Assembly (NCBI GenBank): GCA_017654855.1 | Contig: CM030338.1 | Location: 992,001 to 1,056,000, forward strand | From: Podospora anserina | Taxonomy: Eukaryota | Length of the DNA: 64,000 nucleotides | Direction of reading: 5' to 3' | Shown: one piece after another, positions 1 through 64,000 of the stretch | Numbering within the stretch: position 1 is the first letter of the stretch | How the letters are laid out: each line of letters opens with the position of its first letter | Notes under the pieces: model-generated | Seen by the model: the letters and a program-made list of their open reading frames with translations, nothing else | Databases searched by the model: none | Told to the model about the DNA's origin: nothing | Made by a program: the position numbers and the translations under genes

Positions 1-181
1 TCAACTGCCGAGGAGCCAATCACGTGATACGTCCGGATCAAAAACCCCCCTGAAGCCCCTGAGTTGGAGTGGAGTACATCTTCCATCATCACCAAAACCC
101 AAGGTCAAACAAAGTCCAGAATTATCAGAAAACTGGGGTTCTACCTCTTTCATTACTATCTACCTCACATGTGCTCATTTC

Positions 182-184
<3 letters not shown>

Positions 185-266
<82 letters not shown>
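185..266. repeat. (TG)41 microsatellite
   Basis: Perfect TG dinucleotide run read directly; it explains the spurious CVCVCV ORFs. Confidence 0.98.
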
Positions 267-269
<3 letters not shown>

Positions 270-895
270 CTGTGTGCAAAAACAGGCCATCATCCATGGC
301 CAGCTAGAACCCTTTGACTGCATCCAGCTTCAGGTCGTAGGTAGGTATGTTCAATCCCAAACAACAAAAACATCCCAAGTTAGTCCCCAAAACCAAAAAA
401 AACCAACTCGCCATCCAAAACATTATTTGCCCACTCGTTGCTGTTGTTCTTCTTGTTGTTGTTTCCTACCCAGTTCATAAATACATCCCAACAAAAATAA
501 GCAAAATGCAAAACTGACTGGGAAAAACCGCCCGCCAAACCCCCCAGAAAAACTCAATGCTATTTTGTGCCGCCCCGTTGCCCATTCGTTGTTTTTCTAA
601 ACCAGACCAGAAGATGCTGCGTCCCAGAAACAAAAAAAGCCTAAACACCATACTCGTAAACATGCTTCGCTTGACGCCCTGGGAGTCTCCCTCCTATTTT
701 CAGACGACGACCTTCCTTTTTTTTTCGGAGCAGAAAAAACCGTCCCAATGTTGATGACAAGGGGAAAAAATTGAATACATACGCCTCCCGCACTCGACTT
801 GATACAGGAAAACAGAGAAACTATTACAAGAGTTAAAAGGTGCATACTGGATGTCGCATGTTGTGCTGAAATGAAGCAACATCAGTTCAAATATG

Positions 896-2328
896 TTACT
901 GATAGATGAGTTGGCAATGGCCCCCGGGATGATATTGGCGGTCCAGCGCTGGCTGGACCACTTCACGCGCCATCTTGTAAAGGTTGACCCCTTCAGCAAC
1001 TCTGACGGGGCGATATGCGTACTCTAATGTTGGCTGAACAGCTGGGGATTTTGGCAGCATCTTGTACAGATGACTGCCTTCGGCAACCTTGAATCGATTC
1101 TCGATGGGTTCACAGCTGTCGATCCACGCGTCTGGGCGAGGGCCATATTGTTGGAGCCACCGCCATCTTTGTTCGTCTCTTTTCGAGGCTGCCATCACAT
1201 GTCAGCATGCAATTCGTTTGCAATCGGTATAATGACAAAGCAAACCAACTTACCAAGTTCCTGAGCGGCGTCAAGGTAATTTTTCGGAAGCCAGTCGTAC
1301 CGGTGTTCAACCAACTCCTCCGGCGATCTCTCAAGGAGGAGTCTCGGACGGCCATACGTCCGCACTTTGCTTTCTTCGAGTCGGTGAGGAACGCCCTTGT
1401 ACACTACGTACTCGGCGTAATCCTCATTGAGGACCAAGTCACTGTTCTTGGGGTCCGCCCCTGCGGGGTTGGTTGTCAAGAATGGTGGCGAGTCCAAGAC
1501 GAGTAGCTTCTCATCGGTGTTGTTCATGAGCGGAACCAGGAGATTCTGACGATAAAAAATGCATTGGACCCCAGTGATTTTGCGATTATCCTGCGGGTCC
1601 GCAGCTGGCCATTGGTGGATGTAGGCACGTTCGATGTCCTTCCACGCCTTCGTGAGATCTTCTCTGTGATAGATAATAAAGTCTTGTTGTTCAGTCGTGT
1701 ACTTCTGGTTGCTGCGCTTCCCCTTTTTGGCCTCGCCTGCAGTAGCAGGCGAGGACTCGACTGTGTCAGTGCCTCTTACACGTTTTGTAGAGTATGGCTC
1801 GGTTCTGGGGCTGTTTCTGCGCCCCGACCTGATGGGAAACTCGGGGGTTGACCGCCCGGAACTGGGAGTCATGGTTGTCGACCCGCCATCTGATGAGCCG
1901 CGGCGTGAGAGCGGTGGAGAGTACTGGCCAGACATCCAGGATCTCTCTACTGAGCTTGAGCGAGAGGTAGACCCATTCCAGGAAACCGCCGAGAAAAATG
2001 AGCCCGATGGAGAGGGTGGAGCTGTGAAAGGGCCCCCGGGGTATCGAGAGCTGGGAGCTGGCACACTGGCCATGAGAGATCGGATTGACGGAATTTGTTG
2101 ATCTGACGGTGCACGCGTCTGGCCCGTGATATGGTCCAGGGGCAGTGATGGACGAACTCTGAGGACTATATCCATCCTGGACATTGTCGTTTGGGGAGTT
2201 GAAGGAGGTGTGAGGCTCAATGCCAAATTCGGAGGACTAGGTAATTTACCGTTGCCTAGGGTGCTGGAAGGTGTGGCCGGTGGTGTGAAATCCAGCTCAG
2301 AGATGCTGGGGATTCTGATGATAGCCAT
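896..2328 (-). CDS. Fungal hypothetical protein with a Myb/SANT-like helical domain; 2 exons (2328-1254, 1188-896)
   Basis: 377-aa ORF is joined by a GTAAGT...GCTGAC...CAG intron (1253-1189) in frame to ORF 896..1198. Ser/Pro-rich N-terminus, basic NLS, and KYTTEQQDFIIYHREDLTKAWKDI...RKITGVQCIFYR resembling Myb-like HTH domains. Confidence 0.7.
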
Positions 2329-4890
2329 GGTGAGAGCCTTCTTGTGTTGTGATGGAGATGGGTGGTGGTGAATGGGTGGAGTGATGAGAGGATGCTTGTA
2401 TAACTAAATAGAGGATCGTGGGATATGCCACTCTGTGAGGAAGCAGTGGAGGGTGGTATTGAAGACGAACCACGAGGGTGATCTGAGACCAAGAGTCCAT
2501 GATGGGGATCGTCGAGGGTATTCATACTGCAGACAAACTGGCAGCTGTGGGGACGGAACCGATAGGACCCTGGGTGGGAGAGCGCAGCAGGGGAGGGGGG
2601 TGCGCCAACCAAGCGCGAAGGGGGTGTAGCATCTAGGGGTACGGTAGATGTGTGCCGACTGCATGGAGGGCGAGACCTCTTTCGAGTCTGCCAAGCCATG
2701 GTATCTAGAGTCTAGTCTTTTTGGTGCGCTATCACACTGCCACCACCAGCCTTGCAGCGGGTGCTGTTTTCTCGCAAGTTGAAGACGCCATGTTCCCCCA
2801 GATGGGCCCCGGACGATCTCACCACGGGCCTTGCTGTCAAAAATCTCTCCGAGCTCTGGCAAGCCACGATCTTGCCGGCGGCTGGTGGCGACAGGAAAAG
2901 CTCCCAGTGACTGAGTGATGTGCGTGGCATGGGGAAAGCGATCGCTCCTGTCTGTCTAGGTCATTCAGCTTCTCGTATCAGGGCTGCCTCGGAGGCAGCA
3001 CTAGCCTAAAGACGTAACGGTCGGCGGCTTTTGCGCCGTCCAGGAACAAAGCGGTGATTTTGGGCTAGCAGAGAGAGTCCATGATGTCGAAGACGAAACA
3101 GCGAGCAGTGAGGCAGTGAAACTGGGGATGATATCGACCTGTGGAAATCTTGTTTTGGGCGAGTCTACCTCCGGGCCAGAGCGAGCGACTGCCCTGCCAG
3201 ACATAGCTACTGACAGTTTCGGCTGTCAACTGTTGACCATGCCCGAAAAGGTCTCTATGACCGTTGCCCTTTCCTCCTTTTGGTAGCAGCCGCAGTTTGG
3301 GCCGCGATGTCTGCATGTACGACAGCGCTTCCTGCATCCGCGGTTCTCAACTTTGAAGCCACTTGCCCGCTCGCCCGCTCGCCCACTTGGCAGGCAGGTG
3401 CCGGAGCCGCTGTGTTGCGCCTGGAGCCGTCATTTCGTTCCCTTGGGACGATTCCAGGTTCGGCCGACGGCTTCAGATTCGAATTGGCTTCGTCATCAGC
3501 ACTGCCCGGCTCGTGTCATCTGCTCTCCTCCCAGTTCAGCGTTTCGAATCATCTCAGCAGGCCACGCTTTATCAGCACTCCCACCCACGTCGGACTCCGA
3601 GATGGGGAGTAGGGAAGGTAGGCTAAGTAAGGTAGCAACTCGTACGTCGTATCTTCAAGCCTGCTGCCTTCATCTGCATCTGACAGTCATTGGGCGAGGC
3701 GGCTATCCCCGTCGGCTCTCAAGTCGTATGAAACATGGCACGCCTATGATTGGCCAGAGAGAGAACAAGTCAAGTATGCAGACAATATCTGATTGGGCCA
3801 TTGCCAGAGCAGCCATCTGCCAGAGATCGAGACTCGAGACAGCCTTGCTGCAAGACACTCAACATCTTGCATCGATTAGCTGCTTCCAAGACGTGCGAAG
3901 ACCGTCGCCCTTGCACATTGTCCCATGTAAAAGTAAACAAGGCAGGAAAGGAACAAGTCACCTCCCAATGCAGCTCTCTGGACATCCCTACCTCAGCTGA
4001 ATGCCTTTTTCGACTTTTCGGTCTTTTGATGGCCAACGTTTCCGCTCGCTTTGATCTTTGGACCCACATACCGCCCAAGATTCTATCAATATCACTTTTC
4101 CCCATCCCGTGCCGCCATCGCCAACACAGCATCTTTTTGCGCAGAGATTGGACTGTCGTTCATTTCCCTCTCTGCTCTCTCGCAGATCGGAAGCGGCATT
4201 TGTGATTGGCGAACAGTGACTAGGAACTGATGCCGCACCTGTTGGCGTCTTGGGGGGCCACAAGGGCCGCACCAGTACTCGACCCGGAAGCTGGATCCAT
4301 AGGACTCACGTTCTCTCTCTCTCACTTGTCCTGCTGGCTTGCCCCTCTGCCTCTACCTGATTCAGGAACGAGGGTCTAGAAGGTAGATACTCGAAACAAT
4401 GACCATTCTGTTCTGAGGCCTGTCTCACATCAACAAACCAAGCTGCCCACTGTCTCCAAGCGAGGTATTTTATGACGAGGAAAAAGACCTCTCACTCTGC
4501 TCCTCGGCCAGCCCAACACGCCAAGCCGAGTTGCAGACGCCACCATTGACATAACTCGATGGCCCCGCAGACGGATAGATCTGGTGCTCCCCAGAGGGGG
4601 GCTTGAACTAGGGATGGTAACACCGCAGCTGTCACATTTTGGTTTCCTGGTACGCATATCATCATAGTGATTATAGTGTTGACGATAGCACACTCCTCGC
4701 AAAAGGAAATACGAACATGAGGACATGGTGTTGTTCAATTGTTTGTTGTTGTCTCATACTGGGAGAAAAGGGAGGAGATTCTCGTCTGTGCGCTGAAAAT
4801 CACTGCCTCCATGGAGGGAGGAAACAGTCAGCCAGTATGGACAGGATATGAAGCTGACTTCGCACAGTACCAGGAGCAAAGCAACGAGTA

Positions 4891-6200
4891 TCAAAGCTTT
4901 CCCCGATTTGTCGACCCACCCCCTCTGCCCTCGACAACCACTCCCAGCTGTCCAGCATCGAGCATGCTTTGTCCCGAAGCAGTACCAAGGAACGACTCGT
5001 CTCCAGAAAAGCGCCTGTCACAATAGTATAGTCAGCATTAGGGCTCTGCAGCTTAGCAACATGATATGTCGAGTTCCTTACCAGCCTCGCTCTTCCCCTA
5101 GTGAAAGATGAGTGCAGTCACTATTGAGCTCACACATCCACCCCCCACCAACGCCCCGACCACCTCTCCAGGCGAGATCCTTGTGACGATCTGCAGCGTG
5201 TGCAGCAGAGGCCCCTGACGAGGTTGCAATGCCATCGCCGTGACACTTAACTGTCCCGGATACGATTCCCGCGGGGGATGCCCGTCGCCTGTAGACACTC
5301 AACCCGCAGGTGAAGGCCCGAAAGTCCTCAGTGTCGATGCTCTCCGGCATGTCACCAGTCAACACTCGGCCCAAAGCGATTATGGTGGCAGCATGTGAGC
5401 AGAGCAGAACGGCACGCACGCCCTCTCTGTCGCACTGAGCAATGAGCTCGTCCATGGTCCTGGCGACTCGGTCATGCAGCTCATCAACACCCTCTCCCAT
5501 GCGGGTCGGCGTTACTAGCGGTCTGTACTCTTCGTCGAGCAGGCCCGGGAACAGCGGCCTCAGAATTTCATGGGACGCTGGGACCGGGTGCTCAAAGTTG
5601 GCTGCTCCATACCACTCACCCAGACCAGTCTCGCCCCTTATGGACAGGCGCTTGTCAGTGACGATGGCCTTGCGCACAAAGGGTTCGACTGTCTGAAGAC
5701 ATCGGTAGTATAGACTGGAATAGACGCGCTCAATGGGCGGCTCTGCCTTCAACAGCCGCTCGCCGAGCTCCCTCGCTTGATCAACGCCATGGGATGTCAG
5801 AGCCGGATCAGCCGCTCCGCCAGTTGGCGACCGTAGGGTCGCTGTGTAGGTGCCAGTGGCGTGATCAACGAGCCAGTTTGATCTGAACTGATAATTGGAT
5901 GTCAGCATTTTCACCACACTACTGCACAACACCGCAAAAGATGGTCATGACGCTAGCTAGGCCACCCTGAGGTCTCGAGCATCCCTTGATCTGCAAGTGC
6001 CAGCCACGAGCTTCAATCAATCAATTAAGAAGAGCCAAGACAACGGACGGGTAAGGGTCTCTGACGATGCGTGGGAAAAGAAGCACAAAAAGGAAATTCA
6101 TCAACGTCAAAACAAAAACAGTCGACATGACAGAACTGAGCGAGAAGGAAAACTTCACACTTACCCCATGACGGGCCACGTAGATCACCTCCAGTGGCAT
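4891..6200 (-). CDS. Histidine phosphatase / phosphoglycerate mutase-like protein, TFIIIC tau55-like; 3 exons (6200-6165, 5887-5082, 5014-4891)
   Basis: Exon 1 MPLEVIYVARHG carries the RHG catalytic motif and splices to FRSNWL. Also SSLYYRCLQT, ETGLGEW and CSHAA motifs; last exon WRFSGDESF...GKL*. Canonical introns. Confidence 0.88.
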
Positions 6201-8482
6201 GATGTAGACGAATGCAGGGACAGATGGGGGAAATAAATGTGAGTGAGTGTTTGCCTAAGCTGGTTGGGGTTCTTCTGCTTTCTTCTTTTCTTTTTTTTCT
6301 CCAGGTCACGAACCGACTCAAGGTGGTCCGAAACTTTGGGGGGGGGGAAATAACACATGAAAAGATCAGCAAAACCGTTCGTCTCAAATTCATTCGACCG
6401 CACACAATCCATTCTCGTTCTTTTGTTGCTGCGTACGCACTGACGGACGCAAGAAATTTTGCAAAACAGTACACACACAGCAAGAAGAATAGGGGGATTG
6501 CCGCAAGAGGATTGGCGCGCGGAAGAGACCGTTGATAATACATGGGACACGCAGTTTCCACACGTTTTTTCTGTCTGTCTTGAAGGGTTTTGTTTGGATG
6601 AAAATAGGGGATGTGATTTCGGTGTCTGTGTGTTTTTGTTCCCCTTAACTTTTTAAAGGGTTGAGATGGCAGGAACCAGGACGATCAGGGTCCTTGTTGT
6701 CAGCCATCACTGGCATATCATTGACATGTGGCATGTGGAGTTTACTGTGTATGGTGTTGATCTTGGGTTTGCAATGCACCTTGTCATCTCGATCAAGGGC
6801 AACCGCTGGTTGGTTCCACAGATAACGGATGAGATACCCTGTTCCCAATACATTGGGCACAGGCAGGCAGGTTGGGCTACATAAATCTGACGACAGCGAT
6901 TTGGGATTTGGGAAGGAAAAGAGGAGAAATGGGAGGAGGGTGTGCACCTTTGAAGGGGGGGAGTGAGTTGATAGGTAGGAGTATATAAAACCCCCTGGGC
7001 GTAAGTGTATGTAAAGGGTGTATGAACGGGGTGTGTGAGAGCGAACTCTTTCTTGAGACTTTTCAGAACTTGCCCCAATCCGGACAGCCCCAAAAATTGC
7101 AGTCCAGACACTGGTCTTTTTGAGACGAAAAAAATGCTCGTCCAGAAACAAACAGAGTGAAAAAAGTTGAGAAACAAAACAGAGATAAGGGAAACGGCAC
7201 TCCCGTGACACTCCCGTTTGTGACAATGACAACTTTGACTCAGGGTTACAGTCAAGAGAAGGGACTGGAAGGGTGTGCTGTTTGTGATGAGGAGGAGGGC
7301 AAAGATCTTGATGACTGGGAACATGGACTGAGGTAGGTGAGGGGAAGGAGGAGAGAGGTCAGGCAGGAAACGGCAAAAGAGGAAGAAGCTACGGAAGTTT
7401 AATTTACTCACACAAGTGTACTTTAGGTAGTACTTTTTGGTCTGAAAGGTTCTGAGGTACAGTACTAAGACTGGACTGGACTGACTGGATGGGTGTTGTC
7501 GGCTGTGGTTTGCTGAGATCGGGTGTGCCCTGTGATATTGAATGGGTGACGTTTTCAAAGTCTTCAGAGCAGAAGAATAGCGGTGATGGATAATTCAGAT
7601 TTTCCCACTGCAAAATGTGAGGCAATCTTGAATTAGCGGTGTTGTGTCGAGTTATGTAAGTTATTGCGTGCGCATGTATATGTGTGCTGTATGTGCTGTA
7701 ATATGCACGCAGTTTATGCAGGTTCTCTCGTCTATCCCGTTGTTCAGTGGTTGTGCTCTGCTATGTTGTGTGTGTACATACTATTGGGTATATGCAGTAT
7801 ATATGACCTGTAAGAAAAACCAGAGCCGAAGCCGAGTGCCGCGCCCTCCCTCGTTTCTTGAAGGTTCGCTGTTGTATGAGGTGGTGTTGGGTGGTGTGGG
7901 TGTGTCTTGTCGGGACCGGTCCTGTGCCGGAAGATTTTGTCCTTTTGTGACTTGCAGTAGTGAAGCTGTGATGAAACGGGGAGTTTTAATTCTGCAAGAC
8001 AGTTTTGAAGGTTTGACAGCACTTTTCTCTGGAGAATCTGAGAAACAAGTCTGGAATCGCTTCTCCGTGGAGAGTCGAGGGGAGTTTGAGACCCGAACAA
8101 TGGCGGGGAGCCGAGGCACGCTTGTGAGATGTGCAAGTGGCTCATATAACCCTAACCCTATGTAATCCGGTGATATGTCCCCGGTAGATGGGATGAAAGG
8201 GAGGAAGTAGGGGTCGCAGGCGTTCATACACACCTGCAATTGCCCGAAACATGACGATCCCGAGAGCAGTGCGGCTGGAGCCTCCATTCCAACCCTTTTC
8301 TCAGCTGTTTGGTAAATGGTGGTGCCAACACTTCAGCTTTCACGGCAGGCAACTGCAGGGCGGGTGTGCAAAAGCATTTCGTGATCTTCAGCTTTGACAT
8401 TGTCGGTAAGGCCAGAAGCAACTTGTAAAAATCATCAAATTCGGTGTATAGATAGTAACAGTTTGAGCATAGGTAAAATGAG

Positions 8483-10294
8483 TTACCTCTGCCGCAGCTC
8501 CTTCTCGTGCTCCACCCAGAAGTTGGCACACTGCCTATGCCCCCAGAACTCGATCCACCACTCACCGAAACTGTCTTCGACTTCATAGTCCACCTTGGCG
8601 ACCCGTTCATCTCGCTTCAGTCCGCAGACAACGCATGCTTTTGGGGCGGTTGGTACATTCTTTGCCGCGGTGACAGCCATGTTTGTAGCAAGCTCGGGAA
8701 TCTTGAGGTTCTCATGATGAGCACTGTTCATTGCCGCGACAACGCCCCGTAGCCTACCGACTTGCTTCTTCCAAACCTCGATGACCTCGGCTACTTCTTG
8801 CTCTTCACGGATAGACTGAGTCTTATCTATACCGGCCAGTTTCATGCCTGGTTTCCCGCCTGCAACCGCAGCAGAGATGGTCATGCTCTGTGATAGGAAC
8901 TTGTCCCTGTGCCAACGCTGCTTCCGACCTGCTATTAATCTTGACACGACCGTGGCTAAAGCTAGGTAAGCTTTAATGAAAGCGAGGGTCTGGGCGGAGC
9001 CGATGATCCGTTGGTAGCCTGGGGAGGTGGTTGATAGAGTAAGGAGAGGTTTGAGAAGGGTCGTTGTGGCAAGATCGAGTAGTTGAGGACAAAGTGAGAG
9101 AAGAACCGAGGGTGGAGGAATGTTGGTCGGGGGAGGACCGCGAGGTTCGTGTGATGGCGCTGGTTGTGCCGGTGGATTGCTATGTTGAGGGGCCTTTTCT
9201 TCTGTTGCTCCCCAGTCTTGCCATTCCCACTCTGAATTTGTCGTTGGGGCTGGGGCTGGCTTGGATTTCGAGGTTGTCTTGATTTTGGGCTGTGAAGCTG
9301 TTTTGATGGCGGGTTTTGTGGTGGTATCTGGGATGTCTTTGAACTCCTCCCACTTGTTGCCAAAGCCGTCACCAACCTCAGGCCATGCCGTAATAGGAGA
9401 TGGCGAAGCTTGATTCGCTTCCTGGATGTTGCGTACTCCTGTGGGCGGTTTTACTTGAAGTTCCTTCACAAGATCGGGCTTGCGGTCATGAAAAGATGAT
9501 CCGTAGGGTGACTTTGGTGCCTTCGGGTAAGCTGAAGGACTCCCATGGAAAGCCGCGTTGGAAAGAGACAACCCTGGAGGTGCTTTCTTAGATGATGGGG
9601 CCGAGTCCACGTCTAGCCCAAGCAAGTCGTCTACAGGTTTTGTGGTGGTGGGCTCTGTTACAGGGGCAGGCACAGCCTCAAAATCACCAAAGTCATCCTC
9701 ATTGATGTCCCCATTCTCCGCTTCAAAATCGGCATCAAAGAGCACATCAGGGTCCGGGTTTCTCTTCGGTTTATGCGAGTCCTCCAGTCCAAGGTTGAAC
9801 AGTTGATTGCCCATCAAGTCCATGGTCGATGCCCTGGTGACACGGGTTCTAGATGGTGGGCTGGTGATATTTGTCAGTGGAGCCGGAGGCTGTGGCGGAT
9901 CGGCTGGCTTCGTTGCAGCCTCAAAGTCCCCCCAGTCATCTTCATCCTCCTGGTCATCTTGTACTGGTGTGGATGTTTTTGAAGGCGCTTGTGTTGTCGC
10001 ACTCTGGCGTTGGAAGCCCCCCGATCCACCCAAATCACCCCAGACATTACTGTTATTGGTCTGAGGATGACCGAACTGAGCTGACGCAAAAGAGCTTCCT
10101 TGTGTCGGTGCCAGTTGTTGAATAGGCGGCCATGGTGCGGATTGCTGGCTAATTTGAGCTTGCGTTTGCGGTTGAGGAGCCGGTGAAGCGAAGTCCAAAA
10201 AGGAGAGGGAGTCCTGAGCTGGTTTTGTCTGTTGCTGCTGAGGTGCTGTGCTTGATGGCGTGTCTGCGAAAGCCGCAAAGAGATCGGCCGACAT
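8483..10294 (-). CDS. Conserved fungal protein with DFGDF/WGDF adaptor-binding motifs and a C-terminal CxxC...HxxC module
   Basis: Single ~603-aa ORF starting MSADLFAAF; acidic DDDWGDFE and DDFGDFEA motifs; C-terminal CVVCG...EDSFGEWWIEFWGHRQC. Confidence 0.82.
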   Translation of the reverse strand: MSADLFAAFADTPSSTAPQQQQTKPAQDSLSFLDFASPAPQPQTQAQISQQSAPWPPIQQLAPTQGSSFASAQFGHPQTNNSNVWGDLGGSGGFQRQSATTQAPSKTSTPVQDDQEDEDDWGDFEAATKPADPPQPPAPLTNITSPPSRTRVTRASTMDLMGNQLFNLGLEDSHKPKRNPDPDVLFDADFEAENGDINEDDFGDFEAVPAPVTEPTTTKPVDDLLGLDVDSAPSSKKAPPGLSLSNAAFHGSPSAYPKAPKSPYGSSFHDRKPDLVKELQVKPPTGVRNIQEANQASPSPITAWPEVGDGFGNKWEEFKDIPDTTTKPAIKTASQPKIKTTSKSKPAPAPTTNSEWEWQDWGATEEKAPQHSNPPAQPAPSHEPRGPPPTNIPPPSVLLSLCPQLLDLATTTLLKPLLTLSTTSPGYQRIIGSAQTLAFIKAYLALATVVSRLIAGRKQRWHRDKFLSQSMTISAAVAGGKPGMKLAGIDKTQSIREEQEVAEVIEVWKKQVGRLRGVVAAMNSAHHENLKIPELATNMAVTAAKNVPTAPKACVVCGLKRDERVAKVDYEVEDSFGEWWIEFWGHRQCANFWVEHEKELRQR

Positions 10295-10902
10295 TATCAA
10301 AGTTTATCCTTATGTGGTTTCTTCATACAAAATCTAAAGTGTAAGGTAGTTGTCGTTGGGGTGGCTGTTGGACGTCACTTCGAAGGACAGGGTTAGAAGA
10401 GGCTCGAAGATTGGCGAGGTGGGGCTCACTGACAGGATCGCTGCAAGGTCCCTCTCTGGACCCTGGTATCTCGAAAGCTTAAACAACAGATGGTGGGAGA
10501 AATTGATGACTCACGGCTTTATCGTGATATCTTCTCAAGATGAGGCTCTTCGAGTCTCTTGGTTGGGCAGCCTGGAGTTATCTCTGCAACAGGTTCAGAG
10601 TTCACGAATTGGATGGCCAACGATGCGGCGACGTCCAGACAGGAGGCTTGGGAACAGGGGGCTGATATCCATGCCATGCGCCACATGATTGGCTGGGAAA
10701 TGTGCCCCACATTCAGCTACCACTGACAACGTTCCTTGTGCTCACCACCAGGATCCTCACCCTTGTTTCCTACACATGATGAATAGCTCACGAGTTTTAT
10801 GATACATATAAAAGAGCCTTGCCATTGAAGCCATCTCAAAAGACGTCCAAAAAACAAGTAGACGGACGTTGGGAGGCTTGAAGAGCATGCTGAGCGTGCA
10901 TT

Positions 10903-13308
10903 ATGAGGTCACCAGCTGAAACAAAGTAAGACCCACTCTCCCCCTCTCGAGTCTCGAGTCCATTTATCACTAACACATAACTAACCACAGATTGAGGTGG
11001 GAGGAGACATTCAAGCATGGGACCAGGATATCTGACCTCCAACGGGCCATCAAATTCAACGGTCCAGAGAGTCCATGCGTAGCTGGTCTACGCTCTCTCT
11101 GTTGGAAGGGCTTCCTACTATTCCCGCACGCTCCCGCTGAAGAATGGCCTCAACTTTTGCGCCAACTTCGAGACTCATATGATACCCTGTGCGAACAGCA
11201 TCTCAAATTTATCAGGCACCCCGAACAACTAGCCGCCCTATCCTTCGATCCCCTTGCAGACGATCCCGACTCTCCTTGGATCACTGGGCGCCAAGATGAA
11301 GCCATCCGCGCCGAGATCCAGCAAGATGTTTCGCGGCTTCCCGATGATCCATTCTATCACCAGGAGGTCATTCAGACCATGATTCTGGATATCCTGTTCC
11401 TCTACTGCAAACTCAACCCTTCCGCCGGCGGGTACCGTCAGGGAATGCACGAGTTACTTGCGCCAATTGTCTATGTCGTTGCGCAGGACTCGGTGGACGG
11501 CAAGCAGTCTTCAGCGGTTGATACTTTCGATCCTACGATAGTGGAATTGTTGGACGCTTCTCAGGTCGAGCATGACTCCTTTGCCTTGTTCTCCAAGGTT
11601 ATGGACCGTGCTGGCGCTTTTTACGAGGTTGAGCAAAACACCATCGTCGAAAAAAGCAAATACATCCATGAAGTTGCCTTGCTCAAAATTGATGAGGAAC
11701 TTGCGAACCATTTGCGAGACATTGAAGTTCTGCCGCAAATATTCTTGATGTAAGTGTTTCTATTCCTCACATAGAAATCTCGGACAGTGACCCCATTGAC
11801 CAGCCTACCTTGTAGACGATGGATACGCCTCCTTTTTGGAAGAGAGTTTCCCTTTGAACAAACCATGATATTATGGGATGCCATCTTTGCCTTTGATCCC
11901 AACTTGGAGATGATAGATCTCATATGCGTAGCTATGCTTCTCAGGATTAGATGGACGCGTATGTCAACCTTTTAAGCACGCGTGGCATTGTCATAGCTAA
12001 CCATACCCTATATCAGTCCTCGAAGCTGAGTACTCGGTGGCACTTCAGCTGCTTCTGAAATATCCAGCCCCTCCACCACCGCACGGCCCTCACACCTTTG
12101 TCGACGATGCTTTATATTTGCAGAAACACTTTGATGCCGCGGGCGGTGTCGCACTAATCGCCAAATACAGCGGTAGACTGCCTGCGGCAGCATCAGTGGC
12201 ATCAACAGCAACCTCGACCCCTGCACGGTCATCCACCCCATCATTTTCAGGCTTTGGTTCACTCCGACAAAGAACTCTCGGTGCCAGGTCACCGTTATCT
12301 TCCACGACAAAACTCTTGCAGCAACCGGGTGGTGTGGAGGCTATCCTGCGCGGTGCTGCCAAAAATGTCATTGAGAAAAGCGAAAAACTCGGACTTAACG
12401 ATGCTGTCCGTGACGCTGTTGGGGAAATACGTCGCAACATGCAAGGCTTTCAAGAGTCTCGAAGTTCGCCCAGAATCAACAGATCACTGTTTCCCGGAAA
12501 CACTCTGGCTGTTTCCATTTGGGAGCAGAGGAATCGTCAGTTAGCAACCATGTTGGAAGAGTCAATCACGAACCTCAAACAGCTGGTGGCCTCTGACTTT
12601 GAGGGCGACAAGCAGAAACAGCTCGAGACAGTGGAACTTGCCACGGCCAAGATCCAGTACGTGAAGGCCTGCTTGGAGGATTCCACGCTGGATTTGCCAG
12701 AGGAAGAACCTCCGACGCTGGCAACATTGAGCATTTCCACCCTCCCCGAAATCAGATCGCCGACGGTTGCGTTGGATACCACACCGGTGGTTATGACATC
12801 ATCCGCCGTTGAAGAAGCCAGAAGTTCACTCTCGTCACCGGCTTCATCGGATAGAAGCAAGCAGCTGTCGTCGGTGCCGGAGGAGCCACATGTTGAACCT
12901 GTTGCGGAGGAAATGGTTGATAAGATGGACACCGATCCACCAGAAAGAAAACAAACACCACCGCCACCAGCCCCAGCCCCCGTCCCCAACCCAGAACCGT
13001 CGACTTCTGTTGGACAGACCCCTGCAACTAGCCCGACCCCTAAGGAGCGCCCGAAAGGACCAATACCTACACGGTCAACCTTGGCTCAGTCCTCTTTTGC
13101 GTGGATGTTGGAGCCAGACACTACAATATCAGCTGCTCGGTCGCCGCCGAGTAGGCCTCTGAGCAGCAGTGGAAAGAAGAAGCACAACCCCAGCCGGGAA
13201 AAGAACGCGTTCTTGTTTGGAGAAGTGGTTCCGAGTGATGGAGCGGCAGGGGAAAGGACAGTATCACCAGACGAGATCTTTGGACTGCAGCCGATCAGGA
13301 AGGGCTGA
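10903..13308 (+). CDS. TBC-domain Rab GTPase-activating protein (TBC1D5/Gyp6-like); 4 exons
   Basis: IQQDVSR (IxxDxxR arginine finger), YRQGMHELLAP (YxQ glutamine finger) and RWIRLLFGREF motifs. Introns at about 10926-10990, 11750-11815 and 11959-12016. Confidence 0.92.
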
Positions 13309-13451
13309 GTTTGACAAGGTCGGCTCAACTTCTCTTATAGACTGGTGTACCTAGCAATTTTTAATCTCGACAAGACCCAGCAAAATTCTCGCCGACATGG
13401 GGATCCCCTCTCTGTGGCCTTTCTTCCTTTTTAGTTCTCGTCCTTCTCTCC

Positions 13452-14049
13452 TTACCATGCCGTCCAGGGCAGCGCAGGGAGAGCAGGGAGAGCATTGAGA
13501 GCATTGAGAGCAGCGAGAGCAGTGATGGCACTACTACACGACCACAGCTCCCCACGAGGATATACAAATGGCGTGTTCTCCTTTACCACAGCAAGAACTT
13601 GGGCGTCCGCGGCAGGATCTTGCGGGGAAAAGGATCCCTGGCTCACCGTCCAGAAGAAGAAGACCTTTCTCGGCCACTGCGGGATGGACGTGTTGGGCGC
13701 CAGTGTCGTTTGGAAGTCGCAGATATCCGAAAGCGTGATACCGCTGTCCGGGTGGGGGACGACTCGGCGGGTTTCCCAGATGTACCGACCGGTGTATTTG
13801 GTCGGGAGGGTGGTGGTGGTGTGTGTTGATTCTGAGCATGGGCACGGCCAGGTGGTGTCTTCGCTGAAGAAGCAGTATTCGATGGGGGATTTTTGGTAGG
13901 CGGCGCCGGGGCCGGTCGTGAGGATTTCGTTTCGGAAGGGGGAGTGTGTTGCCAGCTTCAAGCGAGATGACGTGGGCGGGGAATTCAGATCCTCCTGATA
14001 AGCAGATATCGTACCTGAAGTCGTGAAGCTTGTTCCTCGTGTTCTCCAT
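13452..14049 (-). pseudogene. Possible frameshifted orphan gene
   Basis: The ATG ORF at 14049 and the overlapping ORF 13452..13961 could be joined by removing one base near 13965. No recognisable domain. Confidence 0.3.
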
Positions 14050-14156
14050 GGTACGAGGCCGCCACCGGATAACTCTAAAAAGCCACTTCCCTCCTATTTA
14101 ACTCACTGGCCTGTCACCAGGAGGAGTGCTGCTCGTAAGAGTCCCTCCGAATAAAG

Positions 14157-14930
14157 TCAGGTGAACCGAATGTCCGCATCTATGTCCCGTGCAGGACGAC
14201 CAAAGGGCTTCCACCCGGGTATCGTCATGCGGAGCTCCTTGAAAGTCTCCATCAACGCCTCATCCAAATCGTCTTCATCAAACTCCCATCTCTTTTCGGC
14301 GCGCCATTCATCCCACTTGGCCCACCGTCTCCTGCCGCCATCATGCACGAGCCAAAAGGTCTCAATGTGCCCAAAATCACACTCCATGGCAGGGCTGTGC
14401 CAGCCTGCCTCCCAGGAGGACCTATTAAAAGGAGAGTCGACGTCGTCCAGCAAAAGTTCAACCTCCTTGACACTTTTCAGCTTATCAATAAGCTCAAACA
14501 TGAAGTTCGAGACATATCCCTTCAAGCAGGGAACCGCCAGCCGCCTCGGTATCAACATCGTGGCAATATGATCAACAACGACCGTGTGCAGTGAGTCTTC
14601 CAAAACCAATGTGTCGAGCTCCCAGTTAGCCCACGTGTATTTTCTGTGCGAGGAGGATTCTTGACTATCGTCGTGGGGGGTGCAATCCAGGTACATTTTG
14701 TGATACACGGGGGGGTGACAAGAGGTTAAGAAGCTTCGTGCCTCGCGGCAGGTGTGCAGCGGTGCTGGAATCGGGGGTGGGCCGACGGCTGTGTCGTAGG
14801 TCTTGGAGGCACGGAGGGCGCGCAGTCTGCGGGGGATGGCGGTGAGTTCCCATATCTCCAAACGGATTTCGAAAGGAAGAAGGGGGAAGTGATGAAAGGT
14901 TTGGAGGTTGGCGGCTGATTCTGTTGTCAT
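14157..14930 (-). CDS. 2EXR-family protein (F-box-like N-terminus)
   Basis: FHHFPLLPFEIRLEIWELT...PIPAPLHTCREAR...YTWANWELDTL is the typical 2EXR motif series; intact 257-aa ORF. Confidence 0.85.
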   Translation of the reverse strand: MTTESAANLQTFHHFPLLPFEIRLEIWELTAIPRRLRALRASKTYDTAVGPPPIPAPLHTCREARSFLTSCHPPVYHKMYLDCTPHDDSQESSSHRKYTWANWELDTLVLEDSLHTVVVDHIATMLIPRRLAVPCLKGYVSNFMFELIDKLKSVKEVELLLDDVDSPFNRSSWEAGWHSPAMECDFGHIETFWLVHDGGRRRWAKWDEWRAEKRWEFDEDDLDEALMETFKELRMTIPGWKPFGRPARDIDADIRFT

Positions 14931-15080
14931 TTTAGATCGCTATCCCACTGCGTATGTGTGGTGATGAAGGGTGAGTACGGGTGGGTTTGGGTTGGAATGG
15001 CAGAGAGTTCCATTCTATCTTTTAGGCAGCTGCCTTCGTTGCCTGTCGCCTTGCCAATATCTCATAGGCGGCCCATGACA

Positions 15081-15876
15081 TCATGGAATATACACTACTA
15101 TCAAGTCTCCGCGGTCTCCAACGGGACGAACGGCCAGTCTTGATAATCTTATCCGGATAAGTCCTCCTCCTCTCCTCCCGCCACTGATCCAGCCACTCAT
15201 CCCACCTATCCCATCTAACTCTATCGCCGCCATTCTCGGCATCAATCCCCCTCGCAAGCGACGTAAACCTCCCTCAAGTTGTGGAAATACCTGCGCATAT
15301 GGCGTAAGTATGTACCCGTACGTTGGCTGGGGTTCAAGCCCCGCCCCTTCAACATCGTCCTCCCAGCCAAATGTCAACCTCAGCGTCTTGAACCGCAGAC
15401 GATAGGGGATGAATCTCTTGAGGTCAGATTTGCCTATTGAGAAGCTGTCAAGCTCCCAGCTTACCCACATATACTGATCGTAATCCACGTGACGGCCCCA
15501 ACCGTGCACCTGTCCGGGACTCTCTGTTTCACGAGGGAGACATGCCGAAAACTCTCGCTGATACACGGGATGTGACCCCCGAGTGAGGGCATTGCGGGCT
15601 TCGCTGCAGGTGTGAAGGGGGGCCGGGATGGGGGTCAGGCCGGTGATGAGGGCTGGGTACCACGGTCAGGGGTCCTCGCTGTTGGGTTGGGCGTCGGGGT
15701 TGTTTTTGTTTATGATGCGGACTTCCACTGTGCGAGGGGAGGCGGTAAAACGCCAGATCTCGGCGCCGAGTTCGAAGGGAAGATGGGGAAACAGGTGGAA
15801 GGTGGTGGTGGTGGTGGGGTTTGGTGATGGGTGTGTAGGTGGTGTAATAATATCCTTGGTGAATGTAGGGGCGATG
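15081..15876 (-). pseudogene. 2EXR-family pseudogene
   Basis: FHLFPHLPFELGAEIWRFT...PIPAPLHTCSEAR...YMWVSWELDSF. No in-frame ATG (ATC in start-like context), in-frame TGA at 15666-15668, and an apparent frameshift near 15272. Confidence 0.8.
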
Positions 15877-16023
15877 TTTCCGAGTGCCTAGGTGCCCCTC
15901 AGTTCACGATACGACACTAATGTCTTGCTTATCATTTGATCCCTTACAGTAGCGACTACCTGGCTATCCACCTGTTTCCCTCTGTCTGGAATACGACCAG
16001 GACTTCACGGCGCCCAGTCCTCA

Positions 16024-17049
16024 TCAACCATTACTCCCACCACTCTTTGATGCCCTCATCGTTATCTCCATGTTCACGTCATTGATATCAGGCATGCTGT
16101 ACCCCTTGGCTCTCAAATCCAGCAGGCTAATTTCCTCAACTTTCGCCCACTGACTCGGGGGCCACGTGGTATGGCGTACCACCGCATTTTCGGCGCCGCA
16201 AGGCCATAAGGGATCGTAGCACGCAGGCGCCAACCTAAACTCACTCGCTTCGTAGCAGGTGATGCAGATCGTTTTCACCTTCTCGAAAGCACTTAGTTTC
16301 CAAAGGTATTTGATTTCAGCTGCGCACATTGGACCACCCAGTATTGAAAACTGGAGATGCTTCACAAGGGGTGCGAAGGAGGCATAACTGGGAAATCCGC
16401 AATCAAAACCACTGTTCCACCTCAACTCCCTGGTGTCGAGGGTGTCGATCTCCCAATTGATCCACACATAGCGGCGCTGCCCAGTATCTCCTTCGAACTG
16501 GTTAACGGGGGCGAGTTCAGAGCCAGCCGTTGTATAGCCGGCCCTCATCAGCTCCCCGCGGGACTCGCGGCACACTTGCAAGACCGGAGGGGTCGGAGTT
16601 GGGGTGAGGAGGGTGAGTGAGATACGGAGTTGCATCGGCGGGGGTTCGCGTCGATAGGGGCTTGGACGGGCTGGACGACGAGACCAGAACTTGCCGCAGA
16701 CTTCGAGGTAAACGGTGCGAGGCTGGATGGTCAGACGCCAGATGTGAGCGCAGAGTTCGGCGGGGAGGCGAGAAAAGTAATGGAATTCCGGCTCCGGTTG
16801 GTGTTTCTTCGGTCTCCCCAGTTTCTTCCGGTTGTTCGCGTTCTTCTCCTGGTTTCTACCCCTTTTTCTTTTGGCTGTTGTATCGGTTTGAAAAGAGAGG
16901 GCTGTTGATTGTTGCAAGGCAAAGTGTGTAAGGACACAGGATGGACCAAGATACCTTGACTGTGGTTGCCCACAGAAGGCAGCAGCGAAGCTCTCCACGT
17001 GCCCCAGGTCCACCTGTATCTCCGAAAAAGGAGGAAATACTCCAGACAT
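16024..17049 (-). CDS. 2EXR-family protein with a basic N-terminal extension (start uncertain)
   Basis: FHYFSRLPAELCAHIWRLT...PTPPVLQVCRESR...YVWINWEIDTL; the frame is open for 349 codons. Confidence 0.75.
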   Translation of the reverse strand: MSGVFPPFSEIQVDLGHVESFAAAFCGQPQSRYLGPSCVLTHFALQQSTALSFQTDTTAKRKRGRNQEKNANNRKKLGRPKKHQPEPEFHYFSRLPAELCAHIWRLTIQPRTVYLEVCGKFWSRRPARPSPYRREPPPMQLRISLTLLTPTPTPPVLQVCRESRGELMRAGYTTAGSELAPVNQFEGDTGQRRYVWINWEIDTLDTRELRWNSGFDCGFPSYASFAPLVKHLQFSILGGPMCAAEIKYLWKLSAFEKVKTICITCYEASEFRLAPACYDPLWPCGAENAVVRHTTWPPSQWAKVEEISLLDLRAKGYSMPDINDVNMEITMRASKSGGSNG

Positions 17050-17701
17050 AAGAATGATCAGCCAAGCACTCAAGTGCTGGAAGATGAAAGGCGGAAGGTG
17101 AAAAAGCTATACAACAAGAGGGAAAGAGCAATCAATGATACGAGCGGCTTCCAAAAGACGACATTGTGAGGTGTATTTTGTGGGGGAAGGAGCGAGAAGT
17201 GAACAAGATTAAGGGAAGGAGCCTCCAAGTCAGCAAAACTCAGGGGAAGGAGCGATAGAGGTAGAAAATGTGATGGGAAAGAGCGAAAAATAGGTCTCAT
17301 CATGGAACCATAAAAACCGTCTATACCAGCGCTCCGGACATCAGAGCTGCATGAACATGCAACGCGGGGAACGGGACGGCTGATAGAAGAAAACCTCTTG
17401 ACTTCTGTGGTCGAGGTTCCTGAGATTTTCTGGCGGCTAAAGTCTTCCCCGAATACACGCATCTCGTAGAAAGAAAGCAGACTGCCGGGATGTCTGTACG
17501 TGGACGGCCGCGTCATGTCGATCAGGTCTTGTTTGTTCATGTGAGGCTTTTGAAAGTGAAAGACCCTAATCTCATTCTTCTTCTCTAGTCCTCCTTTTGC
17601 AGGCATTTACTCACGCCATGATCTTGTAGCTTTGACCATGAAACTCAACCCACAAAGCATCATGCCAGCAGTATAACCCACCACCAAACCATCCAACCAA
17701 A

Positions 17702-18529
17702 ATGTTGCCCTCCTCACCATCCCTCCTCCTCCTCCTCCTCCTCCTCACAGCTCTCCTCCTCCTCCTCCCCCTAACCACCGCCCAAACCACCACCCCTCCG
17801 ACCCCTACAGCCCCCCCAACCCCAACCGTCACCAAAATCATCTCCCTCTTCTACCTCAACGACCGCGCCCACGACGACTTCCCCCGGCCCTACACCCCCA
17901 CCCCGCACGCCATCCCCGGCCGTGTAATCGCCACCGACTCCCTCCTCAACTTAACAACCTACATCGTAACCAAAACCCAATCCTTCCCTGGCCGGCGTCG
18001 CCCCCCCTTTGGAAATAACCCACCCCCCTGGGCCAAAACCCTCACCTCACCCCCTTCATCCCTCCCAACACCATGGTGGCGCCCAAATTTTGGTGACAGG
18101 AACGGCACAGGCCAGCCGATTACCATCACCCAGGGCCCCTCAACATTCATGTTTACTGGTTCGAGGGGATGGGAAAAGGGGCAGAGTGTGGTTAATCGGT
18201 GTAGTTTGGGTGGGACGACAGAGGCGGTTTGTAATTTGACGCATGTGGGGAGCGCGTGGTATACGGGGGATAGGGAGTGGGAAGGGGAGTATTCGACTTA
18301 TAGTTATACGTGGACGGAGGGGGATAGGTTTGGGTTTGTGGGGGTTACTGTTACTGCTGGGGGGGAGATGTTGAGTGAAGAGAATGGGGGTGATGATGGG
18401 GTGGGGACGACGGGGAAGGAGGATGGCGTGAGGTCTGCTAATGGGGGGGTTGGCAGGAGGGGGGTGAATGGGGGGGTGATGATGGGGTGGGTGGTTTGGG
18501 TGGTGATGGGGTTGTTAGGGGGGTTATGA
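17702..18529 (+). CDS. Secreted, probably GPI-anchored Thr/Pro-rich cell-surface protein
   Basis: Leu-rich signal peptide ending TTA-Q; TITQGPST and CSLGGTTEAVC motifs; VTVTAG; hydrophobic C-terminal tail. Confidence 0.8.
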   Translation: MLPSSPSLLLLLLLLTALLLLLPLTTAQTTTPPTPTAPPTPTVTKIISLFYLNDRAHDDFPRPYTPTPHAIPGRVIATDSLLNLTTYIVTKTQSFPGRRRPPFGNNPPPWAKTLTSPPSSLPTPWWRPNFGDRNGTGQPITITQGPSTFMFTGSRGWEKGQSVVNRCSLGGTTEAVCNLTHVGSAWYTGDREWEGEYSTYSYTWTEGDRFGFVGVTVTAGGEMLSEENGGDDGVGTTGKEDGVRSANGGVGRRGVNGGVMMGWVVWVVMGLLGGL

Positions 18530-18782
18530 TAGGGAATGGATTTAGAACAAAAAGAAACGAGGGTTGGCAAAAGTTGATTGTATTTGGAGTAAAGTATGTG
18601 TGTTGTTGAGATGAAGACTGAGGTATTGTTTCGAAGGGAATTGTATAGGCAAACTGGCTGACATGGTTGTTTATTTTACGTTGTAAACAAAAGTCCTCAA
18701 AACCCTCACTACCGTTGAAAGCCGCTATGAACGACAAGAAGCTGTGGGAAAAGCCCTTTGTCTGTTGACGACAGTCCCTTCC

Positions 18783-19465
18783 TCAATCCTGTTCCTTGTG
18801 TGTGGCCTCATCCGACTGGGAACTCGCAATTGACCGTATTTCCCAGATCTGCACCCGCAGGTTCCGATCCTCCATCACCTTCTCCAACCCCAGCGTCTTC
18901 CCCCTCCCCTTCAAAACCCTACACAGGTCCGTATCCTTCCGAATCTTATCAAATACCGTCAAAATCTTCCCCGCATACGCAGGAGGAAACCTCATTCCCA
19001 ATCCCGTCTCACCTCCGTCCCAAACCTCCAATACTCATCCTCCGCCGAAATAACATGAAGCTTATCTCGAATTCCCCCCAAAAATTCCAATAGTCATCCA
19101 CCTCCCGAATAATATGAAAGCTCGTCGAGATTAGCAAACCTCTGCCCTCCGAGGAATATCTTGTCCCATTTAAACTTCAACTTCTGCACAAACCTCTCAT
19201 ACGGCAACACCGCCCGCTCAAACGCGCGCTTGTCGTCCCCGACGGAGATGATGCCCCTCTCCCAGTTAACCCAGATATACCTCTGCTCCAGCGGCCAAGG
19301 CTTCCACTCCGGCTCCAACGCCGGTAATCCCAGCTCGACCCGCTTCTCCCTCTCTTCCTTCTCCAGCCTGAGCTGCGTTTGAGACTTGAGACGTTGTTCG
19401 TCCTTGCCGGGCCTACCGAATCGGCCCCGATGAGGAGGTAGAGGTATCAAGCGAAATAGCCCCAC
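18783..19465 (-). pseudogene. 5'-truncated, frameshifted 2EXR-like fragment
   Basis: QRYIWVNWERGIIS...PYERFVQKLKF matches the mid-region of the neighbouring 2EXR paralogs. The N-terminal motif is absent and the frame breaks after 19094. Confidence 0.55.
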
Positions 19466-19583
19466 TTATACTGGCTAAAGACACGGTGCTTATAATAAGT
19501 TTTAATTCATTTTGCCTACCCATTTTATTACCCGCAAAGTTCATGATATACATTTGTCCAGACCCCAAATCCAGACAGATCCT

Positions 19584-21378
19584 CTAAATAGAAAGCTGAG
19601 CAGTAGAAGCCTTATCCAGCGACTCCTTGTAGTTAGCCAACTTGGCGGCGACCTCGCCGTTGCAGTAATCCTCGACAATCTTGGGGCAGTTGCCGATAAA
19701 CAGCTTGGGGTCGACAAGGCTGTCGATATCGCCCCAGACGGGACGGAAGAACTCGGTCTTCTTGATGCGCTCGAGAAGGTCGTTGCGGCCGCCCTGCTGC
19801 TTGACGACATCGGAAGCCTGGTGGGAGAGGACACGGACCTCCTCGTGGGCCTCCTGTCTGGAAACACCGTGGGTGGCGAGCTTCATGAGGATGGACTCGG
19901 TGGCCATGAAGGGGAGCTCCTGGTCGATGCGGGAGCGGATGACGCTTGGGTAGAGGACAATGCCGTTGGTAACATTGTCCAAGGCAAGGAGGATAGAGTC
20001 GGCAAGGAGGAACTGTCAAAGTTAGCCATGGTAACCAAGATGCACCGAACCCAAAACATACCATCTCGGGGATATCCATGCGGCGGATGGCGCTGTCATC
20101 AAGAGTTCTCTCAAACCACTGAGTTTCAAAAGTGGCAGTAAAGTCGGCAGGCAGACGGGCCAGCTTGCGGCCAAGAGCAGTGATACGCTCCGATCTCATG
20201 GGGTTTCTCTTGTAAGCCATGGCGGAGCTGCCAATCTGGCTCTTCTCAAAAGGCTCCTCCATCTCCTTCAGGTTGGCCAAATGTCTGATGTCGGAGCAGA
20301 TGCGCTGGGCAGTAGCCCCAAGAGCGCAGACAGCGTTGGCGACTCTGAGATCGACCTTGCGGGTGTAGGTTTGGGTGGAGATGGGGTAGGCAGAAGGGAA
20401 GCCAGCCTTCTTGCAGAGGATCTCGTTGAGTTGGACAATCTTGTCGGCGTTGCCCTCGAAGAGCTCCAAGAAGGTAGCCTGGGAACCGGTGGTGCCCTGG
20501 GCGCCACGGAACTGAAGTCTGTCACGGACAGTCTCGATGTCCTCGAGGTCCATCATCAGCTCCTGGATCCACTGGGCAGCACGCTTGCCAACGGTGATGA
20601 GCTGGGCCTGTTTGTGGTGTCAGTTACAGCCCAGTTTTGATCCCTTTAGAGAATACTGACAGGCTGGTAGTGAGTGAAACCGAGGGTAGGCAAGTCCTTG
20701 TACTTGAGGGCAAACACCTGCAAGTTCTGGATAACCTTGGCGAGCTTGGGAAGAATGAGGTCCAAAGCCTTCTTCTGGAAGATGAGATCGGCATTGTCGG
20801 TCACTGTTGATGTTAGTTCCCTTTTTCACTCTTCTTCTCTTTGCCAGTCCTCCAAAACTATTCCATCTCCCCAACCACATCCACCCCCAACCGAAAGAGC
20901 AAAAATCAAAACTCACCATAACAACTCGTAGCCCCCAAATGGATATGTCCAGCAGCCTTTGGCGCATCCTATACCTCCCCCCATTAACATCATCCCCCTT
21001 TCCCCTCCCCCCTTCCCCTCTCGAGTTACTCACCTCACCATAAGCATGCACATGCGCCATCACATCATGCCTAAACTTGGCCTCATACTCCCTCGCCTTG
21101 TCAAACGCCTCATCGCTCACCCTCACATTTTCCCTCATCTCCTGGATCGCATCCTCGGGGATCGGCAAGCCCAGCTCCCTCTCCGCCTCGGCAAGCCAAA
21201 CCCAGAGCTGGCGCCAGGTTGACGCGCGCTCCCGGGCAGAGAAGATGGTCATCATCTCTTGGGAGGCGTAGCGGGTGCTGAGGGGGGTCTTGAAAGTTTG
21301 CGTTAGTACATCATGTCATGGCAGGAATGAGAGAGTTGGGAGGGGAGAACATACGACATATTTATCGTAGCTGGACAT
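19584..21378 (-). CDS. ADE13: Adenylosuccinate lyase; multi-exon
   Basis: [30 protein letters not shown] and the fumarase/ASL signature [15 protein letters not shown]; several canonical introns. Confidence 0.97.
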
Positions 21379-22111
21379 TTTGGCGGTTGGTGTCTTTCTC
21401 TTCTTCTCACTTCTAAAGATTGATAATGAGAAAATAAGACGATATGAGAATGAGGCTCAAAAAGATAATAAAAGCTCAGCTCATACACAAGAAGAAAAAA
21501 AAAAGGAGGGGCACTCTCTCGGAACTTTTTTTTCCTAGCTACCAAGCAGCTGCGGTAAATCGCGGGGGAGGGGCAGAGGCAGCGTCACCGGCAACTGCTC
21601 CAGCTAGTCTGTGGGGTCCACTACTTGCAAATGTCATGTCCCCCCGCTGTCGGCCACCCCACATTGAAGCTTGTCTGACAGCCATGAAAGCTTCCGTGGG
21701 GGTGGACATGGTGATTGATCGCCATTTGATAATTTAACCTCAGATCAACATCATGTCATTCATGCCTCTTCACACCGCAACCATTGGCCAATCAATCCTC
21801 ACAATGAACAGTTCGGCTTCTCAGGCTACCTTCATCCCTGATAGAATTTTTCTTCATCTTTTCTTATAGAACTCCTCACACCGTCGTAAGACTCTTCCCT
21901 CTCTCTACCCCCCGACATATACATTTGCAAATAAATAAATACGAAACAAAATAACCGAACTCCCCCCCTTCCGCGAAATCCCGCTCACACACACAAAGCC
22001 AAATATCCTCCCCCACTATCATCACACCTCATTAACTTTCCCCTGTCATATCAATACACTACCACCGCTCCGTTCGGTCTATTCTTGATCATCTCTCACA
22101 AGACCGGCCTC

Positions 22112-25070
22112 TCAACTCCAAAACCCATCCATCTCAAACCCAAAATCCCCTCCCCACATCCCCGGGTTCCAATCATAATCCATCGCCCCCCCATCCCAGC
22201 TATCCGTCCCCAGATCCTGACTTATCTCCTGCACCAGCGTCGCCGTCGCATCCGCCAGCGTCATCGGCGCCTTCTCATACAGCTCCGCCAGCTGCGCCGT
22301 CGTTTCCGCAAGTTGCGCCGTCGACTGTCCATCCTGAAGATCTTGATCCTGTGTAGATAATTCCGTTAGCCACCACTGAACCGAAAAGCGAAAGAAAAGG
22401 AAAACTCACAAAAGCCTTCTTCAACTCTCTAATCTTCCTTGCCAACTGCGCAAACGGATCCTCCCTCTCCCTCTCCTGCCCCTGCTGCGACCCCCCCATT
22501 CCACTCCCCCCACCACCCACCACCCCCTGAGGCGTCCTGTAAACATCACTCGGACTGTTGTAGTTGCTCGCCCCCGTCATCGTCCTGCTCCTCTTCTTCC
22601 TCCGTCCGGCAGTGTGCTCCATGTCCTTGATATGTCTCTCCAAGTACCCATCAAATTCTCTTCGTACTGTCCTCACGTCCCACCCTGGCAGTGACAAAGT
22701 CATGAGCTTGAGCATCCTGACAAACACATAGGTGAGATCAAACGAGGACATGGAGATGAACCTGGGATAGTCAGACTGATCCGATGCCGTGCGGGCGTGC
22801 ATGTACTCCTTGACCAGGCGGACGCATTTCATAAGGATGTCGAGGCGGTCCTGCAGGGGGATGACAGAGGCAGGGCGGCTGTTGCTCGAGTGCGAAGAGG
22901 GCGTGTCGTTTCCGAGACCGTTGGAGGGGGATGTCTTGAAGCTGGGGTCTTCGTCTTCTGGCAGGGAGGATGCAGTGACTGATGAGCCGCCTATGCTGCC
23001 GCTAGTTTTCAAAAAGCCTTCGTAGATGAGGAGTTCAGCGACTATAAAGTGGCCCTTCATCGAGACTGTTGAACCGGTTAGCAAGCATTGCCTCGTGCGA
23101 AGGGAGCAAACGGAAACTTACAATTCTCCATGATCCGCTTCGGCACCTTCTTCTTCTCCCCATGCAGAAACAGCCTCAGGTTTTCCACCACCTGATTCCA
23201 CGGCCTGCGCTCCTTCAAAGGCTTCTTGTACCAGTTGGCCAGGTTCATCGAAATGTGCTGAGACACCCGCTGCACCCTGACCAAATGAACCACCAGCTCA
23301 TCATCAGGCGAGCTCTTTTCCGTAATCAGCACCTTGCAGCACCTCATCAGATACGGCGAGGGCATGAGCTGGTCCGGGCAGTGACTTGTGGTGAAGGCTC
23401 TTTGGTCTTTGTCAGTCTTCATCCAACAACAAGACTTGCCAAAGAAAAAAAACCAACTTACACAGTAACCAAATAATACGTCCCCGCAAACGCCCTCATT
23501 CTCTCCAATGCCTCCTCCGACCTGGGCTGCCCTCCCAGACCCGCAATGGCATTCTTCTGCTCTTGAGCATCCAAAACCTCAAACTTCAAACTCGCCGTAA
23601 AGCTCCGAATCAAAAACAGCAGGTTCGTCGTCTTGGCCGCCACCAAATTGTAATGATACCACGCCAGCAGCACCTGCGCCCCCTGAAGCAAGTCCAGCCC
23701 CGCCCCCAGCGACGGCTGGCCCTTTTGGCTGCTCTGCTGAAAGGCTGCCACGCTGATGTCTCTCAGCAGCTGGTCCCCCAGTGCCATTTGTCTCCTTCCA
23801 TCGTGATGGCACGCTTCAACCATGACCCCTTTCCAGAAAAAGGGGCGTTGTTCCTTCATTTGATGGGCACTCAGGTTTGGTGGGACTAAGGCAAAGGGGT
23901 AGAGATGCTGCATGTGGGAGCGGTACTCCTGAAGCAAATCTTCGGCTTCTTGGCCTTCAGGCCAGATCGAGTCTGAAGCATTGGAGGATGTCATTGGCGA
24001 GGGGTGAGAAGGCGGAGAGGCAGAGGTCATCATGGCGTCTGGCATGACAGAACCTGCCGCTGATACGGCCAGGCCGCCCAGGGTTTGCTGGTGCTGAGGG
24101 TGATGCTGGTGTTGATGATGATGATGATGACCATACTGAGGTGTTTGGTGGTTGCTAAGAATAGGTGAAAACTTGAGCTCGCTCGGTGGCAAGAGGGCCT
24201 CGAATGGCTCGCCGTTCCATGGTGCTTGCGTGAAATGGTGGTTCGTGACAGAGATCTTGGGGCCACTGCTGGTGCTGTGATGATAGTCTGGTGAGATGGC
24301 TGGGAGGGGTTGCTGGCCATCAAGTTCAGAGCCTCCGAGAGAGGAGTGATGGTGGTTCTCGAGCCCTTCACCGGTGCTGGCGCTGCCTGGTGTTTCAGAC
24401 TTTCCTGAGCTCCCTCCGGCACCGGCACGACCGCCTCCGGCCGCTATCTGCTCTGTGAGGGCCTCGAGACGTCTTTCAAGCTCGGCCACGCGGGTTAACT
24501 TGCGGTCCTTTCGCCGTCGGCGAGGCGGAGCCGGAATCTGTTTGGTGCATTTCTTCTTCAGACGTTCGCATCTGTATAGCGGTGAAGCGGTGGTGAGTCA
24601 GTTGACGCACAGAATGTGAGATCAAGATCTACCGGACTGAGATCGGCATTGACAGCGGAGATGAGCATGAAGTGAAATATGCTTAAGGTGATGACAGCAG
24701 CAACACAGCAGACAGCCTGATCTCGTCCATCGATCTCAACCGCCCGATTTTGCTGCCCGCACCCGTGCCCGGTCTGGACTTTGGTATATGGCAAAGCGCG
24801 GCGGTGAAGAAGAATGAGAGGTGTCAGAAAAAAAGATGTCTGGGAAAGACAGCCGGCCGTGGAACCAGAACAGTGCCCAAGATGAGAGACAGAAAAAAAC
24901 AAGAAAATATTAATTAAAACAGATCGACAAACATACCGTTCACACTTTCCCAATGGGCCAGAACCAGGCTCACACTTGCATTTTGCAAGCGCACAGGTCC
25001 CGCATGCCCTCGGGCCCTTGGTGGGCTTCTTGGAGGAGCCATCACCGCCGCTATCCTCTACAGACTCCAT
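22112..25070 (-). CDS. Zn(II)2Cys6 fungal transcription factor; multi-exon (3' end uncertain, 22134 or 22112)
   Basis: ACGTCALAKCKCEPGSGPLGKCER|CERLKKKC binuclear cluster split by an intron, then a coiled coil (VAELERRLEAL) and a fungal TF middle region (YPFALVPP...RPFFW). Confidence 0.92.
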
Positions 25071-28000
25071 GGCGGCCTGGCACGAGAGTTCGGGTACCGG
25101 CACCTTCTCTCTCTCTTCCTTTCCTCAAGAGAAGCGTACTTCTTCCTCTCTTGTTCCCGTCTATCTGCTCCCTTAATGTCGTGCTGCCAAAGGGAGCAGA
25201 GTACGAGGCGGTCACAGCAGGGCCAGCCACGGCCGCTTGCTTGCCGCTCCGCAGGCTCGGTGACAGAACTCGCCCACCGCAGAACAAGGTTCCGCGATCT
25301 GCAAGTTGAGCTGCCGCGCTCTGCTGCTGCTTTGTTTTCCTGGGAATGCCCCCGGGGCCGGAAGCCAAAAGATCGGAAGGGAGATCAAGAGGTACAAGAA
25401 GCGGGGACGGAGCCCAGGAGGCCTTGACACGGAGACGGAAACACGGGGTTGGGTTGGTGTAAGTGGAAGGCTGTCCTCCAAAAGAGCAGGTTGCGTTGAA
25501 CGTATAGGTTTGATGGAATCCGGGGATAAGATTTGAATGTTATGCAAAATGCAATCGGGAACCGATTTGGAGGGGCGTGTGGTGTCTTAAAACCGTTGAC
25601 GAGAAAGAAGCTCTCTCCCGCTCCCCCCCGCCGCTGAAGAACGTGGTGATAAAGAAGGAAGATGCGGCCTTCCTTTTCCCCAGAAAAGAAGTAAAACGCC
25701 AACCGCCAAAAAAGAAGTGACAAAGGGGTGTGCTGTGTCGGAGAAACCTCGCTTGATACTGACTGATGATATGGTTCCAAATCTGAGGATGATCAGTCAA
25801 TTGAGAAAAAGATGCCAATGATCGAGCAGCAAGAGGATGATGAGGAGGGGGACCCGAGCAAACGGGGTGGGTAACTAACAGGTGGGAGGGACGAAGGTGA
25901 CTTCGGGACGCGGACGTAAGACTGGAACATATGCAATGCTGTGTTCGTGGGACGCGAGTAACAACCCATCCTTCCTATAAGATCAGGCTGTACATCTCGC
26001 CCAGTTCTCGCATTTTGCTTCCTAGAGGTGCTTCCTCTCTTTCACTATCCCACAGCTCCAAAAGAACCAACCGCCTTGCTGTCGTCATCCTTCTCTCTCT
26101 GGCCACCCTTCTCGAGGCAGCCAAGACATCTCTCCCCCGAAACTCAAACGCCCTCTTCCCCACCCACTACTCATTTATCTGATGGCTCGTCCAGTGTGAG
26201 GTCGTACACAAAACATCTCTCGTCTAATCGAAGGATGCCTAGAATGTCACTGCCCTCTCCATGTCTCGCCCGGTCCCATCCTTCGACTAGCCTGAAACAA
26301 AAGGGTTCACCGACGAACATCTTCTTCAACCAGAAACAGAATCTGCCGGTTCCCTCGGTGCCCTCGGCAAAGGACCACAGTATGCCACAAGTCTTCGAGA
26401 ATAAAAACAAGAAGCCCCCAACGTTTCATTAAACCACAAAGTGTACGAAGATCTGGGTAGGAGTCGGGAAATTCCGTCGGTGTGAACACTCATCCAAGTC
26501 CTCCGACTCCGTTCGTACATATCCCACCCTCTTTTTGTCGCCGTTGGTTGGTCAGTCTCCCTCCCACAACGACCAGCGGCTGAAGCGGGCAGGCGGGCCC
26601 GGATCCGAAGCACCACTCACGGAACAAAGGCGTGATCCTCCTCAAGCACATTACTGGCGCATATTCGAAGGAGGGCGTTATCCTCAGAGCTAAGAGCACT
26701 AAAAGGCGGGCGGGCGGCAGTGGCTTGAAGCATAAGCAGCAGCTAACAAGAGCTGTGCCATTTGAGAAAGATCCCGCCCAAGGCTTGGCACCGGCTGCCT
26801 TCGTTTTGAGCATCTCACTCAGCAATTCTTTCTCTTTGCATGCAGCTGCTCTGCCTGTGTTGGTCTTATCAACGACTTACACAGTTACACGGCTCGACGT
26901 CCGCCTCGCCCACCTCGCCTAACCCGCCAACGATCTACGGGCACAGCTCAGACACCTTGCAGCTTGCTTGCCTTGTCCTACCACAACATCACCAACTTTG
27001 GTTCGCTGTGTGATCCTCGTGCGTGCCGCGAAAAAGAAAGGTCGAGACCGCCGGGGATGTTACCGTGCCTTTTGAACCACCATCAGAAGCTCGGGACAAC
27101 AACACCAACAAGAAGAAGAAGAAGAAGAAGAACAACAACAACACCGGCCTCTCTTCATAGTTCTCTTAACATCTACCCATCCAGAGGTCAGTATCAGCTT
27201 CCATATCTCATCCAGTCAGACCAGCCAGACCACTCCCTATCAGGTAGCATCCATCCACCCACCTGTCCATGTCGTGTTCCCCCCCGTCTGACAAATAAAT
27301 TTGGACGGGCCACACACGCGAGGGCGATCCTCGGCGGGTATCTATCGAGATAATGCACCGTCTCAAAATCCTTCGTCGACAAGATTGGCAACCGAAATCC
27401 CACTCTACTACACCGGGTGGTAAAGCTTCCCAGACTAGAACTAGATGACAAAAACAAACAAACCTACATCAAATGAACCCAACACACTGGAGTTGGGTTA
27501 TTTAGCTACCAAGCAAGCCCACGTAGAGAGCTCATCATCAAGCGTTCAAACCGAATACGTGAACTTTGAAGCAAACATAAAAGCGAATACGCGAACTTCT
27601 CCCAGACGACGTGGCTACTGTCTTGACCATTCAGAACATAACATTCTCATAAACTCGCCTCCCAACCCCCCCTCGGCGAAAAGATCCATCCCTCTTACCA
27701 CATACACAAGCCGCATCTCGTAGTATCCGGAATCCCCGGGTGCACCCGTCAAAGGGACCCTCCCCCAACACCAGTTAGGAAGAGGCTAGGGCTTCCCGCA
27801 CGTACTACATTCCGGTATATTGCTTACCACACCTCTCTTTCTGCATAGTATCAAGTTCATGGTACCACCCTATCTTTCCTCCCGTTGACATGGCCTGCTT
27901 TACTCCAAAACTCATCAACCAGACAGCACTCGTTTCTTTTTGGAAATTTACACAGAGAAATATTATCACATTCACCTCACTCATACATCGAAAAAGGAAC

Positions 28001-28294
28001 CATCAAAAGTAATGTAAACAGCCAGGCATGTAGCCAGCCAACAAAGACAGGGAGAAATTTCCCCATCATTCGTCATATTTATAAGTTAAAACCACTGCTT
28101 TCCTCCTCCTACCCATTTCATAGTAAGGTATGTATCGGATAGGTAGATAGCAGCCAAGGTAAGCCTCTCGCCTAACGTAACTCCCCTTAGGAGGAAAAGA
28201 CCAATCGAAAGAGCGACGAAGCAAAAAGACACAAATATGCAAGCCAGTAGGGCAAGAGATTGTTCCCCACTTATAAGATCAAGACGACGACGAT

Positions 28295-28348
<54 letters not shown>
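28295..28348. repeat. (AAC)18 microsatellite downstream of HEM1
   Basis: Perfect trinucleotide run read directly. Confidence 0.97.
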
Positions 28349-28350
<2 letters not shown>

Positions 28351-28544
28351 AACCACCACACGTCGCTTTTCGCTCAAAAAGAACGTGTTTCAATGGTTTA
28401 TCTCCGGTCCGGTGAGCCCCCCAAGAGCAAACGGTGGTGTTTAGGACAAGAAGAGAAGTTTTGAAATTTCGTGTATACACACACACACAAAACAATCAAG
28501 GTCACACATCAACAGGACAGACCAACTTGCCTAAATCCCAAGAT

Positions 28545-30508
28545 TTAAGCAGCTGCGCTCGCCGTCTGCAACCCCTCCATCTCCCTTTCCAGCAACCGCT
28601 CCGTCAGCCCACCCCGAGTCGTCGTCGCCTTGGCCTCCTGCTCAATCGTCCTCGCCGCCTCGGCAATACCAAGCTGCTCGTCCGTCCACAGCGGCTCCTC
28701 GGCCGCCGCGTTCGGCTCCCCAACCCCGATGAACCCCCCCTCGGCAGCCCACTCGCTCGTCCGCTTGATGCCGAGCTCCTCCCAGATCGTCTGGATGGCC
28801 CCGACGAGGTGGTCGCGGTACTCCTTGGTGTGGCCGGGGGTGGGCGTAATCCGCAGACGCTCCTGACCGACAGGAACGGTGGGGTAGTTGATGCTCTGGA
28901 CGTAAATCTGGTGGTCCTGCAGGAGCTTGTCACTCGCCTGCTTGGCCAGCTCGGCGTTGCCGACCAGGATGGGGATGATGTGGCTCGGGTTGGGAATCAC
29001 AGGGATGTCCCTCTCCCCGAGGGCCTCCTTGACAGCCCGGGTGTGTAGTTGTTGCAAACGGCGGTCGCCGTTGTAGTTCATCTGATACTCAATCGCCGCC
29101 CGAGCACCAGCCATGACAGCAGGTGGCAAAGAGGTGGTAAAGATGAACCCGGGCGCAAGAGAGCGCACTGTGTCGACCAGCTTGGCGCTGCCGGCGATGT
29201 ACCCGCCAACGCAGCCGTAAGCCTTACCCAGAGTACCGGTGATGATGTCAATACGCTCCATAATGGTGCCGCGAGGCTTGCCCTGCGCGTGCGCCTCAAA
29301 GTCGAGGTGCTCCGCTACACCAGCGCCGTGTGGCCCGTACATGCCCACCGCGTGCACCTCGTCGAGGAAAGTAATGGCGCCGTACTTCTCAGCCAGGTCG
29401 CAAATCTCCTCAATGGGGCCAATGGATCCGCACATGCTGTAGACGGACTCAAAGGCGATGATCTTGGGGACGTGCAGCGGCAGCGCCGCGAGCTTCTCCT
29501 CCAGATCCTTTACGTCGTTGTGCTTAAAGATGACCTTCTTGGTCCCAGAGTGACGGATACCCTGGATCATCGAGGCGTGGTTCAGGCTGTCTGACAAGAT
29601 GACACAGTCTGGCATCTTGCTCCCCAGCGTCGCGAGCGTGGCATCGTTGGCCACGTAGCACGAGCTGAAGACCAGCGCTGCTTCCTGAGCGTGCAGCTTG
29701 GCGATCGTTGCCTCCAATTCCACCGCGTGCCTGTTGTGTCCGGAAATATTTCTCGTACCACCGGCGCCAGCACCGTACTCGTCCAAGGTCTCGTGCATCG
29801 CCTTCAAAACGTGGGGGTTGCGGCCCATGCCGAGGTAGTCGTTGGCGCACCAGACAGTAACCTTTTCCTCCCTGGTTGACATGTGGGCGCGGGGAAACTC
29901 CTTTGCGAGACGGTTGATGTTGTTGAAATAGCGATACGACTTGTCCTTGTGCTTCTTCTCAAGCTCATTGTTGTAGAAGCCCTCGTAATCGAACTTGGTG
30001 CCATTGTGCGTCACCGGCGCGGCGGTGCGGGTAGCAGTCAAGGGGTTGGCAGCGGCTTGCGCTTTGGTTGGGATTCTAGGAGGAAGCGGGACTGGATACC
30101 AGGAAATGCCATGTCAGCGCCAGTTCTTCGCCACGTGTAACTCCTCCAGAGTGCGAATCAATCCTTACCCTTCTCGCGGCCATTGAAAATGGCGCCCTCG
30201 ACAGCCTGCGCCTCCTGAGCACTGCTCGTGTGAATCTTTGCCTTGCTCGTCTTTCCGTGGGCAGAGACAGTCGACATGGCCCGGCCAGCAACACCGGGAA
30301 TGCCGGCATGACCAATGCGAGCCGACTGGACAGCCATAGCCTTGCCCATGACGGGGCAGCGACGGGCGAGGGTCTGCAGCTTGGAGATGGTGCCACCGCA
30401 CGGCGAGGCGGCCGGGCGGGCAGCCGTCGTCATGGCGCGGAGGCCGGCGGCGGTGGCCTTCTTCATGAAGGGGCACATGGCCTTGGACTGGCGCAAAACG
30501 GAGTCCAT
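28545..30508 (-). CDS. HEM1: 5-aminolevulinate synthase, mitochondrial; 2 exons
   Basis: [29 protein letters not shown] and TLGKAYG (PLP lysine). N-terminal presequence with CP motifs; intron at about 30168-30077. Confidence 0.98.
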
Positions 30509-31883
30509 CGTCGTCGCTTATGGCGGCTTGTCTTGATCCGAGTTTCGTTCTCGCGCGAAGAGAAAGTGAGGGTGTTTGCTTTTTGCCTCTGCGCGCGCAG
30601 AGCTGGGCTTATGACGAAGGGTTTGTGTTGATTTATTGTACTTTTTTTGGAGGGGCAAAAAAAAGCAAGACACAAAAAAAGAGTAGGCTGTTGAAGAGCC
30701 GAGGGTGATATTTGCGCGCGTAAAGCAGCAAGAACCGGAGAAACAACAGCGACTTCCCACACAATCAAAACCCGCAGCGAAAACACAGGCGAGATCAAAT
30801 ATTGTGGTTTGTCAGAAAGGGGGGGAAGAAGGAGGGAAAAAAGGAGAAGGGTCCGAGCAGTGGAGGAGAACAGAAGGACCTGGACTCGCTCTCAATTCAA
30901 CAAACCCTCCGCCGCCGCCGCCATCTTTTCCCTGACGGTCCACACCGGGTGGGTTCGACCTCTGTTGGACTCGGAGTTTCGGTGTCTGCCCGTTTTGCTC
31001 TGCTTCAATGAGACGCTGTGCATTTTGCCCTTGGGGACAATCCGCCCATCCTGATTGGGCATCTCCTCGGTGCTTACCCCCGCCGTCGGCATGTCACCGC
31101 AACTTGTCGCGTAGCGGTATGTTCCAGCGGCCCCGCGGTACCGGAGACCTTCAGCCTTTTCCCGGCCTTCTCGAACCACTGTCATCATTCACAACAGCTT
31201 GATCTCATCGACATTTATTATACATAAGTAACATAAAGCAAGACCTTGCTCACTCAGCACAACCACACGGTGAGGAATTGGCAAAAGACAAGAAGAATAG
31301 ATATGGAACATGTTAAGCACTGCCATGTCACATGATTGTTCCCACTGCAACAGCTACGCTCTTTGTATAAAACACCTCGATCGTATTTTCATGGCTACGC
31401 ATTGTACACAGTTGCAACATCTCCCCCATGCTGACCTCCCCGCACCCACTGACCCATAGGCCACATTTGTGCCCTTCTATTTACATCTAATACCACATGT
31501 CCCATAACCCCAAAGCCACCCTAACTACCAACGCGAACCCAAACGTAAATATGTACCATTGATCCCCCTATACCCTTTCCCACGCCGTTCCAAATGATTG
31601 CCCCCCCAAACCTTGCTGCAAGATGAGTCATTAGATAGACGATGGCCATTATCGTTTCCCTACCCTGAATACCGCTCAGCTCCATCATCAAGCCCCCGCC
31701 ACCCCAACTAAACCACCCTCTTCCCCAAACGCCGATGCAAATCGTCAATGTGGGTAAAGCAGCCCAAGGGTATCATCTCGAAAAGGAAATAGAGGTTGAA
31801 GATGATGAAAAAACAAAGGCAAACCGCGAAATGTGAGGGGGACCATCGATCGACTGCTGAATTTGGGGCGTAATTCGGTTAGC

Positions 31884-34800
31884 TCAGTCAATTAAAAACG
31901 GCGAGGCGGCTGAATCTCCGGGTCGGACAGGCTGCTGCCGTCCTCCCGGCCCCGGTCCAATGTTGGGGGTTTTAGGCCCCTTCGGATGTCGTGGCCGTTT
32001 AGGCATCGATCCTGACGCCTTCTCCTTGTCCTTCTTCACCTTGTCCTTCTTCACCTTGGTGACTCGACTTTCGTCCTTCACCTTCGACGACGGTCGCGGC
32101 TTTTGCTGTGCTACTGTTGCTGCTTGCTGCAGTTAATGATTTGCGTGTCAGCTGATGTTGCTTGATGATCTTGAGAAGAAAATGAAACTTGTTGAAATTG
32201 GGTGGTGTCGGGCCATACGTTATTGCGGACGACTTGGGAGCCCCAGACTTCGCGCTTGAAGTCGTCCTCGGCCAAGCCATTGAGCCGGGTAACCATAGTT
32301 TGCAAGTCCCGCCGCTCCCGAGTGGCCAGCTGGTCAGGTTGAATGTAGCCCGAAAGCATGGCTTCTGCAAAACGTGCATGTAACCTGCAGCACTTTTGTA
32401 GGTATTGCCACTTGTCTCTAGCAGGGAAGGTCTTATAGCTGAACCCTTTCTCCTGCAGTGCTTGTTCAACGCCTTGCATAACGGCATCTGGCGTAAAAAT
32501 AACCTCTCTCCCTTCCTCACAAAGCGCTTGATAGATCCGTCGTAGGTCTGGAAGGTCGGGCCTCGCTGAATCAGTGACTGACGCCGAAGCCCCCGGGAGG
32601 GGGATGATCAACGATGGGGTGGTTGACTGAGGTTGTTGACTCCCAGAGACATGAGCATGTGACAGAGCCTTCTGAGACATGGGAGACGGCGCTTTATTAG
32701 GAGGCGCCAGAGCAGAAGCAGCTGGTTTTTGAGCCGGAGTAGGAGGAGTGTTACGAGGAGCTGGATGAGGAGGAGCCGGATTAGAAGCAGCTAAGGTTTC
32801 GACTGGCTGAGTGCCAAACGGACCGGCGACTAAACTCGGGTTGACCTGTGGTGTGGTCGAGGGCGTCGCATGCGACGGTAGGGCATGTCCGTCAGCTGGG
32901 TACTTGGCAAACGACCCCGATCCAAGGACAGGCTGTAGATCCGAGTTTGGAAGTGTAAAGCTGGGTGCCGGAGCTGCTCCGAGCACAGGTCTAACAGGAG
33001 CAGACCCTAGTGTGTTGGGACGGCCGAGCTGCCGGTACTGTTGGAGATACTGTCGGGGAATTGGTATTGGCGTCGTACTGGAAGGCACCATCTGACCAAA
33101 GTTGTCCCTCAATCGTGGCAAGACTGAGTTGTGGGCAAGATTGGCTTGAGCAGTTCCAATGCCTTTGTTGATCATCCCCATTGTGTTTGACTGGACAGCG
33201 GGCTGGGGCTGCCACCCATATCGCTCTCTGTCGAGCCGGAGTTTCTCAGCCTCATATGCCTCTGGGTCTGTGAGCCTCAGGAGGGCGAGGGCAACCTCCT
33301 TCTTCGCTTCCTCCTGGTCCTCTGGAGGAAGTTCATATGTCTCTTCCTTCTCAAATGTCTCCGTAGATGTAACCTTGCGGACTAGGGGTCCCACCTCAGC
33401 GCTGTTCAGGAGAGCGTCAAGAACGGTATCCTGGCCATAGGCATCTTGAAGGTCCTCCTGGTCCACTGTCTGCGGCGGTACAAAGTACTCCTTGAGGCGA
33501 GTAGCGTAAGGGGCCGGGTTCTTCTTATCGATGACCCGGGAGGCGAGCTGCGTCTTGAAGATGGCGCTCTTGTGGATTGTTGCCTCGAAGGTGCCTCCTA
33601 TCATCAACCAATAGACATACACCGGCTTGGTCTGACCTAGTCGGTATGCCCGGCCAATAGCCTGCTGTTCATCGGTTGGCGAATACTTGAAGTCCAGGAT
33701 GATCACTCTGTTGGCCCCATAAATGTTGAGCCCAACACCACCAGCTTTTGTGGAAATCAGATACACGTCGGCCGAATCGTTGCTGTTGAACTTCTTGATC
33801 GATGCTTGACGCGTATTGATTGGGGTATGGCCATCAAGGCGCTGGTATCCGATCTGCCTCCGCTTGAAGATGCTCTCGAGAAAGTCCAGCGCCGGGATGC
33901 TTTGGGTGAAGATGAGTGCCTTGTCGCCCACCTTGCGAAATTCCCCCAAGAGAAACATGAGTGCGACGATCTTGTACGAGTGAGCGTCGTTATCAATGTC
34001 TCGGCAAGTCGTCGGGGTCAAGAGTTCACTTAGGATATCCTGAGGCAAAATAAGCTCATCCTCGTCCTCGGATTTCCCACTCTTCGCCTTTCCCTTGGCG
34101 TCCTTTTGCCTTTCGGCCACCGTCTTGAAGATCTTGGGGTGCGCCAGGACAGTACCAAGCTTGGCAACCATGCTCCAAACCTGTGCCGATGATCTGTCGC
34201 TACCCGTAATTGTCGGATTGTTGACACGCTCGATGTAGATTTCATAGAGTGTCCTCTGGAGCGGGGTCAAGGGCAGCATTATGATAAACTCCTTTTTCGT
34301 GGGAAGCTCGTCTCGGAGAACTTGAACGTCCCTTCGATGAACCTTGGGGCTCATAGTCTCCTTCAAGATGACAAGCAGTTTCCTCGCTTGCCTCTTTGCC
34401 GAAGGGTTACTATCTGCATAAAGCCCTTCCTTGATTGGATTGCCGAACCTGGACCTGAACTCTTCAATGTCCGACAAGTAGCCCGGCGAAACCCAGTTGA
34501 TCATGGCGTAATAATCCATGACGTTGTTGGTCAGTGGTGACCCCGTCATGGCGATGCGGCTCTTGGTGTGAAAGTGTGCGGCTGCTCGTGACCGCTTGGT
34601 GTTCTGATTCTTGATGAGATGGGTCTCATCCCCGACAACAATGTTTGGTTTTTCTTGCAGAAGCTTCTCCAGCTCCTCATCCTCAACGAGGTTGCCAAAG
34701 AGACTATATCCGACGATGAGAACCCCACCGCCTGAGGCCCATTTCTTGACGACTTCTACGCGAACGTATGCCGTCAATGATGCGTCTACTTTGTATACCG

Positions 34801-37750
34801 GTCCCAGTGAGCCTTCCGGTGCCCACATGTTCACCTCATCAACCCAGTTATCCACGAGCCCCGATGGACAGAGAATCAATGTCCTGGATCGCCGTAGTTT
34901 CTCCGGAATCTGTTCGACAACCGCGGGGTCATCGGACGCTGCTGCTTCGGCAATGACCACCAACAAAGTGATGACCTGCATTGTTTTGCCCAGACCCATG
35001 GTATGCGCAAGGAGGCAGCCCTGGCCACTCACCACAACCTGGTTCCACATGAAGCGCACACCATCGATTTGATGGTCTTTGATCCTGCTGCCGGTGTAAG
35101 CGTTGATAAAGATCAAAGGCTCGTCGTCTTTCTTTGTTTCGTTGACGATGAGTCGGGCCATGGTACTAGGCACGATGGCATTGGTAGCAATTTCTTCGTG
35201 TAACCGGCGCCGGCGGCGGCCAAACTCTACGAGCTGCTGCTGAGTAGTGACCCGTAGATTTTTGGCCTCTTGGTTAACTTTCTGTTTCCGTTTCCGTTTC
35301 TTCTTAGATAGCGGCACTTCTTCGTCGGATAACACTGCCTCAACTTCGTCGGCAAGGGTGAGCGTGGCGTCAGCCGGGTCTTGAGGCACCCCTCCTTCGG
35401 ATGGGTCTTGGGAAACCAATTCCTCGACTGGCTTCTCAGAGGCCGCCACTTGAGAAGGTTCACTTTTGATGGGCGTTTTGACTGCCGGAGACTTTGTGGG
35501 CGTGGTGGGCGCCAAAGACCTTGTGTGGCCAAAATGTGACTTTTCGGTCCTGAACAACACAAGCAACTTTTTCAAATGGTTGTAGAAGGTCTGAAATTTT
35601 ACACCAGCGCTTTGCTCAAGCTGCCTCAAGGTAATTTTTCGAATCGTTGTCCGGGCCAGCCTCTTTGCGGAGCACTCAAGAAACGCGTCAAACAGTTGAC
35701 AGAGTAGGAGTTCAGTTGTGCCAACCCTAGCAACTGTGCCATTGGTATCGATCACTGGCTTCAAGTGCTCTTCCCAAATCTCCTTATGTCCGAAAGGGCC
35801 GACCACTTTAAGGACCCTCTCCCTTTTCTCTTCAGTCCATTGACAAAGGATGGCTGCGAGAAGACGTTCGGCATCATTGGCCTTAGCCCAATAATCGGTG
35901 CCCATTTCGCCCATTTTTTCGAGGCTCAGTCGATCGGTGAATTCCGGGATCCCATCAGTAGGTGAGATCAAGGGTGAATCCTCAATTAGGATAACCTCTC
36001 GGGACGAAGCAAGCCGATGAGGTGTTGAGGGTGCAAGGGCCAGCTTGGTCTTGATTTTCCCCGGTGAAGAATCTTGCATATCGGTGTCGGGCTCTTGTAC
36101 AAAGTCGGATATAGGCTCAACTTCCATCAAGTCGTTTGAAATCATGACCTTGTCGTCGCTATCGTCCAAGAAGTCATCTGTCTCGGAGTCACTGCTGGCC
36201 AGATCCTCTTCATCTTCCGCTAACTCTTGTTGTTTCTTGGGCCGAGGCATTGGCCGAGGCAAAGCGGCAGGCTTGGGTGGGCGTCTCGGGCTCTCAAGCA
36301 CTCCAAGCAGCCAACACTGGTAGCATTTCTCGAAGACGCTCTGCTCCAAGTAGTCCGACGCCATCTTACGAAGCATCTCGTCAGACTTCCACTTCTCCGT
36401 CAAGATTTGCTTTCTGAACTTCGGGATGCGTTTCGCAGCCTCATCCTTGAGCTTTTTGATGGACTTGATGTAGGCTTCTCTATTTGGGTTCCGTCTTGCG
36501 CTCTCCCAAATGTTGTGCGCTCTTCGGTCCTGTTTGGGCTGTTGTTCAGCAACCCAACGCGCCTCGAGTTCCTTGATGACATCTGCAATGACAGCCTGGG
36601 CTTTATCGTTGCTCAACAGCGAAGCAGCTTCTTGCTGCCGTAGAACCTTCATCCTCTCTCGCTCTTCTTCTTCTTGCTGATATTCCTCCCATTCATCGGA
36701 ATCCATGCTCTCCTCATCGTCAGACTGACCAAAGACTGGCAACGGAGATTCTTCTCTTTCGTCCTGCGGAACTTCAAGGGTCCTCTGTGGCCGGACGGAG
36801 AGGTAGTGACGTTTCATGGCTCCCCAAACCTGTCTTCGACGCCCCGGGGGGTGATCGTGATAACCATGAGCAAAGTCCCCATTATCATCCACTTCATCTG
36901 AAGGATTCAGGCTGAGTATCTCGGCCGGGGTCAAGGATCCAGGATCGAGCCAGCATGGGGGGGCTTGATACCCAAAGATGGTTGTGAGCCTCGTGAAGGC
37001 ATCTCCCTCTGTAGGAGCAAGCACAGGTTTGGCATGCATGGGCTCTGACGATATCAGTGTAGGCGCTACTCTCCTCTTTTTCCGAGGCGGTTCTTCTGGG
37101 GCGATAGGTTGCTGTTCGACTACTGCCGGGCTTCCGTTGTCCGAAACACTATTAATGTCCATGGGTTCCGACCCTGCGATGCTGTTGTCCTCTGGGTTTT
37201 CGTTGATGTCTCCCAGACCTCCAATCCGCAGGTCCACAGCAGGTGATAGCGCTGGAGACAAAACACTACTTGGTCCTGATGCCCCAAGTTGAGAGGCAAT
37301 CGCAGCCTGCATTGCGCGATCCATATCCAGACGGGGCTTTGCATCTGAAGATCCTCTGGCTGGAGGCTCAAAGCTACTGGGCGGATGAGGCTCTCGCTTG
37401 ATGTAGGTACTGCCATGGTCATCCCCGTCATGTTGCTGACGTATGTAATCACGATACCCAGCACTTGATTCCTTGAGTTCATTGATGATATGCTGCAAGA
37501 ATTGTTGATGGGGCAATATCTTGATGCCCAATTCTGCAAACATGTTGTGAATGCCGAACTCTTCAGGGTAAGTTAGGAAAGATGCGCCATCGACCCCGCC
37601 CTCTCTGAGCTTCGCTTGAAGGGCGGCAAGGTCCAGAGGCCGCTTGGGGGCCCTTGCCCTCCATTGGCGATTCGAATGGCACAGTTCTTGTATGAGTCGC
37701 TCCTCATCCCACAAAAAGGGATCGTGTACGTCTTCCCCTTCCATGTTCAC
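31884..37750 (-). CDS. sad-6: SNF2-family ATRX/Rad54-like chromatin remodeller, probable SAD-6 ortholog; last intron about 32219-32129
   Basis: AHTMGLGKT Walker A (ATRX-type), DETH, TGSP, RLDG and QQAIGRAYRLGQ motifs; ~1900 aa with a SAM-like N-terminus. The ortholog name is inferred from size, family and my recollection of Neurospora synteny with ALAS and glutathione synthetase. Confidence 0.85.
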
Positions 37751-39221
37751 AACTGAACTGTCTGCTGCTCTATGTTAGACTTTGCATCTGTTCATGTGGC
37801 TTGGTGGCTTGATAGCTTGGATCAGAGAGAGTATAAATGGAGGTGCCTGTCACAAACAGGCCCAACAAAAGCTCTAGAGATGAATTTCAAAGACAAGGGA
37901 CCAATGGAGTTTACTCACCAGCATATTATTAATGATTGCTATGAACACCGCTCATAACCAGACCAAACGCCGTAACGATGCGAGCAGAGAAGAAAGAGGA
38001 ATCGGGGACGCTGAAATCAGAGAAAAAAGGTTCGACTTGCTTTCAAGCCACACAATAATCGATGGGAGACTATGGCTCTTTGGATGGGGGCAGGTTGGCG
38101 GTGATGCGATGATGATGGTGATAAATATGCGACTCTGTCAATCAAACGAAGGACCATGAGGTGTCGTGAGTCAAGTGAATTGTCGACTTGCTTCTCAGGT
38201 TCCTCACAACAGGATCTCAGAAGCAATATCGAGATGACGATAATCGCCGATAGGCAGTCGCGTGGTGGAGGTTGGTTGACGCGTGGAACGCGAATTTAGG
38301 GTTTGTAGTGGTCGAGAAGTGGTGACGGGTGGTCACGTTGATTGAAGTAACCCTGGAATATGGTGTCAGCATTCTATATTCATAATTAGGTTCGTGATTG
38401 CCTGCTTTGTGCGATAAGAGGTCTGTGCTCCGGCTCTCGATAACAATAGCAAGTATTTTTCAGGCAGGCAAATGCTCTCGAAGAGAGAGGAAATAATAAT
38501 ATTGTGAATATAAGTGGGTGCAAAGATCAATCACTGAAGTGAATAAATGGCTTCCAGTGTAAAGAACGACGCATGGGAGGCTTAAGATAGGTGTTAATCT
38601 AACACGCAGAGTGACTGTCTGGCAGCATGAGTCGCGAATAAGCTTCGATAAGGGAGGGGTAGCAAGTGAACATCAACTTACCCCGCCATGGTTGGTGAGG
38701 TGATGGTGGAAGGCGGGACCCTTGGTAAGGGCAGCAGCTGGGTGTAAAAGCTCGGACGAGGTTTCCAACTGGCAGGAGCACTCTACGGCTTCTCTTGGGT
38801 AAAGAGTTTTTGTAGTGTATATTTGCTGTGTTTAACTCCAAAAGGCCGAGTTGCTCTTGGGACGGCTCCGCGACCTCATGGGGACCCACACTCTCTCTTT
38901 TCTGGGGAACGCTGTTTGAGCAACCGCCGAACTTCGGGCGGCAACTCCATCCAGCAACGGCTTAAACCAGATACTTGGTATATGTCTGTTGGTAGATTGT
39001 GGAATACGGATGACTGTTTTCATCTCGTACTTTATCCTAGTCCAAGAACGAGTGATTTCTCCAATTTTCAGACGACCTGTCGATTGCAATATTTTGCTTT
39101 GTAAGCGCTTCAAACTGCCCCTTTCTCCTGCTCACGCCGATGTTACCATCGAGCACTTCTCAGTCCGCCACTGACAAAGTTCTTGGCCAAGCAAACACCA
39201 AGCATAGAAAGGAATTCCACC

Positions 39222-40907
39222 ATGACTTCAAACGCCCCCTATCCCCCAGCTCTAGATGCAGGTCTGGAGACAGAAAGACTGTCTCAGACTATCAAGGATT
39301 GGTCAATCGCCAATGGGCTTGCCGTCCGTCCTCCTCCTGCATTGGTAGGCCAGAATCAAGACCCTGAGGGAATTCTGGCCATCAATGCCCCTGTCACGCT
39401 TTTCCCAAGTCCATTCCCAAAAAGCTGCTTCGAGGAGGCAAAGGCAATCCAGACGAACTACAATGAGTTGTATGCTCGAATTAGTCAGGATGAGGAGTTT
39501 TTGGGCCGTCTTGTTCAAGAGTAAGCTGCCAACACAACTGTCGAGATATCGATCTTAATACTGACCATGTTAGGGTTGCCGGTGGTGATGATTTTATTGC
39601 CAAACTCTGGGAGATTCATCTCAAAGTAAAAGAGGAAGGCTATGTTCAGGTAGGTCGCTGTCTGGCTGGTGTAATGGCCCCTGCTAAAAACCGTGTGTTA
39701 GAACCTCTCTCTTGGTCTTTTCCGGTCAGACTACATGGTTCACCAAGACGGTGACCACCTCCAAATTAAACAGGTTGAGTTCAACACGATAGCCTCTTCC
39801 TTTGGAGGGCTCTCTGCTCAAACCTCGCTGCTCCATCAGTACCTATCCCCTTGCCACCTCAAGCACTCACTCACACATGATACTAACACCCGCTCCAGAC
39901 ACCTATCAAAAACAGAATACCCCCTCCTAACCACCCCCATCCCCCCCAACACCCTCAACCTCCCCCCCAACACCTCCGCCCACTCCCTCGCCGCCGGCCT
40001 CCGCGCCGCCTACGAAGCCTACGGGCCCTCAATCCTCAACCACCCAACCTGCATCCTTTTCATCGTCCAAGACGGCGAACGCAACATCTTCGACCAACGC
40101 CACCTAGAATACTCCCTCCAACAATCCTCCATCCCCGTCTTCCGCCTCCCCTTCTCCCAACTCCTAACCCACACCACCCTCTCCCCCACCCCCCTCCGCC
40201 AACTCCTCTACCACCTCCCCCACAACCCCTCCCAAATCTTCGAAGTAGCCGTCACCTACCTCCGCGCAGGCTACGGACCAAACGACTACCCCGCCCCCTC
40301 ATCCTGGCTCGCCCGCCGCAGAATCGAAACCTCCAACACGATCCCCTGTCCCACAATCCTAACCCAGCTAGCCGGCATGAAAAAGGTACAACAAGTCCTC
40401 GCCACCCCTCCCGGCCCTTCCACCCTCGCCAAATTCATCCCCGACGAAGAAAAATCTTCCGCGTTGTGGAGGACTTTCACAAACATCTACCCCCTGGACA
40501 GCTCCTCCCCCGCAGGGAGGGAAGCCCGGCGCCTGGCCACCGACCCGAAAGAGTGTCTAAAGTACGTCATGAAGCCCCAGAGGGAAGGCGGCGGAAACAA
40601 CTTTTACAAGGGCGCCATCCCGGAGCAGCTGAAGAAGGTGCCCGAGGAGCACTGGAATAGTTTTATTCTGATGGAGCTCATCACGCCGCCCGCGGTGCAG
40701 AATACCATCCTGAGACAGGGGAAGCTGGAGCAGGGGGGCGTGATTTGCGAGTTGGGGGTGTACGGGACTTGTTTGTGGGATCAGAAGACCGGCCAAGTCA
40801 AACACAACGAAGAGGCGGGTTACCTACTAAGGACAAAGGGGGATCAGAGCGAGGAGGGGGGTGTGGCGGCTGGGTTTGGGTGCATGGATTCTGTTGCTTT
40901 GGTGTAG
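39222..40907 (+). CDS. GSH2: Glutathione synthetase; 4 exons
   Basis: APVTLFPSPFP, LGLFRSDYM, KQVEFNTIASSFGGL, KPQREGGGNN and EGGVAAGFG motifs. Confidence 0.97.
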
Positions 40908-41165
40908 ACCTTCGAGTGTGAATAGCAGCCTCCAAGGACATAAAGATGCAATATAGTTGTATTCAACATAGAGACAGGACTAAACAATGTTCATTCCACC
41001 TACCTCCCTTCACCCATCACTGCCTGTGTACCTAATTATATTCTTATACTTCAGCTTTTCCGGACCCTTTCACCAAACTAGCACCCCAACCAAGCAATAA
41101 CAATATCCCAATCTTTCAAACGCACCCCCTCCCACCCTCATATCCCAGCCCACTCCCAACCGCAC

Positions 41166-43247
41166 TCATCCCCACCGACCAACTACTCCCAAAACTCGAC
41201 CCGTTCCCTCCTGACCCCCCTCCGTCCCAGCTCCCCCCTCCCTAGTCAAATCAGTACTAATCACCAAATCATCCTTCCCCCTCAAATGCAACACAATCGT
41301 CAACCCTTGAATCCCAACATCATCATCCTCATCCCCTGCCACCATCACCGTCCCCGTCCCCGCAGGACCTGTTGCAGTCCCCCCAACACTACTCCTCTCT
41401 CGCCGGCCTCCTCCACCAAGCCGGTTACTCCCATCAATCGTAGCCTCACTCGTCGCCTTTGAAGCAGCCCTAGCCCCAGCCCCAGCCCCAGCAGCCATAC
41501 TCATATTCACAGAAGACGGCACCTTCCAAAACCCAGACGACCCATGAGAATGATGCTGTTGCTGACCACCAGACTGCTGCTGCTGCTGTCCAGGAGGAAA
41601 AGGATAACTCCTCAGCTGTTGTTCTTGTTGTTTCTGTCCCTCACCCCGTCTCCCAAGCCCCCCAGGCGACACCTGCGAGTTTGATCCTTGCCGTGCATCT
41701 CCATCACCACCAGGTCTCACCACAGTAACAGTAGCAGTGGAATCCGTCGTACCCCTCCCCTCCTTCTTCTTTCCCCCCAGTGACTGCTGACCCAACTGCG
41801 GACTACTCTTCGTCTTGCTCGAATCCAACCCCACCTTTTTCAATCTCCCAGCAATACTCCCCGGTTGAGCGGCCACCGAAGCAGCAGAAGCAGCAGAAGA
41901 AGAAGAAAAGGGGCCAGTGCCCTTGAGCCAGGCAGGCGGGCTAGTAACTCTAGCACGAGGAATAGACTTGCCACTGCTCTTACGACCTCCCCCAGTCTCC
42001 ATCCCACTATTGTCCTGAGCAGAACCACCACTGTCCACATCCACCTGAAGAACCTGCTGCAATGCCCCGGACTTATTTGTCTGAGCAAGAACCTTGACCC
42101 GTCTCAAAACAGGAGGCGTAGTCCTCTCCTTTTCCCGTCTCGCCTGTTGGTGCAAGACGTGAGCTCTATCATTGGACGCCTGAAATGTCGGAGAAGGCGT
42201 AGTAGGATCTGGCTCCCGATCCGGGCGGTGAACATGAGGACCATCCTTGGCCTGCAGAGCAGCAGTCCTTTCCTCCTCCCTCTCTTCAGCGGCAGCAAGC
42301 ATACGTGCACTATTGCTTGGAACTCCAGGTGAGGGGGGCGGGACAACCGACGAGCCCCTTGACGAGCTAGCATAACTGTGTGACAGTCTCTCAGGGTGGG
42401 GCTCCCTCTGGCTCTGTTGAATCCGGGGATGTTCGACAGCGTCAGTCGGAGCAACAGGTACACGACGCTTGCGGTCAACAACAGTGGTAAGATCATACTT
42501 GGGCAGCTTCGAGACAGGAGGCATGGCAACGACAGGAATAGTTGTGCTGCTGACTTGGGGATCCGAAACCTTTCTGGCAATCTGGTCGGCAATGACGAAC
42601 GGATTCGTCTTCTGTCATTGCTGTCAGCATATCCCTAACCAAAAGTAAAGAAACAAACCTACCACGGGCCGCCTCTTCTCAACAGCAATGATCTCCCCAT
42701 TCGACTTCCTGACAACCTCCACCAAGCCCCCTCCCTCCCCATCAGGCGTCATAGCAGCAGCAGGTGAAGGCAATCCAGTAGCAACAGCCACACTCACCCT
42801 TTCAACCTCGTCCCCTACCCTCCCCCGTCCATGCTTCTCACTACCACCATCCCCATTCGCACTTCCCATCTCCTGTCTATTCTGCGGAGAAGGTTCCTTC
42901 CTGCACCTCCCACACAAAGGATGCCCACAAGAAGGACAATACAACTGCGGCCTAACTCTGTCTCCACAAACATGACAAACCGTCACTGCCGGCTCCCTTG
43001 ATCTTCCCCTCATATCCTTTTGGTCTCGATCTTCTCCTCCTCTTCCTCCCATGTTCTCCATCTCTCGATCAAGGTACAGACCGGCATCATGACTGTCAGC
43101 CTCATCCTCAGACAACTAGCCCGACGGTCTGGAAATATTGTACTGCTCAAACAGCTCCATGGCAGCGATCCTCCGCCCGCTCTGGGATGTCCCACCGCTG
43201 ACGAAGCTTGCCAGCGAAGGCTCCGAGATCTCGCGAGGGCGTGGCAT
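41166..43247 (-). CDS. Fungal protein with a Cys-rich module and C-terminal GLTIVLHLRGKDDLVISTDL motif, interrupted by an in-frame TAG at 43116-43118; a further upstream exon from 43710 is possible
   Basis: MPRPREIS...LFEQYNISRPSG*LSEDE...CHVC...CPSCGHPLCGRC; intron 42662-42612 (GTAGGT...GCTGAC...CAG) joins in frame to ORF 41166..42524. Confidence 0.7.
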
Positions 43248-44171
43248 CTTTTCTTTAACCTCAGGCACCGAGGGAAGAGGAGGTTGTTCTTGTTGTTGTT
43301 TTTGGTGAGAGCTTGAAGCAGGGCGGACAGTAACCCTGATGGAAAGGGTACAAGAGCTATGGTTACCCGGCCGGTCGAAGCAGGCTTCCGATGCGCCTTG
43401 TTGCTGTGTATCCCAGTAGAGCGTCAGTAAAAAAAACACAAAACCAACACGCTGGAAAAAGAGGTCAACAAACAAGTTCACCCTGCCTATCCCTCGTACT
43501 CAGCAAACGATCCGACCTCGATACGCCTCGCTCAAGCAATGGCTGAGATGTCCGCGTCTTTGTCGTGCCTTCAGGGACAGCAGGGGACTTTTGTTGATGT
43601 TCTCGCTGAATCGGCACTAGTCGGTCTTCCGTCTTCCCTAACCTGGGGCTCGAGCGGCTGTTGGCAGGCGAGGGCGTGGCAATGCGAGAAAATGATGGAA
43701 AATAAAGCATCACAGTATTCGTCAGCCAGTAACATAAACACACTATAAAGTATGCTGGCGTCGAAATGGATGCCTTGTAGCGAATATCCGGTAACCAGCT
43801 GGTGTGCCCGGATTCCGTCAAGAATGAAAAGATGTTGTGGTTTTAGGATATACGGAAGGATGTTTGCAAGAGAAGATTCAGAGAGCAGGTCCACCTCCGG
43901 ATTTTTGGGAAGCCAAACTACCACTCCGCGCTCTGACATAACGGGCAAGAAAGACCCAGACAAATGGGCCGGCATAGCACTACCCCTACTCAACAGATAA
44001 TAAGCAATGGCAACCGCGATCAACTCAGCAACTACCTAGCACATGCAACCTCGGGCCGCCTCTAACCCCCAAGACGATAACAGTCCGGCTCATGAAGCAT
44101 CTCTTGGACTAGATAGGGAATCTTTTGGATGACGTATTCTACAGGGAGGGTTTATTGGTGGGGTTGTACAT

Positions 44172-44978
44172 CTACTTGAGGTGGGCCTGGAGAGTCTCGA
44201 GGACCTAGAACAGCAGTTAGTTAGCACCTTGTAAACCAAAATCACCTAGAATCAAACCAACCTCAAGCTCAATCTTGGCCTCGGCAATCTCCTGCTCGCT
44301 GCCGCTGCCACTGGCAACCTTTTGCGCCTCAGCAATCTGGCTGCGGACAGCCTCGGCGCTGAAGTCCTCAAGGGGGAAGCCCTCGACGGCGTTGATGCTC
44401 AGAACGGAGTTGGGCTGAACAACGGCAAAACCACCGGAAACTAGAATCGTTCTCTCGTGTGAGCTTCCAGTCCTTTTTTTCTGCCCTTTTCTATCCGAGC
44501 TCCAATGTTTCGAGGTGATGGGCGGTACGTACGGAAGAACTGCTTGTTGCCACTCTCCTCAATGATCTCGACGACACCGGGCTTCAGCTGCTCGATCGAA
44601 GGAACGTGGTTGGCGAGGACACCCATCTCACCCGACTCGGCGGGGATGTTGACCTGGACGACATCCTGGGACTTGTAGACGGCCTGTTATGCGGCATAAA
44701 CATCAGCGGCCTCGCTCGAAAACATGTTGATATCCCTCCAATCGACCAAGAAACATTCGGGGTGCTGTCCGTCGTCATCGTACCTGGTGGGGAAGCGACA
44801 AGCTAAGCTTGATCTGTAGGGAATAAGTTAGATAATGTTAAAGCGCGCGGTTCCTGGAGGGGCAGTAGAGACATACCTTGTCGCTGACGGCCTCGGCGTA
44901 GCCTCTGCGCTGGACGGGGGCGCGGAGAAGAGCCGGGCGAGCCCGAATGGCGGCGCGGGCAATGCGAAGGGAGTTCAT
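44172..44978 (-). CDS. ATP16: Mitochondrial ATP synthase F1 delta subunit; multi-exon
   Basis: MNSLRIARAA presequence, QVNIPAESGEMGVLANHVPSIEQLKPG, SGGFAVVQPNS and EAKIELEVLETLQAHLK*. Confidence 0.96.
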
Positions 44979-47900
44979 GGTGATGGCGGCGGTCTCAATG
45001 GGTCAAGTCCTTCTCGATATGTCGTCGGCTCTCCAGCTTTGCCCAAAATCCGGCGATTGACTGGAACCAATGGAACCGGGATTGTCCGGTTCGGCTACGC
45101 GGAAACGTTTTTGCGGGGCTTGAGGTGGGAGGTGGAGAGGAGAGCGCTTGCTGAGCTCAGCCAAGCTTGCACAAGTTCAGATGATTGCATAAATTACGGG
45201 TAGATGCATATACACTTCAAGGTTGATGGGACTGTCCATCGTGGTGCATCATCAACACCTTTATGACCAGAAACCTCACTTGACTGACTTGCTGAAGTCC
45301 CAAAGTGCTGGCCAGGCAAGAACCGCATATTCTAGCCCTTTTTTGCCAGTATATCCCTCAGAGCACAACATGAAGCCCTAAAAACCTTCCTTGGACGTTG
45401 TGCAACAACCAACATGCCTTCTAGTCTCAGTGGCTGATGAGCAGAGCAAATTGTCCGGCCACGCCGCAGAAGATTCACTCAACCAACCGTTGTATTCCCC
45501 CCAACCGATCTCCAAAAATCACAAGCTGGCGGTTGCTGTCAACAAGAGAGAGCTCGCTGTCAGTTCCCCCGAAGCCGCGATTCAGCACCATCCCCACCCG
45601 TAGCTCATGCCCTGACTGACCTTCTCAACATCATCCCATGGATGTGATGCCTTCATGCTGCCGCTGTGATGCACCGAGCTTTCTACGTTTTAAATCCCTC
45701 AAAACCATCCGCTAAAAAACCGGGTACCCGCGTCTTACTGTCTAGCTGTCAAGAACCATAACCTGGAAGGCGTATCCATGCTAATACGTACCCGGACCCG
45801 GTTTCCGCTTGGAGGTTGGGAAAGGGTTCATCCTGTGCACGGCAGTTTGCATCATCGGTCAAGGATGGGAGAGCAACGTGATCCCAGAGGGAGGTTTAGG
45901 GCTTGACGTAGATAGTTTTGATGTGGTTTCATGTCGTGAGTGAGATGCAAGCACATGATGATGGAAACTGGACGCGGGCAAAATTGGCCTAATAAAATTT
46001 CAGGTCAAGATAACGTACAGATACAGATGGGATTTCGGGGGTTTACCAAGACCGGGGAAATGCCATGCTTGGGTTAGAAGATGTGGGATGTTTGACCTGA
46101 AGATGGAATGGGGACCACACCAACAAACATGTCAGCTGCTCAATTCCGAGGTAAGAAGAGACGTCTCAGAAATGGTCCCCCACCACAGGCCCTTCGGGTA
46201 CTCCCACCTTTTGTGTTTCTGTTCATCCGATGTGATCTGCGGAAGAATCCGAGTTGTTATTAAGGTATACTGTGCTTCCCCGGAAGTGGCAGGTCAGAAG
46301 TAAGTAGTTTCCCTAACCCATCAGCAAGCATACATACCAACCTATCCACGTGGTTTGTCTTCCCCCCCCCCCCTGTGTCACGCAAAGGTGGTTACAAAGT
46401 GTGGTCTGTTCTTTGTGTTGCATGTGTGACACCCAAGAAAACGTCTGTCTTTTTTGCGGCCCAACTCTGGGCTTGAACTTTCCGTTTTCTTGAAGGTTCG
46501 ATGTTGTGTGATGTGTGACCCAGCGACCCCACCTGGTGATGAATGAGTAGTGAAGTAGAGTCAATCGCATGACCACTCTTTGGTTGGTCATTTTCTTTGT
46601 AGCCCAGGCTTGGTTCCTGAACCCCAAAACCAACTAGACAATGAGGAGACAAAAGAACTGCCCTTTTTAGGTAGTTTTCTTCTTTGATGTTTTGGCTGGC
46701 TGCCACATGGAGAACACGGGAGATCGGAATAGGGCCATAGCGATACCGGCCGTGAAATGGCCCCGAGCTTGAGGCTATGGTTTTTAACTTTTATTATTGT
46801 TCGGGCTTCGCCGAAGAAACTAAACGGCCCGTAGCCAGTAGTCTTTTGTTTATTTGGTCGATACGTCACTTTATGGGGTTCTTTTTGGTCCGTAGGGAGC
46901 TCCCGTCTGCATGAGCCGTTTACGATTGCGATGCCGTGTAAGCCGGATGGCATCGTACGTCTTTCCTGTGCTTGGATAACAAATTCCACCACTCTTAGAA
47001 ATGTGTCGTCGTCGTCGTCTTCTGTGTGGCTTTTGGGCGATCCCAATGAGGGGCACCGTTTTGAGGTTGGAATTACGGGCCACAAGCAACAACAAAAAAA
47101 AACCTATGGGCTCGGTGACATTGCGCCTTAACAGCTTTAGCGGCACAGGTATCAGGTTTCATAGCAGAGACATATCGACGTTGGTTCCCTTCGGGTTGCC
47201 GTTTGTAGTCGTGTCATCGTCTGAATGAAAGATTACCCCACGCTATCTGATGGTCGTAGCACTGCGGGGTAGTTGAGGGTGGTTGTTTCTGTGTCTTCGG
47301 GCCGGGTGAAGTTGCTTGCCTGCCCCGGACTACAAGCCTCTGAGATTTGGAGATTGGGTTCCTTTCGCTTCTGGCGCGTGCAAATGCGCAATCAATCTCT
47401 GGCCGCTCGCGCTATCGTGTCGTCGGCGAACTGGAGGCAGGGAGGTTGGGTTCGTTGATCACGGTATCGCCTTGGTCCAATCATCCAGCGCCCTCTTGTG
47501 CATCTTGGCGGGGTAAGGAGATGGTGTTGTGAGCTGCAGGTATTCAGCGTCAACGGTTACCTACCATTCCATTTACGCTCAAGCGCGCGGGTTGGACTAT
47601 TACGAATGTCGCTGAATAGTGCTCTGAGTTGCATCTGCTTCGTCACGGGTGTCAGACTGAGGGAGCATTCCAAGTTCTATCTCTGCTAGTCAGCTTCACT
47701 TTGAGCTGCCTGAGCAATAAGGAAGCGTGGGTTAGCGACGGAGTGAGCCAGCAAACTCTGCGCTGGCGAATCCTCAATTCCAATAGAGGCACGCAAAATA
47801 GGAGGATAGAGATTGGAGGAACAAGTCAAGCGAGTAAACCCCCACGACAAATGGTAGCCCGAGCCGTTCGGCCTCCCACTCTTGGAGTTGCATCCAAGGT

Positions 47901-48763
47901 GGACATGGCGCCATTTCCCCAGACTTCATCGTCACTTTTTGATGGATGGACATGCTGTTTACCGACCGTGCCGACGTGGGAGAGGTGCCGGCCTATTGTT
48001 CTCACGAGTCTACTCGTTGTACCAGTTGATCAGACTTCGGTGGTGGATGGATGTGCATGTCAGGAAATTCGATATCTGACTGGAAAGGTTGTGTTGCTGA
48101 GTGATACGATTACTCGGTGCCGGGGTACACAGCATGGCACAGCATGAAATTACAGGAATAGCTCATGTTTTGCCGTCTGGTGCCAATTCTGGTTAGCCTT
48201 GACCCGCTGTTTTCGGCACCCGCAACTGCCTTCCAGAGGGACTCTAAGCTCGGGCTACTAAAGTAACTGCTAAAGTTTTTTTGGCGGGAATAAATTTATT
48301 CTAGAATAAAGTACAAAGTAAAGAGTAATAAATTAAACTAATTAGAAGACTCTATATTTACTGATAAAAAATACTAAAAGTGATGATAAAATAAAGTGTA
48401 AAGCCATGATCAATTTTTAGGAAAAGAAGACTTAGTTTTGTAGGTGTGCCTTTTGGAGAGGTACGCTGCAAAGTAACGTGAATACCCTATTTGCTCAACT
48501 AGATCAAAGCGAGGCAACTGCAAAGTGAGGCCTACATAGTCCAAGAAGCTCAAACTAGCTTAACTATTGAAATGGTAAGAAAACACACAAAATAACTACA
48601 ATACCACAAATATATCCTTAACAGGTCTCTGAATAAAGACACCTGCGTGACAGTGACTTGCTCGCAGGCCGCACTTCACGTAAGACAAAGAAAAGACGCT
48701 ATAGGCTCGCAGGCCACGTAATAAGTACCGGATTGGCTTGATTAGAGGGCCAGGATTGCCTGC

Positions 48764-49507
48764 TGTCACGGCTTGACACTCGGTGTGGCGCACCACAGAC
48801 CAATCATTAGTACAGGAACAAGGACTAATCAGAACAGGATCAATGTGATCGAGGATCGATCCAAGGGAGTCAACCCCAAAAGAGACAATATCGATAGGAT
48901 CGATGGTCAAGTCTATCGATTCAGGACAGTGCCAGGCTTGGCATTGGGGTCTATATATACGGAGGAACTGGCTGGTGTAGATAGATAGTTCCGCAGTATG
49001 CAATCACAGCTTGTATTCACGGCAACTTGTGTTTACATTGAGACATCTTGTTGTGCACTGTTTAGCTGCACCGAACCAGGATTATTCAGAAGTGCTTTCG
49101 ATTAGTATTGGTTTGGGGTGCGGCCACAGGCCTGAGAGTATGAGTAAGGAAGCGGGGCTCTCGGAGGACTCAGGGGTTCAGGGGTCATGTATATAAGCGG
49201 TCTGCTTCGGACATTCTATTTTAGACAAATCATCGACTTTTATTTTTCTTCGTATTTTGTGCCTTGCACGCGTGCAGGCAATTCTGGCCCTCTGATCAGG
49301 CCAATCCGGTGCTTATTATGTGGCCTGCGAGCCCATAGTGTCTTTTCTTTGTCCTACGTGAAGTGCGGCCTGCGAGCGAGTCACTGTCACGCAGGTGTGT
49401 TCATTCTGAGACCTGTTGAGGGTATATTTGTGGTGTTGTGGTTGTTTTGTGTGTTTTCTCACCATTTCAGTATCCCTTTCAGAGGTTCTGGATAGGGGTT
49501 CGTCATA
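48764..49507 (+). mobile_element. Solo LTR Y (~380 bp net) inserted in element X
   Basis: Starts TGTCACG and ends CGTCATA (probably RIPed CA); 5-bp TSD CCTGC (48759-63) / CTTGC (49508-12); internal TATATATA. Confidence 0.82.
49109..49469 (+). mobile_element. Inner solo LTR X (361 bp) inserted in LTR Y
   Basis: TGGTTTGGGG...CCATTTCA termini; TSD GTAT (49105-08 / 49470-73); TATATAA box; less RIP than the outer copy. Confidence 0.85.
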
Positions 49508-52171
49508 CTTGCACGCGTGCAAGGCACAAAATTTGAAGAAATAAAAGTCGATGTCCTGTCTAAAATAGAATGTCAGAAGCAGACCGCTTATATATATGAC
49601 CTCTGAGCTTCTGAATCTTCTGAGAGCCCCACTTCTTCACTCATACCCTCAGGCTTGTGGCCGCACCCCAAACCAAAAAGCTCATAAATACTAATAAATA
49701 ATATCGATATTACTTTTTCTAATGCTTTACTTAAAAATATAATAGACTGATTTAATTGGCTTTCGCGATTAAATAATAAAAAGCAGTAGTAAGTTTATTA
49801 CTTTTTATTTTATACCTCAATTTTGGAGTAGATTTATTTCCCCAACAGCTTTTCACTATAGCGCAGGTAAAAAAAAGCCTCTCTATTTACTCTTGGCCCA
49901 AATGAAGCATCTGACCTAGCAAATCAGCTAGTCACAGCATTTGAGGCACTTATTGCTTTAAAGATAGCATCAAGCGTCTCGACGAAAAAAGTTCTGAGCA
50001 ATGGATAGCTGCGACCAAATAAAGATTAAAACTGGAATATAAGTGTGTAGATAAAGTGTAAGTACTAACGTAATAACTATAAATTAAAGGCTTATTGCGT
50101 AATAGTGCCAGGCGAGGCGCGGCTGACCGCTCAGAAAACGGCAGCCTCGACGGCAACACATAGATTACACTAGGACCCTCTTTGCCTCCAAGACAAGATT
50201 TTGTGTGATGCGAGCCCTTATGCGGGTCAGACTGGATGGAAGTGTTCTTGACGAGAAGGTTGCAGCCTGCATATTGCGAATTGCAGCTCAGCCCACGTAC
50301 TTTGCAGGAGAAGAACCAAACTCGGCTACTCTCTCCCACCGCTCGCAAAGTGCTGGATGTTCAGCCTATCAAGGTGTGAGGATCATTCCGGCTGGGCCAC
50401 TCGGCACCTCCCAATCTGTCATCTGTCTTTTTGTTTGATACACGATAGGGTGTCAGACCCGAAAGGCGGTGGTGGTGAAGGCGGTATAGAGTCGGACTGA
50501 TAGTAGAGGTCTGCTATCAAAAGGGCAATGTTGTCCGGTGACACAGCATGTCTTCTTCTCTCAGTTAGAGACGGGCGATGTCGGACATTCGGGGATGCTC
50601 CTGACCTGCTAATCTTGGGATAAGGACGGCACTATGCGCATCAGGAGGCAATCCACAGCGAGGGTCCTTTGTCTGTCTGAACAGAGTCAAGCGCCATTGG
50701 TACGATGCTCCTCCCAAGTCGAAATTCCGCCAGCCGGGTCTTTCCCGCCACTGGACATTTTTGGAGAAGCAGGTGGAGTCAGCGTGGGTTGAAAGGAACC
50801 ATCGACCACCACGCAAAAACCCTGGTCCAAAAGATCGATCGCCATGGGGTGGGGCCCGCAGCCAACGACGGAAGAGGAAGAAACGGGCGCACAGGGCAAA
50901 GCTAGCATTTCGAGAAATGGAAACGGCCGTTATTGTGAAATTGTGAAGTTGCCGCCGTTTTTCGGTTGGCCTTTGCCCAGCGCCACGGCCCGGGGCTCTG
51001 GTGATCAGCACAAGCACAAGCACAACTCTGGGCACAGGCTATGCTGCGCTGTGCCTTGTTGAAATGTGGGAAGAAAACGTGTGCTTCCACGCCGCCTTTT
51101 CCTTCGTCTCAACCAAACCAGAGTGACGGACGGCGTCACAAGCGGCGGCAGAGTCAGTCCGCCTCCGATGGCCCAAAGTTAAAAGTGTAAAAGCTTTTCG
51201 GTCGCATTATTCATATTGGTCATGCTGTGAATAAAAGCGAAGAAAAAAGGGACCTGGCCGGCCCCGTTTTGTCTTGGTGTTACGTTTTTCATCACCATCC
51301 GTTTTTGTTTGTTGCCGTGGGCGGGCATTGCGGGCAGAGTGACCTCAGCACTAACAGCCAACCAAAGGGGGGACTCGGCCAACATCCCACTCTCGACCCG
51401 CTCTTCTCTCTCGTTGTCGCCATCTCATCAGCCAAGCGCAGCCAAGTGCCAAGGTGGTGGACCCGGCTCCTCGCTTTTGAGGGCAACCCTGCGTCGCCCC
51501 CCTCCCTCTCTCTTGTTCCCTGCATTTCGCGATGGCACGGCCCCATCGCTGGACACGACCATATCCCCTCCTTGAACCGCTCCGCCAGGTCTCAAAAACC
51601 TGATATTTTGCCGCATTCCCGCTCTGCTTTTGACATTTTGCGTGTTTTGTGTGACATTTTCACCCTCTCGCAACTCACTCTTCTCCCAAAGCAAAAGGAC
51701 AACGTCATCTGCACGTCGACTTACCACCGACGACCCTGCTTTTCGACCAGGCCTTCCAGAAGACTACCTCACCTTCCAGCATTTCACTCTTGGGTCGACG
51801 GCCGAACGACCTGCTTCTCTAACACCACCACCCCCAAACAACCCACCGGCCTTTCAAACTACCAACCTCAGATTTCGACGTGATGGCTCTGCTGTTATAG
51901 CAATACGGTCCCTAGGGACACCGCCTTGTACGCCACTTGCAAGCCATAAGGTAGAGGACTGCTCTCGTCGCAGACTTCAGACTCCGCCCACAGCGGACAC
52001 TCACGATATCATTTCTCTATCAACAAACCAGCAACATCCACACACCCACACACACATATCTCGACCGCTGGACTCTTACTGCCCCTTCTTCCGCTCCCAG
52101 GACAACTCTGTTACCCTGCCGGTTGAGCCACCAGCTCGACGGCCACTTATACTCACATCCCGTTCTCGAAA

Positions 52172-54409
52172 ATGGAACAACACCGATACACACCTCACGA
52201 CTATGCGACATCAAATGTGTTGGCATGGACCACGACAAACTCCGCCAATGTGGAGCCATCAGTGGAAGAAGATGCGGGGGCTGATACGGACGAGCCACCG
52301 GATTGTCCGCCGCCAATGTCCCCCGTATCAAATCACTTCAAGCGAACTGCCATCCGCCGAGGCAGCGAGCAGCACGAATCCCTCCTGACCAAGGCTTTCC
52401 AAAGCCATTCAGATGAGGAATCTCACGATGCGACGTCTCTTGCTAGAAGGCGGAGACGCTCCATCACCAGCAACTTCAGCATCGCCTCGACTGCTGAGCT
52501 GACCTGCGATACCGGGCTTACCACGCCTGCGCGCACCATCTCACCCAGCCCTCGCTTCTCCAGCATCGGCTTCGTTCCCCTCATGGGCAAGACGCCCGTG
52601 CCGGTTGTGCGCGCTGAGCGGGATAGCGACGCCGCGGTACAGGCCTTGGCCAAGAAGAGATGCATCTCTTTTGCCTGCGCGGCGAAGCCCAAGACCGATG
52701 ACAAGGTCTCGATGCCACCACCTCCCAAGCCCACAGATAATGGGACGAAGTCGCAAGCGGCACCGAAGAAAACCACCATCAAGTTCGCCTGCCCCGCTGC
52801 GCCCCCCAAGACGGCGGGCGCACAGACTCGCCCGATGACTCCTGTTCCCAGAGATGTTCGTGTTCAGAAGCCACGGACTCCCTCGACGGTTCGGGCACGG
52901 CCCTCGACACCCCGCAGAACCTCCAACAGCCCCATTGCCATTCAGAGCAAGAAGTGGATTGCTGCTAATGCCAATGACCTTGACAGCGAGAATGCTCACT
53001 TTCACGAGTTCGCCAGTGAAACTCCCCAAGAAGATGACTGGATCAGGCATGATGATGTCCACAAGCCCAAGCTGACCATCCAGGATACGCTTCAAAAGGA
53101 GATGGAGATCCGGAAGCTCGGCAAGGAAGCTGAAGAGGAGGCGGAGGCTGAGGAGGAAGAGCTCGATGAAGAAGTGGATGAGGACGAAGATGGCGAGGAA
53201 GATGAGGATGACGATGAGTCTCCGAATGGCGATGATGGGGACGACGACGATGATCTGGACGACGAGGCTGACGAGGAAGAGGTTGAAGAGGAAGAGGAAG
53301 ACGACGTCAATGTTGGATACAACTGGGATGACGAGGCTTCTGACGGCTACAAAACCGACAACGAAATTGGTTTTGCCGAGTCCGACGATGAAGATGATGG
53401 GTTACTTCTCTGGACCACCCGCGTTGGTCACCATCAGACTCTGTCTGGGGCTGTTTTGTCGGCTGTTCGGAGACTGTCTGTCGGCGAGAGTTCTGATTCC
53501 TCTGCCGGTGAGGGCAAGTCGAGCCTTGTTCGCAAGAAGACAAAGCGCTCCAGATCCCGCCCCGTACCCTTCCGCCCTGCCACTCCTGAGCTTCCCGACA
53601 GCACCGATTTTGTCTGCGGTACTTTGGATGAGGACAGGCCGCTGGAGGATGCCTACATCTCTTGCGTGGAGGCGCGGAAGCGCGACAAGGTGCCAGTCAT
53701 TCCTCAGGACATCGATCCCAGTTTCCCCACCTCGGACATCGAAGACGAACCCGAAGAGCCCTATGGCAAGGGTTATGGAGAGAGCGACGAGCATGGCTGG
53801 CTTCACGGCGAGTTCGAGGACCTGCACCACGAGCGTGACCGTCGCGGACGCAAGAGCGGCAAGGGCCCATCTCCCAAGCGATTCCGCTCGCCCCCTCCCA
53901 AGCGCCGTCTTTCTCCCGCCCCTAAGATGCGCGGCCGTTCTCCCCTGAAGCCCACTGAGCGCGCTTCCCCTCGCAGGTTCAAGTCACCAGCCCCGATTTC
54001 CATGGCGTACAGGTCTTCTGCCTCGTCCTCACCTGGTCAGGACAGCGATCACGTTGCTTTCAAGGCACTTGCATTCCGCCCTGGTCTCGGCCTCCCCCAC
54101 ACCAAGTCCCTTCCCAAGGCACCGGGCATGTTTCTGAAGCAGAAGGCCCGCAAGGCCAAGGTTGCCGCCGAGGAGAAGGACTCGACCCATGTCCGCGGTG
54201 CCATTGACATCGTCAAGGGTCTCGAACAGAAGAGACAGCGTCGCAAGGAAAAGTACTACCAAAAGTATTGCAGCCGGGCGCGCAAGGAAAAGGCGAAGGA
54301 GAAGGCTCACCCGAAACGCACGATCCCCGGCGAGGGAGCAGAGCGTATGAGGGAGCTTGGTCTCACGATGGCGGGCAAGAATCCCGGTCATTATGTTCTT
54401 TCCATCTAA
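52172..54409 (+). CDS. Conserved fungal acidic protein, DUF2457-like
   Basis: 745-aa ORF with biased codon use and a long D/E tract; PELPDSTDFVCGTLDEDRPLE and RGAIDIVKGLEQKRQRRKEK motifs (family name from memory). Confidence 0.82.
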   Translation: MEQHRYTPHDYATSNVLAWTTTNSANVEPSVEEDAGADTDEPPDCPPPMSPVSNHFKRTAIRRGSEQHESLLTKAFQSHSDEESHDATSLARRRRRSITSNFSIASTAELTCDTGLTTPARTISPSPRFSSIGFVPLMGKTPVPVVRAERDSDAAVQALAKKRCISFACAAKPKTDDKVSMPPPPKPTDNGTKSQAAPKKTTIKFACPAAPPKTAGAQTRPMTPVPRDVRVQKPRTPSTVRARPSTPRRTSNSPIAIQSKKWIAANANDLDSENAHFHEFASETPQEDDWIRHDDVHKPKLTIQDTLQKEMEIRKLGKEAEEEAEAEEEELDEEVDEDEDGEEDEDDDESPNGDDGDDDDDLDDEADEEEVEEEEEDDVNVGYNWDDEASDGYKTDNEIGFAESDDEDDGLLLWTTRVGHHQTLSGAVLSAVRRLSVGESSDSSAGEGKSSLVRKKTKRSRSRPVPFRPATPELPDSTDFVCGTLDEDRPLEDAYISCVEARKRDKVPVIPQDIDPSFPTSDIEDEPEEPYGKGYGESDEHGWLHGEFEDLHHERDRRGRKSGKGPSPKRFRSPPPKRRLSPAPKMRGRSPLKPTERASPRRFKSPAPISMAYRSSASSSPGQDSDHVAFKALAFRPGLGLPHTKSLPKAPGMFLKQKARKAKVAAEEKDSTHVRGAIDIVKGLEQKRQRRKEKYYQKYCSRARKEKAKEKAHPKRTIPGEGAERMRELGLTMAGKNPGHYVLSI

Positions 54410-55380
54410 ACGGAAGGCTATCTGATTTGCATCGCAAGGGCATACACTGGGGTTCATACACCACGGCATTCATCTGGGGCGGTCATCATGATTATTCATG
54501 AGCCTGGCGTACAAATTTCTTGTTTCTTTCTCACGACCACGGCGTTTTCACACATTGCCTTTTTTTTTTGGTCTATTCCTCCTTAGTAATTATCTCGCCC
54601 GGGTCCAGGCTGGCTGGCTAGTTTTCAACAACGCCGGTGACGGTCGACCTGGTACAACTCTATGTACATAAAGGCACAACTTTTTTTGTAGTTGCAATGC
54701 ATCTTCCCGTCTCTTCAGGGAATCAAGAATATACATTTTGAACCATTTTGGAGTTTTGCGATGAGTGATTGTTCGATGCTTGAGCAAATGGGTGCTCAGC
54801 CCAACCATGTGTGTACATGATGCAAGTAAAGGGGGTTGGTGTGGGTTAAGACGTTATTGGAGTGCCGAGGCTGCACACGATCACGATCAAGCTCATGGTT
54901 ACGAATCATTTAAATCGGATGTTTGCGCCTCTATTTCGCGTTGGACTAGGCAATCAACATCGAAGACGCGCGCCTCACCATCAGCGTCAGCATTTCCCAA
55001 CAACACCTTTGTAGAAAGGGAGATGTCCCCTTTTTAAGGTTTAGGGGGTCAGGTGACTATCTGCCTGATATTTCAGGTATCAACCAGCTGTCATTCTGGG
55101 TGCTGCCACTTGGGGGTCACGGGTGGTGGGACGGTGGTGAGGTAGGCTAGGTGGCCCCTGCGCAAGCAAGGCCAAGTAATTCTTGTAGCGCAGCTCTGGC
55201 CACTCCCTGAACAGACCAGCACGCAACCCGATCGGTTTCCATCGTCCAATTCCATTCCATTTCCTGACCGGACAACAACCAACCTAAAGCTTTGCTTTGC
55301 CATCACCGCGACACGCTAGCTACCTACCTACCCGACCGAAAAGTAAAACGAAGGGATAGAACGCGAGAGAGAGAAACAAG

Positions 55381-56166
55381 ATGTGGCTTGTTAACTGGTG
55401 TAAGTATTTTTGGGCAAGGGGTGTTTCGATGGGATGGGAGCGAGATGCTGACGTTTGGGGGATGAACAAACAGTCTACGATGTGCTCTCTTCGCTTGGCT
55501 TGTTGAACAAGCATGCCAAGCTGTTGTTTTTGGGCTTGGACAATGCGGGCAAGACGACGCTGTTGCACATGTTGAAGAATGACCGGGTGGCTATTTTGCA
55601 GCCTACGTTGCATCCTAGTGCGTATTTGTTTCTGATTGAGGGAGGGAGTAAAGGGGACTGACGACGATGGTGGTTTTTAGCTTCCGAGGAGCTCGCGATT
55701 GGTAATGTCAGGTTTACGACTTTTGATTTGGGTGGTCATCAGCAGGGTGAGTCTTTACGTGTGCCCGTTTTGGAGAAGGTTGAATGAATAGGGAGTGCTG
55801 ACGTGGAATGTGTTGTGGAAAACAGCTCGCCGCCTCTGGAAGGATTACTTCCCCGAAGTCAACGGCATCGTCTTCCTCGTTGACGCCAAGGACCACGAGC
55901 GGTTCCCCGAGGCCAAGGCCGAGATTGATGGGCTTCTTTCGATGGAGGAGCTGGCCAAGGTCCCGTTTGTGGTGTTGGGTAACAAGATTGATCACCCGGA
56001 TGCGGTAAGTGAGGATGAGCTTCGTCACCATTTGGGGATTTACCAGACGACGGGCAAGGGCAAGATTCCGCTGGAGGGGATCCGCCCGATTGAGGTTTTC
56101 ATGTGCTCGGTTGTGATGAGGCAGGGGTATGGGGATGCTATTCGGTGGTTGTCGCAATATGTTTAG
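55381..56166 (+). CDS. SAR1: COPII small GTPase Sar1; 4 exons
   Basis: [28 protein letters not shown] and [11 protein letters not shown]; canonical introns. Confidence 0.98.
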
Positions 56167-57403
56167 GGGGAGGGGTTTGGATATGGGGGGAGTGAGGTGA
56201 CGGGGCGATATGAGGGGCGCGGTATAAGAGGGTAGTAATGGATGGGGATAAGAATCAATACAGAAGGCCAGTTGCGTTTGCTTGTATTTGATGGGGGATT
56301 GCGGGTGTGGTTGGCTGTTGAACTTGTGGTGTAGGCATGGGCGAGAATGTTTTGAGGCGTTATGATATATGATTTATATTGGAAATGATACTTTTCTACC
56401 TGCCTCTCATGCTGATGATGCCGAGCGGGACAGGCTTCGAAAGATGATTGCTAGGCGTACTGGGATGAAGACCAGACCTCGCTAGATATTTCGATGGAAA
56501 TTATCAGATTGTACACAGGCGCGTATTTAGGAGGCATCACAAGATGGTCAACAGGCCTCGTCACATGATAGGCAGATCTACAGATTCGCAGCAAGCTCCA
56601 GAATTTCGTTCTTGATTTGCAATGATGATCTTTGTTCTAGTGTAATACCGAGGTGACATAGAAGTCTAGGCAGGACATAAAAGGAGGCTGAAGTTATCCC
56701 CAACACTTCGGAAATGAGCCCATAGGTGGAATGATTCCCCGAGTCCACTTGGGATGATGGTCAGAGGGAGGGTGGACGGGACGCAGTGGATGGAGCTTGA
56801 CGATTCAGGGTTGCATAACCCGGTTCATCGGGGGTGTGTTACCCCAGCTCAAGAAGGGCATATCTGGAAGAGATGAGAAGCGGAAATTTACAGTCCTTGC
56901 CTGGACGCTGAAAAGCAAAAGAATAAAGTCTATGATCTTAAGATCACAGCGTGTGTGAGGTGTGGTAGGGAGGTGACAAGGATAGCTTGGCATATGTTTT
57001 CCCCAAGTTTGGGGGTGGAGAGTGCTGCACAGGAGGTGCCACTTTGCCTAAAGCAAACCGACGTCATTCCACTGTCCTCCTGACAGCGGTGCGCGCAGCG
57101 GCGGCGGCGACAATTCACCTTTTTTGAATCAGCACTTTTTACCCACTAGATTGTTACCTACTGCATCACACTCCGGCGCAGATCAATTTACGACTGAAGG
57201 AAGGGCAAAGAGGTGGAAAGAAAAAAGAAAAAAACTCTGGGAAGCGGCGCGAATATGCTATCTCTTCTCGGGGTTTCTAGGACCGCTTGACGACCGACAA
57301 CCTTTCAATTTTACCTACCTACCAAGTTTGACACCCTAGTCGTTCTTTTTTTTATGCTGCGATACTACACGAAACAACACGAGAAACCAGTGCGCCATTC
57401 ACC

Positions 57404-59959
57404 ATGGCGGACAAGAACAAAATGACGACGACCCCTATTCCCGACTCCTCCTTCTCGGGGGGTTCGTCTTCTGAAGACAACCACCCCTCCTCACGCCTCA
57501 AACTCACCAGCACTACGCACCCCCCGACCGTCCGACCGGATATCGTGCTCCCCTCCAAAACCTACGGTTTCCCCCCGGAAGCGTTCGACTGGGCGAACCT
57601 CCCCGACGCGGAGACAAACTTCTTGCCGGCGGAGCATGTAGAAGCGTTTATACAAGCCCTGAGCGCGCCAGACTTTGTGGATGAGAAAGGGGAGGGGCAG
57701 AGTGTCAGGTTGAATAGTCCGGGGTTGTTGAGCAGGAGTGGGAGTAATTTGGAGTTTTTTGATGAGAATGAATCGCACGAGTATGGTGGTGGGGGAGGGC
57801 AGGAGATGGGGACGGGGACGTTTATCACGGCGAGGAATGATTGGGCGCCGGTTAATGAGCGGGTTGTGAGTAGGGAGGAGACGAAGAAGAAGAAGAAGAG
57901 GTTTTTGAGGGGGGATAGGGATAAGGGGGAGAAGAAGAGGAGGCCGAAGTTGGGGTTGAAGGGGTTGGTTGGGTTGACTGGGAGTGGGGAGGGGGGGAGG
58001 AGGGGGGGTGGGGGGAGGAGTAAGGATGAGACTAGGGAGGGGCACTTGTATCAGTTGTTGAAGTGGCCTTTTTTGTTGATTGTGGGGACGTGGTTGTTGG
58101 GGCTGTCGGTTGCGTATCTGGCGACGAGGTCGTATATTTATTTGTATGAGCAGTTTGTTGCGTGGAGGGGGAAGAGGGAGAAGTTGAGGCGGGCGATGAG
58201 GGCGACGGGGAATTACAAGCAGTGGGTGGCGGCGGCGAGGAAGATGGATGACTACTTTGGGGTGGCGGAGCAGTGGAAGGAGCAGGATGAGTTTGCCTAT
58301 TATGATGCGAAGACGGTGAAGAGGGTGTGGGAGGAGATGAGGAGGTCGAGGGAGAAGGCCGAGAGGGCGACAGATGGGGGGGATGAGAAACGGGGGAGGG
58401 AGGCGGTGGAGGAGTTGAAGCAGTTGATGGGGGCTTGTGTCAAGAATAATTTTGTGGGGGTGGAGAATCCGAGGTTGTATAGTCAGACGTATTATGGGAC
58501 GAAGAATTTGGTGCAGAATTTTGTGGATGAGGTGGAGAGGAGTATGAAGTTTTTGTTAAATACGGAGTTGATGAGTAAGGAGGAGAAGAGGGGGTTGTTT
58601 AAGGGGATTAGTGCGAACTATGGAAGGACGGCGTTGTGTTTGAGCGGTGGGGCGACGTTTGCGTATCATCATTTCGGGGTGGTGAAGGCGTTGTTGGAGG
58701 AGGACAAGTTGCCGGATATCATCACGGGGACGTCGGGTGGTGCGTTGGTTGCTGCATTGGTGGCGACTAGGACGAATGAGGAGCTGAAGCAGCTGCTTGT
58801 GCCGGCGTTGGCGCACAAAATCACGGCTTGTAGGGAGCCGATCACGGTTTGGTTCAAGAGGTGGTGGAAGACGGGGGCCAGGTTTGATAGTGTCGACTGG
58901 GCTCAGCAGTGCTCTTGGTGGTCGAGGGGGTCGATGACGTTCAAGGAGGCGTATGAACGAACGGGCAGGGTGTTGAATGTGAGCTGCGTGCCGGCTGATC
59001 CTCACAGTCCGACGATCCTGTGCAACTACCTGACCAGTCCGGACTGTGTAATCTGGAGTGCCGTGATTGCATCAGCAGCGGTCCCGGGTATTCTGAACCC
59101 AGTGGTGCTGATGATGAAGACGAGAGAGGGCAAGCTAGTGCCGTACTCTTTTGGCCACAAGTGGAAGGATGGCAGTTTGAGAACGGACATCCCAATCAAG
59201 GCGCTTAATCTTCACTTCAACGTCAACTTTACCATTGTCAGCCAGGTTAACCCCCACATCAACCTGTTCTTCTTCTCGTCGAGAGGTTCGGTTGGCCAGC
59301 CCGTGACGCATCGTAGGGGACGGGGCTGGAGAGGAGGGTACCTTGGCTCGGCCGTGGAGCAGTATATCAAGCTGGACCTGACAAAATGGCTCAGGGTGTT
59401 GAGGCAGTTGGAGTTGCTACCGCGGCCGTTGGGACAGGACTGGTCGATGCTGTGGTTGCAGACCTTTGGGGGAACAGTCACCATCTGGCCCAACGCCAAG
59501 GTCACGGATTTCTTTGGCATCTTGAGCGATCCTGACGAGGCCAAGCTAGCGCGCATGATCCACGAAGGGCAGCAGAGCGCTTTTCCCAAGATCAAGTTTG
59601 TTGCCAACCGTTTGAGAGTGGAGAGGCTGGTGGAGCGAGGCAGGAGGGAGAACAGGCCTGGGTTTGATGCCTCTGTTGCCAATGACGAAGGCAAGACTGT
59701 GCCGGAGAGGCGGGGCAGTGTTGATAGTTTGTTGAGTGATGATGATTTGAACCGGCTGCTTGATCGCCAGAAGCAGAGGCGGCGCAATGACGACGGCAAT
59801 CTCACGGCGACGGAGGATGAGACTACGGATGTGGATGGGGGGTTGACTGATGGGGAGACAATGCCGGGTGGGGGGCAGAGAAACATGAACATTGATGGGG
59901 GTGATACGGAGGAGGATTTCAAGTCGGGACGTCGGGCGGCGGGGAAGTTGTTACTTTAG
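57404..59959 (+). CDS. Patatin-like phospholipase / triacylglycerol lipase (Tgl3/4/5 family)
   Basis: LSGGATF Gly-rich loop, GTSGG (GxSxG) and WKDGS catalytic Asp motif; one N-terminal TM helix. Confidence 0.93.
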   Translation: MADKNKMTTTPIPDSSFSGGSSSEDNHPSSRLKLTSTTHPPTVRPDIVLPSKTYGFPPEAFDWANLPDAETNFLPAEHVEAFIQALSAPDFVDEKGEGQSVRLNSPGLLSRSGSNLEFFDENESHEYGGGGGQEMGTGTFITARNDWAPVNERVVSREETKKKKKRFLRGDRDKGEKKRRPKLGLKGLVGLTGSGEGGRRGGGGRSKDETREGHLYQLLKWPFLLIVGTWLLGLSVAYLATRSYIYLYEQFVAWRGKREKLRRAMRATGNYKQWVAAARKMDDYFGVAEQWKEQDEFAYYDAKTVKRVWEEMRRSREKAERATDGGDEKRGREAVEELKQLMGACVKNNFVGVENPRLYSQTYYGTKNLVQNFVDEVERSMKFLLNTELMSKEEKRGLFKGISANYGRTALCLSGGATFAYHHFGVVKALLEEDKLPDIITGTSGGALVAALVATRTNEELKQLLVPALAHKITACREPITVWFKRWWKTGARFDSVDWAQQCSWWSRGSMTFKEAYERTGRVLNVSCVPADPHSPTILCNYLTSPDCVIWSAVIASAAVPGILNPVVLMMKTREGKLVPYSFGHKWKDGSLRTDIPIKALNLHFNVNFTIVSQVNPHINLFFFSSRGSVGQPVTHRRGRGWRGGYLGSAVEQYIKLDLTKWLRVLRQLELLPRPLGQDWSMLWLQTFGGTVTIWPNAKVTDFFGILSDPDEAKLARMIHEGQQSAFPKIKFVANRLRVERLVERGRRENRPGFDASVANDEGKTVPERRGSVDSLLSDDDLNRLLDRQKQRRRNDDGNLTATEDETTDVDGGLTDGETMPGGGQRNMNIDGGDTEEDFKSGRRAAGKLLL

Positions 59960-60099
59960 ACTTTTGTGTTTTTGCATTGCAATCATGGTTGGTTTGATAG
60001 AGGAGCAACGGTACCAGCAAGAACACATGTGGCAGTTTATATTTCTAGAGGAGACGGTGAGATTTTGTAGGCTGTATAATTGACGAGTTATAATACCTT

Positions 60100-61546
60100 T
60101 CTCGGTGTTCTGATTAGTCTTAACTATTCCAACTGTCAACCTGTCAATGCTCTGTGTGTAGGTAGAACCAGGTCCTCCTTCACCTCAATTGGTCGTGTTT
60201 GCTGCCCAGCTTGCTTCCACGCTTGCTCCTTAATTCCGGAGCAACTCCCACCATGCCTTATATACCTCTTCCTGCACTCCACATTTCAACAAAACAGAAC
60301 CGGAAGCTGCTCTCATAGCCTAGTGGTCAGGTCACACCTCACCAATTACTAACAAACTTAGGTAAATCAAACCTCGAAGAGGTACGCAGTCCAACCCAGA
60401 CGTGGAGAAAACATGACAAGAAACGTCGACCCATTGATTTAGTGCTCGATAGCATTCGACCCAGACATAGGGAGAACATAACAACAATTGTCGACCCATT
60501 CACTTGGATCTCGACAGAGACAACATGCTCATTGCGAGTATCACGGCACAATCGTCGACCCGTTCACTCGGATCTCGACAGAGATAACATGCCCCTTATG
60601 AGTATCAAGCAGCAGAATTCATGCCTCCTCAAGGAGTGCAATCAACATCATGGCGGAAACGCAAATGAGCTTCCAATTCCAATGGAAGAGGATTGCCTGT
60701 ACTGGGCGTAAGCCCCAATCCAAACCCAGATGGGGGAGGAACATTGAGTTGGGCGAAAGCCCAGAAAGACGTAAATGAAATCTCCTTCTCTAAATGTGAC
60801 AGCTGGGTGTGAGAGAGGTGATGGTTCAATTTTCTTTTTAGTCTTTCTCTCTCTCTGTTGGTTTGTTTTGATTTGATTACTCTAAGCTATCTGTGAACCT
60901 TTTGATGCTGTACTCTCTCACAGATTTACCAGTAACTTGATAGAGCTTCGTTCCAATCATCACCATCTTCATAGCTCCTTCCCTCTGTCCCGTGGTCTCT
61001 GGGAGAGTTATACCTACCGCCCCAGCTTGCTTACCTCCTCGCTCCTTGCTCCGACAGTAATCCCCCCATTTAATACTACTTCCTGCCTCTCGAATTCAAC
61101 AAATAAAACCAGAAACTTCTCTCATGACCTAGTGGTCAGGTCACACCTTGCTAATCACTAACATATTTGAGTAGATTTCCTCCTCCAAAAAGTGAAGTGT
61201 TCAACCCAACTATGGGGAGAATCTCCACGGTGGTGACATACACGGTTGTGTTTACCAAACCAAATTGTTACCATTGATTCACAGCATCTGGGTGTACTAA
61301 ATACGGAGTTATCCCGCTGGACATCTTATCCCGGCTTGCGGTCACCTCTGAGTGACCGTTGGTCGGTCTTCAATCTGCCAATCCACCATCTAACTTTACT
61401 TGTCCAACATTATTTAATTAAGCATTGATCACCATAAGTACCAGAAGTACCGTAAGGGCTAATGGAACTTATCAAGTAAGTCAACCCCCCCTTCTAGATG
61501 CTAGATGTGATAACTAGGTGTGAGAGAGGTGATGGTTCATTTTTTT
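60100..61546. repeat. Diverged tandem duplication (units about 60100-60840 and 60860-61546)
   Basis: Identical blocks CCTAGTGGTCAGGTCACACCT (60319, 61128) and GGTGTGAGAGAGGTGATGGTTCA (60806, 61517), plus alignable upstream flanks. Confidence 0.85.
60390..60607. repeat. Three imperfect ~64-65 bp tandem repeats
   Basis: GTCGACCC cores at 60425, 60490 and 60554 with shared flanks. Confidence 0.8.
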
Positions 61547-61762
61547 CAGCCTTGGTTTTTTTTCTTGCTGGTTTCTTGTTACGCGACCCTCAGGGATTTT
61601 GACTGACTGTTAAAGTCTGGCATGTCGATTGAGATTGTAGTGCTGATAGTCTGGAGTTGAATACTATGTTGTTGCCTCCCCCCTAACCCATCTGTCTTGG
61701 CACACGGTCCACATCTCCAACCAACGTCAACACCAAGACCACGTCTATCCTTCAACATCATC

Positions 61763-62792
61763 ATGTCAACAACAGCGACAACAACAAGCAAAATGATATC
61801 CCAAACCATCTCCACCCTCTACAGCATCCTTTCAACAATACCCCCATCTCAATACTGCCAATCCTTCTTCCTCTTCGCCGCAGCAGCCGTCTCGGCGATT
61901 GCAGTCCTCCCTTCAGACCTCAAGCAAATCCTCGTCGACTATGGCGCCCGGGCATCTTCACCAAAACCCAGCAACAACGCCGTGTTGTCATGGCTGTCAA
62001 CCCTGACGAAACACACCCAGGTCCCGCACTCGTGGTTTGCAATCTTTTACGTTGTGTCAGTGGCCTGGTCGGTGTTTTGGCTGGGGCAGTTCCTCTCCGG
62101 TGGACAGGTCATCAAGTTCATTGCAGAGCAAGAAATGGAATATGGAGGGAACGGGAAAGGGATGGGGTCGGTGCAAGTGCTGGCCGGGTGGGCGATGATG
62201 TTCCTCCAGGGGGCGAGGAGGACGTGCGAACACTTGTTTGTGGTGAGGGCTTCGAGCACGTCGACGATGTGGGTTGTTCACTGGGTGCTTGGGTTGGGGT
62301 TTTACTTGGGGGTTGGGGTGGGGGTTGGGGTTGGGGGGGCGGGTGAGTTTTTTCTTTTTCATAGTGAAGGAGAAAGATGTGTGTGTGCTGACAATGATGA
62401 TAGATGCTATCTTGAATCGGCGAACATTAGAGTTGAGCAGGGAGGAGATGGTTAAGCTTGGTGTTGCGGTCCCGGTGTTCTTCTACGCCTGGGTCAACCA
62501 GTACAAATCTCACAAACATTTGGCTGGACTGAAGAAATATTCACTGCCTACTGAGGGACTGTTCAGATGGTTCGTCTGCGCTCATTACACTTGCGAGTGT
62601 TTGCTGTACTTGTCTATGGCTGTGGCTACGGCTCCGGAGGGGGTTTGGTTCAACAGGACGCTGGTGTGCGCGTTGGCTTTTGTGGTGGTTAACCTTGGCG
62701 TTACAGCTTCTGGAACGAGGAGGTGGTATGAAGAAAAGTTTGGGAAAGGGGCGGTGGAGGGGAGGTGGAATATGATTCCGTTTGTGTTTTAA
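61763..62792 (+). CDS. DFG10: Polyprenal/polyprenol reductase (steroid 5-alpha reductase family); 2 exons
   Basis: YGAR, VPHSWF, QGARR, HKHLAGLKKYSLP, VCAHYTCECLLY and RWNMIPFVF; intron 62343-62403. Confidence 0.9.
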
Positions 62793-63001
62793 GTGGATGG
62801 TAGTGGAGGGCAAGCACGGCAGCGTTAAGAAACGATTACCACATCAAAAAAGTTCACCATCATTCATAGCAACACGGACAACACGTGAGGAGCTTTTTCG
62901 ACCCAAGAATTCGGCCTTGGTTCCCGTCAATTTTGTTCAGCATCAAAGTGGCCCATCTGCCTCGGCCGAGTCCGGAAATTCAGTACCTGGCCGGTGTTTT
63001 C

Positions 63002-63851
63002 TCAGGGACACTTAAACATCGGTCCCAGCTTATTTCCCAGTTTGGAGACTTTGAGCACATCCCGATACGTCAGGCTGATACGTGTCCGCCGCTGGTTCAG
63101 GCCGTCTTTGTATAGCTCTGGAGAACGCAAGAGGTCCCAGTTCACAATCGTCTTCTCCGACAACTCTACATCGGTTGCGATAGGCTCGATGCCATGGAGA
63201 TACTCTGTGTAGAGATCCGCGGTTGTGATCAAGAGACTCCGGGGCTCTTGGAGGATGCGCCAGACAGGCTCCAGGTCTAAAGCGCCGTCTTCCTTGCTCT
63301 TGTACAGGTTCAAGCAGAGGGCAGAACCGAGACTCACGGTGCAAACGACGGGGTGGTAGGCGCCGCCGTCCTTGTGTGGCATGATGCCGGTGTTTGGGGG
63401 GTATTCGTTGATCAGGACATGGTTTGGTCGTTGGTGAGGGCTGTCATGAAACATGTTCTCGGGTTGGCTGTCGGATAGTGGGATCGAGAGGAGACGTGCG
63501 ACGACGGGTTGTTCGAGCCAGTCGGGGAGTGGCCGGGCATCGAGAAGGGTGTTTTTGACGAGATCGGATGGCCATGTTTGGAGGCGCCTATGAGTGAGTT
63601 GTCGCCATCTCGCTTTCGGAGCTGTATTGACCTTTTTGTATGTTCGCGATTAGAGGCAACGAGGTGGGGGGCCCGAATCAAACTGGGCACATTATTACCT
63701 TGTCCAAGATCGCCTTTTCCTCTTCTTCGGTGATGAAATCTGAGATGTAGTAGCAGGCGGGTGGAAGGGCCTTGATCTTCTTGTCCTCGAGGGTGTGTGG
63801 CAGGTCGAGGGGTCGAGAAGAAGAAGCAGAAGAGGTGTCGTTGTGTTCCAT
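63002..63851 (-). CDS. AlkB-family Fe(II)/2OG dioxygenase (ALKBH6-like); 2 exons
   Basis: YYISDFITEEEE, RRLQTWP, PNHVLINEY, IMPHKDG (HxD), YLHGI and RISLTYR. Confidence 0.92.
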
Positions 63852-64000
63852 GGTGGTTAGCCTGTCTGAGAGCCTTGCCCTTTCCCCGCTTGTCCGAGAG
63901 GTCTGTCTTATGCGAGGATGGCCAAACGGGCCAGCCGAAGAGGCGAAGCAGCTCAGCAGCGGTGAGTGGTGGGCTTGAGTGGTTGAGAAAAAAGGAAAAA

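What the first reader, a model, noticed from the sequence alone, without database searches (positions are those of the whole stretch)
43109..43131. Single in-frame TAG in an otherwise intact gene: candidate restorative A-to-I editing switch
Seen: the minus-strand frame reads ...LFEQYNISRPSG-TAG-LSEDEAD... and stays open in the same frame, through one canonical intron (42662-42612), for over 600 further codons. These include a CHVC...CPSCGHPLCGRC putative zinc module and a motif-like C-terminus. From ATG 43247 the product is 43 aa, versus about 676 aa if TAG is read as TGG. The A has U at -1 and G at +1 and lies in a 13-nt loop closed by CAGAC/GUCUG. Established: Sordariomycetes such as Fusarium and Neurospora have sexual-stage A-to-I mRNA editing that prefers U at -1 and hairpin loops and repairs premature UAG to UIG (Trp). 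Inference: this is a conditional pseudogene that makes full-length protein only in fruiting bodies.
Basis: partly seen in the sequence, partly recalled or inferred. Interest (0 to 1): 0.78.

Follow-up and report, generated by a model that had tools for sequence, protein, structure and literature searches.

The report
Conserved TAG stop replacing invariant tryptophan
A Podospora anserina gene of unknown function has one TAG stop at a codon that is tryptophan in most relatives, and distant relatives share that TAG, which fits the sexual-stage RNA editing known from related fungi, though editing was not seen here.

Summary
The window is Podospora anserina chromosome 7 and the gene is Pa_7_2175. 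The TAG (43118-43116, minus strand) is real. One DNA run and contigs of three RNA runs read it unchanged, and no contig splices around it.

RNA contigs reveal a second intron (43404-43473). With it, an ORF of 807 codons runs from ATG 43710 with this one stop at codon 175.

Of 27 related proteins that read through the site, 25 have Trp in the motif GISRPSG-W-LS(D/E)(D/E). Syntenic metagenome loci from two further deeply diverged lineages carry GGC-TAG in frame at the same codon, with coding conserved on both sides. Protein models from two other Podosporaceae end at exactly this codon.

This is the comparative signature of premature-stop-correction (UAG to UIG) A-to-I editing, known in Fusarium and Neurospora. 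Editing itself was not observed. The contigs laid show only the majority base, and their developmental stage is unknown.

A smaller hairpin with UAG in its loop is predicted and is compatible in all three lineages, but this is not statistically significant.

Verdict: a well-supported candidate and a new member of a known kind.

The parts
43708..43710 (-). Probable true start codon (ATG) of the full ORF.
   Evidence: It is the only in-frame ATG upstream of the 5' intron. The peptide that follows aligns with the N-termini of relatives: 44-52% identity over 127-133 aligned residues with Podospora australis and two Cladorrhinum species, and 33% with Thozetella.
43474..43710 (-). Coding exon 0 (79 codons). 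It is not part of the public 614-aa model.
   Evidence: RNA contigs of X1 and X2 run through it and splice at 43474. The Logan RNA-contig ORF P0037 contains it joined to exon 1.
43404..43473 (-). Newly recognised 5' intron of 70 nt (GTTTGT...CTGAC...CAG).
   Evidence: Joint 43403/43474 in one contig each of X1 and X2, with ends CT..AC on the plus strand. Sequence read.
42663..43403 (-). Exon 1. It holds the conserved N-terminal motif, the TAG and the zinc module.
43116..43118 (-). In-frame TAG, codon 175 of 807. The candidate edited adenosine is 43117 (T on the plus strand).
   Evidence: It is unchanged in DNA contig X15 and in RNA contigs X1-3, X2-11 and X11-7. It is homologous to Trp in 25 of 27 read-through relatives and to TAG in L001, L002 and L003.
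43108..43124 (-). Predicted small hairpin: a 6-bp stem and the loop UAGUU. If the closing C-G pair opens, the loop is the 7-nt CUAGUUG.
   Evidence: It is the MFE in 31- and 51-nt contexts. 23 of 24 cells pair across the 4 aligned sequences, with one compensatory change, but 113 of 500 shuffles do as well. Its probability is low in longer contexts.
43109..43131 (-).
   Evidence: The arms are present. It evaluates at -4.3 kcal/mol and is not the predicted structure. Aligning the arm positions by eye on the alignment gives 4 of 5 pairs in L001 and 2 of 5 in L003.
43059..43061 (-). First in-frame ATG after the TAG (19 codons downstream). It is the start of the public 614-aa model of Pa_7_2175.
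   Evidence: P0029 (PODANS_7_2175, 614 aa) reads the same as the window's translation from this Met on, compared by eye.
42903..42977 (-). Cys4-type zinc module, CHVC-x12-CPSCGH-x2-CGRC.
   Evidence: Only sub-threshold Pfam hits: B-box at E 0.013, and RING and zinc-ribbon models, all below the curated cut-offs. The module is conserved in relatives.
42612..42662 (-). Intron of 51 nt.
   Evidence: Joint 42611/42663 in one X1 contig.
41169..42611 (-). Exon 2 (481 codons). The stop TGA lies at 41168-41166.
41244..41324 (-). Most conserved C-terminal motif, DDVGIQGLTIVLHLRGKDDLVISTDLT.
   Evidence: Invariant or nearly invariant columns 430-456 in the alignment of 10 relatives.
43733..43735 (-). Out-of-frame upstream ATG. 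It opens a 54-codon ORF that overlaps ATG 43710.
   Evidence: Sequence and ORF 43571..44035. RNA cover reaches at least 43821, judged from where the ORF of P0037 starts.

Best explanation
Pa_7_2175 is a premature-stop-correction (PSC) gene.

Shown here:
- The spliced mRNA carries UAG at codon 175, where the family has an almost invariant Trp.
- The TAG and the coding capacity on both sides of it are conserved across deeply diverged relatives.

Inferred:
- In vegetative cells, translation from AUG 43710 ends at the UAG and gives a 174-aa N-terminal fragment. The mRNA may also be an NMD target.
- During sexual development, the stage-specific form of the tRNA adenosine deaminase Tad2/Tad3, which edits A preceded by U in loop-like contexts, deaminates A43117. 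UAG becomes UIG, is read as Trp, and the 807-aa protein is made. That protein is mostly disordered and carries a zinc module.
- The function of the protein is unknown.
For: 1. Gene structure. With the two introns seen in RNA contigs, a single ORF of 807 codons has exactly one stop.

2. Ancestral state. 33 fetched proteins other than the window's own carry the motif around the site:
- 25 read Trp (GISRPxGWLS; one of them, P0065, was read by eye).
- 1 reads Leu.
- 4 end exactly at ...ISRPSG.
- 3 gene models jump over the codon.
A Trichocladium protein with a diverged motif reads His. The named Trp-bearers come from Xylariales, Nectriaceae and Chaetosphaeriales.

3. The stop is old and is specifically TAG.
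- Metagenome loci L001/L002 (one lineage, dS 0.02) and L003 have the ATP synthase delta gene directly upstream, as in the window.
- They read GGC TAG CTG TCG GAC and GGC TAG TTA TCG GAC, against GGC TAG TTG TCT GAG in the window.
- dS between lineages is above 1 or saturated.

4. The codons right after the stop keep the family's LS(D/E)(D/E) motif in frame, with synonymous differences. This is not expected of an untranslated spacer or an intron.

5. The stretch before the stop is also kept. The last 42 residues are 90% identical to Apiosordaria backusii, against 63% for exon 2. dN/dS is about 0.2-0.5 on both sides, which is crude because dS is saturated.

6. Site context. U at -1 and G at +1 match the published preference (PMC11156358, section 5 read whole). 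The A is predicted unpaired, in the loop of a small hairpin that can form in all three lineages.

7. Published properties of PSC sites (PMC10776026, passages):
- They derive mainly from TGG.
- They arose within Sordariomycetes, sometimes several times at one site.
- They change more slowly than neutral TAG-triplet sites.
- 71% of PSC genes encode disordered proteins, and 43 of 71 encode hypothetical proteins.
This protein has no Pfam family. The Atlas model of its Thozetella relative has pLDDT 0.41.

8. Sexual-stage editing is reported in the Sordariales species Neurospora crassa and Sordaria macrospora (PMC11156358, passages). ADAT-type genes of P. anserina are reported as up-regulated during perithecium development (bioRxiv 10.1101/2024.12.09.627484, passage).
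Against: - No A-to-G change was seen. The three RNA-run contigs that cover the site (X1, X2, X11) read the genomic base. This is weak, because contigs keep only the majority base and the stage of the samples is unknown.
- No Trp-bearing Podospora protein exists in the 5.8-billion-protein collection. The near and longer searches found 2 and 4 hits, none with Trp at the site in Podospora.
- Position +3 is U in all lineages, whereas A or G is the reported preference.
- The hairpin is not significant against shuffles: z = -1.15 for 31 nt, and 113 of 500 shuffles match the covariation. It fades in longer folding contexts. In L001 the A is predicted paired in some contexts, with unpaired probability 0.24-0.25 at 60-100-nt flanks.
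- An in-frame Met follows the stop after 19 codons in P. anserina, 8 in L001 and 13 in L003. A C-terminal product could therefore be made without editing.
- No editing catalogue for P. anserina was found in the library searched.
Confidence: 0.62

Rival explanations
1. A gene split at the stop, with no editing. An ancient TGG-to-TAG mutation divided the ancestral gene. The N-terminal 174-aa peptide and a C-terminal 614-aa protein are now made separately and are both under selection. The C-terminal protein would start at the next in-frame Met, from an internal transcription start, leaky scanning or reinitiation.
For: - Public models start at the downstream Met in 6 of 6 species of the P. anserina complex.
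- JGI annotates two separate genes in Podospora australis and Cladorrhinum samala.
- Each of the three TAG lineages has an in-frame Met 8-19 codons after the stop.
- The unedited form is what the RNA contigs show.
Against: - The codons between the stop and that Met keep the family's LS(D/E)(D/E) motif in frame, which a spacer need not do.
- The position of the Met is not conserved between lineages.
- The terminator is TAG in 3 of 3 lineages, although any stop would serve.
- On the full-length mRNA the internal Met lies behind at least three in-frame AUGs and a 174-codon ORF. By general knowledge of eukaryotic initiation, this makes reinitiation inefficient.
- The annotated starts are what gene callers produce by default when they meet a stop.
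Confidence: 0.2
2. Translational readthrough of the UAG by a near-cognate tRNA, at a low constitutive level and independent of editing, yields the full-length protein.
For: It would equally explain why coding capacity is kept on both sides and why LS(D/E)(D/E) is kept after the stop.
Against: - The base after the stop is U, C and U in the three lineages, and the next codons differ. No conserved readthrough context is visible.
- As far as I recall them, the known efficient contexts (UGA-CUA-type, UAG-CAR-YYA) are not present. This is recall, not a tool result.
- Readthrough does not explain why the codon is TAG in particular at an ancestral TGG, in a fungal class known to edit UAG.
Confidence: 0.07
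3. A minor or stage-specific splice removes the stop. Candidates are a GC-AG intron 43120-43064 (57 nt, in frame), which would reproduce the Apiosordaria model ISRPS|E..., and a GT-AG intron 43143-43093 (51 nt).
For: - Gene models in Apiosordaria backusii, two Cladorrhinum species, Cercophora scortea and a Naviculisporaceae species jump over the codon.
- Both candidate introns keep the frame, and a CTGAC branch-like motif lies at 43099-43095.
Against: - No joint at this place in any contig of X1, X2 or X11, all of which cross it unspliced.
- The skipped segment is conserved coding sequence in Trp-bearing relatives and stays in frame in L001 and L003.
- The 51-nt candidate would delete the conserved YNISRPS.
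- The jumping models differ from each other in where they jump. That is typical of gene callers avoiding a stop (inference).
Confidence: 0.04
4. A young pseudogene, an assembly error, or a RIP-type lesion private to this strain.
For: TGG to TAG is a G-to-A transition in a TpG context, which is the RIP-type change (recalled knowledge).
Against: - The same TAG occurs in three lineages separated by saturated synonymous divergence.
- An independent DNA contig agrees with the window.
- There is no other stop or frameshift in 807 codons.
Confidence: 0.02

Closest known systems
PSC (premature stop codon correction) pseudogenes of Fusarium graminearum, such as PUK1, AMD1, FgAMA1 and FgRID (71 genes; PMC10776026, PMC11156358)
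   Same: - One in-frame UAG in an otherwise intact gene.
- The ancestral codon is TGG.
- U at -1 and G at +1.
- The site lies in the N-terminal part, before the conserved module.
- The protein is largely disordered and hypothetical.
- The TAG is retained across species.
   Different: - Editing has not been demonstrated here.
- The host is Podospora (Sordariales), for which I found no published editing catalogue.
- I could not tell whether the Fusarium ortholog of this family is one of the 71 genes, because the gene tables are in supplements that were closed. The two Nectriaceae relatives seen here (Cosmosporella, Stylonectria) carry Trp.
PSC editing in Neurospora crassa, reported alongside F. 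graminearum in PMC10776026 (passage) and PMC11156358 (passages)
   Same: The same fungal order as Podospora. UAG-to-UGG correction occurs in perithecia.
   Different: No Neurospora or Sordaria member of this protein family appeared among the named hits. No link to a catalogued Neurospora site could be made.
tRNA A34 editing by Tad2/Tad3 in the 7-nt anticodon loop
   Same: If the closing pair of the predicted hairpin opens, the loop is the 7-nt C-U-A-G-U-U-G. In L003 the loop is C-U-A-G-U-U-A. In both, U precedes the target A at the third loop position, as U33-A34 do in tRNA. The tRNA numbering is recalled; the review says that A34 editing shares the loop and -1 U preference.
   Different: This is an mRNA coding segment. 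The stem is short and not statistically supported.
CHE1 of F. graminearum: a conserved premature stop edited in vegetative hyphae under oxidative stress (PMC11169179; search listing and the start of the abstract only)
   Same: A conserved premature UAG in a fungal gene.
   Different: That editing is in hyphae and is stress-induced. Nothing here shows when, or whether, Pa_7_2175 is edited.

Membership tests
Fungal PSC (restorative A-to-I) editing target | A single premature in-frame UAG in an otherwise intact, spliced ORF. | tested here: met
   807 codons with one stop at codon 175. Both introns are seen in RNA contigs.
Fungal PSC (restorative A-to-I) editing target | A-to-G at the site in RNA from sexual tissue, absent from DNA. 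| tested here: inconclusive
   Contigs of three RNA runs read A. Their stage is unknown and contigs drop minority variants. No raw reads could be laid.
Fungal PSC (restorative A-to-I) editing target | The host has sexual-stage mRNA editing by Tad2/Tad3 with stage-specific isoforms and cofactors. | not testable with these tools
   No genome is held for the window. Editing is reported for the Sordariales species N. crassa and S. macrospora. ADAT-type genes are reported as up-regulated in P. anserina perithecia.
Fungal PSC (restorative A-to-I) editing target | Sequence preference: U at -1, and A or G at +1 and +3. | tested here: inconclusive
   U at -1 and G at +1 are met in all 4 sequences. Position +3 is U in all 4, which is not the preferred base.
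Fungal PSC (restorative A-to-I) editing target | The target adenosine lies in a hairpin loop. | tested here: inconclusive
   It lies in the loop of the MFE hairpin in 31- and 51-nt contexts. It is a bulge in the 61-nt context. The helix is compatible in 23 of 24 cells, but 113 of 500 shuffles do as well.
Fungal PSC (restorative A-to-I) editing target | The ancestral codon is sense, usually TGG, at the homologous site. | tested here: met
   25 Trp, 1 Leu and 1 His among the 27 relatives that read through the site.
Fungal PSC (restorative A-to-I) editing target | The TAG and both flanking reading frames are retained across species (selective maintenance). | tested here: met
   TAG at DNA level in three lineages with dS above 1. 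Third-position variation occurs around an invariant GGC TAG. Models end at this codon in two further Podosporaceae.
Fungal PSC (restorative A-to-I) editing target | Function depends on editing (a TAA allele is defective, a TGG allele is normal). | not tested
   This is a bench experiment.
B-box / RING zinc-finger proteins (the UniRef label is 'B box-type domain-containing') | A match to the Pfam model above its gathering score. | tested here: not met
   Best hit zf-B_box at 16 bits against a cut-off of 24.1. All 13 weak hits are below their cut-offs. No family was found in 5 of 5 full-length relatives scanned.

The most novel reading that the evidence does not exclude
The TAG is an order-level, anciently fixed editing switch that makes one locus give three products. 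The three would be a 174-aa N-terminal peptide in vegetative cells, a 614-aa C-terminal protein from the internal Met, and the fused 807-aa protein only when Tad2/Tad3 edits the anticodon-loop-like CUAGUUG element during sexual development. The invariant GGC before the stop and the covarying serine third positions would then be kept for the RNA structure, not for the protein.
Probability: 0.2. Interest if true: 0.7.

Novelty: new member of a known kind. Interest (0 to 1): 0.55.

Why it matters
If confirmed, this would be a restorative-editing gene in Podospora anserina, a genetic model for which I found no published editing catalogue. Its stop codon would be conserved far beyond one genus.

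Such deep conservation of a TAG at an invariant Trp bears on a current dispute: whether restorative editing in fungi is adaptive or merely tolerated. The listing shows papers on both sides, PMC10776026 and PMC13431901 (I saw only the listing and the start of the abstract for the latter).

In practice, the public model of Pa_7_2175 and those of its relatives appear to be wrong. They are truncated, split in two, or patched with an invented intron. An exon and an intron need to be added to the P. anserina model.

Tried and rejected
- No RNA holder was on record among the 24 runs listed. The 'RNA?' runs laid proved to be RNA by their spliced joints, but they showed no G at the site, so they do not bear on editing.
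- The genome search 'own': no genome is held for the window.
- Searches for a Trp-bearing (edited or TGG) Podospora protein found none. The near search gave 2 hits and the longer search gave 4.
- The first metagenome scan, with the single protein, matched 280 patterns and found 0 relatives. The second, with alignment A1, gave L001-L003.
- dN/dS of L001 against L002 is uninformative because they are nearly identical there (dS 0.02).
- Between-lineage dN/dS is crude: dS is 1.2-3.9 or undefined.
- The tree of 29 rows around the site (182 columns, quick method; the Podosporaceae protein pieces and skip-models were left out) did not resolve the Sordariales-like rows. One origin of the stop is neither shown nor excluded. 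Two unnamed Trp-bearers (P0040, P0041) sit unresolved beside the TAG lineages.
- Pfam gave nothing above cut-off. The ESM Atlas gave no usable neighbour (best 0.80).
- Earlier findings of this scan gave nothing for this genome or sequence. The word search returned unrelated cases only.
- The gene name is in no paper of the library.
Full report
**Identity of the locus.** The exon-2 translation finds uncharacterised proteins of the Podospora anserina species complex at 98% identity. The cluster member PODANS_7_2175 of P. anserina S mat+ (P0029, 614 aa) reads the same as the window's own translation from the Met after the stop onward, compared by eye. The window is therefore P. anserina chromosome 7 and the gene is Pa_7_2175. 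P. anserina is a member of the Sordariales, family Podosporaceae. The name Pa_7_2175 occurs in no paper of the library.

**The observation.** The minus strand reads TCG GGC TAG TTG TCT GAG, with the TAG at 43118-43116. From ATG 43247 the frame gives 43 aa before the stop, and 195 + 481 = 676 aa if TAG is read as Trp. I laid one DNA run and three runs of uncertain kind on 41000-43650.
- The DNA contig (X15) matches with 0 differences, although it may be the window's own source.
- The other three runs are RNA, because they carry spliced joints.
- Contigs of X1 (42769-43403), X2 (42844-43403) and X11 (42933-43162) cross the TAG unspliced with 0 differences.

So the stop is in the mature mRNA, and no intron bypasses it in the majority form.

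The X1 and X2 contigs also splice 43403 to 43474. This is a 70-nt GT..AG intron on the minus strand. Removing it joins an upstream exon in frame. From ATG 43710 the spliced ORF is 807 codons with one stop, at codon 175. The other two frames of the first 174 codons carry 3 and 9 stops. A Logan RNA-contig ORF (P0037) contains exactly this spliced N-terminus and ends at the TAG.

The 174-aa N-terminal part is homologous to the N-termini of relatives across the exon junction. It is 52% identical over 128 residues to a Cladorrhinum samala protein, 44% to one from Podospora australis and 33% to the Thozetella protein. The public 614-aa model, which starts at ATG 43061, therefore appears to be truncated by 193 codons.

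**What relatives have at the codon.** A profile-free search of 1.84 billion representatives with the exon-1 translation gave 42 hits. Together with the earlier hits, 33 fetched proteins other than the window's own contain the motif around the site.
- 25 read GISRPxG-W-LS(D/E)(D/E). One of these, P0065, I read by eye because the script's pattern hit elsewhere in it.
- 1 reads Leu (P0071).
- 4 end exactly at ...ISRPSG: P0037, P0038, Cladorrhinum samala P0048 and Podospora australis P0066.
- 3 gene models jump from ISRPS to a later residue: Apiosordaria backusii and two Cladorrhinum species.

Two further models (Cercophora scortea and a Naviculisporaceae species) also jump over the codon. A Trichocladium protein reads His in a diverged motif. 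The named Trp-bearers are Thozetella (Chaetosphaeriales), Stylonectria and Cosmosporella (Nectriaceae), and several Xylariales. In P. australis and C. samala the C-terminal half is annotated as a second gene on the same contig. Trp is thus the ancestral state. In Podosporaceae the annotation behaves everywhere as if a stop were present.

**DNA-level confirmation in other lineages.** A metagenome scan with an alignment of the C-terminal halves returned three loci. All three have the ATP synthase delta gene directly upstream on the same strand, as in the window. L001 and L002 are one lineage (dS 0.02). L001 and L003 are at most 35-42% identical in protein to any named relative held. All read TAG at the homologous codon, in frame:
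- L001 and L002: ...YGVSRPSG*LSDEEDD...
- L003: ...YGISRPSG*LSDDDEAD...

In both, the frame continues into the zinc module. The nucleotide alignment shows third-position variation on both sides of an invariant GGC TAG: TCG/TCT, CCG/CCC, TTG/CTG/TTA and TCT/TCG. Between lineages dS is 1.2-3.9 or undefined, and dN/dS is about 0.2-0.5 both upstream and downstream of the stop. These ratios are crude because of saturation. The qualitative point still stands: both reading frames and the TAG have survived a span in which silent sites have turned over.

A tree of the region did not resolve whether the stop arose once. Two unnamed Trp-bearers sit unresolved beside the TAG lineages.

**RNA context.** The predicted local fold is a 6-bp stem with loop UAGUU. 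If the closing pair opens, the loop is the 7-nt CUAGUUG.

That helix can form in all four aligned sequences: 23 of 24 cells pair, with one G-U/U-G swap. However, four of the six pairs never vary, 113 of 500 shuffles score as well, the z-scores are unremarkable, and the hairpin fades in longer contexts. The A is predicted unpaired in P. anserina (0.81-1.0) and in L003 (0.83-1.0), and less so in L001 (0.24-1.0). Structure is therefore compatible with editing but is not evidence for it.

**Interpretation.** The pattern matches what Feng et al. report for the 71 PSC pseudogenes of Fusarium graminearum (PMC10776026, passages):
- TAG derived mostly from TGG.
- Origins within Sordariomycetes, sometimes repeated at one site.
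- Slower substitution at PSC sites than at neutral TAG-triplet sites.
- Enrichment for disordered, hypothetical proteins.
- Essential sites lying mostly N-terminal to the conserved domains.

The review PMC11156358 gives the enzyme (Tad2/Tad3 with stage-specific isoforms and cofactors) and lists the Sordariales species N. crassa and S. macrospora among the editing fungi (passages, section 5). A preprint notes ADAT-type genes up-regulated during P. anserina perithecium development (passage).

I therefore rank restorative UAG-to-UIG editing first, at 0.62. What keeps it from being higher is that no edited read was seen, and that an in-frame Met follows the stop in each lineage. A split-gene arrangement without editing remains possible (0.20). 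Readthrough (0.07) and a minor bypass splice (0.04) are less likely. A young lesion or assembly error is essentially excluded (0.02).

**What the protein is.** No Pfam family reaches its cut-off in this protein or in 5 of 5 relatives scanned. The Atlas model of the Thozetella relative is poorly structured (pLDDT 0.41). The recognisable parts are:
- N-terminal motifs.
- The GISRPSGWLS(D/E)(D/E) motif.
- A Cys4 zinc module.
- An NPF(V/I)IADQ motif.
- A strongly conserved C-terminal GIQGLTIVLHLRGKDDLVISTDLT.

Its function is unknown.

**Limits.**
- The supplementary tables that list the Fusarium and Neurospora PSC genes, and the P. anserina expression profiles, were closed. I could not check whether this family is already catalogued there.
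- The developmental stage of the RNA runs is unknown to me.
- For species other than P. anserina, L001/L002 and L003, the identity of the stop codon was inferred from protein models only.

Noticed in passing
window 43404-43710 (minus): The public model of Pa_7_2175 (614 aa) lacks an upstream coding exon and a 70-nt intron that RNA contigs show. Models of relatives are truncated, split into two genes, or patched with an intron over the stop.
   Followed up: yes
window 42769-43650 and beyond (minus): One contig each of X1 (3082 nt, depth 450) and X2 (2900 nt, depth 253.5) runs on for more than 2.1 kb upstream of 43650. That stretch holds the ATP synthase delta-subunit gene (ATG about 44977, stop about 44172). 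Either the UTRs of the two genes overlap or transcription reads through from the highly expressed upstream gene.
   Followed up: partly
window 43733-43735 (minus): An out-of-frame ATG 25 nt upstream of ATG 43710 opens a 54-codon ORF that overlaps the start. It is a possible uORF if transcripts begin upstream of it.
   Followed up: no
window 43061; L001 about 4523; L003 about 4139: Each of the three TAG-bearing lineages has an in-frame Met 8-19 codons after the stop. In L001 and L003 it replaces the Leu of the D-L-S-L-S-G-D-G segment seen in Trp-bearing relatives. It could serve as an internal start.
   Followed up: partly
window 43064-43120 (minus): A 57-nt in-frame segment with GC..AG ends and a CTGAC motif at 43099-43095. 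It would mimic the intron drawn in the Apiosordaria model. No spliced contig supports it.
   Followed up: partly
window 39702-40907 (plus): A long plus-strand ORF (401 aa stop-to-stop) converges on the 3' end of Pa_7_2175. By eye it looks like a glutathione-synthetase-type ATP-grasp protein. I did not test this.
   Followed up: no
proteins P0040 and P0041 (unnamed Logan and ENA records): These are the two Trp-bearing relatives closest to the TAG lineages in the exon around the site: P0040 is 55% identical to L001 and P0041 is 45% identical to L003. This hints at reversion or repeated origin of the stop.
   Followed up: partly
window 46352-46363 (minus): A run of about 11 G in the intergenic region upstream of the ATP synthase delta gene.
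   Followed up: no
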